Positions 1-64,000 of a DNA stretch of 64,000 bases are shown piece after piece. A program made the translations under genes and the position numbers. How positions within the stretch are numbered: position 1 is the stretch's first letter; every line of letters begins with the position of its first letter. This stretch comes from Picochlorum sp. SENEW3 (taxonomy: Eukaryota): the NCBI GenBank assembly GCA_034226945.1, contig CP120464.1, positions 186,001 through 250,000 of the forward strand. The letters run 5' to 3'. Under the pieces are notes generated by a model, which worked only from the letters and a program-made list of their open reading frames with translations, was not told the DNA's origin and ran no database searches.

Positions 1-228
1 AACGTTCGGTGAGGTCTTGAATACTCACATCCTGCACAAAACACCCATCTAAGCCCATATAAACACATATATGCTACTTAGTACCACATTTAATGCGCAC
101 ATGCTGGCGTAGAGAAAGCTGCTGCTCGCCAAGGCGATCCAACAACCGATCCACCCGGTGACGTTCTTCTTCCTTCACAGAATTCATATATGGCGTCGAT
201 TGTCGTGTAAATATCTATAAAATTACAA

Positions 229-2322
229 TTACACAACATAATTCATCTTCATCTGGGATTCTAAATGAATCCTGGCGTATTCCACTGCTTCTCCCATGGA
301 GACCTGGACCCCTCCAGGACCAAGTTCAGTAATCAAATCTCCTCTCATAAGCATAATCAGCATGGTTTTTGATGGGTTGGCTAGTATCAGATGGATGTCA
401 TCCGACTTAAGTTCTCTCACTAGATCTTGGAACATGTGGAGGCCAGCGACGTCAATGTCTGGCGATGGGGACAGGTCAATAATGACATAGCGAACCTTGT
501 CTCCAACTATTTCATGGGCTGCCTTGCTTCTTCGTAGCTTGTCGAATAAAAAGTCCTTGATTCCTTCAATATTTGCGAAATATATTGGTGCATCGATACG
601 GAAAAGGATCATTCCTGGTGGTTCTTCTGCGTCTGGGTACATATTCACGTTTCTATAAATGCTTGTGTTTGGCAGTTTTCCAAGAGAGGTGATTCTTGGG
701 AATGCCGTCTTGTAGATGACGAGGACAAGAGAGACGCCGACGCCAACTAAAATTCCTACTTCAACACCCAAGAATAATGTGAAGAGGAATGTAAAAACCC
801 AGACGAGCCAGTCGAGTTTTGACACCTGCCACAGCTCCAAAAAGTCCTCATACTGCAACAGACCCATGACACCGACAATAATGATGGCGCCTTGCACATT
901 CTTACTCATATTGGTGAAGACTGGGGTCAACGCGACCAGGACAATTAAGACAAGGATACCAGTGATGAAGTTGGACAGAGGCGTCTTGGCTCCTACTGAA
1001 TCATTGACGGCAGATCTTGAAAAGGACCCAGTGGTGGTGTAGCAATTGAATGCTGCTCCAAAGAGATTGGCGATACCCAAGCCTCGTAATTCTTGCGTCG
1101 CATCCAGCCTATCTTTATTTTTCTGGGCTAATGCTTTCGCGATAGACATACTCTCAGTTATATCGATGAGGCAGATGATAATGGAGAGCAGAATTTGTCG
1201 CCCCACATCAAACAAGGGAAACCACCATCCAACAGTCACAGCTGGAAGGCCTCTCGGAATCTCTCCAATGTTCGCAATGACAGGAGCCCCATCTGGTGTA
1301 TACCATTTAAAAATATTCATCAGCGCGATTGAGACGATGCATACCGTCAATGGTCCGAGTGCTCGCAGGAATCCTAATGACTTGACCCTGCGGGACAAGA
1401 CTCTAAAGATGAGCAGAATCAGCACATACGACATGCCCATACTAAATTCTTGCCAACTAAATTGATCAAGTCCATGGAATATTTCTTTTAGATTTTCTTG
1501 AAACGTGTCTGCGCGTGGAATACTCAGTCCCAGCATGTACTTGACCTGGGATAGAGCAATAAGAATGGCAGCACCGCTCATAAATCCAGAAATTGTTGCA
1601 TGCGACAAAAAGTACGTCAACCACCCGAGAGCTAGCAACCCAATCGCCGTGTATAATACACCAGCTAAAAATGCTACTTGAATCGCAGCACGCGAGAAAT
1701 CATCGCATGTGGCACCCCCATCAAATGTGTCTGTTCCATTGGATGTCCCAGCCGCGGTGGCATTGAAATCCTCCGTGCCCGTGTCGGTATAGCAGGGACT
1801 GGAAATCCCAAACAACGATTCCAGTCCATTTCCGAGAAGAATTGACGTCACCGCAACAGGACCGACAGACAGTTGTTTCGAATTCCCAAGCAATGAGTAA
1901 ATGAGGCAGGGGACAAATGCTCCATACAACCCATAGACCTGTGGCAACCCTGCCAAATTCGCATAACTCATTCCCTGAGGAATCACCATGGCACCAACAG
2001 ACAACCCAGAAAGTATATCCCACAACAGCCATGTCCTCCATTTGTATGTCTTCAACCAACGAAAGCATGGAATGAAAAATGCCAGCCAATCATACCAAGA
2101 ATATCCTTTTACTTCCTCCTTGTATGCATCCCGCTGACCCTTCACCAGTGCAGTCGCCTGATCAAAAAGAGAATGGTCTTCCATCATGTGAACTGGGACC
2201 TTGCTCTTGAACGTATGGATGGATCGCTGCGTCGCCACTGACGCGTGTGCTGCGAAAGACGAACTGACACCGACACCATCCCCTTCCGGCGGATCATCCT
2301 CAGACCCACTACGATCCTTCAT
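229..2322 (-). CDS. SulP/SLC26 sulfate transporter with C-terminal STAS domain
   Basis: 697-aa ORF with SulP signatures (IPQGMSYANLAGLPQVYGLY, GSFSRSAVN), many TM segments and a STAS domain (RIDAPIYFAN...IIDLSPSPDIDVAG). Confidence 0.95.
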   Translation of the reverse strand: MKDRSGSEDDPPEGDGVGVSSSFAAHASVATQRSIHTFKSKVPVHMMEDHSLFDQATALVKGQRDAYKEEVKGYSWYDWLAFFIPCFRWLKTYKWRTWLLWDILSGLSVGAMVIPQGMSYANLAGLPQVYGLYGAFVPCLIYSLLGNSKQLSVGPVAVTSILLGNGLESLFGISSPCYTDTGTEDFNATAAGTSNGTDTFDGGATCDDFSRAAIQVAFLAGVLYTAIGLLALGWLTYFLSHATISGFMSGAAILIALSQVKYMLGLSIPRADTFQENLKEIFHGLDQFSWQEFSMGMSYVLILLIFRVLSRRVKSLGFLRALGPLTVCIVSIALMNIFKWYTPDGAPVIANIGEIPRGLPAVTVGWWFPLFDVGRQILLSIIICLIDITESMSIAKALAQKNKDRLDATQELRGLGIANLFGAAFNCYTTTGSFSRSAVNDSVGAKTPLSNFITGILVLIVLVALTPVFTNMSKNVQGAIIIVGVMGLLQYEDFLELWQVSKLDWLVWVFTFLFTLFLGVEVGILVGVGVSLVLVIYKTAFPRITSLGKLPNTSIYRNVNMYPDAEEPPGMILFRIDAPIYFANIEGIKDFLFDKLRRSKAAHEIVGDKVRYVIIDLSPSPDIDVAGLHMFQDLVRELKSDDIHLILANPSKTMLIMLMRGDLITELGPGGVQVSMGEAVEYARIHLESQMKMNYVV

Positions 2323-2560
2323 ATTTTTATATCTATATCACTTCTATATACTAAAATATATCACAAGAGCGACTTGTAAGCTGGCCAGAGGAATGCGCTG
2401 GTGCATCGATTGACCAGGCTGCGTCGTAGTAGAAAATGTCTATACCGAATAGTCGCTACAAAAGACCTCAATTCCAAAGTACAACTATCTGTATCTCAAA
2501 ATACTATTACAATGACGATACTTCATGGTATCCGCGGCATTTTCATGGTACTTTTCTGTA

Positions 2561-3151
2561 TCAGTGATGGTATGGCTCCTTCTTCAGGATTGTCCATGCT
2601 CTGTACAGCTGTTCCATCAAGACAATGTGGGCTACTGAATGGTTCAAGACACACCGACTCAGACGAATTGTATCCTGTGATGATTGGCGTACTTCTTGGG
2701 AATGCCCAAAGGGGCCGCCGATGAGGAACACAAGGTTCTTCACGCCATTTGAACTGGCATCTGCCAAAAGCCTGGCCATGTCCATACTCGTGACGTCCCT
2801 TCCACGCTCATCCAAGCAAACCACGTGGTCTGTGGTCGGTGTTATATGCTTGAGTACACGCGAGCCCTCATTCTTCACCGCCACCGCAGTATCCTTGGCA
2901 TTGAGAGGATTATTCTTCACGTTGATGGACTCCACAGCAGTATACCTGGAGAGCTTGGCCGACCATTCTGATGCACACGCCTGTCCAGCAGACTTTGATT
3001 TAGAAGACACGGTAATCACTTTAATTGGTACTGGTCGGACCGCAGAATGCTCAAACGAGGCAGTGCAGTGCTGCATGTTGTGAGGAGACCTTCTTCTTCT
3101 TCTTACACACAGGTGGGAATACAATGTAATCTGCTGTCTGAGCCATATCAT
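2561..3151 (-). CDS. rlmH: RlmH-like SPOUT rRNA methyltransferase, probably organelle-targeted
   Basis: Motifs VCLDERG, FLIGGPFG, LNHSVAHIVLMEQLYRAWTIL and C-terminal PYHH. The first in-frame ATG (MIWLRQQ) is at 3151. Confidence 0.9.
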   Translation of the reverse strand: MIWLRQQITLYSHLCVRRRRRSPHNMQHCTASFEHSAVRPVPIKVITVSSKSKSAGQACASEWSAKLSRYTAVESINVKNNPLNAKDTAVAVKNEGSRVLKHITPTTDHVVCLDERGRDVTSMDMARLLADASSNGVKNLVFLIGGPFGHSQEVRQSSQDTIRLSRCVLNHSVAHIVLMEQLYRAWTILKKEPYHH

Positions 3152-3311
3152 GTCTGTAATAATGTAATTCCTGGTGTGGATGATGGTGAACAGAGAGAGC
3201 CCCTCTCCTTGCTCTTCTAGTCGAAGAGTAATAATAATACTTGACACTCACTTTATTTTGTATTAATACGACAGACACATGTTTTGTAATTTTCGCGCAT
3301 TGGTACTGTAC

Positions 3312-3354
3312 CATCTGGGAAATCTGAAAATAAGAAATGGACGTCCGATGTAAT
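3312..3354 (+). repeat. Left terminal inverted repeat (43 bp)
   Basis: CATCTGGGAAATCTGAAAATAAGAAATGGACGTCCGATGTAAT is the exact reverse complement of 9308-9350. Confidence 0.97.
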
Positions 3355-3459
3355 ACACAATTCTTCTGTCGACACACTAATTTAAGATATAAGAATTTGA
3401 CGTTGATGTCCAAATGTACTACTATTTTTATACACGGATACTGGCGTTCCTGTGCACTG

Positions 3460-3514
3460 TTTGGACGTTATTTGGACGCTATATAGACGCTATTTGGACG
3501 CTATATGGACGCCT
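3460..3514 (+). repeat. Subterminal tandem array, 5 x 11 bp (consensus TWTGGACGCTA)
   Basis: Units tttggacgtta / tttggacgcta / tatagacgcta / tttggacgcta / tatggacgcct. The core TGGACG also occurs in the TIR. Confidence 0.9.
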
Positions 3515-4024
3515 CGATACACTACTGTACATTTACACTGAATATATAATATCTGTACTCATACATACATCTGGTATCCACAGAGAGGTGTGATGACGCA
3601 CACCAGAGTAGCATTATGTGGCCACATTATGTGGAAACCTGTAGACTCTCACTGATAATAAGAAGGAGACCTACAAACACGACACATTCTCATTGTCACT
3701 CACGACCTATTACCACTGGTGTGGTCGAGGAATGGGAACCTAAGATGTTCTTCTGGTGGCAATCTGATATACCTGCTCCGCAGATTCCTCAGGCTTTTGA
3801 GCATGGCCTTGTAATCTGCATCATTGATAACTTCCCCCACAAGTATGGCCTCAAACTACACAAACACACACGTGTATCATTAATGATGCTCGAAAATTAT
3901 GTGTTGAAATATCATGCAAACATCCCACAGCAAGGCACTCTGCTGATGAAACAATTGTGCTTTTGCACCATTGCCTCAGGCATAAGCTGTCAAAGTTCTT
4001 CTTGACAGCTCTCCTTCAAATCAG

Positions 4025-5333
4025 TCAGAGGGCACTCCCGAAGAAGAGCCACGTCGTGGTGAAACCCTCTTGTCGATTTGAAACGCAGAGACCGCCTGTG
4101 TGTTGACATGACATGGTCACCAATCTCAATATACATCGTACCTTGGCCATGCAGTATGCCAGGATTGGCAGAGGCATTGTTCTGATATGATAATCGGCTT
4201 TCTCTTCTTGAAAATCGAGAGATTGAAAATCACTGAATCCCAGGCCGCATGCCTCCAGATAGATACCTTGCAGATCTACCAGATATTTTCTGAAAAGTCT
4301 GTTCCCAAATGGATCGTCATTGCGGAATCTGTACTGGGGCTTATCCTTATCCAGACCTGCACGCAAACAACGTGATCATGAGTTTGAGTATATATTACCA
4401 TTGCTACGCAGAGTACCTTTGAGAAGCTCCTCCCTCGTATCTTCAGTGACTGCCAAACCCTTTCCGGCGAAACAGAAATACCATCCTTGTAGTCATCATG
4501 ACTGCCATACACCTTTAAAAATGCCTCTTCACATCTTTTGCTCAGAAAAGGTCGTATTCTTTGGCGTAACAAAGTTTGAATTTCCTGTTGCGTGGTCTTC
4601 TCCTCAAGAAGCTTAGCAATGCTTTCCTTCATGCGAGTTGAAGGGTAAATGCCATCTACATTATCTCCCAGTACCACATGCATGATTGCCTGCTTGATCG
4701 TCTTATTATCTGCTTCATTCTGCAGTCCAGTTGAACGGCCATTACGAGAATACTGTTGAAGAGAAACATTCAATGGCATACCTTTCTGAGCGGAACTTTG
4801 CTCTTTCCTTTTGCTTTGCCATTAACTACGACTTCCTTGATTTCACTGAGTATCCCTGATATATTTAAAAGAATATTCTTAATTTCATTCGTACCATTGA
4901 GTGCCCCAGGTACTCTTGTTTCATGGTTTGCAAAGTCTTCATGCAAGATATCACTGTATCCATCCTCTCTTGGAGGTTGGCTGGTTGGATCAGATAACTC
5001 GACATTCTCATCAGGATCTGATTCGTCCGAATCGTTGTCTCTGCGTTTAGATTGTTGCGAATCACTTGATGGTTTTCCTTTTTGGTCCACCTTGTAGTAC
5101 GGTTGAACAAGGAGGCGGTCATTCGAAGGCAACACTGTCTCATTCGTTGCATTTATATTGAGGATTTCATCAAAATAATTCACCCTCTTTATATGAGCAT
5201 CCTGTTGATTGCTCACTGCAGGTTTCTTGTTCTTGCTCCCGGGTGGGCGACCACGCCCGCGCTTTTTCGTTTCTTGTTGAGAAACTTGCGGAACCGCAGT
5301 CCCTTGGTCGTTTTTTGATGAACTGGTTATCAT
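4025..5333 (-). CDS. Transposon accessory gene with AT-hook (multi-exon; both ends uncertain, may extend to ~3650)
   Basis: AT-hook KKRGRGRPPGSKNKK and an acidic linker. An in-phase intron at 4781-4720 joins ...KVPLRK to NEADNK.... Further GT donors lie at 4416 and 4141. An apparent frameshift falls near 4490. Confidence 0.6.
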
Positions 5334-5716
5334 TATAGATGTGTTCGGTTCAGAACACGAAGGAACACCTAGGTACCGAGTTGCGATCAAAGAACAGGAC
5401 AGTTGAGAAGAAAACTGCTGCTTTGCCCACAGTGTTGACTTTTCGACACTGATTTGCGATTCTTCGCAAGTATTAAAAAGTATTGATGAAATTTATAACG
5501 ATAAATTTCAATGAAACACAGAATACTGCTCCGCGATGTTTTGAACGGTTCCGACATGGGCACCAAGAAGAACATTCGGTCCAGGCACCTCTCCAGCGGA
5601 CGGTGACACAATGAGAACATTGGACCTTCATGCAGGAGCGTTTGGGCGATAGAAATGGCTCAGGTGTAGCCCTGTGTGAGCGAGATGAAATTTGCATCAA
5701 TATATAATTTGAAATC

Positions 5717-8700
5717 ATGGATTCTGAACGGATTCAATGCCAGTACTGTGGGAAGTGGTTTAAGAGTCTTGGCACACAACACTACAAAGGTTGTGCTGGC
5801 ATATCGAATGAGGAACTGCGAGATCGAATAGTCCAAGCCAGCAAACAAGCAACAATTATGAGGAAAAGAATGTACAATCGGGATCGGGATGCAAGAAGAC
5901 TGTACGGGGGAAAAAAGCTCCGTGTGGGTCCAGTTCATGCACAGGGGGGAACATGAGGACAATGATAATCATTGCTACCATGAAGATCCCTGTGATCCTG
6001 ATGAGGTCAATGACATTTATGATTGTCAGAAAGAATCTGCTGAATGCGATGATTCTCTGGCCTGCAAGACTCGCCTGAACATGTTTGAGAGAGCACTGAT
6101 TGAGGCTGTACCTCGTCTGCCCAAAAAGGTGGGTGATAGTTTAATTAAAGCTTCCTGGGACATATTGGATGGAAATTTATCTTTTGGAAGAGGTATTGAA
6201 GACTTTAATGACTTTTTACGCACCGAATCTGGACGAGAAGACATGGTCCAGACATTGGGACTCACTGTCTGTGGGAATGATTGTGTCATATTTCACATCG
6301 CGGACGCCAAAGCATTGCTTCAGGAATGTCTTTTAAAAGTTAAAGATATCAAGACGCGCCCAGAAAGTGCAACGATTCCAGGCAGTGGAGCAAGAGTCTA
6401 TGGTGAAGTTGCATGGGGAGACTGGATGTTAGACACTTGGGTGAGTTCGATTCCTATGATATCACATGATTTTGCCGTCTCTAACGAAGTTTATTATTAC
6501 ATCCAGAATAAGCTTCAGGAAATACACCCTGGTTGCGAGCTTCTCCCCATAGCTTTCTATAGCGATAAAACCCTGTCAAGGAAGGGCCCAAAGACTCTGT
6601 ATCCAGTGAATCTATTCTTTCCATCAGCAGCTATTGAGGACAGGTTCACACAAAATGCATACAGATGTATTGGTCATATTCCTGAGCCACAGCCACAGGG
6701 GCATTTGCTGCCTAAAAAGGGCATGGTCATGAAGAATTTGAAGAAATGGCTGATGTACACGTCGTTACATCTAATACTCGAACCATTCAAAAATCTCAGT
6801 CACACTGGCGTCCGATTAGTCAATACCAAAGGAGAAACGAAAACATACTTTCCAATACCAGTATTTTATGCTGCAGACCTCTTGGAATATCAGACCATTT
6901 TCGGCATCAGTGCTGGTCCAAACGACATGGATTCATATCCTGATCCAAGCTATCTTGTTCGTAGAAGGCGCTTGGGCAAGTCTATCGATACCATGCCCAC
7001 CAGAAGGTCTGAGATCCTCTTTCAAAAACGTTTGGATGCATCTAGGAGATTTAAAGACCCAGAAAAGGCGAAAGAGATGCTGAAAGAGTTCTCCTACGAC
7101 CCTCTTCTTTTGTATACACCCGAGGCTGATACATTTGGAAAGCAAGGCAAATCTGTCGTGACCTACTACCTGGTATGTTGTCTAGATCACTTCTGAAGAA
7201 AAAGAAAAAATCAAAGCATTGACAAAATAAAAGAGTACCATGCAGGGACAAGGAGACGCATCCAAGGGCAGAATTCCTTCCTTGCCCCTTGCTGGTTTTC
7301 ATCTCACAAATTGCTTTGATCTTGTGGTACCTGACACGCTCCATACATTGCATTCTGGAGTAGGATCATATATTTGCAATTTCAATCTCAAATCAGCATC
7401 ACTACTGAAGACATGCATGGAGATGTCTGGGAAGCACCAGGCAAACCTTCTCAGTAAGATGAGTGCCAGCATTGACGAGTCATCCCCACTCAGGGAATAT
7501 AGCCTGCCCTCTGTCAAATTCGAGCTACCCACCGATAAAAATATCACCGTATCAAGCGAGCAAGCAGCTAATTTGTGTCGTTTGGCACTTGTTGCCTGCC
7601 TTGTGGATGATGCTCTTCGTCCGGTAGTGGATGTGCTACAAGGTACTGTGTGTGTTACTCTCTGTATTCTCATAAGCACCAAACTATTATTACTATTCCT
7701 AATGTGCAGTGTATTTAGAACTCGAAGCACGTATACTGTGTAAGCATCACACTGAGGACACATTGGCAAAAATGCATGCCACCATTGAGAAATTGAAGCA
7801 AGCGCTGGCAAAAGCATTCGAGCAAGTTTCCTCCACGCAGCACCTCAATACTTTGAAAACGTTTGCCCTCTATAAGTTCCATGATGAAGTCAAACGATCT
7901 GCATGTGCCAGTGTATGTGATACACACCATCACGAGAGAACACACAAAGACCTCAAGTCTGCAAGCGCGTGGACCAATAACAGAAATGGCCAATTCATGC
8001 AGCAAACCCTAGCAAAGGCAACTCAAATGGCCAGGGTAGCGGAACTAATCCAGTGTCACGAAGATGATAAACGGACGTACGAAACATCGGTGGGTTTATT
8101 GCTGTCCTGGTTGTTGCCTGTTTCTACACATTTTTCCAAGGTCAATCACCATTTTGGAATGCAGAGGACTCGAGCTCTCAGCACAAACAGGATTCAGATG
8201 GTTCCGAATTCGCGCATACTACATGGTACTATAGGTGACCTGCAAAATCTCGCCCCGTATCGAAAACTTCAAGCATGGTTACCTGATATGGAGAGACTCA
8301 TTTACTGCATCAACATCCTGTACCAGACCAAAATATCTTCCTCTAGGAACCTTCAAATCCCATCTGATACTCAGGTATGTGCCTTGCAATTTACTGCAAC
8401 ATAATGATGAGAGTGTCGAATTAAATACAACAAATGAAATTTGCAGATTGAGATATTTCAGAAAGCACACATACCATTCATACAGTATCCTGGCTGTGAA
8501 ACAAGCACCAGAGTGTTGCTTGGGAGAATACACACATTTCCTGAGACTCTACGCCTTGCCAAACAGCACCAAGACGATCCACAAAATTTCACTCGGAGCA
8601 TGCTCGAATCCAAAATACATAGGCTCAGTGATACGATGGGATCCTTTGTGACTGTGAAAGGCGATGGACACCAGCCATGGTATGCTGAGATCCTCTGCTT

Positions 8701-8977
8701 TGTGAGAATCACGCCTCCATCTACCAGTGGGAGACAGGATGCAGAGGTTGCATTCGTCAGGTGGTTTACAGAGGTCAAGAAAGCTACTTTACATCCTGTC
8801 CTTGGCCTGCCATATCTCAAAGTGGAGAAGACTGTGAGACAGAGTTCTGAAGGTAACAACCAAACAGAAGTCTTCACCGATCTATGCAGAGCTGTAGATA
8901 TACTCGAGCCAATTTACATGCAAAAAGACCCCAGCAACAACAGGAAATGGTTCATACACAACAGGTATGTCCGCTGA
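5717..8977 (+). CDS. Plavaka-type DDE transposase (spliced, ~968 aa if the 5' frameshift is corrected)
   Basis: Zn finger CQYC..H..C, then RVYGEVAWGDW, LLPIAFYSDKT, LYPVNL, FPIPVFYAADLLE, PDTLHTLHSGV, DTHHHERTHK and C-terminal AEILCFVRI..AFVRWF. Phase-compatible GT-AG introns: 6441-6506, 7173-7245, 7643-7709, 8090-8164, 8375-8446. A +1 frameshift lies at ~5905-5950. Confidence 0.88.
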
Positions 8978-9307
8978 ACTTGGGGCCAACTTGCTCCATA
9001 CCAGCGCAGTGGCTCGCCCCAGGGGTGCAAGTCACCTTGTACAATATGTAGAAAAGTAATCTGTAAAATAATATTTATAGTCCAAATATACTCCACTGTC
9101 CAAATCGGCTACATTTGGTGTACCTGGATTCGTGGACGCCTATCCCTACATGGACATTGCCGTTTGTGTCACCTGTCCGACGAATGGAAAAAACATGCCT
9201 CTATCTCGCTTTGGCCCCTTCGGACGGTGGATGGACAGATGTCATACAGGGTACTACGATAGACGTCCATGTCCACGTACACGAAATGTGTGTCCAAAGG
9301 ACACTGG

Positions 9308-9350
9308 ATTACATCGGACGTCCATTTCTTATTTTCAGATTTCCCAGATG
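9308..9350 (-). repeat. Right terminal inverted repeat (43 bp)
   Basis: ATTACATCGGACGTCCATTTCTTATTTTCAGATTTCCCAGATG, followed by the TAC target-site duplication. Confidence 0.97.
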
Positions 9351-9602
9351 TACCCTATGTTATTATTATTGAATATAAAATAATGTGTTTGATGTTCTCA
9401 TCGGGGCGTATTGTTTTTAGTGTATGCATGGGGTATTTCATGGTTCTGCCATGCATCATCACGTGCGAAAGGGGGTTGCTCCTTGAGGCTTGCGCAAGTT
9501 TCATGAAGGTTATACGCTTGGAACCCGACCAATTGAGGCATACGTTTACATCAAATCTTTTACCATAGGGAAAAGGATATTTGAGACAGAGGAGAGACAG
9601 TC

Positions 9603-10196
9603 TCATGCAAAGTCAAGGACGCCGAGATGTGGTGTCATTTTCCAGACAGGAGGCACACCAGCCGCTGGAGAGGTGTTTGATCTGAATGTCTTTACTAGTC
9701 CCGAGGTCTCCTTATACTCTATCTTGAATGATTTTGCTGTATCCGATATCCATGCGTTCGTAGGCAGCACGTCTACCTCGTCATCAGAGGAAGAGGAGCA
9801 GGGATCACTCTCTTCCTCTTCAGGCTCCACATCCAATTGCAATGCCTCCCTCACCCGAGCCACGTGACGACATTTATACGCTTTATCTGAATCGCATTGC
9901 AGACCTCTATCTCCTTGCATCCTGACGAATCAGCCGTCCACGTGGTAGCCAACTGTGGAGGAGGTATTTCTCTTGATGGTCACCACCTCATCCTCGTTTG
10001 AAAACACCATACTGCGCAGGTGCTCCGAGTTCACACGGGTATACAACGTGTGAACACATTCTTTGGGCTCCAAAAGATTGCGAAACACGGCACAAGAGCA
10101 CCGCAAATGGCCCGTGGGATCAATTCCAGATTCCACCTCAACGAGCAAGTTGTGGTGGACCCTCATACTGCCTCCAGGACCTGGAGTCCATGACAC
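9603..10196 (-). pseudogene. Decayed SWIM-type Zn-finger gene, probable transposase remnant
   Basis: Motif LRCSCAVFRNLLEPKECVH (CxC-x9-CxH). An in-frame TGA at 9932-9930 separates it from the same-frame ORF 9603-9920, which has C..KCRH and an acidic tract. Confidence 0.55.
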
Positions 10197-10399
10197 CGAG
10201 TACTGCAGTACCCGATGAAGGTTTGTGCAGAGTATCCAGTTGGGGTGAAAGAAAAAAGACCAATTAGTATCCCTTCTACGTTCGCGCAGGGCACCGTGAG
10301 CGTGTTTGTCAGCAGGCTGCAGAGTGAGAACAGAGATACCGGCGGTGTCGTATGGTAGTCTTCTACAACCAGGTTGCTGTCACGCGTCGATTGGTATAA

Positions 10400-11476
10400 A
10401 TGAGCAGCGAAGACGCTAAAAGGTTCGACCTTGGGTCTGAAGACGGCCAGCAGATGGAACTGTCCGAGGTGTTGGGGTGCAGGACGCTGCCCCGCGAGGT
10501 GGCCAGGAGGCTGGAAGCCACGGCAGGTGGGCAGAACGGGCGAGTGTCCGTGGATACCCTGGTAGAAATAATTGTGACAAGTCACAACTCTGGAGGCAAT
10601 CGTGCAGTGCTCCGGAGAAGCGTCTTTGGTTTCACTGTTGCGACGGTCTGCCTGTCAGCAGTGGTGTGTGGCCTGGTGTTCGGGTCCGTGCACCTGACCT
10701 CTCAAATGAAGGTGAACAATAGCGTGCTATATGAACGCAGCAACCCTGATGTGCCGATGCATGCTGGTGCCACGAAAGTGGTATACGATGCAACCTCTCT
10801 GCAAAGTTTGCAAACTGCCAGTGGCAGGCGCTCTACACCACAAACCCGGCGTAAATTGCTTTCATCCATTCAAGATCCATACACAGAAAGCGATAAAGAT
10901 ACTCTAGCATTTAGGAGTGACCTGATGGGGACCAAATTAAGATCTCTACGAACATTGCTGTTTACGGATAAGGATGGCACCTTACACATGTATCAGACTG
11001 CGTCAGTTTCTCTTCTTCCTGATGGCAATTTTGACGTGGTTGCCATATCTGGAGAAAAATTCATGATAACTGCAAATGGTGTTTTCATGGTGAACAGTGT
11101 GTCAAGTGATGCAACATCTGGGGGACGCAGGTTGCTGCAGGACGAGGGCTCTGGTGAAAGTATATTCACCGACTTTTTAGTGGTCGCGGATGCCTTGCTG
11201 TCGACTCTTGATAGCAGTAACACCGTCGATGCAAGTTCAAAACAGCCCAAGAAATTGCATGGCGACGTTTGTCATTGTGATGATGGTTGTTACTCTGGAT
11301 TCTGTGGATATTCAGCTGTTGGCACTGCCGCAAATGCAGTGAAAGAGATGACACAATTCCCTTCCCTAGCATACTACTGTGACGATCCGCCGGCAGAGTT
11401 TGCTGGTCCTGAGAAGAAATGCAAAGGCATGATTTATTGTGGTGATTGCTACAGTGGTTTGTATAGGGAATTCTAG
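10400..11476 (+). CDS. Hypothetical single-pass membrane protein with RRKLL/RRLL motifs and Cys-rich C-terminus
   Basis: Intact 358-aa ORF with one hydrophobic helix (VFGFTVATVCLSAVVCGLVFGSV), TRRKLLS and GGRRLLQ motifs, and a CHCDDGCYSGFC...CxxxxYCGDC tail. Confidence 0.75.
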   Translation: MSSEDAKRFDLGSEDGQQMELSEVLGCRTLPREVARRLEATAGGQNGRVSVDTLVEIIVTSHNSGGNRAVLRRSVFGFTVATVCLSAVVCGLVFGSVHLTSQMKVNNSVLYERSNPDVPMHAGATKVVYDATSLQSLQTASGRRSTPQTRRKLLSSIQDPYTESDKDTLAFRSDLMGTKLRSLRTLLFTDKDGTLHMYQTASVSLLPDGNFDVVAISGEKFMITANGVFMVNSVSSDATSGGRRLLQDEGSGESIFTDFLVVADALLSTLDSSNTVDASSKQPKKLHGDVCHCDDGCYSGFCGYSAVGTAANAVKEMTQFPSLAYYCDDPPAEFAGPEKKCKGMIYCGDCYSGLYREF

Positions 11477-12438
11477 GCCCCCTGGTCTGAACGAGGGCTC
11501 AAAATTGGAAAGTCGCATAGAGGTTTACCCACAGATGTTCAGACCCAAGAAAGAACATCACTGTGCCTTTTATAAATTCCAGTGATGTGGAAAGTGCAGT
11601 TCTCAGGCACACTGAGCCTGAGAACTTGTGGGCTTCCTCCTCAAACAAACCCTTTGTCGTCAAATATCGCACTTTGTCTTTGAAGTTTACGCTGTCTTTT
11701 TTCTTCCTCTAAGCAGATGAAGTTATGCCACCACCACCAGAACATGAAGACTGTTGAAGCGGCCAAATGCAAATGCACTTTGGAGAGGTGCAGGATATGG
11801 GGTAGAGAGAAGCCAGGAACATGTTATGGTGACCAATACATCCCATATTCAACCATGACAAGCCATTATAGAAGACTAATATACGACATGAAGAAACAAG
11901 GCAAGTCTGACCCAGTTGATCGCCCAAAATTGGAGCATGTCTCTGAAGACATTGTTAACTGCACTGTATCCAGAAGAAGAAGAAGAAATCCACGCTCCAG
12001 TTGCCTTGAAGAAAGCAAGATCGACATAGACTTGAACAATAATGGTCCTGTATGTAGTTGAAGATGGCAGCGATTGGATCCCAGGTAATGAGATCTCATT
12101 CTCATCTCACTTCTAGAAGTAAACCATGAATTCCATAGAATAGATAGATGATGATGAGGAGAGGTGTTTAAATGTCTTTTATTACGATACTTTTTGTTTT
12201 TTTTTTCGAATCTCATGTATATTATACACGATTAAATCGGTAGTGTGTGTGCGTTTGAGGTCCACTTTGTAATATAAATTTTACATTGATATACGAATCA
12301 ATCATCATCATTGGTGAAAATACCAGGTGGCGGAAAAGAAGAATCGGAAGATTGACAACGTTTGAAATTTGAATCATGGTTTTTTGAAGATCGAGAGCAT
12401 TGCCGTAATACCTCGTGCTGAATAATAACCTATAGAAT

Positions 12439-14022
12439 ATGAATAAAGAGCCGACCGTGCTGATGCGATGGTTGAGGGGTGGGAATGGCAATGAGAATGT
12501 GCCCCAGAATACAAGAGCAGGAGGAGCAAACTCCTCGTCTTCCTCAGGCGGCGCATTCCCAAGAGAAAAGACCAGCAGGCCACGACAGAGAAAAAATGTG
12601 ATTGAGAGTGTGTTAGATCGAGGAGTGACTGGGCGTCTGTGTTCCTGGTCAGAGAGCATGCTTCATGGGACGAGTATGGGGATGCACTCTTGTGTGGGCC
12701 ACTGTGGGTTTCGAGGGGAAGTTGTTGGGCTGCAGACAGGGTCTCTACACGATGCTATGTTGAGTGGACAGAGACGTGTGTATCCGCATGATGGCAGTAT
12801 TCAATGTGTGGAGATGGATCGGATCGGGGAGCTATGCGCGACTGGAGATTCCTATGGTCTCGTTATGGTGAATTATGTGTCATCAATCCATGGGGCTGTG
12901 TCAGCGGATGGTGGCATGTGCGACACAGCGCTGTCTCTTCAGACGTCGACTGCTCGTCGGAAAATTTCATCTCTTCGATGGAATCCAATGAATCAAGATG
13001 AGTTGGCTGTGGTGCATCAGAGGGCAACACGGGTTCTTGTGTATGATATTAATAGGACAACCGGTCAACCATCTCAGACGTGTATACTCCCTGCGGATGT
13101 GCATGGTGGGCATGATATGGTGTACTTTAACGAGACATCGTCGCAGGGGCAATCGTATTGTAGTGCTGTGGGATGTGGTGATGGTTCAGTATTGCTTTGG
13201 GATTCTAGGAAGAAGGGATCTCTAGCGTGTTCTCTGCGGGGTCTGACTCGTTCTGGGGCCACAGTATCGTTGGAGATTGTGGATCACGGTCGACTCGTCT
13301 TGGGTGGAACGAGTCGAGATCAGATTCATGTCTGGGACTTGCGTAAAGTCTCTGGAAGCTCGCTGACGTTTAGTGCCGTTCCCAACAAGCATCCTCTCCT
13401 GCATTCAGTGACCCTGTCCCAAGAGCTTGTTCGGGTTCCTGGTTTGATTGACGAGTCTGGGTACATTCCTCCATGCATGCCTCAATCGTTACATGCTGAT
13501 CCATATTCATACCATCGGCTCGCGTGCCATATGGCGTGTGGTTGGACGGCAGTGTTTGATATGGCGAGCATGGAGATGACACACATCCATGCACCACCCA
13601 GCAGTGCAATGGGTTGTGTCGACCAAGGCTTGTCATTGGAAGATGCTGCCCATGCGAGACGGGTGGGTGATTCTGGTCGCGTTGCTCTTCCTCATGAAGT
13701 CGTGACACATGGGCCCGAGGCGCCGGAGCGTACTGCAGGAAATAGCCGTCCGATGAGTGGTCGGCAGGCTGGATGTTGGAGGAATGCATCAGAGTTTGTT
13801 GTTCCGTCTCGAGCAAAGGATGCGCTTTTTACTATCGACTTTAGTTCGTCCCTTCATTCAGGGACGAGAATCAAGGACCAACATTCAATGGATGAGATGG
13901 GGCAGCCGAAAGCAGCAGTTGAGGTGGAGATTCCACATGCAGCATCCTGTGCTGTCATCTCTGAACCATCAGGCTCCATCCTGGCATTCGGTGCTCAGGG
14001 GCGATGTTCTAAAGTGACATGA
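12439..14022 (+). CDS. WD40-repeat protein
   Basis: 527-aa ORF with WD-like repeats (GCGDGSVLLWD, GTSRDQIHVWDLR, ISSLRWNP). Confidence 0.8.
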   Translation: MNKEPTVLMRWLRGGNGNENVPQNTRAGGANSSSSSGGAFPREKTSRPRQRKNVIESVLDRGVTGRLCSWSESMLHGTSMGMHSCVGHCGFRGEVVGLQTGSLHDAMLSGQRRVYPHDGSIQCVEMDRIGELCATGDSYGLVMVNYVSSIHGAVSADGGMCDTALSLQTSTARRKISSLRWNPMNQDELAVVHQRATRVLVYDINRTTGQPSQTCILPADVHGGHDMVYFNETSSQGQSYCSAVGCGDGSVLLWDSRKKGSLACSLRGLTRSGATVSLEIVDHGRLVLGGTSRDQIHVWDLRKVSGSSLTFSAVPNKHPLLHSVTLSQELVRVPGLIDESGYIPPCMPQSLHADPYSYHRLACHMACGWTAVFDMASMEMTHIHAPPSSAMGCVDQGLSLEDAAHARRVGDSGRVALPHEVVTHGPEAPERTAGNSRPMSGRQAGCWRNASEFVVPSRAKDALFTIDFSSSLHSGTRIKDQHSMDEMGQPKAAVEVEIPHAASCAVISEPSGSILAFGAQGRCSKVT

Positions 14023-14050
14023 CATACACAAGCTTTGATATTACATTACA

Positions 14051-15566
14051 TTACATGATTGTACATATAGATTTCTTCTTCTTTTCTTTCGTAGGAACTC
14101 GAGTCATATCTCGTCGTCTTTCTGCTGCTGCTGCCGCCCTCATGTCCTCCTCCTGTTGCATCTGTAATGCTATGCTATAATCTGCATTCTCTTGGTCCAC
14201 GTGATCGACCGCACTACTCGCGAATTCAAGAGCTTCTAGGTTTGATGTCTCGCGAGCCCCATCAACGTGGGGTTTGAATGATTCAAAGTTCCATCCAACA
14301 AATTCAGTATCCCCATCCACTGTTGTCAATTTCTCCCACACAATATCAGATTCATTTTGATACCCTTGATCCGTCACGAGAAGATACAAACAATTCTCGT
14401 GTTTCAGCATCACATTGAAGTGATTATTTCTGAAAAACACCGCAAGCTGACCTTCACGCAATCCATCAACAAGGCACGCCAGTCCATATACTGTCAACTG
14501 ACTAGGGCTGCCTTCTAAAAAATCTTTCGCCAATAAGGCCGCCTTGACATCCTCATCGCGCTTGGTAGCCATCGAGATACTTTCTATACTAGACGATAAT
14601 TTTCTGCCCGGGGTATCCATGGAATCCCGTGACGCCACACTTCCCTCGTAGCTCGCCTTTGGCGTCTTGAATGCATCCTTGACAGTATCATTCATCATAC
14701 AACTGATCGCCTTGGTCACACTATCTTGACTCGTCGCACTCGCAGACTTGCGTAATTTCTTTCCCGAGTCCATCGGAGTCTCAGCATCATGCTGCTGAAT
14801 CTTAAGCGCCGACAATTCCAAGGCAGATGCCAGCTCTGCCTGACTAATGCCTGGGGTGTGGTGAGGCACATGTTCTGGTATTGGAGTAATATTAGAGTCA
14901 TTCTGATTCGACAATGTACGGCTCAACGTTCCACTATCTTGTGCACATGCAATAATATCACAGACAACTTCGTTATACGTTTTATCCTGCAATGCATTCC
15001 TCGTGGCCACATCCTGTGGATCCACCACCCAACCATGAACTAGATCAATACCCAAGAGATCAAACACAGCCACCTCTGCGGTGAACTCCAACCCTCTAAT
15101 ATTATTAAACTTTACATTCACATCAATGCCTGTCGTCAACTGTGGCAACATGGATATAGCATCAGCCAGATTAAACTGCAAATTAGCCCTATACACATCC
15201 TCTCCTTCTGCCTCTGATTTTGCAAAGTTGGTATCCAATAAATACTCAGCAAGCAATTGAACTACCTTTGACTGCACCATAGCATTCATATAAATGAAAT
15301 ATGCATCTTTGGGTGGAGATGATTACCGATCATACTATACATGACAAAAAAACTCATAGACAGGTATGACCCACCTGTTGCAGTTCCCCTAGCCCTTTTT
15401 GTGGAAGATCCACAGAACCTCGTAAAAGCAGAATATTGAATATAGCGAGTATTGGACAGGGCCCATTGATGTCTTGTAGCAATATTGGGACAGTATCTGT
15501 AATCATAGACCCTCGTTTCCATCGAATGTGTTTTACCAGGTACACCGAATCTTGGGTGTCCGGCAT
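14051..15566 (-). CDS. MINDY-family (DUF544) deubiquitinase with MIU and C-terminal CaaX
   Basis: QDINGPCPILAIFNILLL, LVHGWVVDP, FFRNNHF, LLVTDQGY, MIU-like DYSIALQMQQEE, and ending KKKKSICTIM. Intron 15374-15272. Confidence 0.93.
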
Positions 15567-15869
15567 TCTGTATCACGTATTGCCCCTTCCAAGACGATAA
15601 ATAATCTTTCAACAATTATATATGTGGGTTTGAGGGACAACGGGTCTAGATTTCATTCGGAACGGTACTAGTTTCATGAGATCAAGGGCTTGTTGGGTAG
15701 AACCCAACATCCAGATGTCTCAGATCTGAGAAAAACCATTACAGACAACGTTTTTTATTCGTATGCAGATGCAATGACACGTCAATGTCCATCTCATCAA
15801 TAGATGGCCAGCGGTGCCGAACTTGTGTACATGTGAGAAGAGAATCAAATACAACACCCTGCATCCAAA

Positions 15870-16934
15870 TCAATTTGCCACAACAGGCTTGGCATTGTGG
15901 GGTTTCAACGATTTCCATTCCTCTTCAATTCTATGGATGGATGTCACTTTCACCCACTGAGCGGCTCCAGCCCAGTTATTCAGCAATCTGAGAGCGAAAC
16001 TGCCAATTTTGCCCACACCTGGGCCTTTCATATACAAGATATCCTCACATGCAGTGAGGGCATTGTACCTAATGTTGCTCGATGTGGCCATGAACCCACT
16101 CCACACAGTCCCAGTGCCATGTATCGATTGCACTGTTTTGGGAGGAATAAATGAGGGATCAATGGACTCTCTAAAGCGAATGAGACCATGAACGCATGCA
16201 GCCCCTAGAGCTCCCATACACAGTCCAACAGCCCCATACTGCACTCCTTTCAACACAAATGTGGCCAATCGTGCTGCTGGAGTAAATCCTGGAGATCCTG
16301 GTGGCGCCATCTGGAACACATGTGCTGGCAACGTGTTCAGTTTTAATCGAGCACGCAGAGATCCAGTCACTGGTGGGGGTCTGGTTGTTGATGGAGCCAA
16401 GAGATAGACAATCGCAAAATCGCTTAGTAATGAGATGGCGAGATGACAAAACGTAAACTCCAATTCTTTCAGGAAACGTTCCTTTCTCGCCGCAATATTT
16501 GCTCCTGTAATAATGGCAGCATCAAGTCCACACTCTATCACCAATTTTGTTGCAAAGTATGGATCTGCTTCGAGACGCCCGCGAACACCGCGCAGTAATA
16601 ATGCCAATGGACCCATACCAACTCCTCCTGGCGAAGAATCACCAGAGTCTCCCCATCTATGCCCGTCATCACTCGGAGGAATGGTACCACCACCATTTCC
16701 ACCATCCACCTCTGTCGATGCCATGTATTCAGTCTTGGTCGCTGGAATAGCACTATCCTGCGACTGCTGCTGTTGATTCATCCCATATGAAAAAGAAGAT
16801 GGCTCATTCTCCAACGAGCAATGAGATATGCTTGACAATCTGTTGCCCCGTGCACCAATCTTCCCACCAAACACACACCTACCCCTGCAACGCGGCTGCG
16901 CTCTAACAGCCACCCCTGCCGTTATCCGACACAT
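15870..16934 (-). CDS. RETICULATA-related (DUF3411) plastid envelope protein
   Basis: Transit-like N-terminus, Gly-rich linker, RLEADPYFATKLVIE, SDFAIVYLLAP, FMATSSNIRYN, LRLLNNWAG. Confidence 0.9.
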   Translation of the reverse strand: MCRITAGVAVRAQPRCRGRCVFGGKIGARGNRLSSISHCSLENEPSSFSYGMNQQQQSQDSAIPATKTEYMASTEVDGGNGGGTIPPSDDGHRWGDSGDSSPGGVGMGPLALLLRGVRGRLEADPYFATKLVIECGLDAAIITGANIAARKERFLKELEFTFCHLAISLLSDFAIVYLLAPSTTRPPPVTGSLRARLKLNTLPAHVFQMAPPGSPGFTPAARLATFVLKGVQYGAVGLCMGALGAACVHGLIRFRESIDPSFIPPKTVQSIHGTGTVWSGFMATSSNIRYNALTACEDILYMKGPGVGKIGSFALRLLNNWAGAAQWVKVTSIHRIEEEWKSLKPHNAKPVVAN

Positions 16935-17781
16935 GATTCTTCACTGGCTCCCTTTCAGATGCCTCCTTCAACGCACGAATAACAGACTGTTCCTCCTTGC
17001 GCTGCTCACGCTTGTTTGCCTTTTGAAATCTTGTTAATCCAGAGAATCCCCACTTGGGAAGCCACGCACGTCCCCCAGTTGTTTTCTTTACGACCAGAAC
17101 AAACTGCAGTCATGCAGAGAGAGAACGTGGTTAGTAGTATCACACGACGCTTGTACCAGACCATAACAAGACTATGTGTGCATGGCGCAGTCACACCCGC
17201 CACAGACTCCCAAACCCCCCAAAAAGACGCATGCAATTATGTAGTATATAGATGTATAGCCACTAGATACATCACAAGTCCTTTTCAAGCGCTCATGACC
17301 ATATAACATACCCTGGAGGCGAGAACCATGAGTTTCAAAATAGAGAGAAACTGCGAGCGAGTCTTCTCCCTACCTGATGTAATCAGTATATGTCAAAGTA
17401 TTTGATTCTCTGATTTCTGCAGTATTTGTACCCAATCCCGACGAAACACGCGCGATGTGATCGTACTTGGACTGAAATGGCGTTCTGCCCTTTTCTTCTA
17501 CTCAATCGGTGAAATAAGAGTGATCTGTAAGGTCTAAATAACAGTAAATGGTTTAAAAAACTACGCAGGGCAACGAACGGGTAGGTTTCTCATGCTGTGA
17601 CTGGTGGAGGATAGTCGCGATGGGAACCATTTTGTACGATCCCATCAAAATCCACTTTTGACCGTGTCTTGTATATCTACCAAAGTCTACATGCGGGTTT
17701 TTGGAAACGACGCCTGTATCAGACAATCAGGCTTTATTTCTAATCTAGTATCAATTTATAGTATTATTTTACCATTTTAAT

Positions 17782-20700
17782 ATGGCAGTGGACAACGAGG
17801 ATGGCTGGATTCGAGAATTGGGGTCGTTGGTTTCTCAAGGTGGACCAGAAGGGACACTCTTGCCGCAGAAAGAGTATGACGTGATCGTCCGTAGGATTGT
17901 CCATAATATACAAGAGGCTCGGGTTTCTTTAGTAGAGGTTTTGAGGCCTTTAGAGGCGTATTTGGTGACGGAGGATGATGTGCCTCGGTGCAGAGCTGTT
18001 TCCTTCTTTGCAGAGTTGCTGGCACAGTTCCCTGGTTTGATGGCGGCACGTGATGTCGACGTGCATTACCTGGCAGAGTTTTTTACAGCAAAGCTCCTGG
18101 ATTTGTCTACGTTGCATGGGGCATTGTTGGGATGTCAGGCAGTGCTAGGGTCTGGACAGATGGGAGAAGAGGATGCTGTGGCCATGTTGAAGATGATTCA
18201 GGATGGGGTGTACATTCGATCGTTGAGCGTGAAGGATCGGCAACTGGCTCTTTCGATTATTGATGAAATTGTTCTATCATGTGGGAAGCAAGGGTTGGAT
18301 GCGGATATTGATTTGGCAGAGCTTGTGGTGGTGTCTATTGATGGCGAGAAGGATCCACGATGCTTGTTGGCAGGTTTTGATGTTGCGACGCATGTTATGA
18401 AGCTCTTTGCGTCACTGGATAGTGATTCTGTGCATGTAGAGTATATGGAGAGTGTGTGCGAAGAGATGTTTGACATTTTGTCGTGTTATTTTCCCGTGGC
18501 ATTTACACCATCAGATGATGATGAGGCATCCATCACTCGGGATGATCTTGCTCAAGCGTTGCAGGCGACGCTGCTGGCATGGCCAGGATTTCGTACGTAT
18601 GTATTGGATCTTGTGGAAGAAAAGATGTCATCTGTGATGAAGCAGGCCAAAAAGGATTCCCTTTGTTTGTTGATGGGGCTGTCCCATGTGGATGGCCACG
18701 CGGTGTGTGCGGAATCTCGGAGAGTCTGGAATATGCTGCGGCCGCAGTTAATGATGGCATTTTTTGACGGGAAAGAGTATGCGCCATCATTTCAAAGTGC
18801 ACAGGATGTAGGAATAGGGGATGATGCTCTCAAGTGCTTGGCAGAATGTTTGCAGGTGGGTATGATGGTGTTTTTGTTTCAGATTTAGTGCTCTGATGGG
18901 ACTAATTCTCTCTCATATCTGTTATGCAGGCGTGTAATGCGTTGCCGAACAAAAGTACGGATGAAACAAAAAATCCTCTAGCTGCTCAAGTATTGTCTGA
19001 TGTGGCCATTGAGGATGCTCTTACCTGTCTTGAACACAGTGCGGTGGACAGGGATGCAGATGCTTTTATTCGAGCTGTTGCATCCGTTCGATCGTCATAT
19101 GTGATCTTAAAAGCATGCAGTATGGCAGGGGGTCAAGCGATGGCAGAGGCGATGCATACCGTGAGTCCGAGAATCTTTCAATGTTTGGAACAGCCTCCTG
19201 ATGTGTGTCAGGAAGCTGTGTGCCTGGGCCATCTCCTGTTGCATTCCTTGGTTGCAGGAGAAGGAGCATCCGATGGGACAAATGCTAAAACAGTAGAAGA
19301 AGTGGCAGAACGCATTCTTGATATTGCTCTTAAGTTCAGTGATCTTGTAGGAGAAGATGAAAATACTGCAGACAAGGCATGGACTGGAGATGAGTTCTCA
19401 TGGCCGACAAACCAGACCGCCTATTCTACCGCAACTCTAGCCCTGACAAAGCTTCACATATGTCATACAATGATTCAAACTCGTACATTTCATAACGTAT
19501 GGACTGTGGAGCGTATCAATAAAGTGGTAGATGGCCTTATTCAGTGCCTTCTCCAGGCACAGGCTGATACGAGCATCACCTCTGTTGCAGAGCGCAGTCT
19601 CGTGGACGTGTGCGCCATGCCACAGCTTCCCTCTCCCTTTGATCACATAAAGCATATCTTGAGTCATATTGATTACAAAGAGGCGCAGCAGGTACAAAGA
19701 ATGTTTCGGGTCGTTTCACAGTTGTGTGTGAAGGAGCCTGTGCTGTGTTCCGAGGCATTTCAATGTATACACAAACAATTAAGCGATGAGACAGCGCCCC
19801 TTGCCATAAAAGCTCTTGCTATCCTTGAAAATTCTCTTGGGGATGAAAGTGAGTGCGACCCGATAGAGATTGACATTCTGACCATGCTCATCACATCATC
19901 ACAGGAGGACAATCAGAGCAGCACAGATGATGTCTTGCAGACATGTTTCAAGATATGCCTCAAGTCGTCTCCATCCATACAGCAAGACATTATCATGCAA
20001 TACAGCAATATTTTCCTGGAGCTTGATCAGAGACCAGTGGTCTCCCAGTACAGTGCCATTGGAGTATTATTGGGACTTGACAAGCAATCAGTGATTGCCA
20101 TGATGGTGCATCAGGAGGACACCAGCCAGGACTCTATTATCCAACGACTTGTGCAACTATCAGGAAGGCATGACACCAATCAACATGGAGAAAACAAATG
20201 GTACCGAATATGCTTGGCATCACTGCTGAATAAGTGCATTCCAGAGAAGAATGAAATGGTTGAGAGCGTGCTGAGCACCTTGCTGAACCATGCACGAGAG
20301 ACACAACACCCCATGGATTGGGCATGCCTTGAGGTTTGCTGTAAAGCAATAGCAAAGTGCGGTGGAAGCTTGGAGACGATAGTAACACACATGTGCACCA
20401 ACATCGATGAGAGAGACCATGCGCATTCCTTGCTGCAGGCATTGTTGACAGAATCACCAGATGACACATGGATACAAACCAAGGCACACGCGCAGGTCAA
20501 ATTCTTATGGCAGCAACGAACATATGAGACAATGAAATTCATAATAATGTCATCATATAGTGCAGAAGAATCAGTTGCACGCGAGCATGCGCTGATCCAC
20601 CTCATTGCTGGTGCCCCAGATGCAATCATTGACAGTGACACAACATGTGTGACACGCACCACATCAGGGTTTCTCTCCAAGTCAGAATGCGTCAATACGT

Positions 20701-21029
20701 ATCTTTCATCAGACGATGCATCAAAGATACTTGAGAATGTTCTATCCACCTTCAAAACATTGTTGCAATCCGAGAAGGCTCGGGACATGATGCAACCAGT
20801 CATGAGTCACATACTCCCCAATCTCATCACCGTGGTCACATCTGCATATTACTCCGTGTCACGGCGACTCGCATTAGAGTGTTTAGAAAAGATTGGTGCA
20901 TTGGTACCATATCAAAGCATCCATCAATTCCGGAACGACGTGATCAAAGCATCCACATCAGCATGTGATGATTTAAAACGCCATGTCAGGTTTGCAGCAG
21001 CAGCATGCAGACAGCAATGGTCATTATAA
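17782..21029 (+). CDS. MMS19: MMS19/MET18 cytosolic Fe-S assembly scaffold
   Basis: IDGEKDPRCLL, FDILSCYFPVAF, ITRDDL and C-terminal DDLKRHVRFAAAACRQQW. Intron 18856-18929. Confidence 0.92.
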
Positions 21030-21085
21030 AAACGCACAATTATAATCATATATTTGTACATATACAAACGTAAAGAATACTATTA

Positions 21086-22272
21086 TTATTCGCTCTTCTT
21101 CTCAGCCGCCAGCTTGGCCTGCTTCCGGTAATACCTATTCCTAAAGGATGCATGCAGTGAATGCACATATCCATTGATGGCCCACACTGGACACAGGGAC
21201 TGGATTGCCAACAACATCAGCCCATGGCTCCAATACGGTGTCCTATCAGTCTCATACCCAATCTGCTTAACAGCAGATTTCGCCCACGCCTTTGGCGTCG
21301 GCGCATCAATCCTTGGCTTTCGTATCTTTGAAATCTTTGTTGTCACAAAGAATGGACACTGATCCTGCACCCTCACATTAAAAGGCTTCAACTCCTCATC
21401 CATCGATCTAGAAAACTGGTTAATATACGCCTTTGATCCAGCATAGATGCTCAACAACGGAACAGCCGGCAAAATACCGTTTGCAGACCCCACATTCACA
21501 ATAAAACCTCGATGCCTCGCCTTCATCCCTGGCAGCACCGCACTCGTCAACTACATATATATTTGTCAGTGTCAATGCACTCCACATACATATATATATA
21601 TATATATATACATATACAGAGAGAGACAGACAAAAAAAAGAATAGGATGAATACATTCTAAAAAAAAATAAAACGCACCGCTGTAGGAGCATATGTATTA
21701 ATACTGATCAAATCCCTGTTCACCTTGCTATCCACAGACTCGAGGTAATCCGGATGATCCAATGACATCCCAGCATTATTCACCAAGATCCCCACATCCA
21801 AATCCCGAATCATCGTAGAAAACCTTTCCAGCATCTCATCCGTCACATTCGTCAAATCCGCCGCAAACGTCATCACCTTGATCGACCTCTTCTTCTTCTC
21901 CTTGACATGCTGTACAATCTCCTCCTTGACCTGTTCCAATTTCGACGCTGTCCTGGACACCAAAACCAAATCCATCCCTGCATTCATCTCACTTTAAACA
22001 GATCATCTAGATTAGACTGTACAGAAGCAGAGAAAACACAGACATCACGCACCTGCAGAAGCTAATTCAAACGCATACGCTTTTCCAATCCCATCAGTTG
22101 CTCCCGTCACAATCGCATAGTCTCCATACGCTGTCAGCTTCTTTCCTGGTCTAATGAAATAAGTAAAAATGAACCAGATGATGGATATGGCAATTCGAAG
22201 ACAGATCAAGGCTGTCACAAGAACTGAAACTAGAATGACAACAGGTGGAATCTTCTCCACATACTCATCCAT
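21086..22272 (-). CDS. KCR1: Very-long-chain 3-ketoacyl-CoA reductase (SDR)
   Basis: [26 protein letters not shown] and YAGSKAY. Introns 22052-21978 and 21678-21551. The start may instead be 22287. Confidence 0.9.
21587..21627. repeat. (TA)n/(GA)n microsatellite in KCR intron
   Basis: A TA-dinucleotide run followed by gagagagac. Confidence 0.8.
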
Positions 22273-22318
22273 TCGTATGATATCCATATCCGTATTATAA
22301 AAATAATTAATAATTGAT

Positions 22319-23476
22319 TCAGAATGTAAAATAGCAGCTGAGATTGAGTTGATGAAAGATTGATCCACGAGTGCCAATCTTGGTTGACACCCGAGCTGAT
22401 CTCACAACCCAATGTTGATTTTTCTTCTCCTTCTCTTTCTTCTTCTTTGTTTTGTAGGAGAGAGAGAGGGCGACAGTTCTTTGTGTTGGTTTCCATGACA
22501 CACGATATGTGTGTCTGCCTTCATCATTTCCGTATGAGCGAGAGGCAGACATGGATGCCACGGACTGGCATGTCCATTCCACTGTATAATTGTTTCTTGT
22601 GGCATCATCCTTTCCAAGGGATAGGGATGTTGTATCCCGCCTCGAGTCCCTGGACGCCTTTATCCGATATTTTTGATGTAGAGGTTGCACGCATGAAATT
22701 GTATGCGGTCGGCAGGACCCTTGGTCCCATTCCATATCAATCTGTGGCATGTGCCATGATCTGTTGTGTAATCCTTGCTCCTTTGTTCTAGACTCCTCCT
22801 TGTCTGTTGAACATGGCACAGTCTTTTTTGAACATGTATGTAATTTCCATAACGTTGTTCTACATATATGAAGCTTAGAATCGCTCAGAGCGCCTTCTGA
22901 ACTGTCATCTGGTGACATGTGGTCTCTCGTGTACACAGCTGCGTGCTTTCTACCATGGGCAGCCTTGCATGTCCATGACAGCTTTTGTGTGTCGATACAC
23001 CGCACTGGCGATGTCGATACATCATACCGAACCGTTGTATCACGATATCCACACGGCCCAACCTCACAGGACAGCGTCCCAGTAGGTGGCATCCTGCTCA
23101 CCTGTGTTTCAATGCTCAAAGCAGGAAGCCGAGGTATACTCGCATCCAGGATACCATGCAACGATGCGATATTCAATTCATGAGAATCAGTTGCTGATAG
23201 AGTGCCATGAAGCATGCATCCCAGATGCATGCCTGGTGCTTGTCCAAGCACTGAATGACTGGTGGCCCACACAGATCCATGGAGAGACGCATCACCGTCA
23301 TCATCGGTATGAACGCTTGATGACGCTGACAGACATTTTGCTGCTCTATCTTGTCCAAACGCATGATCCTCCAAGGTAATTCCACTCGAAAATGAGGGAC
23401 CGATATCACCCTGCCCAGAGACCCGCAGCCGTCCAGTCTCAAGAGCCTTGTCCAACAGACTATCCCTCTCTTCCAC
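22319..23476 (-). CDS. Hypothetical protein (possible organellar beta-barrel)
   Basis: 385-aa ORF fills the space between neighbouring genes. It has strand-like alternating segments and ends LNLSCYFTF. Confidence 0.55.
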
Positions 23477-23838
23477 CGCATGCCTTGCATTCTCATCGAG
23501 GCTGCATACAAAGAGGATGTGATTACTGTCACATCATCATCATCATCATCCTCATACCACAGGTATTCAAAGAAGAAGAAGAAGACAGACCCACCTGATT
23601 CCCAGAGGATATGAAGGGTTTCTTGCAATTGCACAGAAAGAATTGCTGTGCTCTGCTGGTGGAGTGTCCAAGTTGGACACAAAAACTGCAGAAAACAGGG
23701 GGTTGTGTTTCACAGGAAACAGGTCCTCCAGCATCATCATTAAATTAGTATTAGATTAGATGCCACGTCATTTTAGAACATTATTAACAATGCGATGAAA
23801 TACAAAGGCGATCTCTTGTTCAATTGCAATTGAAGAAG

Positions 23839-23886
23839 AGATCTGGGCAGATCTTACAATATAGATCTTATATAAGATCTAGATCT
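23839..23886. promoter_or_regulatory. Cluster of five AGATCT sites including a 20-bp perfect palindrome
   Basis: AGATCT at 23839, 23849, 23863, 23875 and 23881. TAGATCTTATATAAGATCTA at 23862-23881. Located in a divergent intergenic region. Confidence 0.5.
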
Positions 23887-24101
23887 TACTAATTAGTAAA
23901 GAAAGGGTTTGGGTTTGAATGGTGCCCTGTTCTATTCTACAACAGATGCATCGCTATTCTTTTCTAAATCTAATATACATATATTCTTGTATGAATAGTT
24001 GTCATAGTTGCAGTAGTATTGGTGGTATTTGCAGTATTAATAATAACCTGTGGAGGGTTGGTCACAGCCACAGAAACACTCTTGCTGTGGTTGACTCTGC
24101 C

Positions 24102-25076
24102 ATGACTGGGTCTGGAGCACGAAAGACAAAGGGATCTTTGTCTTCTCTTGCTCCAAAGACAGAGTATGGCGATCCATATCTGGATGAATATAGACTGCTG
24201 ACGGATGGGTTGATTGAATTGCATGGGAAACCTACTCGGGTGGACCTTGCGGCAGTCAAGGTGGAGGAGGAGGAGGAGGAGGATGGGGGTACTAGGACGC
24301 ATCATCATGAGAAAGATGATGATGAAGGGTTGACGCAGGGGCATCATCAGGTGTATGTGTTGGATTCGCTCGTGCGTACGATTTTGTCTCAAAATACAAC
24401 AGACAAGACATCCATTCGAAGTTTTCACAAGCTCAAGGAGACGTTTGATGGGTGGGAGGCTGTATTGAATGCCCCACACGAGGATGTGGCTGATGCCATA
24501 CGCGAAGGTGGCTTGGCTGATATCAAGGTTGTGAGGATCAAGGCGCTGTTGGAGCAGTTGAAGAGTGACGTTGGGGAGTGTAAGCTGGAGTGGTTGAGAG
24601 ACAAGGATACTGAATTTATAAAAGAGTACCTTGGTCAATTCACCGGTGTGGGCCCTAAAACTGTGTCTTGTACGCTCATGTTTGCGCTGGGAAGGGATGA
24701 TTTTCCGGTGGATACGCACGTGTTTCGTATAGGAAAGGATCTTGGGTGGATTCCAAAATCATGTAGATCGAGAGAGGATGCGTACGAGTATTTGAATGTG
24801 AGGATACCTGATAGCGTCAAGTTTGATTTGCATGTGCTGTTGGTTGCTCATGGGAAAGTGTGTGCATACTGCTCTTCGAGGAAGACGGGCTCCATAGCGG
24901 CAAAGGAGTGCCCTGTTCGGATACTCAAAAGCTCAAGAAGGAGCAAGAACAACAACAAGAGTCCTGGAGTGAGTGAGGATGCGTGTGATCTTGAGATCAA
25001 ATCGGAACCCCTGCTTGATGAAGACGATGCTGACGTGAAACAGGAGTTGAAAAGGGTCAAGAGAGAGAGTGGATGA
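24102..25076 (+). CDS. HhH-GPD (endonuclease III-like) DNA glycosylase
   Basis: LDSLVRTILSQNTTD, HhH motif FTGVGPKTVSC, and FPVDTHVFRI. Confidence 0.92.
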   Translation: MTGSGARKTKGSLSSLAPKTEYGDPYLDEYRLLTDGLIELHGKPTRVDLAAVKVEEEEEEDGGTRTHHHEKDDDEGLTQGHHQVYVLDSLVRTILSQNTTDKTSIRSFHKLKETFDGWEAVLNAPHEDVADAIREGGLADIKVVRIKALLEQLKSDVGECKLEWLRDKDTEFIKEYLGQFTGVGPKTVSCTLMFALGRDDFPVDTHVFRIGKDLGWIPKSCRSREDAYEYLNVRIPDSVKFDLHVLLVAHGKVCAYCSSRKTGSIAAKECPVRILKSSRRSKNNNKSPGVSEDACDLEIKSEPLLDEDDADVKQELKRVKRESG

Positions 25077-25621
25077 AGCACGGCGTTGTCTAACCTGCGC
25101 AGCATGCTGCCTCCCGCGTGCTGTTGCGACAAATTTGTTATTGGTCAACCTGGTTTGATGGCACCATTCATGAGTGATGCACAGCACACGTGCGTCATCA
25201 GCCATTAATTCAAATTTATTTAGTTATTATAGGTGTATCATTAGTCGGGTTTGGTGAATTGGTTACACATGGCGCGAGCAGGGCAAATTATTCGACATGT
25301 TCGTCGCGGGATTCGTCTGTTATCAAGACTTCTGCGTAGATCGGGGAGGAGAAGACGTGCTCCATCGAATACTGCAGCAATGTAATGCGTGCGGGATGAG
25401 AGGATTGTTGGGTGGAGGGGTCAAAAGCTTGTGGCTCTTTCTTCAGGAGAAGGGCAAGTTGGACCATCCCAGAGAGGCCTGGGAGAATATCCCATTCTTG
25501 GACGGGTTTTTTTCAATCATTCATATAGTTTTCCATCTTGTAAGACTATATCTGACGATAGTCAGGATCGCTTGACAACTATTCTCTCTCAAAACATCTC
25601 TCATGTAACATTGGAAGAAGA

Positions 25622-28600
25622 ATGAGGGGAAACTCATCACTGTTTGTGTTCTTGTGTGGGTGTTGCCCTTTGGTCGTGCTGTTGCTCGCTTGGGTGGGTC
25701 CATGTGTGGGTGCTGACGACACAGCATTGTTTCCTGAGCCAAAATACCTGTTTTTGCTGCGTGGAGAGACTGGTGCATTGATATCATCTATTCCAGAGAG
25801 AAGTATAAAGGTGGATGCTCCAGAGCAAGACTGGATTGAAGACCTGCACTTTGGCAAGGTTTTCAAGTGCTCTGAGGAGAAAGAATCGTATCTGAGGATT
25901 CCTGGTTTGTATTTAGGGAATACAAATGGACAAGAAGATGGTTTTGCGCTGTCTTTTTGGATGAAGAGCGACGCAAATGCGTCATCGGATTCAGATGATG
26001 GGTTTGATGTGTTGTTCAACCAAGGCATGGGCACAGCTGTCTCCGTGTCTCTCGCGGCGACGCAGAGTCCTTTGGCTGGGGTTTTGCGAGCCACTGTGAC
26101 AGAAGAAGGCGATAATAATCAGGGGTCGTTCTTGGATAGCACGGGGTGTGCTGATGATCCAAATTGTGCTGATGGGGTCCAACCACCAGTTGTGAATGAT
26201 GGAAATTGGCACCATGTGACCCTCTCTGCTACACGTGAGGTCGTACAGTTGTATGTCGATGGATACAGGGTGGGTGAGAAAGATCAGAGAGGAAATCTCT
26301 CTCTCCCTTTCAATGGGTCGGATGTTTTTCTTTGTACAGCAAATGGCTCCTCAAAGAACATCTTTGATGGAAGTGTGACGGATTTGGTCATCTATGATCG
26401 AGGCCTGACAGAAGATGAAGCTGTTGTCTTGTATAATGCAAGAAATCCGTTCAAAGATGCGACTCCAGGCATGTGCAGTGATACGCCAATCCCTGGTTTA
26501 CTAACAAGTCAGTGTGGTGCTGGATTTGGTTGTTACAAATTATCATTGAATGATGTGGTAGAACTCACACGAACGCATGAATTTGATTATTTGGTTGGAA
26601 GAGTGGGACTGTGTGTACCAGAGATCTACACAAACTTGTTGCCGGATCCATTTGTTGTGCCACCTGCATTTGTATTTTACCCTCTGTTGTCAAACCGGGT
26701 GGAATCATACCCTGTGGGATTGTATACAGGCAACTTCAGAGGTGTTTCTCTCGTGACAGATCGAGTTTTTGGACAAACAATGTACTGTAATGGAAGTAGG
26801 GATGAATATATTGCGCTTGATCCTGTAGCATATGGCATAGGAGGAAAGTTCACAATCAACTTTTGGGTGAGGCCTGATACTGTGTCATTTTCAGATGAGC
26901 AAGGGTATTCCTGGCTCTTCTCACATGGGTCTCGTTCTCCGACATCTGATGCCTTTGGGCCAAATCAAATTCAGATATATCTCACAGAGTACTTGAATGA
27001 GACTGGATATGGGCACGTAAGTGCATACGCCCGTGATATGAATGATGTGTATGCTGGAATCGACTCGTCTGCTGTTTTAAATGGGGATGGTACGGTAGGC
27101 ACGTTGCTCAAAAAGGATGAGATGGCATTTGATGATGCCGATGATGTATATGATGGATATTGGCATATGATTACGCTCACGAGTCAGCCTGAGAGAGAGA
27201 AGGGGTATGTCCTGTATGTGGATGGTGTCAAGGTGAATGAACTGAACCAGACAACGGACATCAGTCATATACTTGGTGACTCATTTGATGTGGGGGGTGG
27301 CGAGCCATTGATGCTGAATGGAGATATTATTCTATGCTCGCGAGGATATGGAGATCCATATCCGTTTCATGGGCAGATTGCATTTCTATCTCTGTGGGAG
27401 GAATCCTTGATAGAAGGCCAGGTACAAATGCTGTATGAAGCTGTAGCAAAGTATGGGCTGCGAGGATCTGATATCTCAGTTTCGCAGCAAGAAGATCTTC
27501 TTATGGACCCAAGACTAGCTCAAATAGTGCAGTATTCAGTCTCTGGGAAACAGTGCCTTTTCCCAACTCTGTATGAGAACAAGAACACGTATGGATGTGT
27601 GAATATTGATGGTATTGACAAATGCTATGTGGGAGATGGTGTTTGGGAGCAATGCTACTTTATTAATGAGGCAGAGGATCAACTTGATAGTCGGGATGGT
27701 CCGGGTGGGCATTGGAGCTCATGTGATCTCACTGTCAATGAGGAATCAAATCCACGAGGGTGTCAGGATGGTTTTATTTGTGTCATGTTTGACCCAAACA
27801 ACCAACGCATTGGAGTATGCGATGTCAGTCCAACATCAATGTCAGATTATGATATTTTCAGCTTGCTGCATGCGAGAGACCTGCCTCTGCCAATGACCGT
27901 GTACCCTCTGTTGGATGAGTCTCTTGTTGCTATTTCCAGTCCTCAGTACTCTGGGAAGAGTGACAATCTTAGATGGAGCTGGGACCCAACCTTTAGAGCA
28001 AGTGTCGCAACATGCTCGGGAAATGAAATATCAGATATTCTACTATATGATTCTGCACCTCAAAGCTTTGATGGTACCGTTTGTTTCTGGTTTGCCATCT
28101 CCCCCATGCCCTCATCTGGAGTTGGTCGAGGAAAGCAGGTCCTATTCAGCACCAAGGTATCGTCCTCGTTGGATCCAGAGGCCAAACTGTATTCAACGAT
28201 AGCCTTGAATCCGATAGATAATGGAGATTCGTATGCTATCAGCCTGGACTCGTGGACGTTGGCAGGAGACTCCTTGGGGGAAGTAGCAGCAACAACGACT
28301 ATCCAAAACAATGGAGGATGGAATTTTGTGTGTGCGACAAACTCGATGGACACCGACGGTGTCCAGTCGTATGCATTGCTTCTCAACGGAGAACGAGTTG
28401 TCACACGAACAATTCCATACGGGATAGAACGAGCGGATAACACAATTCACATGTGTTGGACTGGTTCTCAAACAACATATATTCGTGAAACGTTGCCTCA
28501 AGCATTTGATGGAAGGGTGAGCCAGGTGATGTTATTTAACACTGTCCTCCCGGACAATGACATCAAATCCTTGTACGCCATGTTTGACGAATCTGATATC

Positions 28601-28903
28601 ATGGACAACCTCGCAACATCACCTGAAGACGAGGGTGATGGCCTCAGTGGTGGCGCAATTGTGGGTATCATTATTGGGACTGTTGTAGGAGTCGCGTGCC
28701 TCATCCTGGCCATCGTCCTCCTGTCCAAAAGAGTATCTAGAAACAAAGCAACCAGCTTTAGGCGATACGAAGATGATGCATCAGCAACAGAATCGGGTAC
28801 CAACAGCACCAAAAATGGCTTGGAAAAGGAGTTTTCCTATGAATATCCAAGAACGCCGGAGATTCTGCCCCCAACAACAGCTGGAGCACGAACAAGCGAT
28901 TGA
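25622..28903 (+). CDS. Type I membrane protein with repeated LamG/concanavalin-like domains
   Basis: Signal peptide and three blocks of the form F(S/T)xxFW...W(H/N)xxx(L/A)...LYVDG/LLLNG...F(D/H)GxV/I. TM segment GAIVGIIIGTVVGVACLILAIVLL, then a short cytosolic tail. Confidence 0.85.
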   Translation: MRGNSSLFVFLCGCCPLVVLLLAWVGPCVGADDTALFPEPKYLFLLRGETGALISSIPERSIKVDAPEQDWIEDLHFGKVFKCSEEKESYLRIPGLYLGNTNGQEDGFALSFWMKSDANASSDSDDGFDVLFNQGMGTAVSVSLAATQSPLAGVLRATVTEEGDNNQGSFLDSTGCADDPNCADGVQPPVVNDGNWHHVTLSATREVVQLYVDGYRVGEKDQRGNLSLPFNGSDVFLCTANGSSKNIFDGSVTDLVIYDRGLTEDEAVVLYNARNPFKDATPGMCSDTPIPGLLTSQCGAGFGCYKLSLNDVVELTRTHEFDYLVGRVGLCVPEIYTNLLPDPFVVPPAFVFYPLLSNRVESYPVGLYTGNFRGVSLVTDRVFGQTMYCNGSRDEYIALDPVAYGIGGKFTINFWVRPDTVSFSDEQGYSWLFSHGSRSPTSDAFGPNQIQIYLTEYLNETGYGHVSAYARDMNDVYAGIDSSAVLNGDGTVGTLLKKDEMAFDDADDVYDGYWHMITLTSQPEREKGYVLYVDGVKVNELNQTTDISHILGDSFDVGGGEPLMLNGDIILCSRGYGDPYPFHGQIAFLSLWEESLIEGQVQMLYEAVAKYGLRGSDISVSQQEDLLMDPRLAQIVQYSVSGKQCLFPTLYENKNTYGCVNIDGIDKCYVGDGVWEQCYFINEAEDQLDSRDGPGGHWSSCDLTVNEESNPRGCQDGFICVMFDPNNQRIGVCDVSPTSMSDYDIFSLLHARDLPLPMTVYPLLDESLVAISSPQYSGKSDNLRWSWDPTFRASVATCSGNEISDILLYDSAPQSFDGTVCFWFAISPMPSSGVGRGKQVLFSTKVSSSLDPEAKLYSTIALNPIDNGDSYAISLDSWTLAGDSLGEVAATTTIQNNGGWNFVCATNSMDTDGVQSYALLLNGERVVTRTIPYGIERADNTIHMCWTGSQTTYIRETLPQAFDGRVSQVMLFNTVLPDNDIKSLYAMFDESDIMDNLATSPEDEGDGLSGGAIVGIIIGTVVGVACLILAIVLLSKRVSRNKATSFRRYEDDASATESGTNSTKNGLEKEFSYEYPRTPEILPPTTAGARTSD

Positions 28904-28933
28904 ATCAATATTTAAATAGTGAAATAAAATACA

Positions 28934-29725
28934 TTACATGATCCCTTGCGTTCTATCTACCCTCGTTTTACAATAGGCAGCTCTCTCCTTGGCCACAGTG
29001 TTCCCAGGATCCAAGCCCAACACCTCCTGGTACGCCGACAACGCCTCTCCATACCTTTTCTGCTTCTCCAGCACATCCCCCAAATTATTCCACGCAGTCA
29101 AATACCCCGGTTGCAATTCCACCGCCTTTGTATACTGCTTGATTGCATCTTCAACCCTATCCAAATTGAAATAACTGTATCCCAACGCATTATATACTTG
29201 TGCCAACACCTCCTCATCGCCTTCATCCTCATCCCAATCCTTCAATGCTTTCTTCAAATTACTGTTGGCCTGTGTAAACAACTTTTTCCTCAACAAAATC
29301 ACCCCAAGCTCGTAGTAATCCTCTGCAGTAGCCTCCTGATTCCTCACCCTCTCCCCCAACGCCTTTGCTGCCTCCTCCATCTCCCTCTTAAACAGCACCT
29401 GACGAACTACAAAGTACGCACCAACGACAAGAAACCCTAACAATGTCGTCAGGTACACCAGCTGCACCGGAGTCTCTAATCCCTCTGCAATCTCATACAA
29501 GACATCAACCGGAGCAGCCTTGGCCACACCCTCATCCCTCGCCAGAGGCAATTTATTCCTCTTTTTCAATCCTACATATGAATGTGATGGCACACGTGCT
29601 TCCATTCCACGCCTTAATGGCGCAGAACAAAGGCCCACAGACACCCTGTTCTGTCTCTGCAGCCCTCCAGCCAACATAGCCACTCCACGACCACAGACAA
29701 TACTCATACTCATTGTATCAAACAT
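28934..29725 (-). CDS. PYG7: PYG7/Ycf37-like thylakoid TPR protein (PSI assembly)
   Basis: Transit peptide, TM segment followed by VVRQVLFKREME, and TPRs (YYELGVILL, YNALGYSYF, PGYLTAWNNLG). Confidence 0.88.
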   Translation of the reverse strand: MFDTMSMSIVCGRGVAMLAGGLQRQNRVSVGLCSAPLRRGMEARVPSHSYVGLKKRNKLPLARDEGVAKAAPVDVLYEIAEGLETPVQLVYLTTLLGFLVVGAYFVVRQVLFKREMEEAAKALGERVRNQEATAEDYYELGVILLRKKLFTQANSNLKKALKDWDEDEGDEEVLAQVYNALGYSYFNLDRVEDAIKQYTKAVELQPGYLTAWNNLGDVLEKQKRYGEALSAYQEVLGLDPGNTVAKERAAYCKTRVDRTQGIM

Positions 29726-29970
29726 ATATCTTTGAAAATTCTACTCATCCATGGGCCCAGATCAATTGCCTCATCGTGATCAGATCTATTCTTAATTCCG
29801 ATCAGACGATATTCAAATGTTTTAAGTATGGAGTTCCGTACTTTAAAAAAATCTTCTCGCAGCGCCTCTGTGGATAAGACGACAGAAAACCCCATCCACA
29901 GAATTACGAATTTACAATACAACGCACCATTAAACCCACTAAATCAATCAATTTTAAACAACAGATTACG

Positions 29971-30534
29971 ATGCAGAGAGCATACACTGTCCAGAGAGTT
30001 CAGGCTGGTCGCCCAGCCATGGTTTCTGTGAAACCTCGCACCAACAGCAGAGCTGTCTTGGTTCGCTCAGCCCCAAAGAAGGAGCAGATTGATCAGGCCG
30101 TGAAGGATGCTGAGGAAGCTTGCGACGGTGGAGATGCTGGAGAGTGGTACGTGTTGATGGCTCTTCACCGAGTCGAAAACGTTTCTCCATCGTAGAGGCT
30201 CTAGTAGGCCCCCAAGACGCCATGTTAAAGCTTCATCTTGAATATATACATCTATATTTGTCAAATATGCGTGTCCAAGGAGCGATATGCATTCGAGGCT
30301 TCGCCGGACAGACAGAGATCTGTTTGTCCACACCTTGACTGTGCAAACCTAGATGAATACCCTGCTCACGTGCGATATGTGTATCATGATTGCAGTGCTT
30401 CTGCTTGGGATACCGTGGAAGAGTTGTCTGCCGCTGCATCTCATGCCAAGGATAATGCTCAGAAGGAGGATCCATTGGAGAAGTTCTGCGAGGACGATCC
30501 ATCTGCTGATGAGTGCAGAGTGTATGAGGACTAA
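29971..30534 (+). CDS. CP12: CP12 Calvin-cycle regulatory protein
   Basis: AEEAC...GEC(intron)ASAWDTVEELSAA...DPLEKFCEDDPSADECRVYED. Intron 30147-30395. Confidence 0.97.
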
Positions 30535-30983
30535 TTCGCTCTCTGGAGCACTGCAGTAGCATAATTCATATAGATGATGCAAGCATGTGATTATGTTTCG
30601 TTGTCGTATGTATACAAAGCAAAGCATGTAACATTGGTTGACATCCATCCATGACACATAACGGCACACTACACGTCCTCATCACGTGCAATAATATCTT
30701 CTGAATGCAAGGTTACATGTGCTCGTCGTTAAAATATATCTTAAAGAAAAAAGGTACATGTGTACTCTCAAATTGACATCATAGTATGTAGTTCCAGATG
30801 CAGATTTTCTTTCACCCATGCAAGGATGCAGTGCTGCAAGTCACAAGTGTCGGACCATCTATTATGCAGTGTGGATACCAAGAATGCTGTAGTACTTGGT
30901 ATAGGAAGAAAAAACATATGTGTAGATCGACAATGACCTAATATAAACACACGGATTCAGCCTCCGAAAAAACGAATTTCATA

Positions 30984-32381
30984 TCATTGTTGCTGTCCTG
31001 AAAAATATGACGAGTCAGATGAGCGTGTCTGGGAACCAAACAAGGATGCTTGGCGCTGATCCATCTCATTCATACGTCCCTGAAATGCGTCAGAGTAAAA
31101 TCCGAGGCTTGATGCAGGCTGCTGCTGTTGGGGCACAAAAGCTCCAAATGGTGGCATCTGCTGCTGTCCGAGAAATTCTGATGGCCCTTGAACATCCCTC
31201 TGCGACGTTGCTGGAGGAGCCCTAGGAACACTCTGCTGCTCCAATGCTGCCAACTGAATCAATCTGGCAAGCATGGCATCTTGACTGGCCGAGCCACCAA
31301 ACTGCTGCTGCTGCTGGACTGCAGAGGTGCCATACTGAGGAGGATTCATGAATTGACTCAACGAGGACAAATCAGGCATGCCTGCGTACGCATTCCCCGT
31401 AACACCCTGTTGCGGATCTTGAAGCCCAACAATCCCAGGATTCAATGGAGAGGGAGCACGGTGCAATGGTGCACTCATCCCCCCAGTCCTCTGAGGCAGC
31501 ACATCTGGTGATACACTTCCACTGGACTGTGTTGCTGACATTGCTTGTGATGGAGGCATAAAACCATATCCTTGGACATAGACTGGATGACCAAGACCCA
31601 TCCCATCTGAAGAAATGGCAATTTGGCGCAACATGGCAAATCCCTTGAATCTCCCCTTAATGATATCCGACACCATTGAAATAGCCAGCTGCAACGACTG
31701 CCTGCTGCCCGCAATGGTAACCCGAGTTGGATCCGTCGACTGATCAATCTGAATCATGGCCCCAGTGTACTGCTGCAATGCCTTGATCGTCTCCCCTCCC
31801 TTTCCAATCACACGACCAACCATTGCCTTTGGGCAATCTAGTACTGCTGTCTGTCTCGGCTCCACCCCCTCGAACGCAGTACCAACTTTATGTCCCGTAA
31901 TTACTGCAGCATGCTGCTGCTGAGGCACTGCCATCCCTGGCCATTGCCCCAACATACCAGTATTGGTGTCCTCTGCCTTTTTCCTCTCAGGCGACACAAC
32001 ATGGGCCCTTGGACTGTGCGACGGCTCCGCCGTCTGTGTTTCAGGCGTTTTATACCCAGAATTCTCAAGCAACGTCATCAGATTGGCAGATGCTGGCCCG
32101 GACAGATTCAATTGATTGGAGGCCAGGTACTCCAAAAGCTGATCAATATCCTTTGCAGCATCTTCCTTCGTGTCCTCTTCCTTCTCCTGCTCTTGAACAG
32201 ACTCACTAATTTCAATATTCTCTGGTACAATATCTGGCGACTCGCGCGTCTCCTCATGCCTGTCATGCTCCTGACTTGACACCTTGTCAACCTGCTCAGA
32301 CACACTCTGTGCTGATGTCCATTCCATCTTCTCACTCTCTCCGACAGTACCGTTCGTTGCAATTTCAGCAAGTTGCGACAT
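30984..32381 (-). CDS. KH-domain RNA-binding protein
   Basis: KH GxxG motif in CPKAMVGRVIGKGGETIKALQQYTGAMIQI, flanked by Q/P-rich regions. Confidence 0.9.
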   Translation of the reverse strand: MSQLAEIATNGTVGESEKMEWTSAQSVSEQVDKVSSQEHDRHEETRESPDIVPENIEISESVQEQEKEEDTKEDAAKDIDQLLEYLASNQLNLSGPASANLMTLLENSGYKTPETQTAEPSHSPRAHVVSPERKKAEDTNTGMLGQWPGMAVPQQQHAAVITGHKVGTAFEGVEPRQTAVLDCPKAMVGRVIGKGGETIKALQQYTGAMIQIDQSTDPTRVTIAGSRQSLQLAISMVSDIIKGRFKGFAMLRQIAISSDGMGLGHPVYVQGYGFMPPSQAMSATQSSGSVSPDVLPQRTGGMSAPLHRAPSPLNPGIVGLQDPQQGVTGNAYAGMPDLSSLSQFMNPPQYGTSAVQQQQQFGGSASQDAMLARLIQLAALEQQSVPRAPPATSQRDVQGPSEFLGQQQMPPFGAFVPQQQQPASSLGFYSDAFQGRMNEMDQRQASLFGSQTRSSDSSYFSGQQQ

Positions 32382-33286
32382 TCTCCAGTTCTACAATGAA
32401 TTCCAAACAATGCTACAGTATTCTGAACCTCTCAGCGCACAATCTCGTGAGCAGCCAATGATCAGATATGTATTTGAGTTGACAGTATTCCGTTAAAAAT
32501 TTTAGAGAAGAGTCCCTGCGTGCAACAAGGCACATATGAGCATCATACTGCTATCGTCCAACACGGCTGCCGTTGCGTCTTGTCGAGATTGGACAAACAA
32601 ACAAGAGGCCTTCCCCACCCGACAGCGACAATTGATTAACGAGTATTTATAAAATCTTTCGTTGCGTATTCCTCAGAAACAAGGGCCTCTCGTGACAGTC
32701 GCAGGTGCAATCATGGCAACAATGGAGCGTACCAACTCAGGTGAGCATATTTGAAACCGGGGATGATATAACACTGTAAAAATCTAACAGTAGTAAATTA
32801 TAGATATTATTATACAAGTGTGTGCGCTTGTGCCTGTGGTGGTAGTTCAGATTCTGGACTGCGTGCGGCCATTGGGCCACATGGCAGCGCATGGTTACGC
32901 TATGCACGAAATCAAATAACCAGTCATCTTCCGGTCACCAAATCTGTCAATGGGATGGTCTAGCATAATCAATGGTAACATCACTGTCTCCCATCAAGGC
33001 ACGTGTTCGATGGTATGTGACGAATGATTAGTCTTTTTACGCAACAAGATCCTGACTACCCTGCTCCGATCTGAGGGTCAGCCACATCGTGCATGCAGGC
33101 TTCCATAGTAGTTGTACCGGATATACAACTATACTTGATGATGTGGCCATCATCAAGATTGGGATGAGCTAGTGGCGTATGGATCAGGTAGAGTCATACA
33201 AGATATCTCGTCCTACAACTACTAGCAGTATCACATCATCATCATCATTGCAGACATTACTGATGTAATAATAATAATCCAATACT

Positions 33287-34687
33287 TTAACAAATCACAG
33301 CATCTGTACCAACAACGAGGGATGATTTGAATTCCATTTTGCGCGATTCGAGTGTTTTCTGGAACTCCTCCAGGGTATCTATATGAGAATACATGGCTCT
33401 GTACACGTCTGAAGGGTCTGTGTCCCCTGCAAGATGGGTGAGGCCTGACGTAAGGTATTCTACAGTGGTTGGCGTGGCATGCTGCCACATCCATCTCGTG
33501 AGATCTTCGTGGGTGCTTATATGCAAAAGGTACGCGTGGAATACATCAAAGCCTCTTGAAAATGCGTACGCAACCATGGCTTCCATGCTGGCTTCCATCT
33601 TGTACAATGGCTGTGTTGTACGAGAAAAAATGTCAGTGCGAGTGACATTTGCCAAGACAAGCGCTTCCATGTCCGTCCCCCTACTTTGCTGTATCATTTT
33701 GAGAGATATACTTTCTCTAGAAAGTATTTGGAGAATATCATGGGCACTGCGTTCTGCACGTTTGACAAGGCATTCCCATCCATGGGCTGCAATATGTTCA
33801 TTTTCCTTGAGGAGGCGAGCAAACAATGGATTGTTCTCTGACGGCGTATCCCACCAAAAGTTGATTGCGATTGTGTGGGTTTCGTCGTTTCCAGAGAGCA
33901 CCTGATGCCAATACCCTTTAGGAATATACAAGACATCGCCAGCAATGAGATGATGGGTTTCAACGCACTCACCATCAATAGCTCTCTGCTTTGCTGCGCC
34001 TCCTGTATACTCTGGAAATAGAGTATACGAGTCTGTATGATTCCCGTATCCCCATTCGTATGGGTGTTCATAAAATAGGCATGATGTTGGAACCACATCA
34101 AATGGGGCAAGTCTGACAATCTTTTCTCCATCAACCACACAGAGCAGGTTCTCATGACAATCATAGTGTAAAGAAGACAGCACGCTCCCTGGGCCACTAC
34201 ACCATGCATTCACCGATACCATATCACACCCTGGAGGCAGCATGGATGGAATCTTCACGTCTTCAGACAAGCCGTACAGAATGCCTTTGTGAGCTGTTGC
34301 ATTGGTAAAGACAACAATGGGAGCTTGTGCCAGATACAATCCCACATCTGACGACTCTATAAAATCCTTGAACGTCATATGTATCGTCTGTAAGGAGGAT
34401 CCACTCCCTTTGAATATTGATATCGTGCTGTCCGTCGAAGAAGGAGAGCTCTGCATCACCTCAACCATGGTCTCATTGTTGGGAACAAGGTCCTTCAGCC
34501 TTTGATATGCATTTGCACTCGTCCACGTGCGACATGCTGGCCATGCGTCACGTAAAAGAGCACCTGAGAAGAGTTTTGGTGTACCACATTGGGTGTATGC
34601 TTCTGTCGAGAACGACGACGACTGCTTCTGTTTATTATTCAGAGTTCCATGCTGCACGAGAGAGTCCAGAAACTCTTCTTCTCTCAT
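33287..34687 (-). CDS. JmjC/cupin-like 2OG-Fe(II) oxygenase
   Basis: LYLAQ, SSLHYDCHENLLCVVDGEK (HxD) and GDVLYIPKGYWHQV, IAINFWW. Confidence 0.92.
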   Translation of the reverse strand: MREEEFLDSLVQHGTLNNKQKQSSSFSTEAYTQCGTPKLFSGALLRDAWPACRTWTSANAYQRLKDLVPNNETMVEVMQSSPSSTDSTISIFKGSGSSLQTIHMTFKDFIESSDVGLYLAQAPIVVFTNATAHKGILYGLSEDVKIPSMLPPGCDMVSVNAWCSGPGSVLSSLHYDCHENLLCVVDGEKIVRLAPFDVVPTSCLFYEHPYEWGYGNHTDSYTLFPEYTGGAAKQRAIDGECVETHHLIAGDVLYIPKGYWHQVLSGNDETHTIAINFWWDTPSENNPLFARLLKENEHIAAHGWECLVKRAERSAHDILQILSRESISLKMIQQSRGTDMEALVLANVTRTDIFSRTTQPLYKMEASMEAMVAYAFSRGFDVFHAYLLHISTHEDLTRWMWQHATPTTVEYLTSGLTHLAGDTDPSDVYRAMYSHIDTLEEFQKTLESRKMEFKSSLVVGTDAVIC

Positions 34688-36736
34688 TCCCTTTTCTATT
34701 CTCCGAATATGGTAACTGCATTATGTTTAACTGTAGCATTACCATTGAAAATGAAAATACTCTATACCCTTATTATGGAACAACAAGAAGAAGAAACCAA
34801 GAAGAAGTCCTTATTAAGATTACTTAACAAGCAGTGGAGGGCCGAAAGTGGCGATTTGTGAGTTGATTAGTGCGTAAATAGATATTTGGGTAAGGCCGCT
34901 CTTAATTGATTCCGTGGTTCCCGTCCCCGAGCGAATGGATTTCGCGATGGTATGCCCAAAAAAATAGAATGCCGTCTATCTCATCACTCGTAAAGATTTT
35001 GCACTTTTCGAGGTCACCATGCGATAGAGCTCGTCAAAAGGAGTTGATTGACGGGCTTTTGGGGCCAAACTCGATCATGGACCATCGTTGATGGCCGTGG
35101 ACTGGATCCAGTCATGACTCCCCAGTCGGCCAAATTCAAATTGTGCAATTGACCTCATGGACTCTATAAGGCTCCAAAAGAGAAGAAAGAGATATGAGGA
35201 GCCACTGCATCTATACATGCTCGAATAGATCGGGGTTGGCAGAGGTCTGACGGTGATGTTGACCAGACCAGCCTTGGGGGCATGCCCCACAGGTAGCCAT
35301 ACGGTGATTTTTGACTTCAAACTCCACAAACGCTGTCTAAATTACATCTATATTGTAGAACCATTACAGAACTAGAGATTTGAAGGCATTTGGACGCCCT
35401 ATTGATGATTCTATTTTTTCGAGCTTTTCTCATTTTTCGAGCGCCTACCGACTGGATTCTGAGAATCACCTAGACGGGAACCACGGAATCAATTAAGAGC
35501 GGCCTAAACTGATTTGTAGATTGGGAGAGCTTACTTGGATTATGAGAGATCTGCAAGTGTGGATACTCATCATGGGGCATAGAGATGAAGTACAGATATT
35601 TACTAAATAATCTAATGTGACTCTAGATATCAAGTGCAGAGAAAAACCAATGGAAGAAGTGGGTAGTAGTATCATGCATGGCTCTTTTCCTTGCAAGTTT
35701 ATTGAAGGCCTGAGCCAAGAGAGCGCTTTCTGACCAAGCAGGGCGTAGGTCGGTTGCTCTATTGCGTGTGGAGACAATATCAACCAGATACTTTTCCTTG
35801 TCGTTGTCATACTTTGCTGTGCTGAGGATACAGAGAACGAAGACGTTGAACATGCTTGTGCAAGGGTTGAGGTTGGTCTGAGAGATCGTGTTTCTCCTGT
35901 GACATGACCTTCAAAAGAAATGTTCATGCTAAGTTCACATCTATATTCAAACTTTGAAACTTTCTTTTCCTACATAGACCAGTCTTTCTGGATACATTGC
36001 AAATGAAACGCTGAAACGGTTGACTTTTCATGTCACCAGGTGGTGTCCAGTCAACCCTTGAGGTCAAGGTCGACTATCGCGAACATTCGTCGCAATATCT
36101 TACTCATTTTTGAACCTTTCTACGAGTCTTTTCTACCCAAATAATCTATGTATTTTAAGAATTCTATTATTTGTGTCAGCGGGCATTATCGTTCTAGAAA
36201 GTTTACATCGAAATTCGGCCGATTCACCGAATTTTTACCTTCCGCCCGTTTCGCTTCATTATATGTCCCAGATCTCCGAATAATATCGTTTATTAAATCT
36301 TTTAAAGGTCTCTGTTGGCCGTATCGACAAAGTTATTGCTCCTCCATTGTCATCATCGCCCTCGTGCAGCGAAACGGAACACTTTCAGGAATATTCCACG
36401 CTACTAAAAGTTTTAATTTTTCATTTTCTTTCCGATTTTGAAGTCGAGCAGGGCTGAGGTTACACTACTCCCCCGCGGATTTCGTGTTTTTCGCGACGTT
36501 TTCGCGAGATTCTGACCATTTTTACGATCCAGCGACTCGAATGACACCTTAATACAATATTACATTGATTTAGGGGGGCGAGGGAATTTAATACGCGCCA
36601 GGGGAGCCGAGGGAGCGACATCGTGAAAAAGTTTGGAAGCCTATTACCGGCCCTCGAAAAAACCTCAGGGTGCATCCAGATTGGTTCAAACCAAACCCTT
36701 TTGGTTATATTGTGATTACATATCTGTATAGGAAGA

Positions 36737-37740
36737 ATGTCAGGATTGTTCGAGACGTATGAAACGTCGTATTGCGACGTTTCAACGAATGTTTCCTCGT
36801 CCCTTGGCAATCTCGGACAGGTTCCTCTCGGTATGCGCATCTGCATTCGCCATACACTCTATTGTAATAGATTATATGCATATTTGTGTGTTTGTGTAGA
36901 GCAACGGGGTGTAAAGGCGAGGCAGTTGGAACGTCAGTTGAAAGAGGCTGAACAGACCCTTCAGCGGTTGGATATGGAAGCTCGCAGTGCTCCTGCGCCA
37001 GAGTCGAGTGAGCTCGTGAAGAAGGTGAAGGGATATAGAAAGGATTGGCAAAAGCTGATGGGTGATGTGAGGCGGGTGATTCAGCAGGCTGCGAGTGCAG
37101 AGGATAGGGCAGAGTTGGGTTTGGCTGATGAGTATTATCAGACAAGTGCTGGTCAGCGGGAGCGATTGTTGACGTCGACTGAGCAATTGAATAAGACCAG
37201 TGAGAAGATTCATGAGGGGAGGAGGCAGCTATTAGAGACGGAGGTGCGTGTGAATGATGAGGATATGCTGTACATGTTGTGTTGGTGTCCCAACACGGCT
37301 ACTATGGTATTATTATTGGCATTGTTGCCGTGTGTATAGGAGGTTGGGGCAGGGATTGTGGCTGATTTGCAGCGTCAGAGGCAATCTTTGGAGGAATCGA
37401 GGCGGCGGGTTGATGATGTAAATGCGCAGATTGATTCCTCTGAAGCACTGTTGAAGAAAATGTCGAGATGGTGGCGGCGATATTTGTAATGGAGTGCTCA
37501 AGTTCTTTGTTTTTTGTGTAGGAATTGGGTGTTTCTGTGTTATCTGATCTGCAAAGGCAGAGAGAGTCGATCATGCATTCGAGGGAGACGCTGTCACATG
37601 TGGATGCCAATGTGGGCAAAGCCAGACAGGTTTTGGCAGTCATGTCTCGACGCATCACGCAGAACAAGTTCATCATGTATGGGATTATTGCCTTGTTGGT
37701 GGGAGCGATTGGCCTATTGATATGGGCGAAATTAACATAG
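36737..37740 (+). CDS. VTI1: VTI1 Qb-SNARE, TM-anchored isoform (exons 36737-36830, 36900-37243, 37522-37740)
   Basis: MSGLFETYE, LQRLDMEARS, QRERLL, ETEELGVSVLSDLQRQRE, and C-terminal TM segment FIMYGIIALLVGAIGLLIW. Confidence 0.95.
37340..37489 (+). CDS. VTI1: Alternative terminal exon of VTI1 (TM-less isoform)
   Basis: TAG acceptor at 37339, in phase with the 37244 donor. Encodes 49 aa (EVGAGIVADLQRQRQSLEESRRRVDDVNAQIDSSEALLKKMSRWWRRYL*) homologous to the downstream exon. TGTAA overlaps the stop. Confidence 0.75.
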   Translation, partial: EVGAGIVADLQRQRQSLEESRRRVDDVNAQIDSSEALLKKMSRWWRRYL

Positions 37741-37781
37741 AATATACTACTAGTAGTATTGTAACGAATGTACATTGACAC

Positions 37782-40700
37782 TTACATGGCAGGAATTTCT
37801 GGAGCAGGATTTTGGTTCATGGCTGGCATCACATTGCCATGCTCTTTGGGCGCATTGAGAGCAGCAATGTGCGTGGAGAGCGATGCACACACACCTGCTA
37901 TACCACGAAGATCTGAATGTGTGCGAATAGCGGATCGGATGCGATCCTCGTCCACAGCCCCAAATATTGTCTCAATATTGAGGCATGCCATGTCCTTGAT
38001 GGCCAAGATGACTGAGAATTGGACTCTCGCTTCCAATGCCAGAAAGCTTACCTTGACAGCCATTTCCGACGATCCATCCATTGGAATCGGGGTTATTTCA
38101 CAGATATTGTGGCAGCTGGAGCGGATTCCATGCAACTCTTTGGCTGCCGTGGCGGCGAGTTGGAGTTGTGGGACCAGTGTTTGCATCAAACACACAAGGG
38201 CAGGTGGCTCACACGAGAAAGAGCAGACGTCCTCTTTCGAAACAAATTTCATGGCAAGCTGGTGGCATCGCTGTCGATTGTTGGCCATTGGCTTCACTGT
38301 GACTGTCACAGGGCATGAGCCAGCAGAGACCAGATCCACAAGGAACACATCTGCCACATTCAGAGTGCACGTGAGATCTTTCGCACCAATAAAGCACGAG
38401 TATATCTGCAAGCCACTACATTTTTCATACAATGTAACGTCCCTGAACTTTTGATGAATATCCTTGGCGGTGGCGTCATCATGGACTGATGCCAGTGATG
38501 CCTGTTTCAGCACCCTTTGCATGTGATTAATTTGGGCATCAACTTCCACCTTTTCTGCCTTGATCTGATTTATTTCAGCATCCAAATTATTTGCAGACGA
38601 TTCGATAACCATCAGCTGCTGCTCTCTCTCCTGATTTGCCCGTATCCTGTCCTCTGCAGCCTTACGGGCTGCCAGCAACCTCTGTTTCAGCTCCATCTGT
38701 GCAGCAATCTCTCGCCTCCTTCTGGCCATATATTCTCTTTTCTCGGCGGCAAAGGCAGAAGCCGCATTTGAGATACCTTTTGCATGCCTTTGAACTTCCT
38801 GTAGCCACGCAAGATCAGATTTCAGGCCATCATGTGCTCTACAAAGACGTCCGTGCTTGCTCTCCTCCATCTGACACCTGACATCCTTCAGCAATGCAGT
38901 TGCCTTTGCTCTGCATGCTTTCTTCAGCGAAGCGACATTGCCTCGTAAAGCTTCAAGCTGCTCGTACGATGCTGTTTGCACGTGCCTGAATATGGCTGGA
39001 TTCGTCTGGCCGAGCATAACCTCCAAGTCAGAGGCACTTGATCGCAATCGTGTGATTTCACTCTGCAACGTGTTAATAGCAGTTTCCAACTCTGCAACAT
39101 TAGGAGCAGTGATACACAAGAGCGAGTACGATTCTTTCAGATTTGATGGAATCGGATTTGGCTGCAAATCTGCATAGTTGATGGATGCACCCCTTCTCAG
39201 GTTGTCCAAAAACTGGACTTCCACAATCTTGGCAAAATCCTGAAAGGTGATGGGTGCCAAGCGAGATGGAGTAAACCCTTGGCTGAGTCGACCTGTCGCT
39301 ACAGCCGATCCTGGATAGCGCGCGGCAATAGCAGATCCAGGAGGTGCCTGAGAAGTACTGTTTGGTGGATTGTTGACTGGAATCAATGCATTTGCCCTCA
39401 CAGGTGTCCTCATGCCAGACTTGGAGACACTTCCTGGTGTACCCTTGCCTGGAATGCTATCCCTATTGGAATAGAATGACGTCCTTTGCCTCCCAAATGT
39501 AGCCGATGGAGGTGGTGATTTATACATGATGTGTGCTCCACTCCCAGCAGGCGAATGGAATGATGACTCTGGCATTTCCATATCTTCTGGCACCAATGGA
39601 AGACTCTTTCTCCTTGGAGAGGGCTTTGTGACACTCGACAATCTGTTCTTTAACCCCGCCAATACGTCGAAAGACTTGGCCTTCATACTGCCGGGTGATT
39701 CCGCCAAGAGATCCTCTTCATCATCCACCACTGCAGTATTGTTCATTCCCCCCACATTCTTGAGATGCACATTCCCAGCCATGGACATGCGTCGGGAAGA
39801 CACGCTCATCCTTCTCCCATCAACGCTGACGCGCCTTGTACTGACTGTTCCTATACTACTATCAGTGTAGTTTGGGCTTTGGAGCAGAGCTGGATGCTCT
39901 CCTGCTCCCATTTCAGGGCCTCTGACTTCCCCATCAAGAGATATAGACTTTTCCACAGATGCCAATGACGTCGCCGTCACATTATCAGCATACATTTTAC
40001 TGTACGTTTTATCGCCCATAAACATCCGGCCATGTCCTTTCAGATCGACATCCAACGTATCATCATCACCTGGCATGAATCCCCACTTGTTTTCTTGCTC
40101 TGCTCCTTCCACGCTCTTCCTTGCATCTGGAGACGTCTGAACTGGAGGACTTGGCATCACATCTTCTTTATTTTCTTTGAGACAATCATCCATCATGGCA
40201 TCCTCCTCCAACAACGTCGCCAGCCCAGGGACTGCTGCAGTAACATTGTCATGGGCATGGGCATGATACTGCTCCTCCTCCTCAGCAAGGTCACCGAGAG
40301 ATGGTAACCCAGCTGTTATATCACCTACTTTATTCGTATAATCAGCCCCCATCGGAGGAGGCGAGATAATCATTGGATCTTCACCAACAGGCTCTGCCTC
40401 CCTCTTCAGTTCCAACACACCACCTGTTGCCACCCCAGGAGGCGTCATCCCGTCATCCTTCTCAAACGTCCGTATCATCGTCAGCTCTGTATCTGGTGCA
40501 AAACTGACCCGCCTATTCTTTATGCTCATCCTTCGCTTCGACATGGTTGTCACTGCCGTGGCAGTTGTGGTTGCCAACACCCTCTTCTTTGCGCCAGTCA
40601 CACCGCCTGCACCATCCACAAGCCCCGCGTTCTGCACCACAAAAAACCATAAATAGTAAAGTATGCCAGATGATGCTCTATTTGATCAATGTCACACAAA

Positions 40701-40806
40701 AACCCACCAGCTCGTGCAAGACACTGCCCTCACCAGAACCACCCGGCCCTTCTCCAACAGCCCCAGCCTGGTTCCCATCTTCTTTTGTGACGCCGTCTGT
40801 AGCCAT
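37782..40806 (-). CDS. KNL1: KNL1/Spc7 outer-kinetochore scaffold
   Basis: N-terminal RRVSFA PP1-docking motif, a disordered region, Spc7-like ITFQDFAKIVEVQFLD and a coiled coil. Exon 1 is 40806-40708; intron 40707-40632. Confidence 0.8.
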
Positions 40807-41344
40807 GTGATCAATCACTGTACAAAAGACGTGCACACACGAGCCTGTCGATCCTTCTTCTCAATATCTCGCACTTTCAGCGAATTCGGCACTGGGCGAT
40901 CTGCACAGAGATACTTGGGATGAATATATGTATTTGAAATATATCAGACAAAATTCAAGCCGGTATGTGGATGTGTTTAGCAGAGAAACAGCAATCCCTC
41001 GCGATGTGCCAAGACCAACGACCGACCAACAACTTTTCCCACATCCACACCGAGACCAGCCCATTCTGAACTATAACAAATATAAAACATACCTTTTGGC
41101 AGTATGTATACTATTTTGGATCATATTTTAGAGAAATACCCAACGACTGGGCGGGAATCTTGGGAACCATTGTCGTCGTGGCGGGTTGTTGTTAATGTCC
41201 TATTTACGGAATATTCCCGAATATTTGGACCAGGTCTTTGTCTTCCTTGGTCAAGAATCATGTACACTCTCTTCTATGCATGGTCATAAAAATGCCTTTG
41301 AGCACTGCATTTGTGTAATTTATAAAAGTAAACTTGGAACAGTG

Positions 41345-42676
41345 ATGAGTGGGGACAGAATGCGAGAGCCCTTGTTGGGTGGGCATGACGCTGCTGAGGA
41401 CGGTCCTCCTGATACGTCACGTGCTCATGAGGGCTCATTGTATGCGGCTGAAGCTACACAGACCTATAACACTATGGATACTGGAAATGAGTCTAGGAAT
41501 ATGAGGAATAGAGTGGCACAGCAGCAGGGAACTGGTGGTGGGATGCTGCACAGAGTGGGGAGGAATACTCATGCTTTGATGGCACCTACGAATACTGGAG
41601 GGGGTGGCAGGCTGCACAAGCCTGTTATAAAGCCACGGAAGCCCATTGCTCCTGGTCAGCCTCCTCCTCAGCATCGAATGAAGGATCGATTTGTGTCTCT
41701 GCCAGAGGAAGTGCAAAAGCCTCAGAATGAGTTCTTTCGGAGGAGCGATGAGTTTCTTCCAATGAGTGATATTCCTTCTATTTTCCATGATGTAGAACAA
41801 GGAGGGGATGTTCGAGGGAGGATAACGTCGTATTGTATAGCAGAGACGTTGGATAGAAAGCATCTGACTGAAACGTTGAGGAGGAACAAGATTGGGGTGC
41901 AGAGTTTCCCTGAAGTCTTGCATGCTCGCCACGAGACGTTTTCTCCGTCGGGAAGGTTGTCATTAGCTGATGTATTTTATTTTGATTATGGCGTTGTTGT
42001 GACATGGAATATGTCTCTGCAAGAGGAAAGGCTGCTTTTGGAGAATATTGTCAAGCCAGCTGCAGTGGACCCTTTGGATGACCTGCAGGTGGAGGTTGAC
42101 GAGTTTTTGTTTCATTATACCATGTCTGAGAAGCCTCATATCCAGAATGATACGTTCACGATTAATTATAGATATGCTGGTGATCATTTGGTAAAGCTTT
42201 CTGTGAGCCATGCACTGGCACAGTCTATCAAGCTGTCCTTGTATGAATATCGAGTAGTTGGTATTGTTGAAGAGACAAAGGACCTGCCTGAGATTTTAGC
42301 ATCTACTGGAAAGGTGGAAATGAGTAGAAAGCAGGTTGCTCAGCTGATGGGGAGAGTCTTTTTGCAGAAATCTGCTGTAAATTTGCTTTCTTCGGTTCTG
42401 GATACCCCTGAGATGTTTTGGAATTCCCCAGATAGTTTACAGAACTTATACGAGGGTTGCACAGAGTATTTAGAGTATGAGAATAGGGTTGAGGTCTTGA
42501 ATTCCAGATTCCAAGTGTTGCAGGAAATGTTAGATATGATCCGTGATCAGCAGAATAATTTGCATACAACCAGGCTGGAATGGATTGTGATTTGGTTGAT
42601 TTTGGTCGAGATTATTGTGGGTGTAGTTGAATGCCTTGGTATGTTTGGGTTGGTGCATGGTAATAAAGAGCCATAG
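41345..42676 (+). CDS. RMD1/DUF155 family protein
   Basis: FYFDYGVVVTWN, SHALAQSIKL, LDTPEMFW, RVEVLNSR and RLEWIVIWLILVEI. Confidence 0.92.
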   Translation: MSGDRMREPLLGGHDAAEDGPPDTSRAHEGSLYAAEATQTYNTMDTGNESRNMRNRVAQQQGTGGGMLHRVGRNTHALMAPTNTGGGGRLHKPVIKPRKPIAPGQPPPQHRMKDRFVSLPEEVQKPQNEFFRRSDEFLPMSDIPSIFHDVEQGGDVRGRITSYCIAETLDRKHLTETLRRNKIGVQSFPEVLHARHETFSPSGRLSLADVFYFDYGVVVTWNMSLQEERLLLENIVKPAAVDPLDDLQVEVDEFLFHYTMSEKPHIQNDTFTINYRYAGDHLVKLSVSHALAQSIKLSLYEYRVVGIVEETKDLPEILASTGKVEMSRKQVAQLMGRVFLQKSAVNLLSSVLDTPEMFWNSPDSLQNLYEGCTEYLEYENRVEVLNSRFQVLQEMLDMIRDQQNNLHTTRLEWIVIWLILVEIIVGVVECLGMFGLVHGNKEP

Positions 42677-42780
42677 ATTACATGAAAATGGTATTGTATC
42701 GAAACAAAAGAAACTACAGATGAATTTTTAGCTGCAAAACAAATGTAAAGAGTAGCACTAGTAATGTACACGAGATAGAT

Positions 42781-45375
42781 TTACCCGATTGAGAACTCTA
42801 ATTTAGGCTTCATCTTCTGAATTTCTGCGTCGTATTGGTCAGGTGTCAAAACCAAGACGGGACTGGGGCCTTTTGGCTTGACCAAGATGGTGTCAATGGT
42901 ATCTTGGACATTTGATGACCAATAGGACGTTGGTTTCGCGTTCTCTCCTCCAAATGGGGAGCTTTTAGGGGGAAACATCATATCACGACCCCATAAACCG
43001 CTTGTTCTCCTGGGTTTCTGCCAGTCATCCTGCCAGTCATCTGGAGCACTCCGAGCACTCAGTGGCTGCTTTGGCGCATCATGTCGGTATGAGTTGGTGC
43101 CCCTAGGATGATTCTTCTTGTCCATACTGAAATGAGAAATCTCTTCAAGGTTTAACGAAGGAATAGCGGCTTTCAAATCTGGATCCGATCTATTGTGTGA
43201 TTGCACGGTATTGATATTGGGAAGATTGGTAGATATCCTCCGAGGTGTGAGCCAAGAAAAGGATGGAGGAGACGATGGGACGGAAGCAGTGATACGAACA
43301 GTTTTAATTCCTTTTGTAATGTCATCCAAAGACTCCAGATGGACGGAATGTTGGGCTGTTTCCCTATTATTCATTCCAAATTTTGTCAAGAGGGTTTTCT
43401 TCCACCTATCACTACATGGCAGAGGTTGGGCCGAAGGTCTTTCCAAAGATACAGGCATCTCGTCCGGTGGTGTCGCATTAGCATCGCTTGTTTTTGATAC
43501 TAGCCTCGTCAGCGAAACATTATCGTCCTCCTGATCTTCGCCCTCGTTCACGGCGGATTTCCGCCTCTCTGGTGTGCACGACTCCTCTTCCTCCTCCATC
43601 CCATCGCTAGAGTCTCTCTGGAGCTCATCGCTTTCTCTTGTATCTCGCGAGCGAAATTCCTCCTCCTCATTAAATGTTCTTCCTATGAATACCCCTGATT
43701 GACCGAGGAAATAGTCGATGGCATGCTGCTTCTCCTCATCTGTCATGGCATTACTGTAGAATCTCCTCAATGTTGTGATGAAATCCTTTGATTGGCGTGT
43801 TGCAGCCCAGCCCCCCTTCCATTTTGCAAAGAATCCACTATGGGCTTCAGATCCTCCATATTGATTTCCCAATGCATCGCCCATGGTCTCGTACAGCCTC
43901 ATCAACACACCAGCCATGGAGGATCTGGGATCCAGTGCATGAGCAGGAGCTACTCCCAACGCATGAAGCTGCTCTCCCAAAGCCAAAAGACCGAATGAAA
44001 ATTGAGCTACATTTGTTCGATCCACACAATCGACGCAATTTGTCCGAAGCACGCCAGTCTGAACTCGCATGGAGTACTTTGACACGGCAAATATCCCCGT
44101 CTTTTGCAACAATGGCGACTGGAAACTCTGCAAACTCTTCAGCATACTTGAACCATTCTTTCTGAAGGCAGAACGCATATCCCAATGATAGAGCTCAACC
44201 TTGTCCTTCTGGCCGCTCGCATTCAACGAGAAGATTGCCTTTTGATACGAATCACTCAAGAGGTGCTCTTTGCCCTTTCCGCGCTTTGACTGGCACAAGT
44301 TAAGGCAGATGACAGGATTTCCATATTTTTCTCTCAGTTGATCAAAATGAGATTTTGTGGCTTCAGAAAATGGATCCAAAAAGTTCAGCAAGCGAATGAC
44401 TGGTTTGACAGCCAAGGATGGGTCCTTGGAGCTCCAGGATTGCTTCCAAAACAGAGGCACGCTTCCTCGTCGCTGCACGATACTGGATATGGAGCTATTT
44501 CTTTCAACACCAAACAACTCCACAATCTGCTCCACTTCAACATCATTCGCCACATGACCTTCCTCATTAACTCCCCGCTTCAAATACCTCGTCCCTGCAA
44601 ACTTGCAGGACCGCCTTCCAATGAGCGTCAAATTCAACTTTTGGCCCATCATAACGACAGTCTCTTGTTCCCAAAATCCTTGAATCAGAGGTACAGCCCA
44701 AATATTAGTACCTATTGCATCACGAAGAGACCGTGTCAGATGGGAATTCCAAACCCTATCAGACTCAAACGCCTTGTCAAATCCACACTGCTCATGCCCC
44801 ATGATCCTCTCTTGAACCGTAGACCATGTCTCCCACGTAAAAGAAAAGTAGAAATCACTCGTAAGATTCACCAACGACAGCAGACGACGCCCTTCAGCAT
44901 CCTTACTGAGCGATGTAGACAGGTTCCCCTTTCCATCATCCAAGGGCAAGAGGGTTGTCCCATCAATACCATACACATCGCACCCTTGTATGCTTCCACA
45001 TGACCTAATCTTAGTTGCCAAGAGCAAATAATACAATTCTGATGACAATTGAAACACACCCAACAGGGCAGGGCATGGACCGGCAATGCATGCCAACCTG
45101 CCCCTATTCAATGCATGCAGTATTCTGAGCGTCGCATCCAATTCCGTCCTCGTATACATTTTCTCATCCTCTACTACATTCATTCCATTCTCGTATCCCT
45201 TCTCAATCTTCAATACTTTCCATCGAACCAGTGACTCCTCCCTGTCACCTTCTGGTGAGAGAGGCAGCCCCCCCAACTTTACAGACACAGAGCCAACAAT
45301 GTAATACCATTGCGGCGATTCATACACAGTAATATCGCGTGCGAAACCATTCTGAAGACTCCTCATAGAACCCAT
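42781..45375 (-). CDS. SAC-domain phosphoinositide phosphatase (FIG4-like)
   Basis: FAGTRYLKRGVNEEGHVANDVEVEQ, RGSVPLFWKQ and catalytic RTNCVDCVDRTN. Confidence 0.93.
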   Translation of the reverse strand: MGSMRSLQNGFARDITVYESPQWYYIVGSVSVKLGGLPLSPEGDREESLVRWKVLKIEKGYENGMNVVEDEKMYTRTELDATLRILHALNRGRLACIAGPCPALLGVFQLSSELYYLLLATKIRSCGSIQGCDVYGIDGTTLLPLDDGKGNLSTSLSKDAEGRRLLSLVNLTSDFYFSFTWETWSTVQERIMGHEQCGFDKAFESDRVWNSHLTRSLRDAIGTNIWAVPLIQGFWEQETVVMMGQKLNLTLIGRRSCKFAGTRYLKRGVNEEGHVANDVEVEQIVELFGVERNSSISSIVQRRGSVPLFWKQSWSSKDPSLAVKPVIRLLNFLDPFSEATKSHFDQLREKYGNPVICLNLCQSKRGKGKEHLLSDSYQKAIFSLNASGQKDKVELYHWDMRSAFRKNGSSMLKSLQSFQSPLLQKTGIFAVSKYSMRVQTGVLRTNCVDCVDRTNVAQFSFGLLALGEQLHALGVAPAHALDPRSSMAGVLMRLYETMGDALGNQYGGSEAHSGFFAKWKGGWAATRQSKDFITTLRRFYSNAMTDEEKQHAIDYFLGQSGVFIGRTFNEEEEFRSRDTRESDELQRDSSDGMEEEEESCTPERRKSAVNEGEDQEDDNVSLTRLVSKTSDANATPPDEMPVSLERPSAQPLPCSDRWKKTLLTKFGMNNRETAQHSVHLESLDDITKGIKTVRITASVPSSPPSFSWLTPRRISTNLPNINTVQSHNRSDPDLKAAIPSLNLEEISHFSMDKKNHPRGTNSYRHDAPKQPLSARSAPDDWQDDWQKPRRTSGLWGRDMMFPPKSSPFGGENAKPTSYWSSNVQDTIDTILVKPKGPSPVLVLTPDQYDAEIQKMKPKLEFSIG

Positions 45376-45885
45376 AATGGCCTGACAGCGATGATCAATA
45401 TTCCTACTACGAGACGGCTGGCCCGTTCCCCTAGCTGCACACAACAAGGGCAACTTCCAGGTGTCTGGGAGGCACGATTCGACCCCACCTAGTACTCAAT
45501 TTTTCGATTCGTATGCCTTTCGTAAACCTTAGATAGCACTTTTATACCAAAACAAGACCCAATGTGATCAAATACTTCACATTGTCTGAATCGTCACGTT
45601 CGAGACATGCAGACAAGAGCAATCTTGCAGTATCGACGTTATCTTTCTGACACAATATGGCACAAACGATGGGTCAAAAAGTTTTAATTTTTATTAAATA
45701 ATATACTCAGGAAAGGGTTTCGGAAATGTATCGGAAATCAGCCAGATGCATCATGTCCCCTATCTCATCCCCATGTCGGTAGATGGCTCCTTCCCAGGCA
45801 GGACCCACACATCAATGTGAAAAAGAAAAAGAGGATATACATCATGTGGCACGGAGAATCGATCAAATATGAATTACACATTCTC

Positions 45886-47001
45886 TCATGATGATTCATT
45901 TACAAACGAGTCAATGGCAGATACCAGTGCATCTGGCTGTTCCAAAGCTGGAACATGCCCACACTCGTCAATCCACACCATGTGGGCATTTGGCAGCACA
46001 TCCATAAACTTATCAGCATACGATGGATCCAAAATCTCATCATTACGCCCCCATACAACCAAAGAAGGCAGATTCATATCCTTCAATCGAGTACTCACGG
46101 CATACCCCCCACTCTGCATGAATGCCACGTTGGCATCCGTCCACCCAGGAAGATGGGTGTGCAGCCGCCCAATCCTCATGGCATCCTCGGTAGCATATCG
46201 CTCCTTATCAAAATACGCCATTTTATTTGCCATATTTCTCAAAGGAATAGACTTGAGAACCTGAACCCCCAACACGGACAAAAACCGTGGCATGGATGAC
46301 ATTGGACCAATGCCATCAATAAAGCCCTGGGCGTCCACCAGCACCAGAGAATTCACCCATTCCCCCTGGTATTCTGCCGCAAAGTCAATGGCCACTGATC
46401 CCCCAAGCGATGTCCCTAACAATGTAACTGGACGTCCCACCACGTCTTCAATAAACTTTTGTAGATGATCTCGCTTCTGCGCCGGGCCCAACTGGATGTC
46501 TGCATTCTCTGCAAACCCACAGTCAGAAAACCCCCATCCTGCCAAGTCCACCACATACACATCTCCGACACGATTCAGTTTTGGAATCAATCTTCTAAAT
46601 TCTAACATGGAGCTATCAAACCCATGCAGCAAGACAAACGCTGGCACATTTTCTGAGGACGTGGTATTGCTACATGGCTCAAATACATATGCCGTCTTCA
46701 CCAGCCCGAGACTAGGCACCATCAGCTGGGCCAACTGCATGTTCTTCAGAACATCGAGTGCCGCAGGCTCTTCTATCTCGTCTATATACTCCCGAGGAAT
46801 ACATGATGGATACCCATCCTCGTCCCTGTCAAAGCCAATCTCTGCCGTCGTTGCAGTTGTTGCTGTGCCAGAAGCAGAAGACTCGCTGTGCGAGGAGGGA
46901 ACCATCGACCGAGCGAATCTCCCCACGCTCCGATGAGATTTCTGAGCAACAGCATGCTGTTTCATTATTGTTGTTGCAGAAATACTAGATAGAGAGATCA
47001 T
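45886..47001 (-). CDS. Alpha/beta hydrolase, probably plastid-targeted
   Basis: LLHGFDSS, nucleophile elbow GTSLGG, VWGRNDEIL and ECGHVPALE. Confidence 0.92.
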   Translation of the reverse strand: MISLSSISATTIMKQHAVAQKSHRSVGRFARSMVPSSHSESSASGTATTATTAEIGFDRDEDGYPSCIPREYIDEIEEPAALDVLKNMQLAQLMVPSLGLVKTAYVFEPCSNTTSSENVPAFVLLHGFDSSMLEFRRLIPKLNRVGDVYVVDLAGWGFSDCGFAENADIQLGPAQKRDHLQKFIEDVVGRPVTLLGTSLGGSVAIDFAAEYQGEWVNSLVLVDAQGFIDGIGPMSSMPRFLSVLGVQVLKSIPLRNMANKMAYFDKERYATEDAMRIGRLHTHLPGWTDANVAFMQSGGYAVSTRLKDMNLPSLVVWGRNDEILDPSYADKFMDVLPNAHMVWIDECGHVPALEQPDALVSAIDSFVNESS

Positions 47002-47482
47002 CTCTTTATTCAAAGAACAAATAACGCTGGTTGGATGGAATTGAGAACAAGAAAAAGGAGGTAATTCACTGATAAACTCGAGAACAGTAGTCTCAGATAG
47101 TATTCCACCTGGCAGGTGTGGGTCAAATATTCAAATATCTACTGTGAGAATCAACAGTGTGGGCAATGTACTGGATGAGGAATCCACGATGGATATCTGT
47201 TTTTATTGTATCAAAGTACGGAACTTTCAAAAGCGCGCCTGTTTTTCTGTTTGAATTCGAATTCGCAGTCATCCACTCAAAGGAATGGCAGAATTCCCCG
47301 TCTCTGCACGCTCGGCGATGTATTTCTATTAATAATTTCAAATTACACTACCCCAATCCTCATGGGAACGAGGGTGTGCTAGAAGAACTCGTCGTTCTGT
47401 TGTTCTCGTCAAACGTGAGAAGAAGAAGAGGCTCTTGTATTCGTCTCACGGGGTGTATAGAAATACGTGTTATATATCCTAA

Positions 47483-51270
<3,788 letters not shown>

Positions 51271-51398
51271 TACTACTACTGTGTATGTGTATTCATTACT
51301 CGAACAAACTTTTTTAGAAAAAAACATCTATCTATCTATGAATGAAACCGAGAAGAAGAAAACAGCAACAATAGGGTGTCCACAGCAATGCGAGAAAA

Positions 51399-52024
51399 CT
51401 ATGCATCCTGCTCCATATCCTCCGCCACAATACGAACCTTCTTCTTCTCCGCATCCTTTGCCATTGCACCAGGAGCCTTCACCAAGTGAATCTCCTCCTC
51501 CAACTCCTTCCTATCAGCTGCACGCTGGCGCTCCTTCGACCCAGCCATACGTGCCTCCCAGAACCGATCCTGGCGAGCCACCCGAATCTCCTTGATCCTC
51601 TTCATAGCCTTGACCGTTGTAGCCACTAATTCTCTATCATACTTTTCTGGACGATTACGCTTTCGTTCCATCTCAAAGGTTGCATCTTCTGCCAACTCCT
51701 TCCCAGCCAACTTCCTATACGCCTTTGTCCACTTCACCTTTCTAGGATTTCTCTTCATCTTGAAGTTTTTATGGCATTTAGATCTACAAAAGCGAAACAC
51801 CGTCGCATCATTCCTGACAAAAGTAATTCCATGCCCAGGATAGACGGTGCTCGAGCAAAACCAGCACTTTTCTAAACGCACTGCACACCCATTAATTATT
51901 ATTAAATACACATAAGAGTTCAGAGCAGACTGATAGAAGACAATCAATAGGGCCATATTCGACGGATGCATGAGTGTGGCTGATTCTTCGTCGTCTGCCT
52001 TGAACATGTAGATACAAACGCACT
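51399..52024 (-). CDS. RLP24: Ribosome biogenesis protein RLP24 (L24e-like)
   Basis: [24 protein letters not shown]...[24 protein letters not shown]. The start codon is inferred to be split A|TG by intron 52023-51881. Confidence 0.92.
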
Positions 52025-52094
52025 TGTCTTTGACTGATATATATACTAATTACTAGTTCTTGTACATAAATACTATTAAATATTCTTTTTATTG

Positions 52095-53243
52095 TCAAAT
52101 CAGGATGCCAGTCATGGTGGAAAACGTGTCACACAAAGGTGGCGCCCAACACCATTCGTGCTTCTGGCAGGACAGGCGCTGTTGCCATGCCGACAGATGC
52201 TCATCACATGCATACTCCTGTTGTAGCAACAACCGCTGAGGCACAGAGAATGCCATCACTTCCTCGGTCCCTTGCTCATGATATCTGGCATCATCATCAT
52301 CACCACTACAGATGCTGTGCATTCTGGTCCGAACAGAATAAAAGACACAGGTGGTGGCTGACAGGGATCTGGACACACTGGATGCATGCTCTGCACCCAC
52401 GACAACATAGGTTACTGGATACCCCAGCATCCATCCATAAAGAGTTGGAATAGATGGGTATCCGCCCTCCCCAAGGGTAATATTGTGCCGGGACAGGCAG
52501 GATTCCAAGACCATGGCACATGCTTGATTGTCCACCGTGTGCTCTCTCTCTTGTAGGAAAGTTGTTGCTGCCTGTTCTGACATCAAGGCATCATGGATGG
52601 ATTGAAAACACTGCTCCAACGCCTCCTGCTCAGAAGAACTCGCCCATGCTGGCTCCATCAATCCCTCTGGATTTTCTATATTTTTGCAAAAAACAATACC
52701 TTTGGGATACGGAGTATGTTTCAATGCCGTCAAGGAAACCACTAACAAGCTTCCCTCGTCCACCAATGATGTAAGGAGCAGTATATGTGTATGCTGCGTT
52801 TGATCCCCTTCTTTCTCTCCTCTTCCTGTTGTTCCAACAACCTGCTGCTGTTCCTGGTCAATCGGGCACCTCTTCTGACTGATGGCATCACACATCACCC
52901 GTATACAATGACAAACAGCCTCAGACTCTTGATGAAGATGACTGAGTAAGACACCTGTCCTCAATCCAGTCACAACAGCTGCAAGGTCTCTCAACAACAC
53001 GTCTATTTTTACTCCTGCTATTCGGTTTCGAAACCTGCTGGCATGCCTCCCACCCCGATACCCAACACGGCTACCATGACATGTTCTAAAAGAATCTTTG
53101 TTTTCCTTTTTGCTGCTACCAGTGTCATATTGAGACCTTGATACTAATGACCTGTTCAGAACTGAACGACATGTCTGCATGGCATGTCTCCACCGTGCAT
53201 GGAGTCCTTCATCTCGCCGTTCTACTACTACATGGATGTCCAT
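52095..53243 (-). CDS. Hypothetical protein, DUF4504/C1orf74-like
   Basis: 382-aa ORF. The motif PTLYGWMLGYPVTY resembles the conserved LLGYPVxY of that family, recalled from memory. Confidence 0.6.
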   Translation of the reverse strand: MDIHVVVERRDEGLHARWRHAMQTCRSVLNRSLVSRSQYDTGSSKKENKDSFRTCHGSRVGYRGGRHASRFRNRIAGVKIDVLLRDLAAVVTGLRTGVLLSHLHQESEAVCHCIRVMCDAISQKRCPIDQEQQQVVGTTGRGEKEGDQTQHTHILLLTSLVDEGSLLVVSLTALKHTPYPKGIVFCKNIENPEGLMEPAWASSSEQEALEQCFQSIHDALMSEQAATTFLQEREHTVDNQACAMVLESCLSRHNITLGEGGYPSIPTLYGWMLGYPVTYVVVGAEHASSVSRSLSATTCVFYSVRTRMHSICSGDDDDARYHEQGTEEVMAFSVPQRLLLQQEYACDEHLSAWQQRLSCQKHEWCWAPPLCDTFSTMTGILI

Positions 53244-53474
53244 ATCATCATGTTTTTTCTTTTCAATGCCGATTCATCGAATGTCAATTGTCGTTTTTAC
53301 ATAGAATTGCATTTCGAAATGCAATTTAATTGTCCTATTTAAGAAAGAAATCCTTCCGTAAACGGATGGAATATCTGCGTCTTTTTGCTCAGAGAATCCA
53401 TCAGATGGAAAAAAATACAATTAAAATTACAACAGTATGAGTATGAGGGGTGGAAAAAGCAATAAGAAGACGTG

Positions 53475-54095
53475 ATGGCGCAAGGAGAACAAGGATTGGA
53501 GTCGTGGACAGTGGATCAAGTCATTGCTGCTTTGGTGGAAGAGATTGGGTTGCCAGAGGATTCTCCAGTTATTAGAGCATGTAGAGAGAATGCTGTTGAT
53601 GGTGCATTTCTGATACAGTTGACAGATGAGGAGTTGAAGGAGGAGCTTGGGATGACTGGACTGCAAGTGAAAAAGGTGAAACGAATGATTGAGGAGAAGA
53701 GAAGAATGAATAGTCCTGGTGCGACAAGCACAGCGAATAGGATTGAGCAGACACCAGCAGGGACAACGTATGATATACCAGCGCCCTTGAATGTTCAACC
53801 GCCTCCTGCGGGTGGAGCGTATGCTGCTGCAACCAATCCGTACATGAATCCGGCGCCTGCTGGGTATCCGAGTGGGCCTGCCCCTGGTATGGCTCCCATG
53901 ATGGGTCCTGGTGGCTACCCGATGGCACAGCAACAGCCATACGATGTAGGAGGGGGGTTGCAGGCTCCTCCTGCATCGTATGGGGTTGGGATGCCAGGGC
54001 CTCCTCCACCAATGTACTATGCTCCGCCGAATTATCAGCAACAGCAGTATCCACAAACGAGTGCTACTAATCAGGGATGCTGTGGTGTTATGTGA
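53475..54095 (+). CDS. SAM-domain protein with Pro/Gly/Tyr-rich region and C-terminal CCGVM
   Basis: SAM pattern WTVDQV...ENAVDGAFLIQLTDEELKEELGM, followed by a low-complexity tail. Confidence 0.85.
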   Translation: MAQGEQGLESWTVDQVIAALVEEIGLPEDSPVIRACRENAVDGAFLIQLTDEELKEELGMTGLQVKKVKRMIEEKRRMNSPGATSTANRIEQTPAGTTYDIPAPLNVQPPPAGGAYAAATNPYMNPAPAGYPSGPAPGMAPMMGPGGYPMAQQQPYDVGGGLQAPPASYGVGMPGPPPPMYYAPPNYQQQQYPQTSATNQGCCGVM

Positions 54096-54208
54096 TTATG
54101 TATATTTCGTTCGACATGATGACGGTACATATATAACTACGAATATGTATGATGTGAAAAATCAGAAGAGACAATTAGAAAAAAAGAAAAGGACGTGTTT
54201 TTTTGTTC

Positions 54209-57200
54209 TCAAGAGGTATTTGGTTGAAAGTCTGCTGCCGCAAACAAATCAGAACTGTTTAATCTCATGATGATCATCTGTAATGCAACCAGAGAGTGAG
54301 GTGATTCCTTGGCCATTCGTTGCATGGATTTCTTTGAAATCCTCAATACCCGACATGCAATGCTAGCGCACACCGCATGCGTGCTATGTGGGCGAGCTAA
54401 ATGAAAGTCTGTACTCCCACCGACGCACCCGGGTCCGAGTTCGAACGATCGGATTGGTTTCTCACCATGGGGGAGGGTTACACCGCGGTTCTCTTCCCAT
54501 GTTGCAAAGTATGCATCACTTGGAAGCGTGGCATCCGTATCTGCCTTTCCCCATATCGCATCTCTGGGGTCTCTGAATTGATCGACACGTATAATACCTC
54601 GTTCGACGATGATCATTTCTTCTGCAGCGTCCCCAACCCTCCACAGCATTTCCCCTCGGCGGACAGTCTGAGATGCAATATACTGCTTCATATCTCGTGA
54701 AAGGGAACTTGCTGTGCTTGCTTTGATCAACGGAAGCCTTTCTAAATGATACTTGAGTATTTCTTCCAATGAAACAGCTGCGCTAGGAGGGCGACACACG
54801 CCATACCGGACAGCAACCTCGAGCAAAGCATCCTCGCAGAACCGAACACCTTCTTCCAATGTTGGAAAGGAGTAAACACTCTCAAGAGCGGCATCAACAC
54901 AGATGCTCTCGTGACTTTCTACTCCTTCTTCGATATGCAAAACGTCGTGGGACAAAGGCGTTGACTGAATCTTTGGAGGCCAGGTCATCTTTTGCAAGAC
55001 CACCTCGTGTGCTGTCAAGAGTGTCTCCATGCCGCCTTCCTTCAATCCAGTCAGAATGGGCGTAATACCGTGTCTTTGAAGCTCTCGTGTCACACCAGAG
55101 ATTGTTCGAGATCCAGAAGAGTCCATACCAGATACTTTGGAAAAGTCAATCACCAGGAAACGTGGGGAGGCGGCAGAGGCATTCTCGCATTGCTCCAGAT
55201 TCAATCCATACTCGTACACTTCCGTACCAACCAACGCCGACGCCTCATCACTCACCAGCAATGCCGCCAAGTTGTTCAATTTCGTTCCAATACTTGACGC
55301 ACTCCCGAAAAATATAAACCCTTGTAATTGCACAGTCACGGTGTGGGAGTCTCGCAAGACAGACAAAGCAGCCTGATGTTCCACCGTACGAATCACAGAA
55401 CTTCGACATCGCCCCGCCTCTAAATTCTGAACTTGACTCTGCGCATACGCATACGAAAAATATAGCGTCGCACATACTATTCCAGCACCGATACCACCTT
55501 CCAACCCAAACTCCATGACACTGAAAAAGGTCATCCATAACAACACATATTCCATCCGAGTCAACTTTTGATACGATAAGAAGAGCCAGTCGCGAGAAAT
55601 TTCAAATCCAAACCAGATCATGAGTGCTCCGAGGAAAAAGTTTGGAATATATTGAACGATGGAATACGGATACATGAAGACGAGAAACTCTGCAGATGCA
55701 ATCACCCATCCATTGACACGATTAAATATCCCTGCCCTCATGGTGAAAATCGTCTGACTGAATATATAACTTCCAGTAAACCCTACCCCTGCCACACCAG
55801 TAGCAATATTCGATAGAGCCACTGTCGTCAACTCTTTGTTAAAGTCAATCCTCACTGGAACATCCTGGGACACGGCAGCAATATCCATACAGGACCCAAA
55901 AATCACCACCAACAACAATCCAGCCGTCTTTGCACCTTGACGAAGCATTGCAGGAAAACAAATCCCACTCAAACTCCAATCTTCAAAATGATACAGCTTC
56001 CATAGGTCCCAAAATTTGACTGGCCCATCTGCAGGCTTCATCACCCACCCAGCTTCTTGGGCAGTCGTCAGACTAATCCCACTCACAAGCAGCACCACAT
56101 GGAAGGCGGCAATCAGCGAAAACAGCAACACAGGCAATGCCATAGGATGACGAGCTCGCTCCATCGTCACCACCATGGCTACACATGCACACACGGTCGG
56201 AATCAACTTGATCAACGAGTCCTGATTGAAAATCTTCATCCACGACATGATTGAAGAAATATCCTGGGATGACCCCAACCCCACTCCAGAAGCAACACAG
56301 AAATATCCAACAAATCCAAGATATCCTCCCATCACAGGTAAAGGAATATACTGAACAAATCCAGCCCATGAATTCTTGGCAACAACATACGTCCCCAATC
56401 CAACAATCACAGTCGACACTGTCATTGTCAGCAATGACGTCCCCAACGCTGTTTCCACAGATAGCCCTTCTTTCGACGCATAATCAGCTATCGATGTTGC
56501 CATACCAGACATGAAGATGATCCCGACGTCCTGAACCTGTCCCATGGCAAATGGAAGCGTACTAAACACATTAAACACAGACTGATGAAGTGCTGAGGAC
56601 ACAAAGAAAAACTTGCACAACAAATCCAAGTATGGAGAGAAATGCGGATGCTGAAACACAATGGAAGCAAACGCAATCAACGCCGGTATCCCCGCAGTCG
56701 CATTGATCATTCCAAACACGGCTGCCCTCACAGGATCAGAGGAAGGAAACGATGCCCCATCATCCTCTCCAGCAACGCCAGCATGAGGAAGCAGAGGCTC
56801 CGCCATATCATCCATAGGCCTTCGAAACGTCTTTGAATCCCTCCGTCTATCCATCCCAATACTACTCTCCCGAGTCGAAAGCAATGGCCCGTGCATTCTC
56901 GGCGTGGCCCCTCCACCTCCTCCACTGTCTCCATTGTGGTCATCATCCAACTACATGCAGTGCATCAAGAGAGACCATTGTCATGCACACCCACACACAT
57001 CATCCTTGGACATCACACAAAAGCACATACCGTTCCCACTGCTGCTCGGCGACGATGATGCATCATATGCCCGTGCCCATGATAACTCCCAATATTGAAA
57101 GACCCAGCAAAATCCCCCTGGCGTGCAGGGCTAAAACTCGTCGGCAACGATGTCCCAAGCGGCCCTGACCCATACACCTCACCCACATTCTCCCCGTACA

Positions 57201-57339
57201 AAATATTCCCATCATCCCTATGATGGCTTGTTGCATGATGCAAAGGCTCCATCACGTCGTCATCGTGATCGGGAAGAGACTGCAACCCTTCCGACAGAGC
57301 AGACCTAGCACCTCGTCCTTCTCTGGGGACTCCACTCAT
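54209..57339 (-). CDS. SulP-family transporter with STAS and cyclic-nucleotide-binding domains
   Basis: Multi-TM core, STAS (LQGFIFFGSA, IDFSKVSGMDSSG) and cNMP-like GEMLWRVGDAAEEMIIVERG. Exon 1 is ~57339-57031; intron 57030-56951. Confidence 0.88.
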
Positions 57340-57606
57340 CTGCCCTCTCATATATTGCTCTACTATATACAAATGATAAGTATGAATAGGGTTTACATAT
57401 CATTCTTGGTGCGCCCAGGTGTTGCTTAAATAATAATGAGAGCCCTGCAGGGCTGAACTCAGAATGAAGTCGCAGTATGAACCTTTTTTTCTTCTTCCTA
57501 TGAAACAATGGGTTGATGGGAAGAGATGTTTTCATCAGACAAATGGGTTTCTTTCCGACGTGGTATCCAGACATACGACACACATTGATGTATTCGTATC
57601 ATTCAT

Positions 57607-58422
57607 ATGATGTCGATGGTGGTCATGAATGCACGCCATTGCTGTACACGTGGCAGCAGCGGCAGTAGTAGTAGTAGACATGGGCATGCCCATGACATGC
57701 AGCTGGGCAAGCGGGTCAGTTTGTTCACCCCTGCCACTGGGGGCATGAAATACAGCACTGTTGGGCATTGTTACAGTAATCGAATGGCTGAGTATACCAC
57801 GGATGAAGGAGGAGCATGGTGGTCAGCTGCAACAACAACAACAAGAGGAAGAGGAAGAAGGATGATGCTGTGCTCAGCAGCACAGCAGAGCAAGAAGAAG
57901 AAGGGAGCAGCGCGTGATTCCGGAGGATTCGGGGGATTTGGTACTGCGACGCAGGGATCTACGCCAAAGACAACCTGTCCGTGTGGATCTCGAAAGCTCT
58001 ATGGAGACTGCTGTGGGAAATATCACACAAAAAAGGCCTTGCCAAAGACAGCTGAAGAGTTGATGAGGAGCAGATATGCTGCGTATGCCAAAGGATTGGT
58101 GGAGTATATTGTCGATACCACGCATCCAGATAATCCATTAGCACAGAAGGATGGAGGCGTGTCTTTGAGAAAGGATGTGATTGCGACCTGTAAAAAGATT
58201 TCTTGGGATAAACTGGTTGTTCTGGAAACAGAGAATGTGTCGGAGGATGAAGCCTATGTTACCTTCCAAACGTATTTTAAAGTAAAAGGGCAGCAAGGTC
58301 AGAGATCACAGGGATTCCATACGCAATCGTTTGTAGAAAAGAGTAGGTTTTTAAAGTCGTCAGATGGGGTCTGGTTGTATGAAAATGGCGAGCAGGACTG
58401 GGAAGGAAATCAGTGGGTCTAA
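57607..58422 (+). CDS. YchJ/SEC-C (UPF0225) domain protein with transit-like N-terminus
   Basis: CPCGSRKLYGDCC, TAEELMRSRYAAY, YIVDTTHP and EKSRF...WLYENG. The start codon is uncertain. Confidence 0.88.
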   Translation: MMSMVVMNARHCCTRGSSGSSSSRHGHAHDMQLGKRVSLFTPATGGMKYSTVGHCYSNRMAEYTTDEGGAWWSAATTTTRGRGRRMMLCSAAQQSKKKKGAARDSGGFGGFGTATQGSTPKTTCPCGSRKLYGDCCGKYHTKKALPKTAEELMRSRYAAYAKGLVEYIVDTTHPDNPLAQKDGGVSLRKDVIATCKKISWDKLVVLETENVSEDEAYVTFQTYFKVKGQQGQRSQGFHTQSFVEKSRFLKSSDGVWLYENGEQDWEGNQWV

Positions 58423-58503
58423 TGGCTTTTTATCCTCTACGATTCTGAAATAATAATTATTGATGTTTTTAAAAAAGTAGATCTAATAAATATACGCTCG
58501 TAG

Positions 58504-59164
58504 ATGGTAATAGTAATGAACGTGGTGCTTTCGTTTCTTTCTCAGCAGGATGCAGCACATGTGTCGAATTGGGGTGTTGTCGGGGCATTGGCTTTGCCAC
58601 ATCTTTTGTATGCATTCATCTGGTACTTTCCTGACATGTGGATGAGGATGTTTAGGAAATCGAGCGTACGGGTGTTTGAATCGATGGCGTGGTTGTTAAA
58701 AGGTACCAGTCTTTTCTCTCTCTCTCTCTCTCTCTCTCTTCTACTGCAACGGATGGAATGAATACCATACATGTGTGTGTGATGCAGTGGTTCAATTTTC
58801 ATCTGTGATTGCATGGATGTATATTCGAATGCCCTCTGGGGTTGATGTCTTTGCCATACCTCCACTGCATGCTGTGCTTGGGGTGGGTCTGGTGGCTTTT
58901 GGGCAGGTTCTGAATGCAGGGATTTACCAGGCTATTGGACATACTGGCGTATATTATGGATTTAAACTTGGTCATACTGTTCCATGGGTGGATGGATTTC
59001 CCTTTAATGTGGTGCAGCATCCTCAGTATGTTGGGAGCGTGGCATCTGTATGGGGTATGGCAGTGTTGGTGTGGTCACAGGGTCCGCAGCCAGACCTGGT
59101 CTGGCTGGTGGTGTACTGGACATTCCTGTACATATGCACAGGCGTGATGGAGAGCTCGACATGA
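58504..59164 (+). CDS. PLMT: Phospholipid N-methyltransferase (PLMT/PEMT)
   Basis: GQVLNAGIYQAIGHTGVYYG and PWVDGFPFNVVQHPQYVGS. Intron 58703-58787 contains a (CT)n tract. Confidence 0.9.
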
Positions 59165-59217
59165 GATATATATATATCATGTGCATCATCATCATTATAG
59201 TATATAGAAAGACTGAT

Positions 59218-61056
59218 TTACTTTTTGATTGAGGAAAAATAGGACCGTGCTGCTCGGCCAGACTCGACGACAGTCTTGGCAGCAGACACAAGTGGGTCTG
59301 GCATGGCGCTGAGTACGCCAGGAGATGCATACATGGCTTTTCGTGCCAGCACAGCAATTGAATTCATTGGCAGCTGTTGATCACCTCGCTCCATCATGGC
59401 TTTGAACAGTGTTGTTGCTCTATCCCACTGTCGTCCCTTTTCGCATGCATTCAGCACACTCGAGTAGATGTAAATGTTGGGTTCCATATCCGTGTCGATC
59501 AACGCATCGTATAAATCTAGGGTTTCCCTCCATTTTCCTGCTTTTTCAAACGTGGACAGCATGGCACCATAGGTGACAATATCAGGCGCAATGCCCTCAT
59601 CTTCCATACTCTTCCATGCAGCAACAGCCCGTCTCCACTCCAGATTATCCCCTAGTATCGATATAAGCTGATTATACACGACTATATTTGGCATAATTCC
59701 TGATTCTTTAAACTCTTGGATAAAAGATAACGCCTTCTTCCATTCTCCGGCCTTCCCGCACGCGGATAGGAGGCCAGCCAGCGTAAAGGCATCCTCTCGG
59801 ATGCCAGAATCTCTCATATCTTGATTAATCTTCATCGTGGTTTCAAACCTCCCTGATTTTCCACACACAGATATAAGAGTATTATAGGTGACCTGATTGC
59901 ATTCCACCCCCCTCTTCTTCATATTCTCAAACACCTCCAAAGCACGGTCCACCTGCCCACAACGCTCACAGGCTGACAGCAAGGCATTGTACGAGATTGT
60001 TGACGGATCGATACCATCACGCCGCATCGCACTGAATATAGCCCACGCTTGCTCCCAATCCTCACCTTTCGCACACGCTGTAATAGCTGCGTTGTAAGAA
60101 ATAACGTCAGGCTTGACCCCAGCAGCCTCCATCTTGCGAAACACCTCGATAGACTCTTCCCACACCCCACCCCGCTGCAACGTGGTCATCAGGGTGGTAT
60201 AATGAAACACATTTGGAACCACACCGGCCGATTCTTCCATCTCGGTAAACCACCTCCTCGCCTGTTTCCAATTTCCAGTCGCCTTACACCCGCCCAGGAG
60301 ACTGCTGTATGTGTACATGTCAGCTTGAATCCCAGCATTATCCATCTCTGTCCGAATCTCATCCACCCGCTTCCATTTCCCACACGTCGCCGCAGCAGCA
60401 ATCGCTGTATTAAAAGAGACAATATCCCTAGAAATATCGTACTTCTTCATCCTATCATACGTTTTCAGAGCACACCCCGCATGACACGGCCGCTTACTCT
60501 GCATTTTCATCACCTTGGTCCACAGGACTGTAGCCTCTTTCGGATCCTTCCAATCACCCCGTGACGTCTTCCATTCAACCAACTCGACAGCCATATCCAT
60601 AGCATCATGAATATCAAAATATGTCATAATCTGACGACACATGGACGAATCAGGGGCCACCTCGTCCAACAGCGCTTCCCGACTGTCCTTGGACCTCTTC
60701 CCCAACGATACCATGCGACGTGCCACATCCACGACAACTGGGTCTATTTTTGGCTTTTTCCTCGCCCCTTTTAATTGTTTCTTCTTCTGCTGCTGCAGTC
60801 TCACTTCAATATCCCGTAATTCAGGAGAACATGGACGATCTTCAGCCTGGCCTTGTTCTGGAGCTTCAGAAGAATTCCACGCCTCTATCCTCTGCGTCTG
60901 ATCAATACCAGCGGCAGGAGGTGTCACTATTGATTCATATTGCTGTCTAGATACTCGTATACGGCTATACCGTGGTGTAGATCTGTGACTCTCGAGTCTC
61001 TGTAGGACCACAGGTTGCTTGAGAGTCACTCGGAGTATCCCCATGGAAGACTCCAT
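59218..61056 (-). CDS. Pentatricopeptide repeat protein
   Basis: About ten 35-aa repeats (PDVISYNAAITAC, PSTISYNALLSAC, PNIVVYNQLISIL and others). Confidence 0.95.
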   Translation of the reverse strand: MESSMGILRVTLKQPVVLQRLESHRSTPRYSRIRVSRQQYESIVTPPAAGIDQTQRIEAWNSSEAPEQGQAEDRPCSPELRDIEVRLQQQKKKQLKGARKKPKIDPVVVDVARRMVSLGKRSKDSREALLDEVAPDSSMCRQIMTYFDIHDAMDMAVELVEWKTSRGDWKDPKEATVLWTKVMKMQSKRPCHAGCALKTYDRMKKYDISRDIVSFNTAIAAAATCGKWKRVDEIRTEMDNAGIQADMYTYSSLLGGCKATGNWKQARRWFTEMEESAGVVPNVFHYTTLMTTLQRGGVWEESIEVFRKMEAAGVKPDVISYNAAITACAKGEDWEQAWAIFSAMRRDGIDPSTISYNALLSACERCGQVDRALEVFENMKKRGVECNQVTYNTLISVCGKSGRFETTMKINQDMRDSGIREDAFTLAGLLSACGKAGEWKKALSFIQEFKESGIMPNIVVYNQLISILGDNLEWRRAVAAWKSMEDEGIAPDIVTYGAMLSTFEKAGKWRETLDLYDALIDTDMEPNIYIYSSVLNACEKGRQWDRATTLFKAMMERGDQQLPMNSIAVLARKAMYASPGVLSAMPDPLVSAAKTVVESGRAARSYFSSIKK

Positions 61057-61266
61057 CTACCTCTACTATGTTACTTCTATGTAGTTTTTTTATTTTGGAT
61101 TGATTTCCTCTTCCATATGGAATCGATATTCGAGACTGTGGTGTGCTCCATGCAGAGAGAGAACAGAACCTCTGTAAATAGATAGATATGGAACGAGACC
61201 GTGGTTTCATAGACACACTCAGATGCCATGTTCTGGATATATGATATTATCCACATATATATTGTG

Positions 61267-62508
61267 ATGATAGAAGATACTGCAGTGCAAGCGAAAGAAG
61301 AAACAGCAGCAGAGAGCCTGAGCACGAGGAGGAGTTCCTCTTGTTCTTCTTCTTCTGGCAGTGGTGGTGGTGGTGATGTGGAGCTTGGAGGCGAGGTGGT
61401 TGGATGGTCTTCATATGATGACGATGCAGAACAGAGGTTGTTGTGGGAGACCAAAGTACGCTGTCGTCATTGGTCATTGCCATTGATTGATTGATGAACA
61501 ATGTGGTGAAAAAATGTGTGCAGATTGTTGTGAGGATTTGTTTATTTGAAGGAGACAATGGATCTATAGATCAAGTTTCAGATGTGTATGTGTCTGTGTC
61601 GAGGCACGAGTATCTATATCAGACGGTATTTGAAAAGGTGATTCCGCTGTGGAGGCATGTACTTCCATCGTCTGCATCACGGACACCGTGGCTGGAGTAT
61701 GGCATGCTTCCATTGAAATGGTGCGCAAGCTTTTTTTTTCCTTTTTGATGGTGCTTGGTGTCATCTTCTACGAGCACTTTTTGGGTGGTTTTTAAAAATT
61801 CCGTATACTTTCTCTATGCGTCTGAAATTCTACATCATGAGCAATATCGTCACACAATGGTGCAGGGATCTTCCATGTGGGGTGTTGCATGATCTTCACT
61901 GTGGTAATGATGATGGCTGTAGCAGCAATAGTATCTGGACTGTTGTGGCTCATTTTTCAAACTTTCCATCGACCATACTCCCACCGTTCGATGTGAAAGA
62001 GTCTCTTCGGAATCATGTGTTTCACTCAATGAAGGAAGCGTCACATGTGCGAATGGGTTCAGCGTCGAGGATTATGAACATGTCTCATGCTGCTCAGGAT
62101 GCCCTATGGCATGCTATTCGGCAGGGGTCCTACGACGAATATGCCAAGGTATATGGTACTTTGGGATTCGAGTCACACGACGGGATTCTGGCTGCTGTAG
62201 AAAGAGTTCCAGTCCGTATCATTGTATGTCGCGGGGCTGCTCTGACGATGAATTCAAGTTACGAGGACGTGTACATCTCGTCGAGATCCATGAATGATGG
62301 TAGTGTAAAGGATTGTGTGTATGATATAGCAAGAGCATGGATGATGATGAAGAAGAATAAGACCATTGCTGAGAAGAATGAGGAGAGTGGCATGACAGGT
62401 GTACAAATACAAGTTGGTGGGATTGGCATGCATGGGACAGAGCCCTTGTCCTACCTATGGCGAACCATGCACGCGCCAGACGGGTTTCTGTATATTTATG
62501 TACATTGA
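61267..62508 (+). CDS. ATG5: Autophagy protein ATG5
   Basis: PLKW|DLPCGVLHDL, WTVVAHFSNFP, HSMKEASHV and APDGFLYIYV. Introns 61456-61523 and 61721-61865. Confidence 0.9.
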
Positions 62509-62603
62509 TTGTATTTAAAAAGTAGATCTTGTTTCTAATAATACATGTAACAATACGCTATGCTCGACACGGTATAGATATATCAATGTTGTGAATGAAT
62601 GAA

Positions 62604-64000
62604 TCAGTCTTCCCTCTCGTTCATGTGTTCATACTCTGGGCCATCTCTCTGCGTTGCCACCTGCGGCGCACCATCTTTGGATGATGCTCCTGTCGACAAA
62701 GCAGTAGAAGAAGAAGAAGATGGTGTGCTAGTATAACACACTGGACCTGCTCTCATTGGCGACGTTTCTGGCTTGTTTGGAACATAGTCTGGCTGCTTCT
62801 GAAACGCCAATGATACCATGGCATTTGTATCATTATCTTTCCGGAGATGCTCCGGCACAAACGTCTTTCCAATAATCATATTCTGCTCATTCTGACTCGA
62901 TGTATGCGAGCCATGATTGAGACTAACGTCTCGAATATTCTCCTTGTTAAAGGTGATTCTAAACGAGTGAACATCTTCAGACTCTGTTTGAATGGCACCC
63001 GTCTTCATATCAACCCTCCGAGGGACCAAGCGTTCCTCTACAAAATGTGCTACATTGAATCCACGGTCGGTCAAAATATCAATCAGCATGTCGACAGCCA
63101 AGTGAGACGACAAAAGAAGAGGATGGCGTGATCTGTATTCTGCATGCCCAGCCATACTGCATTGTTTCAAAACGGGCATGATTTCCATATCAATAAGACT
63201 GATAATGTCTGTGAACATCTTATAATGCTTTTTGCAGTACAAGTCTAGTCGGAAGACGAGTCTCTGTCGAGCCACGCGCACCAAGTCTCTGGCCAATGGC
63301 AAATGGCGGATGGCTGCATAGGTCTTTTCATCCAAATCCAAGCTCGACTGGTATCTCAGTTCCCTCACAATCTGGGATCGACAGTCTTGTAATGATCCCA
63401 TGGCATCAATCAAAGAAAACGGAAAGTATGATTTCAGTCTCAAAATGGTATTGTAATGTGCCTTGAAGACTTGGTATCGCCTCCTACACAATGCCTCATT
63501 CACATCAGTAGCCCTCACATTCCATACATCCCCTGTCCCGGCATCTCGCACACGTTCATTGTGTAAAGATGTAAGTTCTGCTCTCTTCATCTGTCTTTTC
63601 ACGCTTTCCTTCTCATCCACATACAATATGACAACCTTGAAGGATGGCCTTGGTGACCTCCACTCATCTGCAGAGTCTGCATTCCGAGCATGCCGATCCA
63701 TCAATTTATCATACAGTAACTTGACAAAGTCTACCTGTGTCGCTGTACGGGGAAATCCATCAATCACCAGACCGGCACCATCATTCACCTCTGGATTCAA
63801 AATAGCATCCAACAATGCATCCAGCACCATGGCATCAGGCACCAGCTCCCCCCTATCAACATATGACTTGATTTCCGGAGAATCAAGTAACTGCGACATA
63901 CCAACACTCCTCGAAAGACCCCTCGACTTCATGATAAACGGCACATTCGTCCCCTTTCCAGACCCTGGCGCCCCATTCAACCACACAATTTCCCTCGGAC
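62604..64000 (-). CDS. Adenylate-kinase-like protein (5' end outside the window)
   Basis: P-loop WLNGAPGSGKGT, GELVPD and GLVIDGFPRT. Confidence 0.88.
   Translation of the reverse strand, partial: PREIVWLNGAPGSGKGTNVPFIMKSRGLSRSVGMSQLLDSPEIKSYVDRGELVPDAMVLDALLDAILNPEVNDGAGLVIDGFPRTATQVDFVKLLYDKLMDRHARNADSADEWRSPRPSFKVVILYVDEKESVKRQMKRAELTSLHNERVRDAGTGDVWNVRATDVNEALCRRRYQVFKAHYNTILRLKSYFPFSLIDAMGSLQDCRSQIVRELRYQSSLDLDEKTYAAIRHLPLARDLVRVARQRLVFRLDLYCKKHYKMFTDIISLIDMEIMPVLKQCSMAGHAEYRSRHPLLLSSHLAVDMLIDILTDRGFNVAHFVEERLVPRRVDMKTGAIQTESEDVHSFRITFNKENIRDVSLNHGSHTSSQNEQNMIIGKTFVPEHLRKDNDTNAMVSLAFQKQPDYVPNKPETSPMRAGPVCYTSTPSSSSSTALSTGASSKDGAPQVATQRDGPEYEHMNERED

What the first reader, a model, noticed from the sequence alone, without database searches (positions are those of the whole stretch)
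3650..5716. Divergently transcribed AT-hook accessory gene inside the transposon
Seen in sequence: inside the TIRs, head-to-head with the transposase, is a spliced minus-strand gene. It has an AT-hook (KKRGRGRPPGSKNKK), an acidic linker and a helical C-terminal part (...REELLKGLDKDKPQYRFRNDDPFGNRLFRKYL...LPILAYCMAK). A further exon-like frame at ~3855-3700 reads FEAILVGEVINDADYKAMLKSLRNL. Established knowledge: plant CACTA elements encode a DNA-binding TnpA on the same strand as the transposase. Inference: this is a TnpA analogue of an unrecognised family, driven from a shared bidirectional promoter.
Basis: partly seen in the sequence, partly recalled or inferred. Interest (0 to 1): 0.7.

Follow-up and report, generated by a model that had tools for sequence, protein, structure and literature searches.

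The report
Transposon's second gene: AT-hook protein
A recently mobile Plavaka-type DNA transposon of a tiny green alga carries, back-to-back with its transposase, a real spliced gene for an AT-hook protein of an undescribed, very narrow family, although the copy in this window is broken by a one-base frameshift.

Summary
A 6,039-bp element (46-nt TIRs at 3312-3357 and 9305-9350, TAC target duplication) encodes a Plavaka transposase on the + strand and a four-exon gene on the - strand. Its exons are 5333-4782, 4719-4417, 4356-4142 and 3855-3700.

Contigs of two probable RNA runs from a relative carry all three introns with GT..AG ends. The joined frame equals a 408-aa "hypothetical protein" annotated in Picochlorum sp. 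SENEW3.

Exon 2 of the window copy lacks one base that all four laid runs have.

The protein has one canonical AT-hook, an acidic tract and a helical C-terminal half with a strongly conserved ~75-aa core. It has no Pfam or PDB relative. Of 1.84 billion representative proteins, only two are real relatives: an AT-hook-less paralogue in Picochlorum and a metagenomic form. Both share the intron positions.

I read it as the element's own DNA-binding cofactor. That function, and the shared promoter, are inferred and not shown. [quoted passage not shown] I call this a new variant of a known kind, of moderate interest.

The parts
3309..3311 (.). Left copy of the 3-bp target-site duplication (TAC).
   Evidence: The empty-site joint 3306->9349 skips 6042 nt, which is the element plus 3, in 4 of 4 runs.
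3312..3357 (.). Left terminal inverted repeat, with terminus 5'-CATCT.
   Evidence: (pair I1, 46 nt, 98% complementary).
3457..3511 (+). Subterminal 11-bp repeats of the form TTTGGACGyTAT, with A/T tracts between the GGACG cores.
   Evidence: family D1, spacing 11. TGGACG occurs 8 times in the two ~310-bp ends, 1 time in the 5.4-kb middle, and 0.48 times per kb over the whole window.
3700..3855 (-). ORF2 exon 4 (51 codons plus stop): FEAILVGEV...SGNRS*.
   Evidence: Joint 4142|3855 in X15 and X16. 100% identical to P0007 residues 358-408. Conserved in the type 2 (P0030, P0025) and type 3 (P0022) relatives.
3856..4141 (-). ORF2 intron 3 (286 nt, GT..AG).
   Evidence: An unspliced contig is also present there (record 11).
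4142..4356 (-). ORF2 exon 3, which holds the conserved core (P.YR..DPFGN..FR..L..LQ...IRT.P..ILA).
   Evidence: (25 invariant columns in alignment A2).
4357..4416 (-). ORF2 intron 2 (60 nt, GT..AG, phase 1).
   Evidence: printed 4354->4415, 'cut +2'. The intron sits at the same position in type 2, as shown by the read-through in P0024.
4417..4719 (-). ORF2 exon 2. In this window it is one base short in the run at 4461-4466 (GG on the - strand where other copies have GGG), which gives a frameshift.
   Evidence: 'Put in behind 4463: C' in 4 of 4 runs. Frame change at 4465-4468. The intact form is P0007, and the 386-aa annotations P0005 and P0006 skip 22 aa here.
4720..4781 (-). ORF2 intron 1 (62 nt, GT..AG, phase 0).
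4782..5333 (-). ORF2 exon 1 coding part (184 codons from ATG 5333): AT-hook, acidic S/D/E tract and a predicted helix.
   Evidence: 100% identical to P0007 residues 1-184.
5223..5267 (-). AT-hook KKRGRGRPPGSKNKK (residues 23-37).
   Evidence: Pfam AT_hook scores 9.0 bits, under the 17.4 cut-off. The multi-AT-hook protein P0020 matches residues 14-41 at E 2.2e-5.
5334..5716 (.). Head-to-head intergenic region. It holds the ORF2 5' leader (an RNA contig reaches 5585) and the putative divergent promoter.
   Evidence: record 12 to 5585, record 18 at 5564-5861. The promoter itself is inferred.
5717..8977 (+). Plavaka transposase gene. Inferred exons are 5717-7172, 7246-7642, 7710-8374 and 8447-8977 (~1,015 aa). 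The N-terminal C-x2-C...H...C finger is in a different frame from the core in this copy.
   Evidence: The exon borders come from splice consensus and reading frames only. They are not seen in the RNA contigs.
5944..5949 (+). G6 run. A G5 version would join the ATG-5717 frame to the transposase core frame.
   Evidence: 'left out 1' at 5944 in X14 (806.7 of 806.7 depth), and not in X15 (0 of 41.4). Sequence.
8394..8474 (-). 81-nt intron with - strand GT..AG ends in RNA contigs that are antisense to the transposase.
   Evidence: joint 8393->8475 in X15 and X16 only. Sequence.
9305..9350 (.). Right terminal inverted repeat (...AGATG-3').
9351..9353 (.). Right copy of the TAC target-site duplication.

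Best explanation
SHOWN: The region is ORF2 of an autonomous-type PlavakaB (CACTA/EnSpm-related) cut-and-paste transposon. It is a four-exon gene transcribed away from the transposase. Its product is a 408-aa protein with one AT-hook near the N-terminus, an acidic serine-rich tract, and a helical C-terminal half whose ~75-aa core is conserved in all known relatives. The element has moved recently: this site is empty in other strains and the element sits at other sites there. The window copy of ORF2 has a 1-base deletion in exon 2. An intact copy exists elsewhere in the same annotated genome.

INFERRED: The protein is the element's own trans-acting DNA-binding cofactor. The AT-hook, which also serves as a nuclear-localisation patch, docks in the minor groove of the A/T tracts that alternate with the GGACG cores of the subterminal repeats. 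The C-terminal domain gives specificity and/or contacts the transposase or a second ORF2 molecule. This would help the two ends to be recognised and paired, or tune element expression. That role resembles TnpA in En/Spm and the Myb-like ORF in PIF/Harbinger. Because it acts in trans, frameshifted copies such as this one can still be mobilised.
For: - Location: the gene lies inside the TIRs and TSD, head-to-head with a Plavaka transposase.
- Splicing: three - strand GT..AG joints appear in 2 of 4 runs (the two guessed to be RNA) and not in the DNA run of the same organism label. The joined frame is identical to the independently annotated 408-aa P0007.
- It travels with the element: near-identical proteins occur in several records of Picochlorum sp. 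SENEW3 (P0005, P0006, P0007), in P. renovo (P0009, 96% identical) and in sp. BPE23 (P0008).
- Mobility: the empty-site joint is seen in 4 of 4 runs, and loose ends at 3311/3312 and 9351 run into other flanks.
- Constraint: between SENEW3 and P. renovo, 12 of 184 residues differ in exon 1 but only 3 of 222 in the C-terminal part (Fisher P = 0.007).
- Conserved core: three lineages at ~33% identity keep 25 invariant columns. They also keep the positions of introns 2 and 3 (read-through or spliced pairs P0024, P0019/P0022 and P0018/P0030).
- AT-hook: a canonical RGRP core with basic flanks. P0020 matches it at E 2.2e-5.
- Possible binding sites: GGACG repeats interleaved with A/T tracts are enriched at both ends.
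Against: - No DNA binding, no interaction and no effect on transposition has been tested.
- There is no detectable similarity to TnpA, Myb/SANT, PAG or TET/JBP proteins, or to any Pfam or PDB entry.
- A single AT-hook binds weakly and with little specificity (established knowledge).
- The family was found only in Picochlorum and a few unnamed metagenome or Logan proteins. It was not found in the many other organisms with Plavaka elements: 5 hits among 1,835,955,588 representatives and 10 hits among 3,087 candidates. It is therefore not a general Plavaka component.
- The frameshifted form is annotated in more than one sequence variant (P0005, P0006), and this frameshifted copy is an insertion polymorphism. 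An intact ORF2 in cis is therefore not needed.
- The paralogue (type 2) has no RGRP and looks like one locus per haplotype. That fits a host gene as well.
- The structure models are too poor to show a fold (pLDDT 36.1 and 41.7).
- The AT-hook lies in the longest invariant run of exon 1, but a run that long arises by chance in 25% of permutations.
Confidence: 0.45

Rival explanations
1. Passenger gene. An old host gene, whose surviving host copy is the AT-hook-less 'type 2' paralogue, was captured by this Plavaka lineage. It is carried along and expressed but has no role in transposition.
For: - The family is restricted to Picochlorum-like sequences.
- Type 2 is found as one protein per assembly or haplotype in SENEW3, BPE23 and P. 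renovo. It is more diverged between species (90% identity) than the element-borne copy (96-98%), as an orthologous host gene would be.
- Plavaka elements are known to pick up accessory genes: TET/JBP in fungi and PAG1-3 in red algae (passages).
- Frameshifted copies persist.
Against: - Identity to type 2 is only ~32-33%, while the full architecture and the intron positions are kept. Any capture was therefore ancient, and the gene has since been kept open within the element.
- The C-terminal half is under more constraint than the N-terminal half.
- An Auxenochlorella Plavaka also has an antisense second gene.
- The genomic context of type 2 could not be seen, so it may itself lie in a transposon.
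Confidence: 0.2
2. Regulator rather than transposition cofactor. The protein binds element DNA or chromatin through the AT-hook. It either represses or activates the divergent promoter, or counteracts host silencing, like VANC of VANDAL elements or the repressor side of TnpA.
For: - The gene sits at a head-to-head promoter region.
- The combination of an AT-hook and an acidic tract recalls chromatin architectural factors such as HMGA (recalled, not tested).
- Abundant spliced antisense RNA over the transposase in the same runs suggests that the element is under RNA-level control.
- Other Plavaka accessory genes are chromatin or DNA-modification enzymes (passages).
Against: - No enzymatic or known regulatory domain is detected.
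- Nothing distinguishes this reading from the cofactor model in the data at hand.
Confidence: 0.2
3. No function. The frame is a decaying relic, and its transcription and splicing are incidental. For the copy in this window this is close to the literal truth.
For: - The window copy is frameshifted.
- A further 1-base deletion variant is seen at 4235 in part of X14 (798 of 2489 depth).
- Structure confidence is low.
Against: - Intact 406- and 408-aa forms exist in two species.
- The core is conserved across three lineages at ~33% identity, with the intron positions retained.
- N- and C-terminal constraint is unequal.
- Splicing is precise.
Confidence: 0.1

Closest known systems
Plavaka-1_UTEX250 of Auxenochlorella (EnSpm-Plavaka). 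Seen as a curated repeat table in the supplement of PMC12633428 (passages only) and as a main-text passage.
   Same: It is a trebouxiophyte green alga. The transposase is of the Plavaka type, the TSD is 3 bp, it has TIRs, it is autonomous, and its insertions are polymorphic. [quoted passage not shown]
   Different: It is 8,841 bp with 15-bp TIRs, against 6,039 bp with 46-nt TIRs here. Whether the two second genes are homologous is unknown, because the sequence was not at hand. The phmmer search found no relative outside Picochlorum-like sequences.
TnpA of maize En/Spm (CACTA). Properties are recalled from established knowledge.
   Same: It is the second product of a CACTA-superfamily element and is not the DDE transposase. 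It is proposed to bind short subterminal repeats and help bring the ends together.
   Different: There is no sequence similarity. TnpA comes from the same transcription unit as the transposase by alternative splicing, whereas this gene has its own transcript on the opposite strand. TnpA has no AT-hook.
PlavakaB transposons of fungi (PMC12730594, passages).
   Same: [quoted passage not shown] Here they are 5'-CATCT..AGATG-3' with a 3-bp TSD. Some carry one accessory gene.
   Different: The fungal accessory gene is a TET/JBP dioxygenase. No such domain is present here.
PAG1-3 accessory genes of red-algal Plavaka (bioRxiv 10.1101/2025.02.11.637652, passages).
   Same: They are accessory genes carried inside Plavaka elements. 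PAG3 is proposed to bind repeats of its own element.
   Different: PAG2 combines a DNA methylase with a SET domain, and PAG3 combines a ParB-like domain with a 2OG oxygenase. None of these domains is detected here. PAG1 has no known domain and could not be compared, because preprint supplements are closed.
Myb-like ORF of PIF/Harbinger, and AT-hook proteins of the HMGA/AHL type (recalled).
   Same: PIF/Harbinger is a two-gene DNA transposon with a separate DNA-binding cofactor. HMGA/AHL proteins have an RGRP core followed by GSKNK and an acidic region.
   Different: There is no Myb Pfam match. There is only one hook, and the C-terminal domain is unrelated to PPC/DUF296 or HMGA.

Membership tests
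Plavaka transposon (the element as a whole) | The transposase matches Pfam PF18759 above the gathering score. | tested here: met
   E 2.9e-11, 43.6 bits against a 26.3 cut-off, on ORF 5862-7196. Only profile positions 94-238 of 325 are matched.
Plavaka transposon (the element as a whole) | PlavakaB termini 5'-CATCA..TGATG-3' and a 2-3 bp TSD (PMC12730594, passage). | tested here: met
   Termini are CATCT..AGATG, so 4 of 5 letters match. The TSD is TAC. The empty site skips the element plus 3 nt.
En/Spm TnpA | Sequence similarity to plant TnpA proteins or their Pfam family. | tested here: not met
   at E <= 10 only AT_hook and Macoilin are listed for P0007. Searches give the same for the exons and for the relatives.
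En/Spm TnpA | Made from the transposase transcription unit, on the same strand, by alternative splicing. | tested here: not met
   The gene is on the opposite strand with its own introns.
En/Spm TnpA | Binds the subterminal repeat motifs of its own element. | not testable with these tools
   Repeats exist at both ends, but binding needs EMSA or DAP-seq.
AT-hook (PF02178) | R-G-R-P core flanked by basic residues. | tested here: met
   The motif is KKRGRGRPPGSKNKK. It is 1 of 2 RGRP in the six-frame translation of the window and the only one with basic flanks. P0020 matches it at E 2.2e-5.
AT-hook (PF02178) | Pfam gathering score. | tested here: inconclusive
   The score is 9.0 bits against a 17.4 cut-off, E = 2. 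The model is 13 residues long and a single hook rarely passes.
DUF6532 (PF20149, Basidiomycota) | Match to the Pfam profile. | tested here: not met
   The family is not listed at E <= 10 for P0007, P0009, P0018, P0019 or P0022. Only language-model neighbours point to it: score 0.94 with 146-154 shared features, and 5 and 4 of the ten best hits with a family agreeing. A profile-profile test could not be run.
Myb/SANT-like cofactor (PIF/Harbinger type) | Three-helix Myb-like domain detectable by profile or fold. | tested here: inconclusive
   There is no Pfam match. In the Atlas structure rows, Myb-like clusters align at TM 0.24-0.27 by query and 0.46-0.50 by the short row, and the model has pLDDT 0.48. 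My own models are too poor to decide.
Plavaka accessory genes PAG2/PAG3 and TET/JBP | DNA methylase, SET, ParB-like or 2OG-oxygenase domains. | tested here: not met
   None is listed in Pfam at E <= 10.
Second antisense gene of trebouxiophyte Plavaka (Plavaka-1_UTEX250) | Homology of the second gene's product. | not testable with these tools
   Only the table line was seen and no sequence was available. The architecture (antisense second gene, 3-bp TSD) agrees.

The most novel reading that the evidence does not exclude
The conserved C-terminal core of this protein marks a previously unrecognised family of transposition cofactors that is ancestral to Plavaka elements. The 'second antisense gene' of the Auxenochlorella Plavaka would belong to it. 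So would, very distantly, the basidiomycete DUF6532 proteins that expand together with Plavaka and KDZ transposases. Plavaka would then be an ancestrally two-gene transposon like PIF/Harbinger. The single-copy, AT-hook-less paralogue in Picochlorum would be a domesticated derivative with a host function.
Probability: 0.12. Interest if true: 0.7.

Novelty: new variant of a known kind. Interest (0 to 1): 0.45.

Why it matters
Second genes of cut-and-paste transposons decide where and when the transposase works. Examples are TnpA, the Harbinger Myb protein, MURB and VANC. They are also a repeated source of host regulators.

Plavaka is a poorly characterised branch of the CACTA group, and no cofactor is known for it. 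Its known passengers are DNA- or chromatin-modifying enzymes.

Here a compact element that has demonstrably moved recently carries a small, spliced, expressed gene with a clear DNA-binding motif and an unknown conserved domain. It sits in a 13-Mb-class streamlined alga in which DNA transposons are reported to make up only 0.35% of the nuclear genome (PMC11092101, passage). The genome also holds a paralogue that has lost the motif.

This gives a small, tractable system for two questions. The first is whether Plavaka needs a cofactor. The second is how such genes pass between transposon and host. Picochlorum strains are used in biotechnology, so an active endogenous transposon and its parts also have practical interest as a source of insertional variation.

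Tried and rejected
- Whole-genome search: no genome is held for this window.
- RNA runs: no RNA holder is listed for the stretch. The two runs I used as RNA are only guessed to be RNA.
- Earlier findings of this scan: nothing by place, sequence or words.
- Other copies in the window: none. The element is single-copy here.
- Context of the type 2 and type 3 relatives, and co-occurrence with transposases elsewhere:
  - Two metagenome scans (A2, then P0022) found no confirmed locus among 362 and 372 pattern matches.
  - A viral-contig scan with A2 found none among 99 pattern matches.
  - The transposase ORF found none in viral contigs (28 pattern matches) or in prokaryote genome contigs (368 pattern matches).
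  - The word-index search with the 444-aa transposase ORF, restricted to proteins of 778-2220 aa, scored none of 3214 candidates. The locus-tag adjacency test I had planned therefore could not be done.
- Structure:
  - The single-sequence AF2 model had pLDDT 36.1.
  - The model from the 9-sequence alignment had pLDDT 41.7, with 20 residues at 70 or above.
  - Foldseek against PDB gave 0 matches with E <= 0.001, best 0.46.
  - VIA-align gave a best Z of 5.6 (cyclin C, rmsd 3.4, 73 aligned). That is in a low-confidence part and under the tool's noise level of about 8.
  - I draw no fold from these.
- Homodimer prediction of residues 140-408: no answer, score 0.01 against a mark of 0.32, and the alignment was not used. 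This is neither for nor against binding.
- PDB sequence searches gave only chance-level rows.
- DUF6532 and DUF6698 neighbours in the ESM Atlas are a repeated but weak lead. They are not backed by Pfam. The only paper found lists DUF6532 beside Plavaka and KDZ among the additional domains of two Ganoderma species (passage).
- Invariance of the AT-hook among type 1 variants is not significant (P about 0.25).
- N-terminal homology of type 1 and type 2: MAFFT lines up KRGRGRPPGSKNK with SNWGRANGSQNG, and both have a following I.RVNY. BLASTP finds no significant N-terminal match. I treat a 'decayed AT-hook' in type 2 as a suggestion only.
The RNA contig runs unbroken from 4415 to 4719 and carries one extra base instead.
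- A coding - strand gene under the antisense intron at 8394-8474 is rejected. The frame after the joint runs into a stop in under 40 codons (ORF list, own reading).
- Literature: I found no paper describing this element or gene in Picochlorum. Searches were 'Plavaka' (20 papers, 16 listed), 'Picochlorum'+'transposon' (30 papers, 20 listed), 'Picochlorum'+'EnSpm' (4 papers, 2 listed) and 'AT-hook'/'CACTA'/'TnpA' (41 papers, 12 listed, none of those listed holding 'AT-hook').
Full report
1. THE ELEMENT

The finding sits inside a 6,039-bp DNA transposon at 3312-9350.
- The 46-nt terminal inverted repeats at 3312-3357 and 9305-9350 are 98% complementary. Their 39-nt core occurs exactly twice in the 64-kb window, against 0 expected.
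- The flanks read TAC|CATCTGGG...CCCAGATG|TAC, a 3-bp target duplication.
- The + strand ORF 5862-7196 matches Pfam Plavaka (PF18759; E 2.9e-11; 43.6 bits against a cut-off of 26.3).
- Termini of the form CATCT..AGATG with a 3-bp TSD fit the 'PlavakaB' lineage. That lineage is described as 5'-CATCA..TGATG-3' with 2-3 bp TSDs (PMC12730594, passages only).
- Both ends carry GGACG-type subterminal repeats interleaved with short A/T tracts. There are four 11-bp-spaced units at 3457-3511. TGGACG occurs 8 times in the two ~310-bp ends, once in the 5.4-kb middle, and 0.48 times per kb window-wide.
- The element is single-copy in this window.
- It lies between a SPOUT methyltransferase gene (2561-3247, -) next to a SulP sulfate transporter gene (229-2337, -) and unassigned ORFs to the right.

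2. THE ELEMENT HAS MOVED RECENTLY

I laid contigs of four public runs on 2300-10400.
- All 4 of 4 contain a contig joining 3306 to 9349. It skips 6,042 nt, which is exactly the element plus one TSD copy. That is an empty site.
- Loose ends at 3311/3312 and 9351 continue into sequences unlike this window's flanks in X15, X16 and X17. The same element therefore sits elsewhere in those organisms.
- One DNA run (X14) also holds an internal-deletion form (5985->7968).

3. THE MINUS-STRAND GENE IS REAL AND SPLICED

Two of the four runs (X15, X16) are guessed by the tool to be RNA. That guess is not on record.
- They contain contigs with three joints whose skipped parts begin CT and end AC on the + strand, which is GT..AG on the - strand. 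The joints are 4782|4719 (62 nt), 4417|4356 (60 nt; printed as 4415|4354 'cut +2') and 4142|3855 (286 nt).
- None of these joints is in X14, a DNA run with the same organism label, or in X17.
- With ATG at 5333 the exons are 5333-4782, 4719-4417, 4356-4142 and 3855-3700.
- The spliced contig reaches 5585. The leader is therefore at least 252 nt long, and its known end is 131 bp from the transposase ATG at 5717.
- Contigs cannot show transcript starts, so the head-to-head arrangement is shown but the 'shared bidirectional promoter' is an inference.

4. INDEPENDENT ANNOTATION AND THE FRAMESHIFT

- Exon 3 as a query found one protein, P0005, a 386-aa 'hypothetical protein' of Picochlorum sp. SENEW3 (1 hit of 10 candidates).
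- Its 90% cluster has 11 members:
  - a 408-aa form (P0007, SENEW3);
  - two 386-aa forms (P0005, P0006);
  - a 406-aa P. renovo protein (P0009, 96% identical);
  - a fragment from sp. BPE23 (P0008);
  - six Logan ORFs of 186-187 aa, which are exon 1 read into intron 1.
- P0007 is exactly the product predicted from the RNA joints.
- tblastn places P0007 on the window at 100% identity for exons 1 and 4. There is a change of frame (-2 to -1) at 4465-4468.
- At that place all 4 of 4 laid runs have one base more than the window ('put in behind 4463: C'). On the - strand this is GGG where the window has GG.
- The window copy therefore carries a 1-base deletion in exon 2. With the true splice sites it would end after about 312 codons, before the conserved core.
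- The 386-aa annotations get round this by a 22-residue skip after ...DDYKD. No RNA evidence for that skip was seen.
The RNA contig is continuous from 4415 to 4719, so there is no intron there.
- I could not test whether the deletion is real or a homopolymer error of an assembly built partly from nanopore reads (PMC11092101, passages).
- The shift is annotated in two sequence variants (H19/G123 and Q19/E123). That argues for a real, propagated allele.

5. THE PROTEIN

- Residues 23-37 are KKRGRGRPPGSKNKK, a canonical AT-hook core with basic flanks.
  - Pfam's 13-residue model scores it under threshold (9.0 against 17.4 bits).
  - A multi-AT-hook protein (P0020) matches residues 14-41 at E 2.2e-5.
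  - RGRP occurs only twice in the six-frame translation of the window.
- An S/D/E-rich tract follows, around residues 95-135.
- The rest is predicted helical.
- There is no Pfam family at E <= 10 for P0007, P0009 or the relatives. There is no meaningful PDB sequence match.
- Both AF2 models are of low confidence (pLDDT 36.1 and 41.7). The fold searches gave nothing above noise: Foldseek best E 0.46, VIA best Z 5.6.

6. RELATIVES

- phmmer of P0007 against 1,835,955,588 representatives gave 5 proteins at E <= 0.001:
  - two are fragments of the same protein;
  - one (P0020) shares only the AT-hook;
  - two are true relatives.
- The first true relative is P0018, which I call 'type 2'. It is a 366-aa SENEW3 protein, 32% identical over residues 192-357 (E 4e-26 pairwise).
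- The second is P0019, 'type 3', a JGI metagenome protein, with the longer P0022.
- A profile search added only further Picochlorum or unnamed members (10 hits of 3,087 candidates). Among their cluster mates is P0030, a complete 393-aa type 2 protein of BPE23.
- The three types share 25 invariant columns, concentrated in exon 3: P.Y...DP.G..FR..L..LQ...L...G...DF..L...I.T.P...A.
- They also share a C-terminal tail encoded by the last exon.
- Gene-model pairs that read through or splice the same places show that introns 2 and 3 are at identical positions in all three types. The pairs are P0024 against P0018, P0019 against P0022, and P0018 against P0030.
- Type 2 has no RGRP.
- Type 2 appears as one protein per assembly or haplotype and is 90% identical between SENEW3 and BPE23.
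- The genomic context of types 2 and 3 could not be obtained. This is the main gap in the analysis.

7. CONSTRAINT

- Between SENEW3 and P. renovo type 1 proteins, 12 of 184 exon-1 residues differ, against 3 of 222 in the rest (Fisher P = 0.007).
- The AT-hook lies in the longest invariant run of exon 1 (residues 20-51). Such a run arises by chance in 25% of permutations.

8. MECHANISM

Shown: an expressed, spliced, element-borne gene with a DNA-binding motif and a conserved unknown domain, in a recently mobile element.

Inferred (confidence about 0.45): it is a trans-acting DNA-binding cofactor.
- Its AT-hook would read the A/T tracts of the subterminal GGACG arrays.
- Its C-terminal domain would provide specificity or protein contacts.
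- This is functionally like TnpA or the Harbinger Myb protein.

Rivals:
- an anciently captured passenger, with type 2 as the host copy (0.2);
- a promoter or chromatin regulator, or an anti-silencing factor (0.2);
- a relic with no function (0.1). This last reading is nearly true for this particular copy.

9. COMPARISON WITH WHAT IS KNOWN

- It is not a TnpA family member: two defining features were tested and not met.
- It carries none of the domains of the known Plavaka passengers. Those are TET/JBP in fungi and PAG2 and PAG3 in red algae.
- PAG1 could not be compared, because preprint supplements are closed.
- ESM-Atlas neighbours of both P0007 and P0018 are basidiomycete DUF6532 clusters (0.94; 146-154 shared features). 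By the tool's own criteria, and by Pfam, this is only a lead.
- I found no paper describing this element or gene in Picochlorum.

10. VERDICT

- The gene family is undescribed, but its kind (a second gene of a CACTA-group transposon) and even its architecture in a sister alga are known.
- Novelty: new variant of a known kind.
- Interest: 0.45.

Noticed in passing
window 5944-5949 (with 5717-5956 and 5862-7196): The transposase start (ATG 5717) encodes a C-x2-C...H...C finger. It is in a different frame from the Plavaka core ORF. A G6 run sits at the junction. One DNA run has G5, which would fuse the two frames, while X15 has G6 like the window. This copy therefore seems to be frameshifted in both of its genes, unless translation starts at the in-frame ATG at 5889.
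   Followed up: partly
window 8394-8474, contigs 6482-9337: The contigs of the two probable RNA runs over the 3' two-thirds of the transposase carry an 81-nt skip with minus-strand GT..AG ends (GTATGT...TTGCAG). They carry none of the + strand introns that the transposase frames require. This is a spliced antisense, apparently non-coding RNA. Its contig depth is higher than that of ORF2.
   Followed up: partly
window 3306/9349 (empty site); 3311-3312 and 9351 (other flanks): This insertion is absent in contigs of all four laid runs, and the element has different flanks there. It is an insertion polymorphism, which is direct evidence of recent transposition.
   Followed up: yes
window 5985-7968: One DNA run holds a contig that joins 5985 to 7968, with 9 other letters between. 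This is an internal-deletion derivative that removes most of the transposase core but keeps ORF2.
   Followed up: no
window 4235: Part of the depth in one DNA run (798 of 2489) lacks one base in ORF2 exon 3. Frameshifted ORF2 copies therefore also exist in that organism.
   Followed up: no
window 5485-5506 and 5684-5705: A 22-nt direct repeat (77% identity) lies in the head-to-head region. One copy is in the ORF2 leader and the other is 12-33 nt upstream of the transposase ATG. It may be chance or a shared control element.
   Followed up: no
window 8372-8391 and 8962-8981: The motif CAGGTATGTsC occurs at the inferred donor of the last transposase intron and again just before the stop of the last ORF. 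This hints at a further 3' intron or exon of the transposase.
   Followed up: no
window 229-3247: The flanking host genes are a SulP sulfate permease with a STAS domain (E 9.5e-99) and a SPOUT methyltransferase (E 2.9e-41). Reading the ORF, the element sits about 235 bp upstream of the first ATG of the SPOUT gene, so it may affect that gene's promoter.
   Followed up: partly

What the first reader, a model, noticed from the sequence alone, without database searches (positions are those of the whole stretch)
37244..37764. VTI1 with tandem duplicated alternative last exons: soluble versus membrane-anchored SNARE from one gene
Seen in sequence: the phase-0 donor at 37244 can join either of two TAG acceptors. 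Exon A (37340-37489) encodes EVGAGIVADLQRQRQSLEESRRRVDDVNAQIDSSEALLKKMSRWWRRYL*. Exon B (37522-37740) encodes ELGVSVLSDLQRQRESIMHSRETLSHVDANVGKARQVLAVMSRR plus a TM helix. The two align without gaps, and both keep DLQRQR (zero-layer Q) and MSR. Each has its own TGTAA (37485, overlapping the stop; 37760), the chlorophyte poly(A) signal. Exon A is strongly diverged yet still open and in heptad register, which implies selection. Inference: alternative splicing or polyadenylation yields a TM-less Qb-SNARE with a basic/aromatic tail that could act as a peripheral or inhibitory SNARE with altered partner specificity. I know of no description of this arrangement.
Basis: partly seen in the sequence, partly recalled or inferred. 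Interest (0 to 1): 0.8.

Follow-up and report, generated by a model that had tools for sequence, protein, structure and literature searches.

The report
VTI1 gene with anchorless alternative end
A green picoalga's VTI1 membrane-fusion gene carries two diverged copies of its last exon, one with and one without a membrane anchor; the anchor-less copy is conserved in distant green algae, but only the anchored form was seen spliced in the RNA data examined.

Summary
The gene is a Picochlorum-type VTI1 (Qb-SNARE). Exon 2 ends in phase 0 at 37243. Two paralogous terminal exons follow: A (37340-37489, no anchor, ends ...MSRWWRRYL*) and B (37522-37740, transmembrane anchor).

Both exons pass Pfam's V-SNARE_C cut-off.

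New evidence from relatives:
- The order exon 2, then A, then B recurs in 4 of 14 loci fetched from metagenomes.
- A Nannochloris gene model ends in an A-type tail.
- 24 of 26 fetched phmmer hits are anchor-less tails ending in an invariant Trp-Trp.
- Green B-type tails form one well-supported clade that excludes every A-type tail, so the duplication is old.
- Exon A is under purifying selection (dN/dS 0.17 in the one informative pair).

Weak points:
- RNA contigs confirm only the exon 2 to B junction.
- Exon A appears only in one unspliced contig, at about a tenth of the depth.
- The relatives have no TGTAA behind their A exon.

Verdict: a real, conserved alternative terminal exon that most likely gives a minor anchor-less Vti1 isoform. 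Its expression and its role (fusion-competent soluble Qb or inhibitor) remain unshown. I found no prior description. It is a new variant of a known kind, since alternative SNARE ends are already known.

The parts
36737..36830 (+). VTI1 exon 1 (start codon ATG at 36737; ends in phase 1)
   Evidence: Sequence. The joint 36830^36900 is seen in RNA contigs of X2 and X7. It matches the N-terminus of the MMETSP transcript protein P0005.
36831..36899 (+). intron 1 (69 nt, GT..AG)
   Evidence: Skipped in contigs of X2 (depth 186.6) and X7 (depth 3.4).
36900..37243 (+). VTI1 exon 2: N-terminal V-SNARE domain and the N-terminal half of the SNARE motif; ends in phase 0
   Evidence: Pfam PF05008, 41.6 bits against a cut-off of 25.9; translation.
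37244..37339 (+). Intron piece between the shared donor (GTGCGT) and the exon A acceptor (TAG at 37337-37339). If retained, it reads in frame to that TAG.
   Evidence: In the X2 strain it has 4 substitutions and 2 deletions in 96 nt.
37340..37489 (+). Exon A: alternative terminal exon. It encodes 49 codons of the SNARE C-half (zero-layer Gln through layer +8 Met), then RWWRRYL and TAA. No membrane anchor.
   Evidence: V-SNARE_C 39.7 bits. Conserved in relatives. Only 2 substitutions in 150 nt in the X2 strain.
37485..37489 (+). TGTAA overlapping exon A's TAA stop (candidate poly(A) signal)
   Evidence: The same stop-in-TGTAA arrangement occurs at 5 of 11 TAA stops of ORFs of 200 aa or more in the window, binomial p 3e-4. 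Poly(A) use itself is not shown.
37490..37521 (+). 32-nt spacer: pyrimidine tract and TAG acceptor of exon B
   Evidence: In the X2 strain it has 5 substitutions and a 3-nt insertion.
37522..37740 (+). Exon B: canonical terminal exon, with the SNARE C-half, a basic linker and a transmembrane anchor; TAG stop
   Evidence: V-SNARE_C 42.2 bits. The joint 37243^37522 is seen in X2 (depth 209.1) and X7 (depth 4.1). Identical in transcript protein P0005.
37760..37764 (+). TGTAA 20 nt behind exon B's stop (candidate poly(A) signal of the main isoform)

Best explanation
This is the VTI1 (Qb-SNARE) gene of a Picochlorum-type green alga. An old tandem duplication of its last exon has been kept as two alternative terminal exons.

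How the two forms arise:
- The shared phase-0 donor at 37244 normally splices to exon B. That gives the usual tail-anchored Vti1 and is the dominant form (shown).
- Splicing to the weaker acceptor at 37339 would instead add exon A. Exon A completes the same SNARE helix through layer +8 and then stops after a short basic Trp-Trp tail, so the product has no membrane anchor (inferred from conservation, not seen in RNA).
- In this compact genome the A form probably ends at the TGTAA that overlaps its stop. In relatives with longer spacers and no TGTAA, A may be a stop-carrying cassette exon.

Proposed role (inferred): the anchor-less isoform is a cytosolic or peripheral Qb-SNARE. It enters the same Qa/Qc/R complexes through the shared N-terminal half of the motif. 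Its Trp-Trp tail then sits at the membrane interface. It can support or tune fusion without a second Q-side anchor, as recombinant anchor-less yeast Vti1 does in vitro.

My odds: about 0.8 that A is a translated, functional alternative end. Given that, about 0.55 that it is fusion-competent or modulating rather than purely inhibitory.
For: Anatomy:
- Searches give the coordinates, the gap-free A/B alignment and the Pfam scores.
- Exon A cannot be translated on its own. An in-frame TAG lies directly before it, and its first Met is residue 41. Its conservation as coding sequence therefore requires splicing to exon 2.

Conservation in relatives:
- NCBI's model for Nannochloris sp. 'desiccata' (P0011, 200 aa) ends with an A-type tail and has no anchor.
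- Two read-through ORFs (P0038, P0043) carry VTI1 N-terminal sequence, an intron and an A-type tail.
- phmmer of exon A against 1.84 billion representatives gave 28 hits. Of the 26 fetched, 24 end 1-5 residues after a Trp-Trp with no anchor, 1 is an anchored Vti1, and 1 is a two-motif SNAP-like protein.
- In an alignment of 15 A-type tails there are no gaps. L10, Q13, R14, L38, M41, W44 and W45 are invariant.
- Of 14 loci fetched from metagenome contigs, 4 (L001, L002, L003, L006) have an A-type exon followed on the same strand by B-type exon(s) with an anchor. In the 3 of these with upstream sequence, exon-2-like sequence precedes A.
- All A exons have a phase-0 AG acceptor and their own stop.

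Age of the duplication:
- In a tree of 48 rows by 43 columns, 8 of the 9 B-type rows form one clade (support 99/96) that excludes every A-type row, including the A of the same locus. The ninth, P0066, an anchored Vti1 of unknown origin, is unresolved.

Selection:
- A exon of L001 against L002: dN 0.106, dS 0.625, ratio 0.17. That is 13.5 synonymous against 10.5 non-synonymous differences, Fisher p 4e-5.
- The strain in run X2 differs at 2 of 150 nt in exon A, against 9 of 128 nt plus 3 indels in the flanking intron and spacer, Fisher p 0.026.
- A third strain (P0008, read out of frame) implies 5 third-position changes and no second-position changes in the first 26 codons. First-position changes are mostly invisible to that reading.
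- Positions I take as SNARE layers are less variable than the rest (entropy 0.91 against 1.64 in 28 A-type rows). The layer assignment is recalled from heptad spacing.

Termination signal:
- A stop inside TGTAA is a common gene end here: 5 of 11 TAA stops.

RNA:
- In X2 a 335-nt contig colinear with 37215-37549 has depth 20.4, against 186.6-209.1 for the spliced contigs. Intron 1 has none. So the exon-A-bearing intron persists in RNA about ten times less than the spliced form, but more than intron 1.

Function:
- Anchor-less yeast Qb (sQb) supports HOPS-dependent proteoliposome fusion, with 'high fusion activity' (PMC9282010, abstract and passages read).
Against: - No contig in any of the 4 runs laid joins 37243 to 37340. 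The only joints listed are intron 1 and 37243^37522. Contigs can drop rare variants, so this is weak, but it is the direct test and it did not pass.
- The one RNA contig that covers exon A is unspliced. Translated, it would stop at the TAG at 37337-37339, before exon A.
- No transcript-derived protein joining exon 2 to A turned up in three word-index searches. The MMETSP transcript P0005 is the B form.
- The only full-length A-type protein from a green alga is a genome annotation model (P0011) whose evidence I could not see.
- NCBI's model for Picochlorum sp. BPE23 (P0006) uses exon A differently: its first 26 codons are spliced on to exon B.
- None of the 4 other tandem loci has a TGTAA between A and B, although L001 and L003 have one behind B. 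The termination mechanism is therefore not general.
- For distant pairs dS is saturated or distorted by GC bias (ratios 0.16-0.83). Only one pair gives a clean ratio.
- A-type rows do not form a resolved clade of their own.
- Nothing here tests binding, localisation or fusion.
Confidence: 0.45

Rival explanations
1. The same anchor-less isoform is made, but it works as an inhibitory SNARE. It occupies the Qb position in complexes, cannot pass force to the membrane, and so damps Vti1-dependent fusion.
For: All the structural and conservation evidence of the best explanation applies equally. Human tSNARE1, whose main isoforms lack an anchor, is proposed to act this way (bioRxiv 10.1101/2021.02.09.430442, abstract and discussion passages read). 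Layer +3 is relaxed in A-type tails (Ala 10, Leu 5, Thr 5, Val 3, Gln 3, Asn 2 of 28, against Leu in 9 of 9 B-type rows). That could weaken C-terminal zippering.
Against: The tSNARE1 argument concerns a Qa-SNARE. For Qb, anchor-less yeast Vti1 supports fusion well in vitro (PMC9282010). Stand-alone genes for anchor-less Vti1-like proteins exist in other eukaryotes: 10 of 14 loci, and Vitrella P0075, which also has an MMETSP transcript. That fits a positive role at least as well. An invariant Trp-Trp tail is not needed for a mere competitor.
Confidence: 0.3
2. Exon A is a regulatory 'poison' exon. Its inclusion or retention brings in a premature stop and sends the mRNA to decay, which tunes VTI1 output. 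The peptide itself has no role.
For: In X2 the A-bearing intron is present unspliced at about a tenth of the spliced depth. In relatives there is no TGTAA behind A, and donor-like sites follow its stop (GTGCGT at +50 in L002, GTGAGC at +19 in L003). That fits a cassette exon lying upstream of further junctions.
Against: A poison exon needs only a stop. Here the peptide is conserved: dN/dS is 0.17, the layer residues and Trp-Trp are invariant with no gaps in 15 of 15 tails, and the stop always lies 1-5 codons after Trp-Trp. Independent genes encode the same kind of tail. In the window the 32-nt spacer leaves no room for a downstream intron.
Confidence: 0.1
3. Exon A is used as an internal cassette, as in NCBI's model for Picochlorum sp. 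BPE23 (P0006). Its first 26 codons (37340-37417, donor GTAAAT at 37418) are spliced between exon 2 and exon B, giving an anchored Vti1 with a 26-residue insert.
For: P0006 (244 aa) has exactly this structure. GT at 37418 is in phase 0. In L001 the B-type exon has an intron after the same codon.
Against: No contig shows joints 37243^37340 or 37417^37522. The X2 contig runs straight through 37418. An insert of 26 residues repeats part of the SNARE motif and breaks the heptad register. This model also leaves the conserved second half of exon A, the Trp-Trp and the stop unexplained.
Confidence: 0.04
4. Exon A is a decaying relic of a duplication, sits silently in the last intron, and has no function.
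For: Its use was not seen in RNA contigs.
Against: It is kept open, gap-free and above Pfam's cut-off. It is retained in the same place in lineages whose synonymous sites are saturated. Between strains it is conserved like an exon while its flanks vary.
Confidence: 0.03

Closest known systems
Medicago truncatula SYP132 alpha/beta (Qa-syntaxin isoforms from alternative last exons; Pan et al. 2016 and Huisman et al. 2016 as cited in PMC7145992, passages read)
   Same: One SNARE gene has two alternative terminal exons that encode the end of the SNARE helix. The isoforms are chosen by splicing or transcript termination.
   Different: Both SYP132 ends carry a transmembrane anchor. It is a Qa-SNARE of dicots, not a Qb-SNARE. 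Here one end has no anchor, and use of that end is not yet shown.
Human tSNARE1 isoforms lacking a transmembrane domain (bioRxiv 10.1101/2021.02.09.430442, abstract and discussion passages read)
   Same: A Q-SNARE whose isoforms lack an anchor yet can enter SNARE complexes. It is the model for an inhibitory SNARE.
   Different: It is a Qa-type SNARE, it does not come from a tandem exon duplicate, and it has no Trp-Trp tail.
Recombinant anchor-less yeast Vti1 ('sQb') in vacuolar fusion reconstitution (PMC9282010, abstract and passages read)
   Same: The same family (Vti1, Qb) without its anchor. It shows that such a protein can be recruited and can support fusion.
   Different: It is an engineered truncation, not a natural isoform, and it has no dedicated C-terminal tail.
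Animal SNARE splice forms: SNAP-25a/b from tandem duplicated exon 5, anchor-less syntaxin 1, 2 and 3 variants, and brain Vti1a-beta
   Same: Tandem exon duplicates in a SNARE motif (SNAP-25), and anchor-less products of alternative splicing (syntaxins).
   Different: These are other SNARE classes and other lineages. As I recall, Vti1a-beta differs by a small insert and keeps its anchor.
   Same: The same kind of alga and the same gene architecture in another SNARE gene.
   Different: There both copies keep a membrane anchor. I did not check that note.

Membership tests
Vti1 family Qb-SNARE (Pfam V-SNARE PF05008 + V-SNARE_C PF12352) | N-terminal V-SNARE domain | tested here: met
   Exon 2 scores 41.6 bits. 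Exon 1 plus exon 2 read through intron 1 scores 58.7 bits. The cut-off is 25.9.
Vti1 family Qb-SNARE (Pfam V-SNARE PF05008 + V-SNARE_C PF12352) | C-terminal SNARE region matching V-SNARE_C above the curated cut-off | tested here: met
   Exon A scores 39.7 bits and exon B 42.2 bits, against a cut-off of 27.1.
Vti1 family Qb-SNARE (Pfam V-SNARE PF05008 + V-SNARE_C PF12352) | Gln at the zero layer | tested here: met
   Q13 is invariant in 15 of 15 A-type tails, in 28 of 28 A-type rows and in 9 of 9 B-type rows. That this Gln is the zero layer is recalled from heptad spacing, not computed.
Vti1 family Qb-SNARE (Pfam V-SNARE PF05008 + V-SNARE_C PF12352) | C-terminal transmembrane anchor (tail-anchored protein) | tested here: not met
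   Met for exon B, which has a long hydrophobic C-terminal stretch. Not met for exon A, which stops 4 residues after Trp-Trp with no hydrophobic stretch. The A isoform would be a Vti1 by sequence but not a tail-anchored SNARE.
Alternative terminal exons from tandem exon duplication (as in SYP132 alpha/beta) | Two homologous terminal coding exons in tandem behind one shared donor, each with acceptor and stop | tested here: met
   The same holds in L001, L002, L003 and L006.
Alternative terminal exons from tandem exon duplication (as in SYP132 alpha/beta) | Both junctions present in RNA | tested here: inconclusive
   Exon 2 to B is seen in 2 runs of 2 studies. Exon 2 to A is seen in none of the 4 runs laid. 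Only contigs were available, and they can drop rare forms.
Alternative terminal exons from tandem exon duplication (as in SYP132 alpha/beta) | Own transcript-termination signal behind the upstream exon | tested here: inconclusive
   In the window a TGTAA overlaps the A stop, an arrangement enriched at gene ends here (5 of 11 TAA stops). There is no TGTAA between A and B in any of the 4 other tandem loci. That TGTAA is the chlorophyte poly(A) signal is recalled. No 3' ends were mapped.
Inhibitory SNARE (i-SNARE) | Forms fusion-incompetent complexes that compete with the fusogenic SNARE | not testable with these tools
   This needs binding and fusion assays.

The most novel reading that the evidence does not exclude
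Anchor-less Vti1 with a Trp-Trp tail may be an old, widespread and so far unnamed class of soluble Qb-SNARE. Green algae would encode it as an alternative last exon of VTI1. Other eukaryotes would encode it as a separate small gene: Vitrella, and the unnamed organisms behind 10 of the 14 loci, all ending ...WWRG. It would serve as an on-demand, fusion-competent Qb that reaches membranes through complex assembly and its interfacial tryptophans, much as Vam7 does for Qc.
Probability: 0.3. Interest if true: 0.75.

Novelty: new variant of a known kind. Interest (0 to 1): 0.6.

Why it matters
Vti1 is the Qb-SNARE of endosome, Golgi and vacuole traffic in all eukaryotes, and it is taken to be a tail-anchored protein. 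A conserved natural form without the anchor, kept for a very long time in green algae, would have three consequences.

- It would show that cells deliberately make a soluble Qb.
- It would give a natural counterpart to the engineered 'sQb' used in fusion biochemistry.
- It would offer a simple system, a small alga with one gene and two ends, for asking what a second Q-side membrane anchor is for.

The finding also flags gene models that need correction. The Picochlorum sp. BPE23 model merges part of exon A into the protein, and a Micractinium model stops in the intron.

Tried and rejected
- **Whole-genome search of the window's own assembly:** no genome is held. I could not look for a second VTI1 copy.
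- **Word-index search with exon A alone, longer proteins:** only P0006 was found.
- **Word-index search with the 15-tail alignment, longer proteins:** 17 hits, of which only P0011 is a full-length A-type protein. The search scored only 8000 candidates.
- **Locus search with the 15-tail alignment:** turned down as too variable. It was repeated with 7 closer tails.
- **RNA cover:** X7, X1 and X4 have no or partial cover over exon A. X1 and X4 look like DNA, since their contigs run through intron 1. None of this says anything about expression.
- **Read-level junction counts and 3' ends:** these could not be obtained. Only contigs were served.
- **Intron retention as the route to the A peptide:** rejected. 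An in-frame stop lies between exon 2 and A in the window and in L001, L002 and L003. The intron is open only in P0038 and P0043.
- **A donor at 37486 (GTAATG) making A a cassette in the window:** rejected. It would leave a 36-nt intron and shift exon B out of frame.
- **Rfam scan of 36200-37900:** no match.
- **ESM Atlas:** the nearest clusters are Vti1-type, about 180 aa, with taxa Apicomplexa or Chordata. These are leads only and are not used as evidence.
- **Earlier notes of this scan near this place:** none.
- **Literature:** ten full-text searches found no paper describing an anchor-less Vti1 isoform or gene. Subscription journals are not covered, for example the 2007 SNARE surveys of green plants and of all eukaryotes, which I only recall.
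Full report
**1. The observation**

The region was read and translated. The gene lies on the + strand.
- Exon 1 is 36737-36830 and intron 1 is 36831-36899.
- Exon 2 is 36900-37243. It ends with a complete GAG codon, and the donor GTGCGT starts at 37244.
- Two TAG acceptors follow, ending at 37339 and 37521.
- Exon A (37340-37489) encodes EVGAGIVADLQRQRQSLEESRRRVDDVNAQIDSSEALLKKMSRWWRRYL and a TAA stop.
- Exon B (37522-37740) encodes a 72-residue peptide with a hydrophobic anchor and a TAG stop.

A and B align without gaps: 17 of 43 identical, E 8e-11. At the DNA level the likeness extends into the acceptor region. Each exon alone passes Pfam's curated cut-off for V-SNARE_C (39.7 and 42.2 bits against 27.1). 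Exon 2 carries the V-SNARE N-terminal domain. TGTAA lies at 37485, overlapping the A stop, and at 37760. A third lies at 37417.

**2. RNA**

No whole genome is held for this window. Public runs holding the stretch were found, and four were laid. All were served as contigs.
- X1 and X4 behave like DNA, because their contigs run through intron 1.
- X2 and X7, from two studies, behave like RNA. Both skip intron 1 (36830^36900) and both join 37243 to 37522, at depth 209.1 and 4.1.
- No contig in any of the four runs joins 37243 to 37340 or 37417 to 37522.
- In X2 one 335-nt contig is colinear with 37215-37549. It covers the whole last intron with exon A, at depth 20.4 against 186.6-209.1 for the spliced contigs. 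Intron 1 and the upstream spacer have no depth in X2.

So plain DNA carry-over is unlikely. The A-bearing intron persists in about a tenth of the RNA. Translated, that unspliced form stops at the TAG at 37337-37339, before exon A. Contigs show presence, not absence. The A junction is therefore neither shown nor excluded.

**3. Strain comparison**

The X2 strain differs from the window as follows:

| Region | Substitutions | Length (nt) | Indels |
|---|---|---|---|
| Exon 2 | 2 | 344 | none |
| Upstream intron piece | 4 | 96 | 2 deletions |
| Exon A | 2 | 150 | none |
| A-B spacer | 5 | 32 | one 3-nt insertion |
| Exon B | 3 | 219 | none |

In exon A one change is synonymous and one turns Gln11 into His. 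Exon A against its two flanks gives Fisher p 0.026.

A third strain is seen only as an out-of-frame ORF (P0008). By parsimony it implies five third-position changes, one first-position change and no second-position change in the first 26 codons of exon A. First-position changes are mostly invisible to this reading. Exon A therefore varies like coding sequence.

**4. Relatives**

The closest named proteins are from Picochlorum and Nannochloris.
- An MMETSP transcript protein (P0005, 218 aa) is exactly exon 1 + exon 2 + exon B.
- NCBI's model for Picochlorum sp. BPE23 (P0006, 244 aa) inserts the first 26 codons of exon A between exon 2 and exon B.
- NCBI's model for Nannochloris sp. 'desiccata' (P0011, 200 aa) ends with an A-type tail (...KKMGRWWRF) and has no anchor.
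- Two read-through ORFs (P0038, P0043) show VTI1 N-terminal sequence, an intron and an A-type tail.

phmmer with exon A against 1.84 billion representatives gave 28 hits at E up to 0.001. I fetched 26 and left out two long proteins of 1862 and 1373 aa. Of the 26, 24 end 1-5 residues after a Trp-Trp and have no anchor. One is an anchored Vti1 (P0066), and one is a two-motif SNAP-like protein (P0074). Fifteen tails align without a gap. L10, Q13, R14, L38, M41, W44 and W45 are invariant.

**5. Is the tandem order conserved?**

A scan of metagenome contigs with 7 tails returned 14 loci. tblastn with exon 2, A and B was run against them.
- Four loci (L001, L002, L003, L006) carry an A-type exon followed on the same strand by B-type exon(s) with an anchor.
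- In the three loci with upstream sequence, exon-2-like sequence precedes A.
- Every A exon has a phase-0 AG acceptor directly before the conserved start and its own stop.
- The A-B spacers are 161, 250, 184 and 97 nt, against 32 nt in the window.
- L002's exon-2 peptide is nearly the same as the protein NCBI names Micractinium tetrahymenae (P0014), so that locus is Chlorellaceae-like.

The other ten loci (L004, L005, L007-L014) are different. Each is a single ORF of about 165-175 codons from a start Met, with V-SNARE and V-SNARE_C domains and no anchor, and all end ...WWRG. Where enough flank exists (L004, L005, L011, L014), no B-type exon follows. A further stand-alone form is Vitrella brassicaformis P0075 (180 aa), which is also on record as an MMETSP transcript.

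**6. Age and selection**

A tree was built of 48 rows by 43 columns, with the Trp-Trp columns left out.
- Rows: 28 A-type tails similar to the tandem ones, 11 stand-alone tails and 9 B-type tails.
- Left out: P0072 and P0076 as too short, L009, L011 and L012 as near-copies of rows kept, and P0038, P0043, P0056 and P0081 (A-type tails that I did not add to the tree).

Eight of the nine B-type rows fall in one clade (support 99/96) that excludes every A-type row, including the A of the same locus. The ninth, P0066, an anchored Vti1 of unknown origin, is unresolved. The duplication therefore predates the split of these five lineages, and the two copies have not been homogenised. A-type rows are not resolved as one clade, and the tree is short and unrooted.

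For the one pair at useful distance (L001 against L002), exon A has dN 0.106, dS 0.625 and ratio 0.17. That is 13.5 synonymous against 10.5 non-synonymous differences, Fisher p 4e-5. For distant pairs dS is saturated or GC-biased, with ratios of 0.16-0.83.

Positions I assign to SNARE layers -3 to +8 are the least variable. The assignment is by heptad spacing from the Gln and is recalled, not computed. Layer +3 is relaxed in A-type tails but is Leu in 9 of 9 B-type rows.

**7. How the A form could end**

In the window TGTAA overlaps the A stop. The same arrangement occurs at 5 of the 11 TAA stops of ORFs of 200 aa or more in the window, where about 0.7 is expected (p 3e-4). One of these is the convergent neighbour gene. 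So a stop inside TGTAA looks like a normal gene end in this genome. That TGTAA is the chlorophyte poly(A) signal is recalled.

None of the four other tandem loci has a TGTAA between A and B, although L001 and L003 have one 238 and 164 nt behind the B stop. Donor-like sites follow the A stop in L002 and L003. There A may be a stop-carrying cassette exon. The protein made would be the same.

**8. What it most likely is**

Exon A cannot be translated except by splicing to exon 2. Yet it is kept as a gap-free, selected SNARE half with an invariant tail and a fixed stop in lineages that are saturated at silent sites. The best reading is a real alternative terminal exon giving a minor Vti1 isoform without an anchor. 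My odds are about 0.8.

What the isoform does is inference.
- Engineered anchor-less yeast Vti1 supports HOPS-dependent fusion, even with 'high fusion activity' (PMC9282010, passages read).
- Independent genes for the same kind of protein exist.
- I therefore favour a recruitable, fusion-competent or tuning Qb whose tryptophans sit at the membrane interface. This recalls the tryptophan pair next to the anchor of synaptobrevin-2 (recalled).
- The inhibitory-SNARE reading, as proposed for tSNARE1 (bioRxiv 10.1101/2021.02.09.430442, passages read), is a close rival.
- A pure poison exon, the P0006-type cassette and a dead relic fit the conservation pattern poorly.

**9. Comparison and novelty**

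Alternative terminal exons in a SNARE gene are known. Medicago SYP132 alpha/beta is the plant example, but there both ends are anchored (PMC7145992, passages read). Anchor-less SNARE isoforms are also known in animals (tSNARE1; syntaxin variants, recalled). An earlier unchecked note of this scan (e1-7340802) reports a tandem-duplicated last exon in a SYP1 syntaxin of a similar alga, again with both ends anchored.

Three things appear undescribed:
- an anchored-or-anchorless choice in Vti1;
- its conservation across green algae;
- the Trp-Trp-tailed anchor-less Vti1-like proteins as a group.

Ten full-text searches found no description. These cover open-access papers and bioRxiv only.

I rate it a new variant of a known kind, with interest 0.6. 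It is held back by the missing junction evidence.

Noticed in passing
L004, L005, L007-L014 (e.g. L008:347-853); protein P0075: These are stand-alone genes, mostly without introns, for Vti1-like proteins of about 165-180 aa with no membrane anchor. The ten loci all end ...WWRG, and Vitrella P0075 ends ...RMSRWWNRLI. Pfam finds V-SNARE and V-SNARE_C in them. I found no name for this group. Their organisms are unknown except Vitrella.
   Followed up: partly
window 36534-36658: A 125-nt stretch upstream of VTI1 has very high depth in the RNA contigs of X2 (about 1500-1850, against 187 for VTI1) and also appears in X7. The contigs run on into unlike sequence on both sides. It is probably part of a repeat or of another highly expressed transcript. 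There is no Rfam match and no second copy in the window.
   Followed up: partly
window 37782-40685 (- strand): The convergent neighbour is a 967-codon ORF with a Spc7/KNL1 kinetochore domain (38.3 bits, cut-off 34.5). Its TAA stop lies inside a TGTAA only 41 nt from VTI1's stop. One X2 contig (37520-37981) spans both gene ends, so the 3' ends probably overlap.
   Followed up: partly
whole window: Of 37 ORFs of 200 codons or more, 11 end in TAA, and 5 of those TAA stops lie inside TGTAA. About 0.7 is expected (binomial p 3e-4). Stop codon and presumed poly(A) signal are often fused in this genome.
   Followed up: yes
proteins P0006 and P0014 (public annotations): NCBI's Picochlorum sp. BPE23 VTI1 model (P0006) carries 26 residues of exon A in frame before exon B, which duplicates part of the SNARE motif. 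The Micractinium tetrahymenae model (P0014) runs into the intron and lacks the SNARE C-half. Both look like annotation errors caused by this exon arrangement.
   Followed up: partly
L001:3306-3600: In L001 the B-type region is split by an intron after its 26th codon (donor GTGCGC). That is the same codon position as the GTAAAT inside the window's exon A that the P0006 model uses as a donor. This could be coincidence or a trace of an old intron position.
   Followed up: no
window 37244-37339: The retained intron piece reads in frame from exon 2 into a 32-residue, partly hydrophobic peptide before the TAG at 37337. Several public ORF calls (P0004, P0007) end this way. They are gene-caller artefacts on unspliced sequence.
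   Followed up: no
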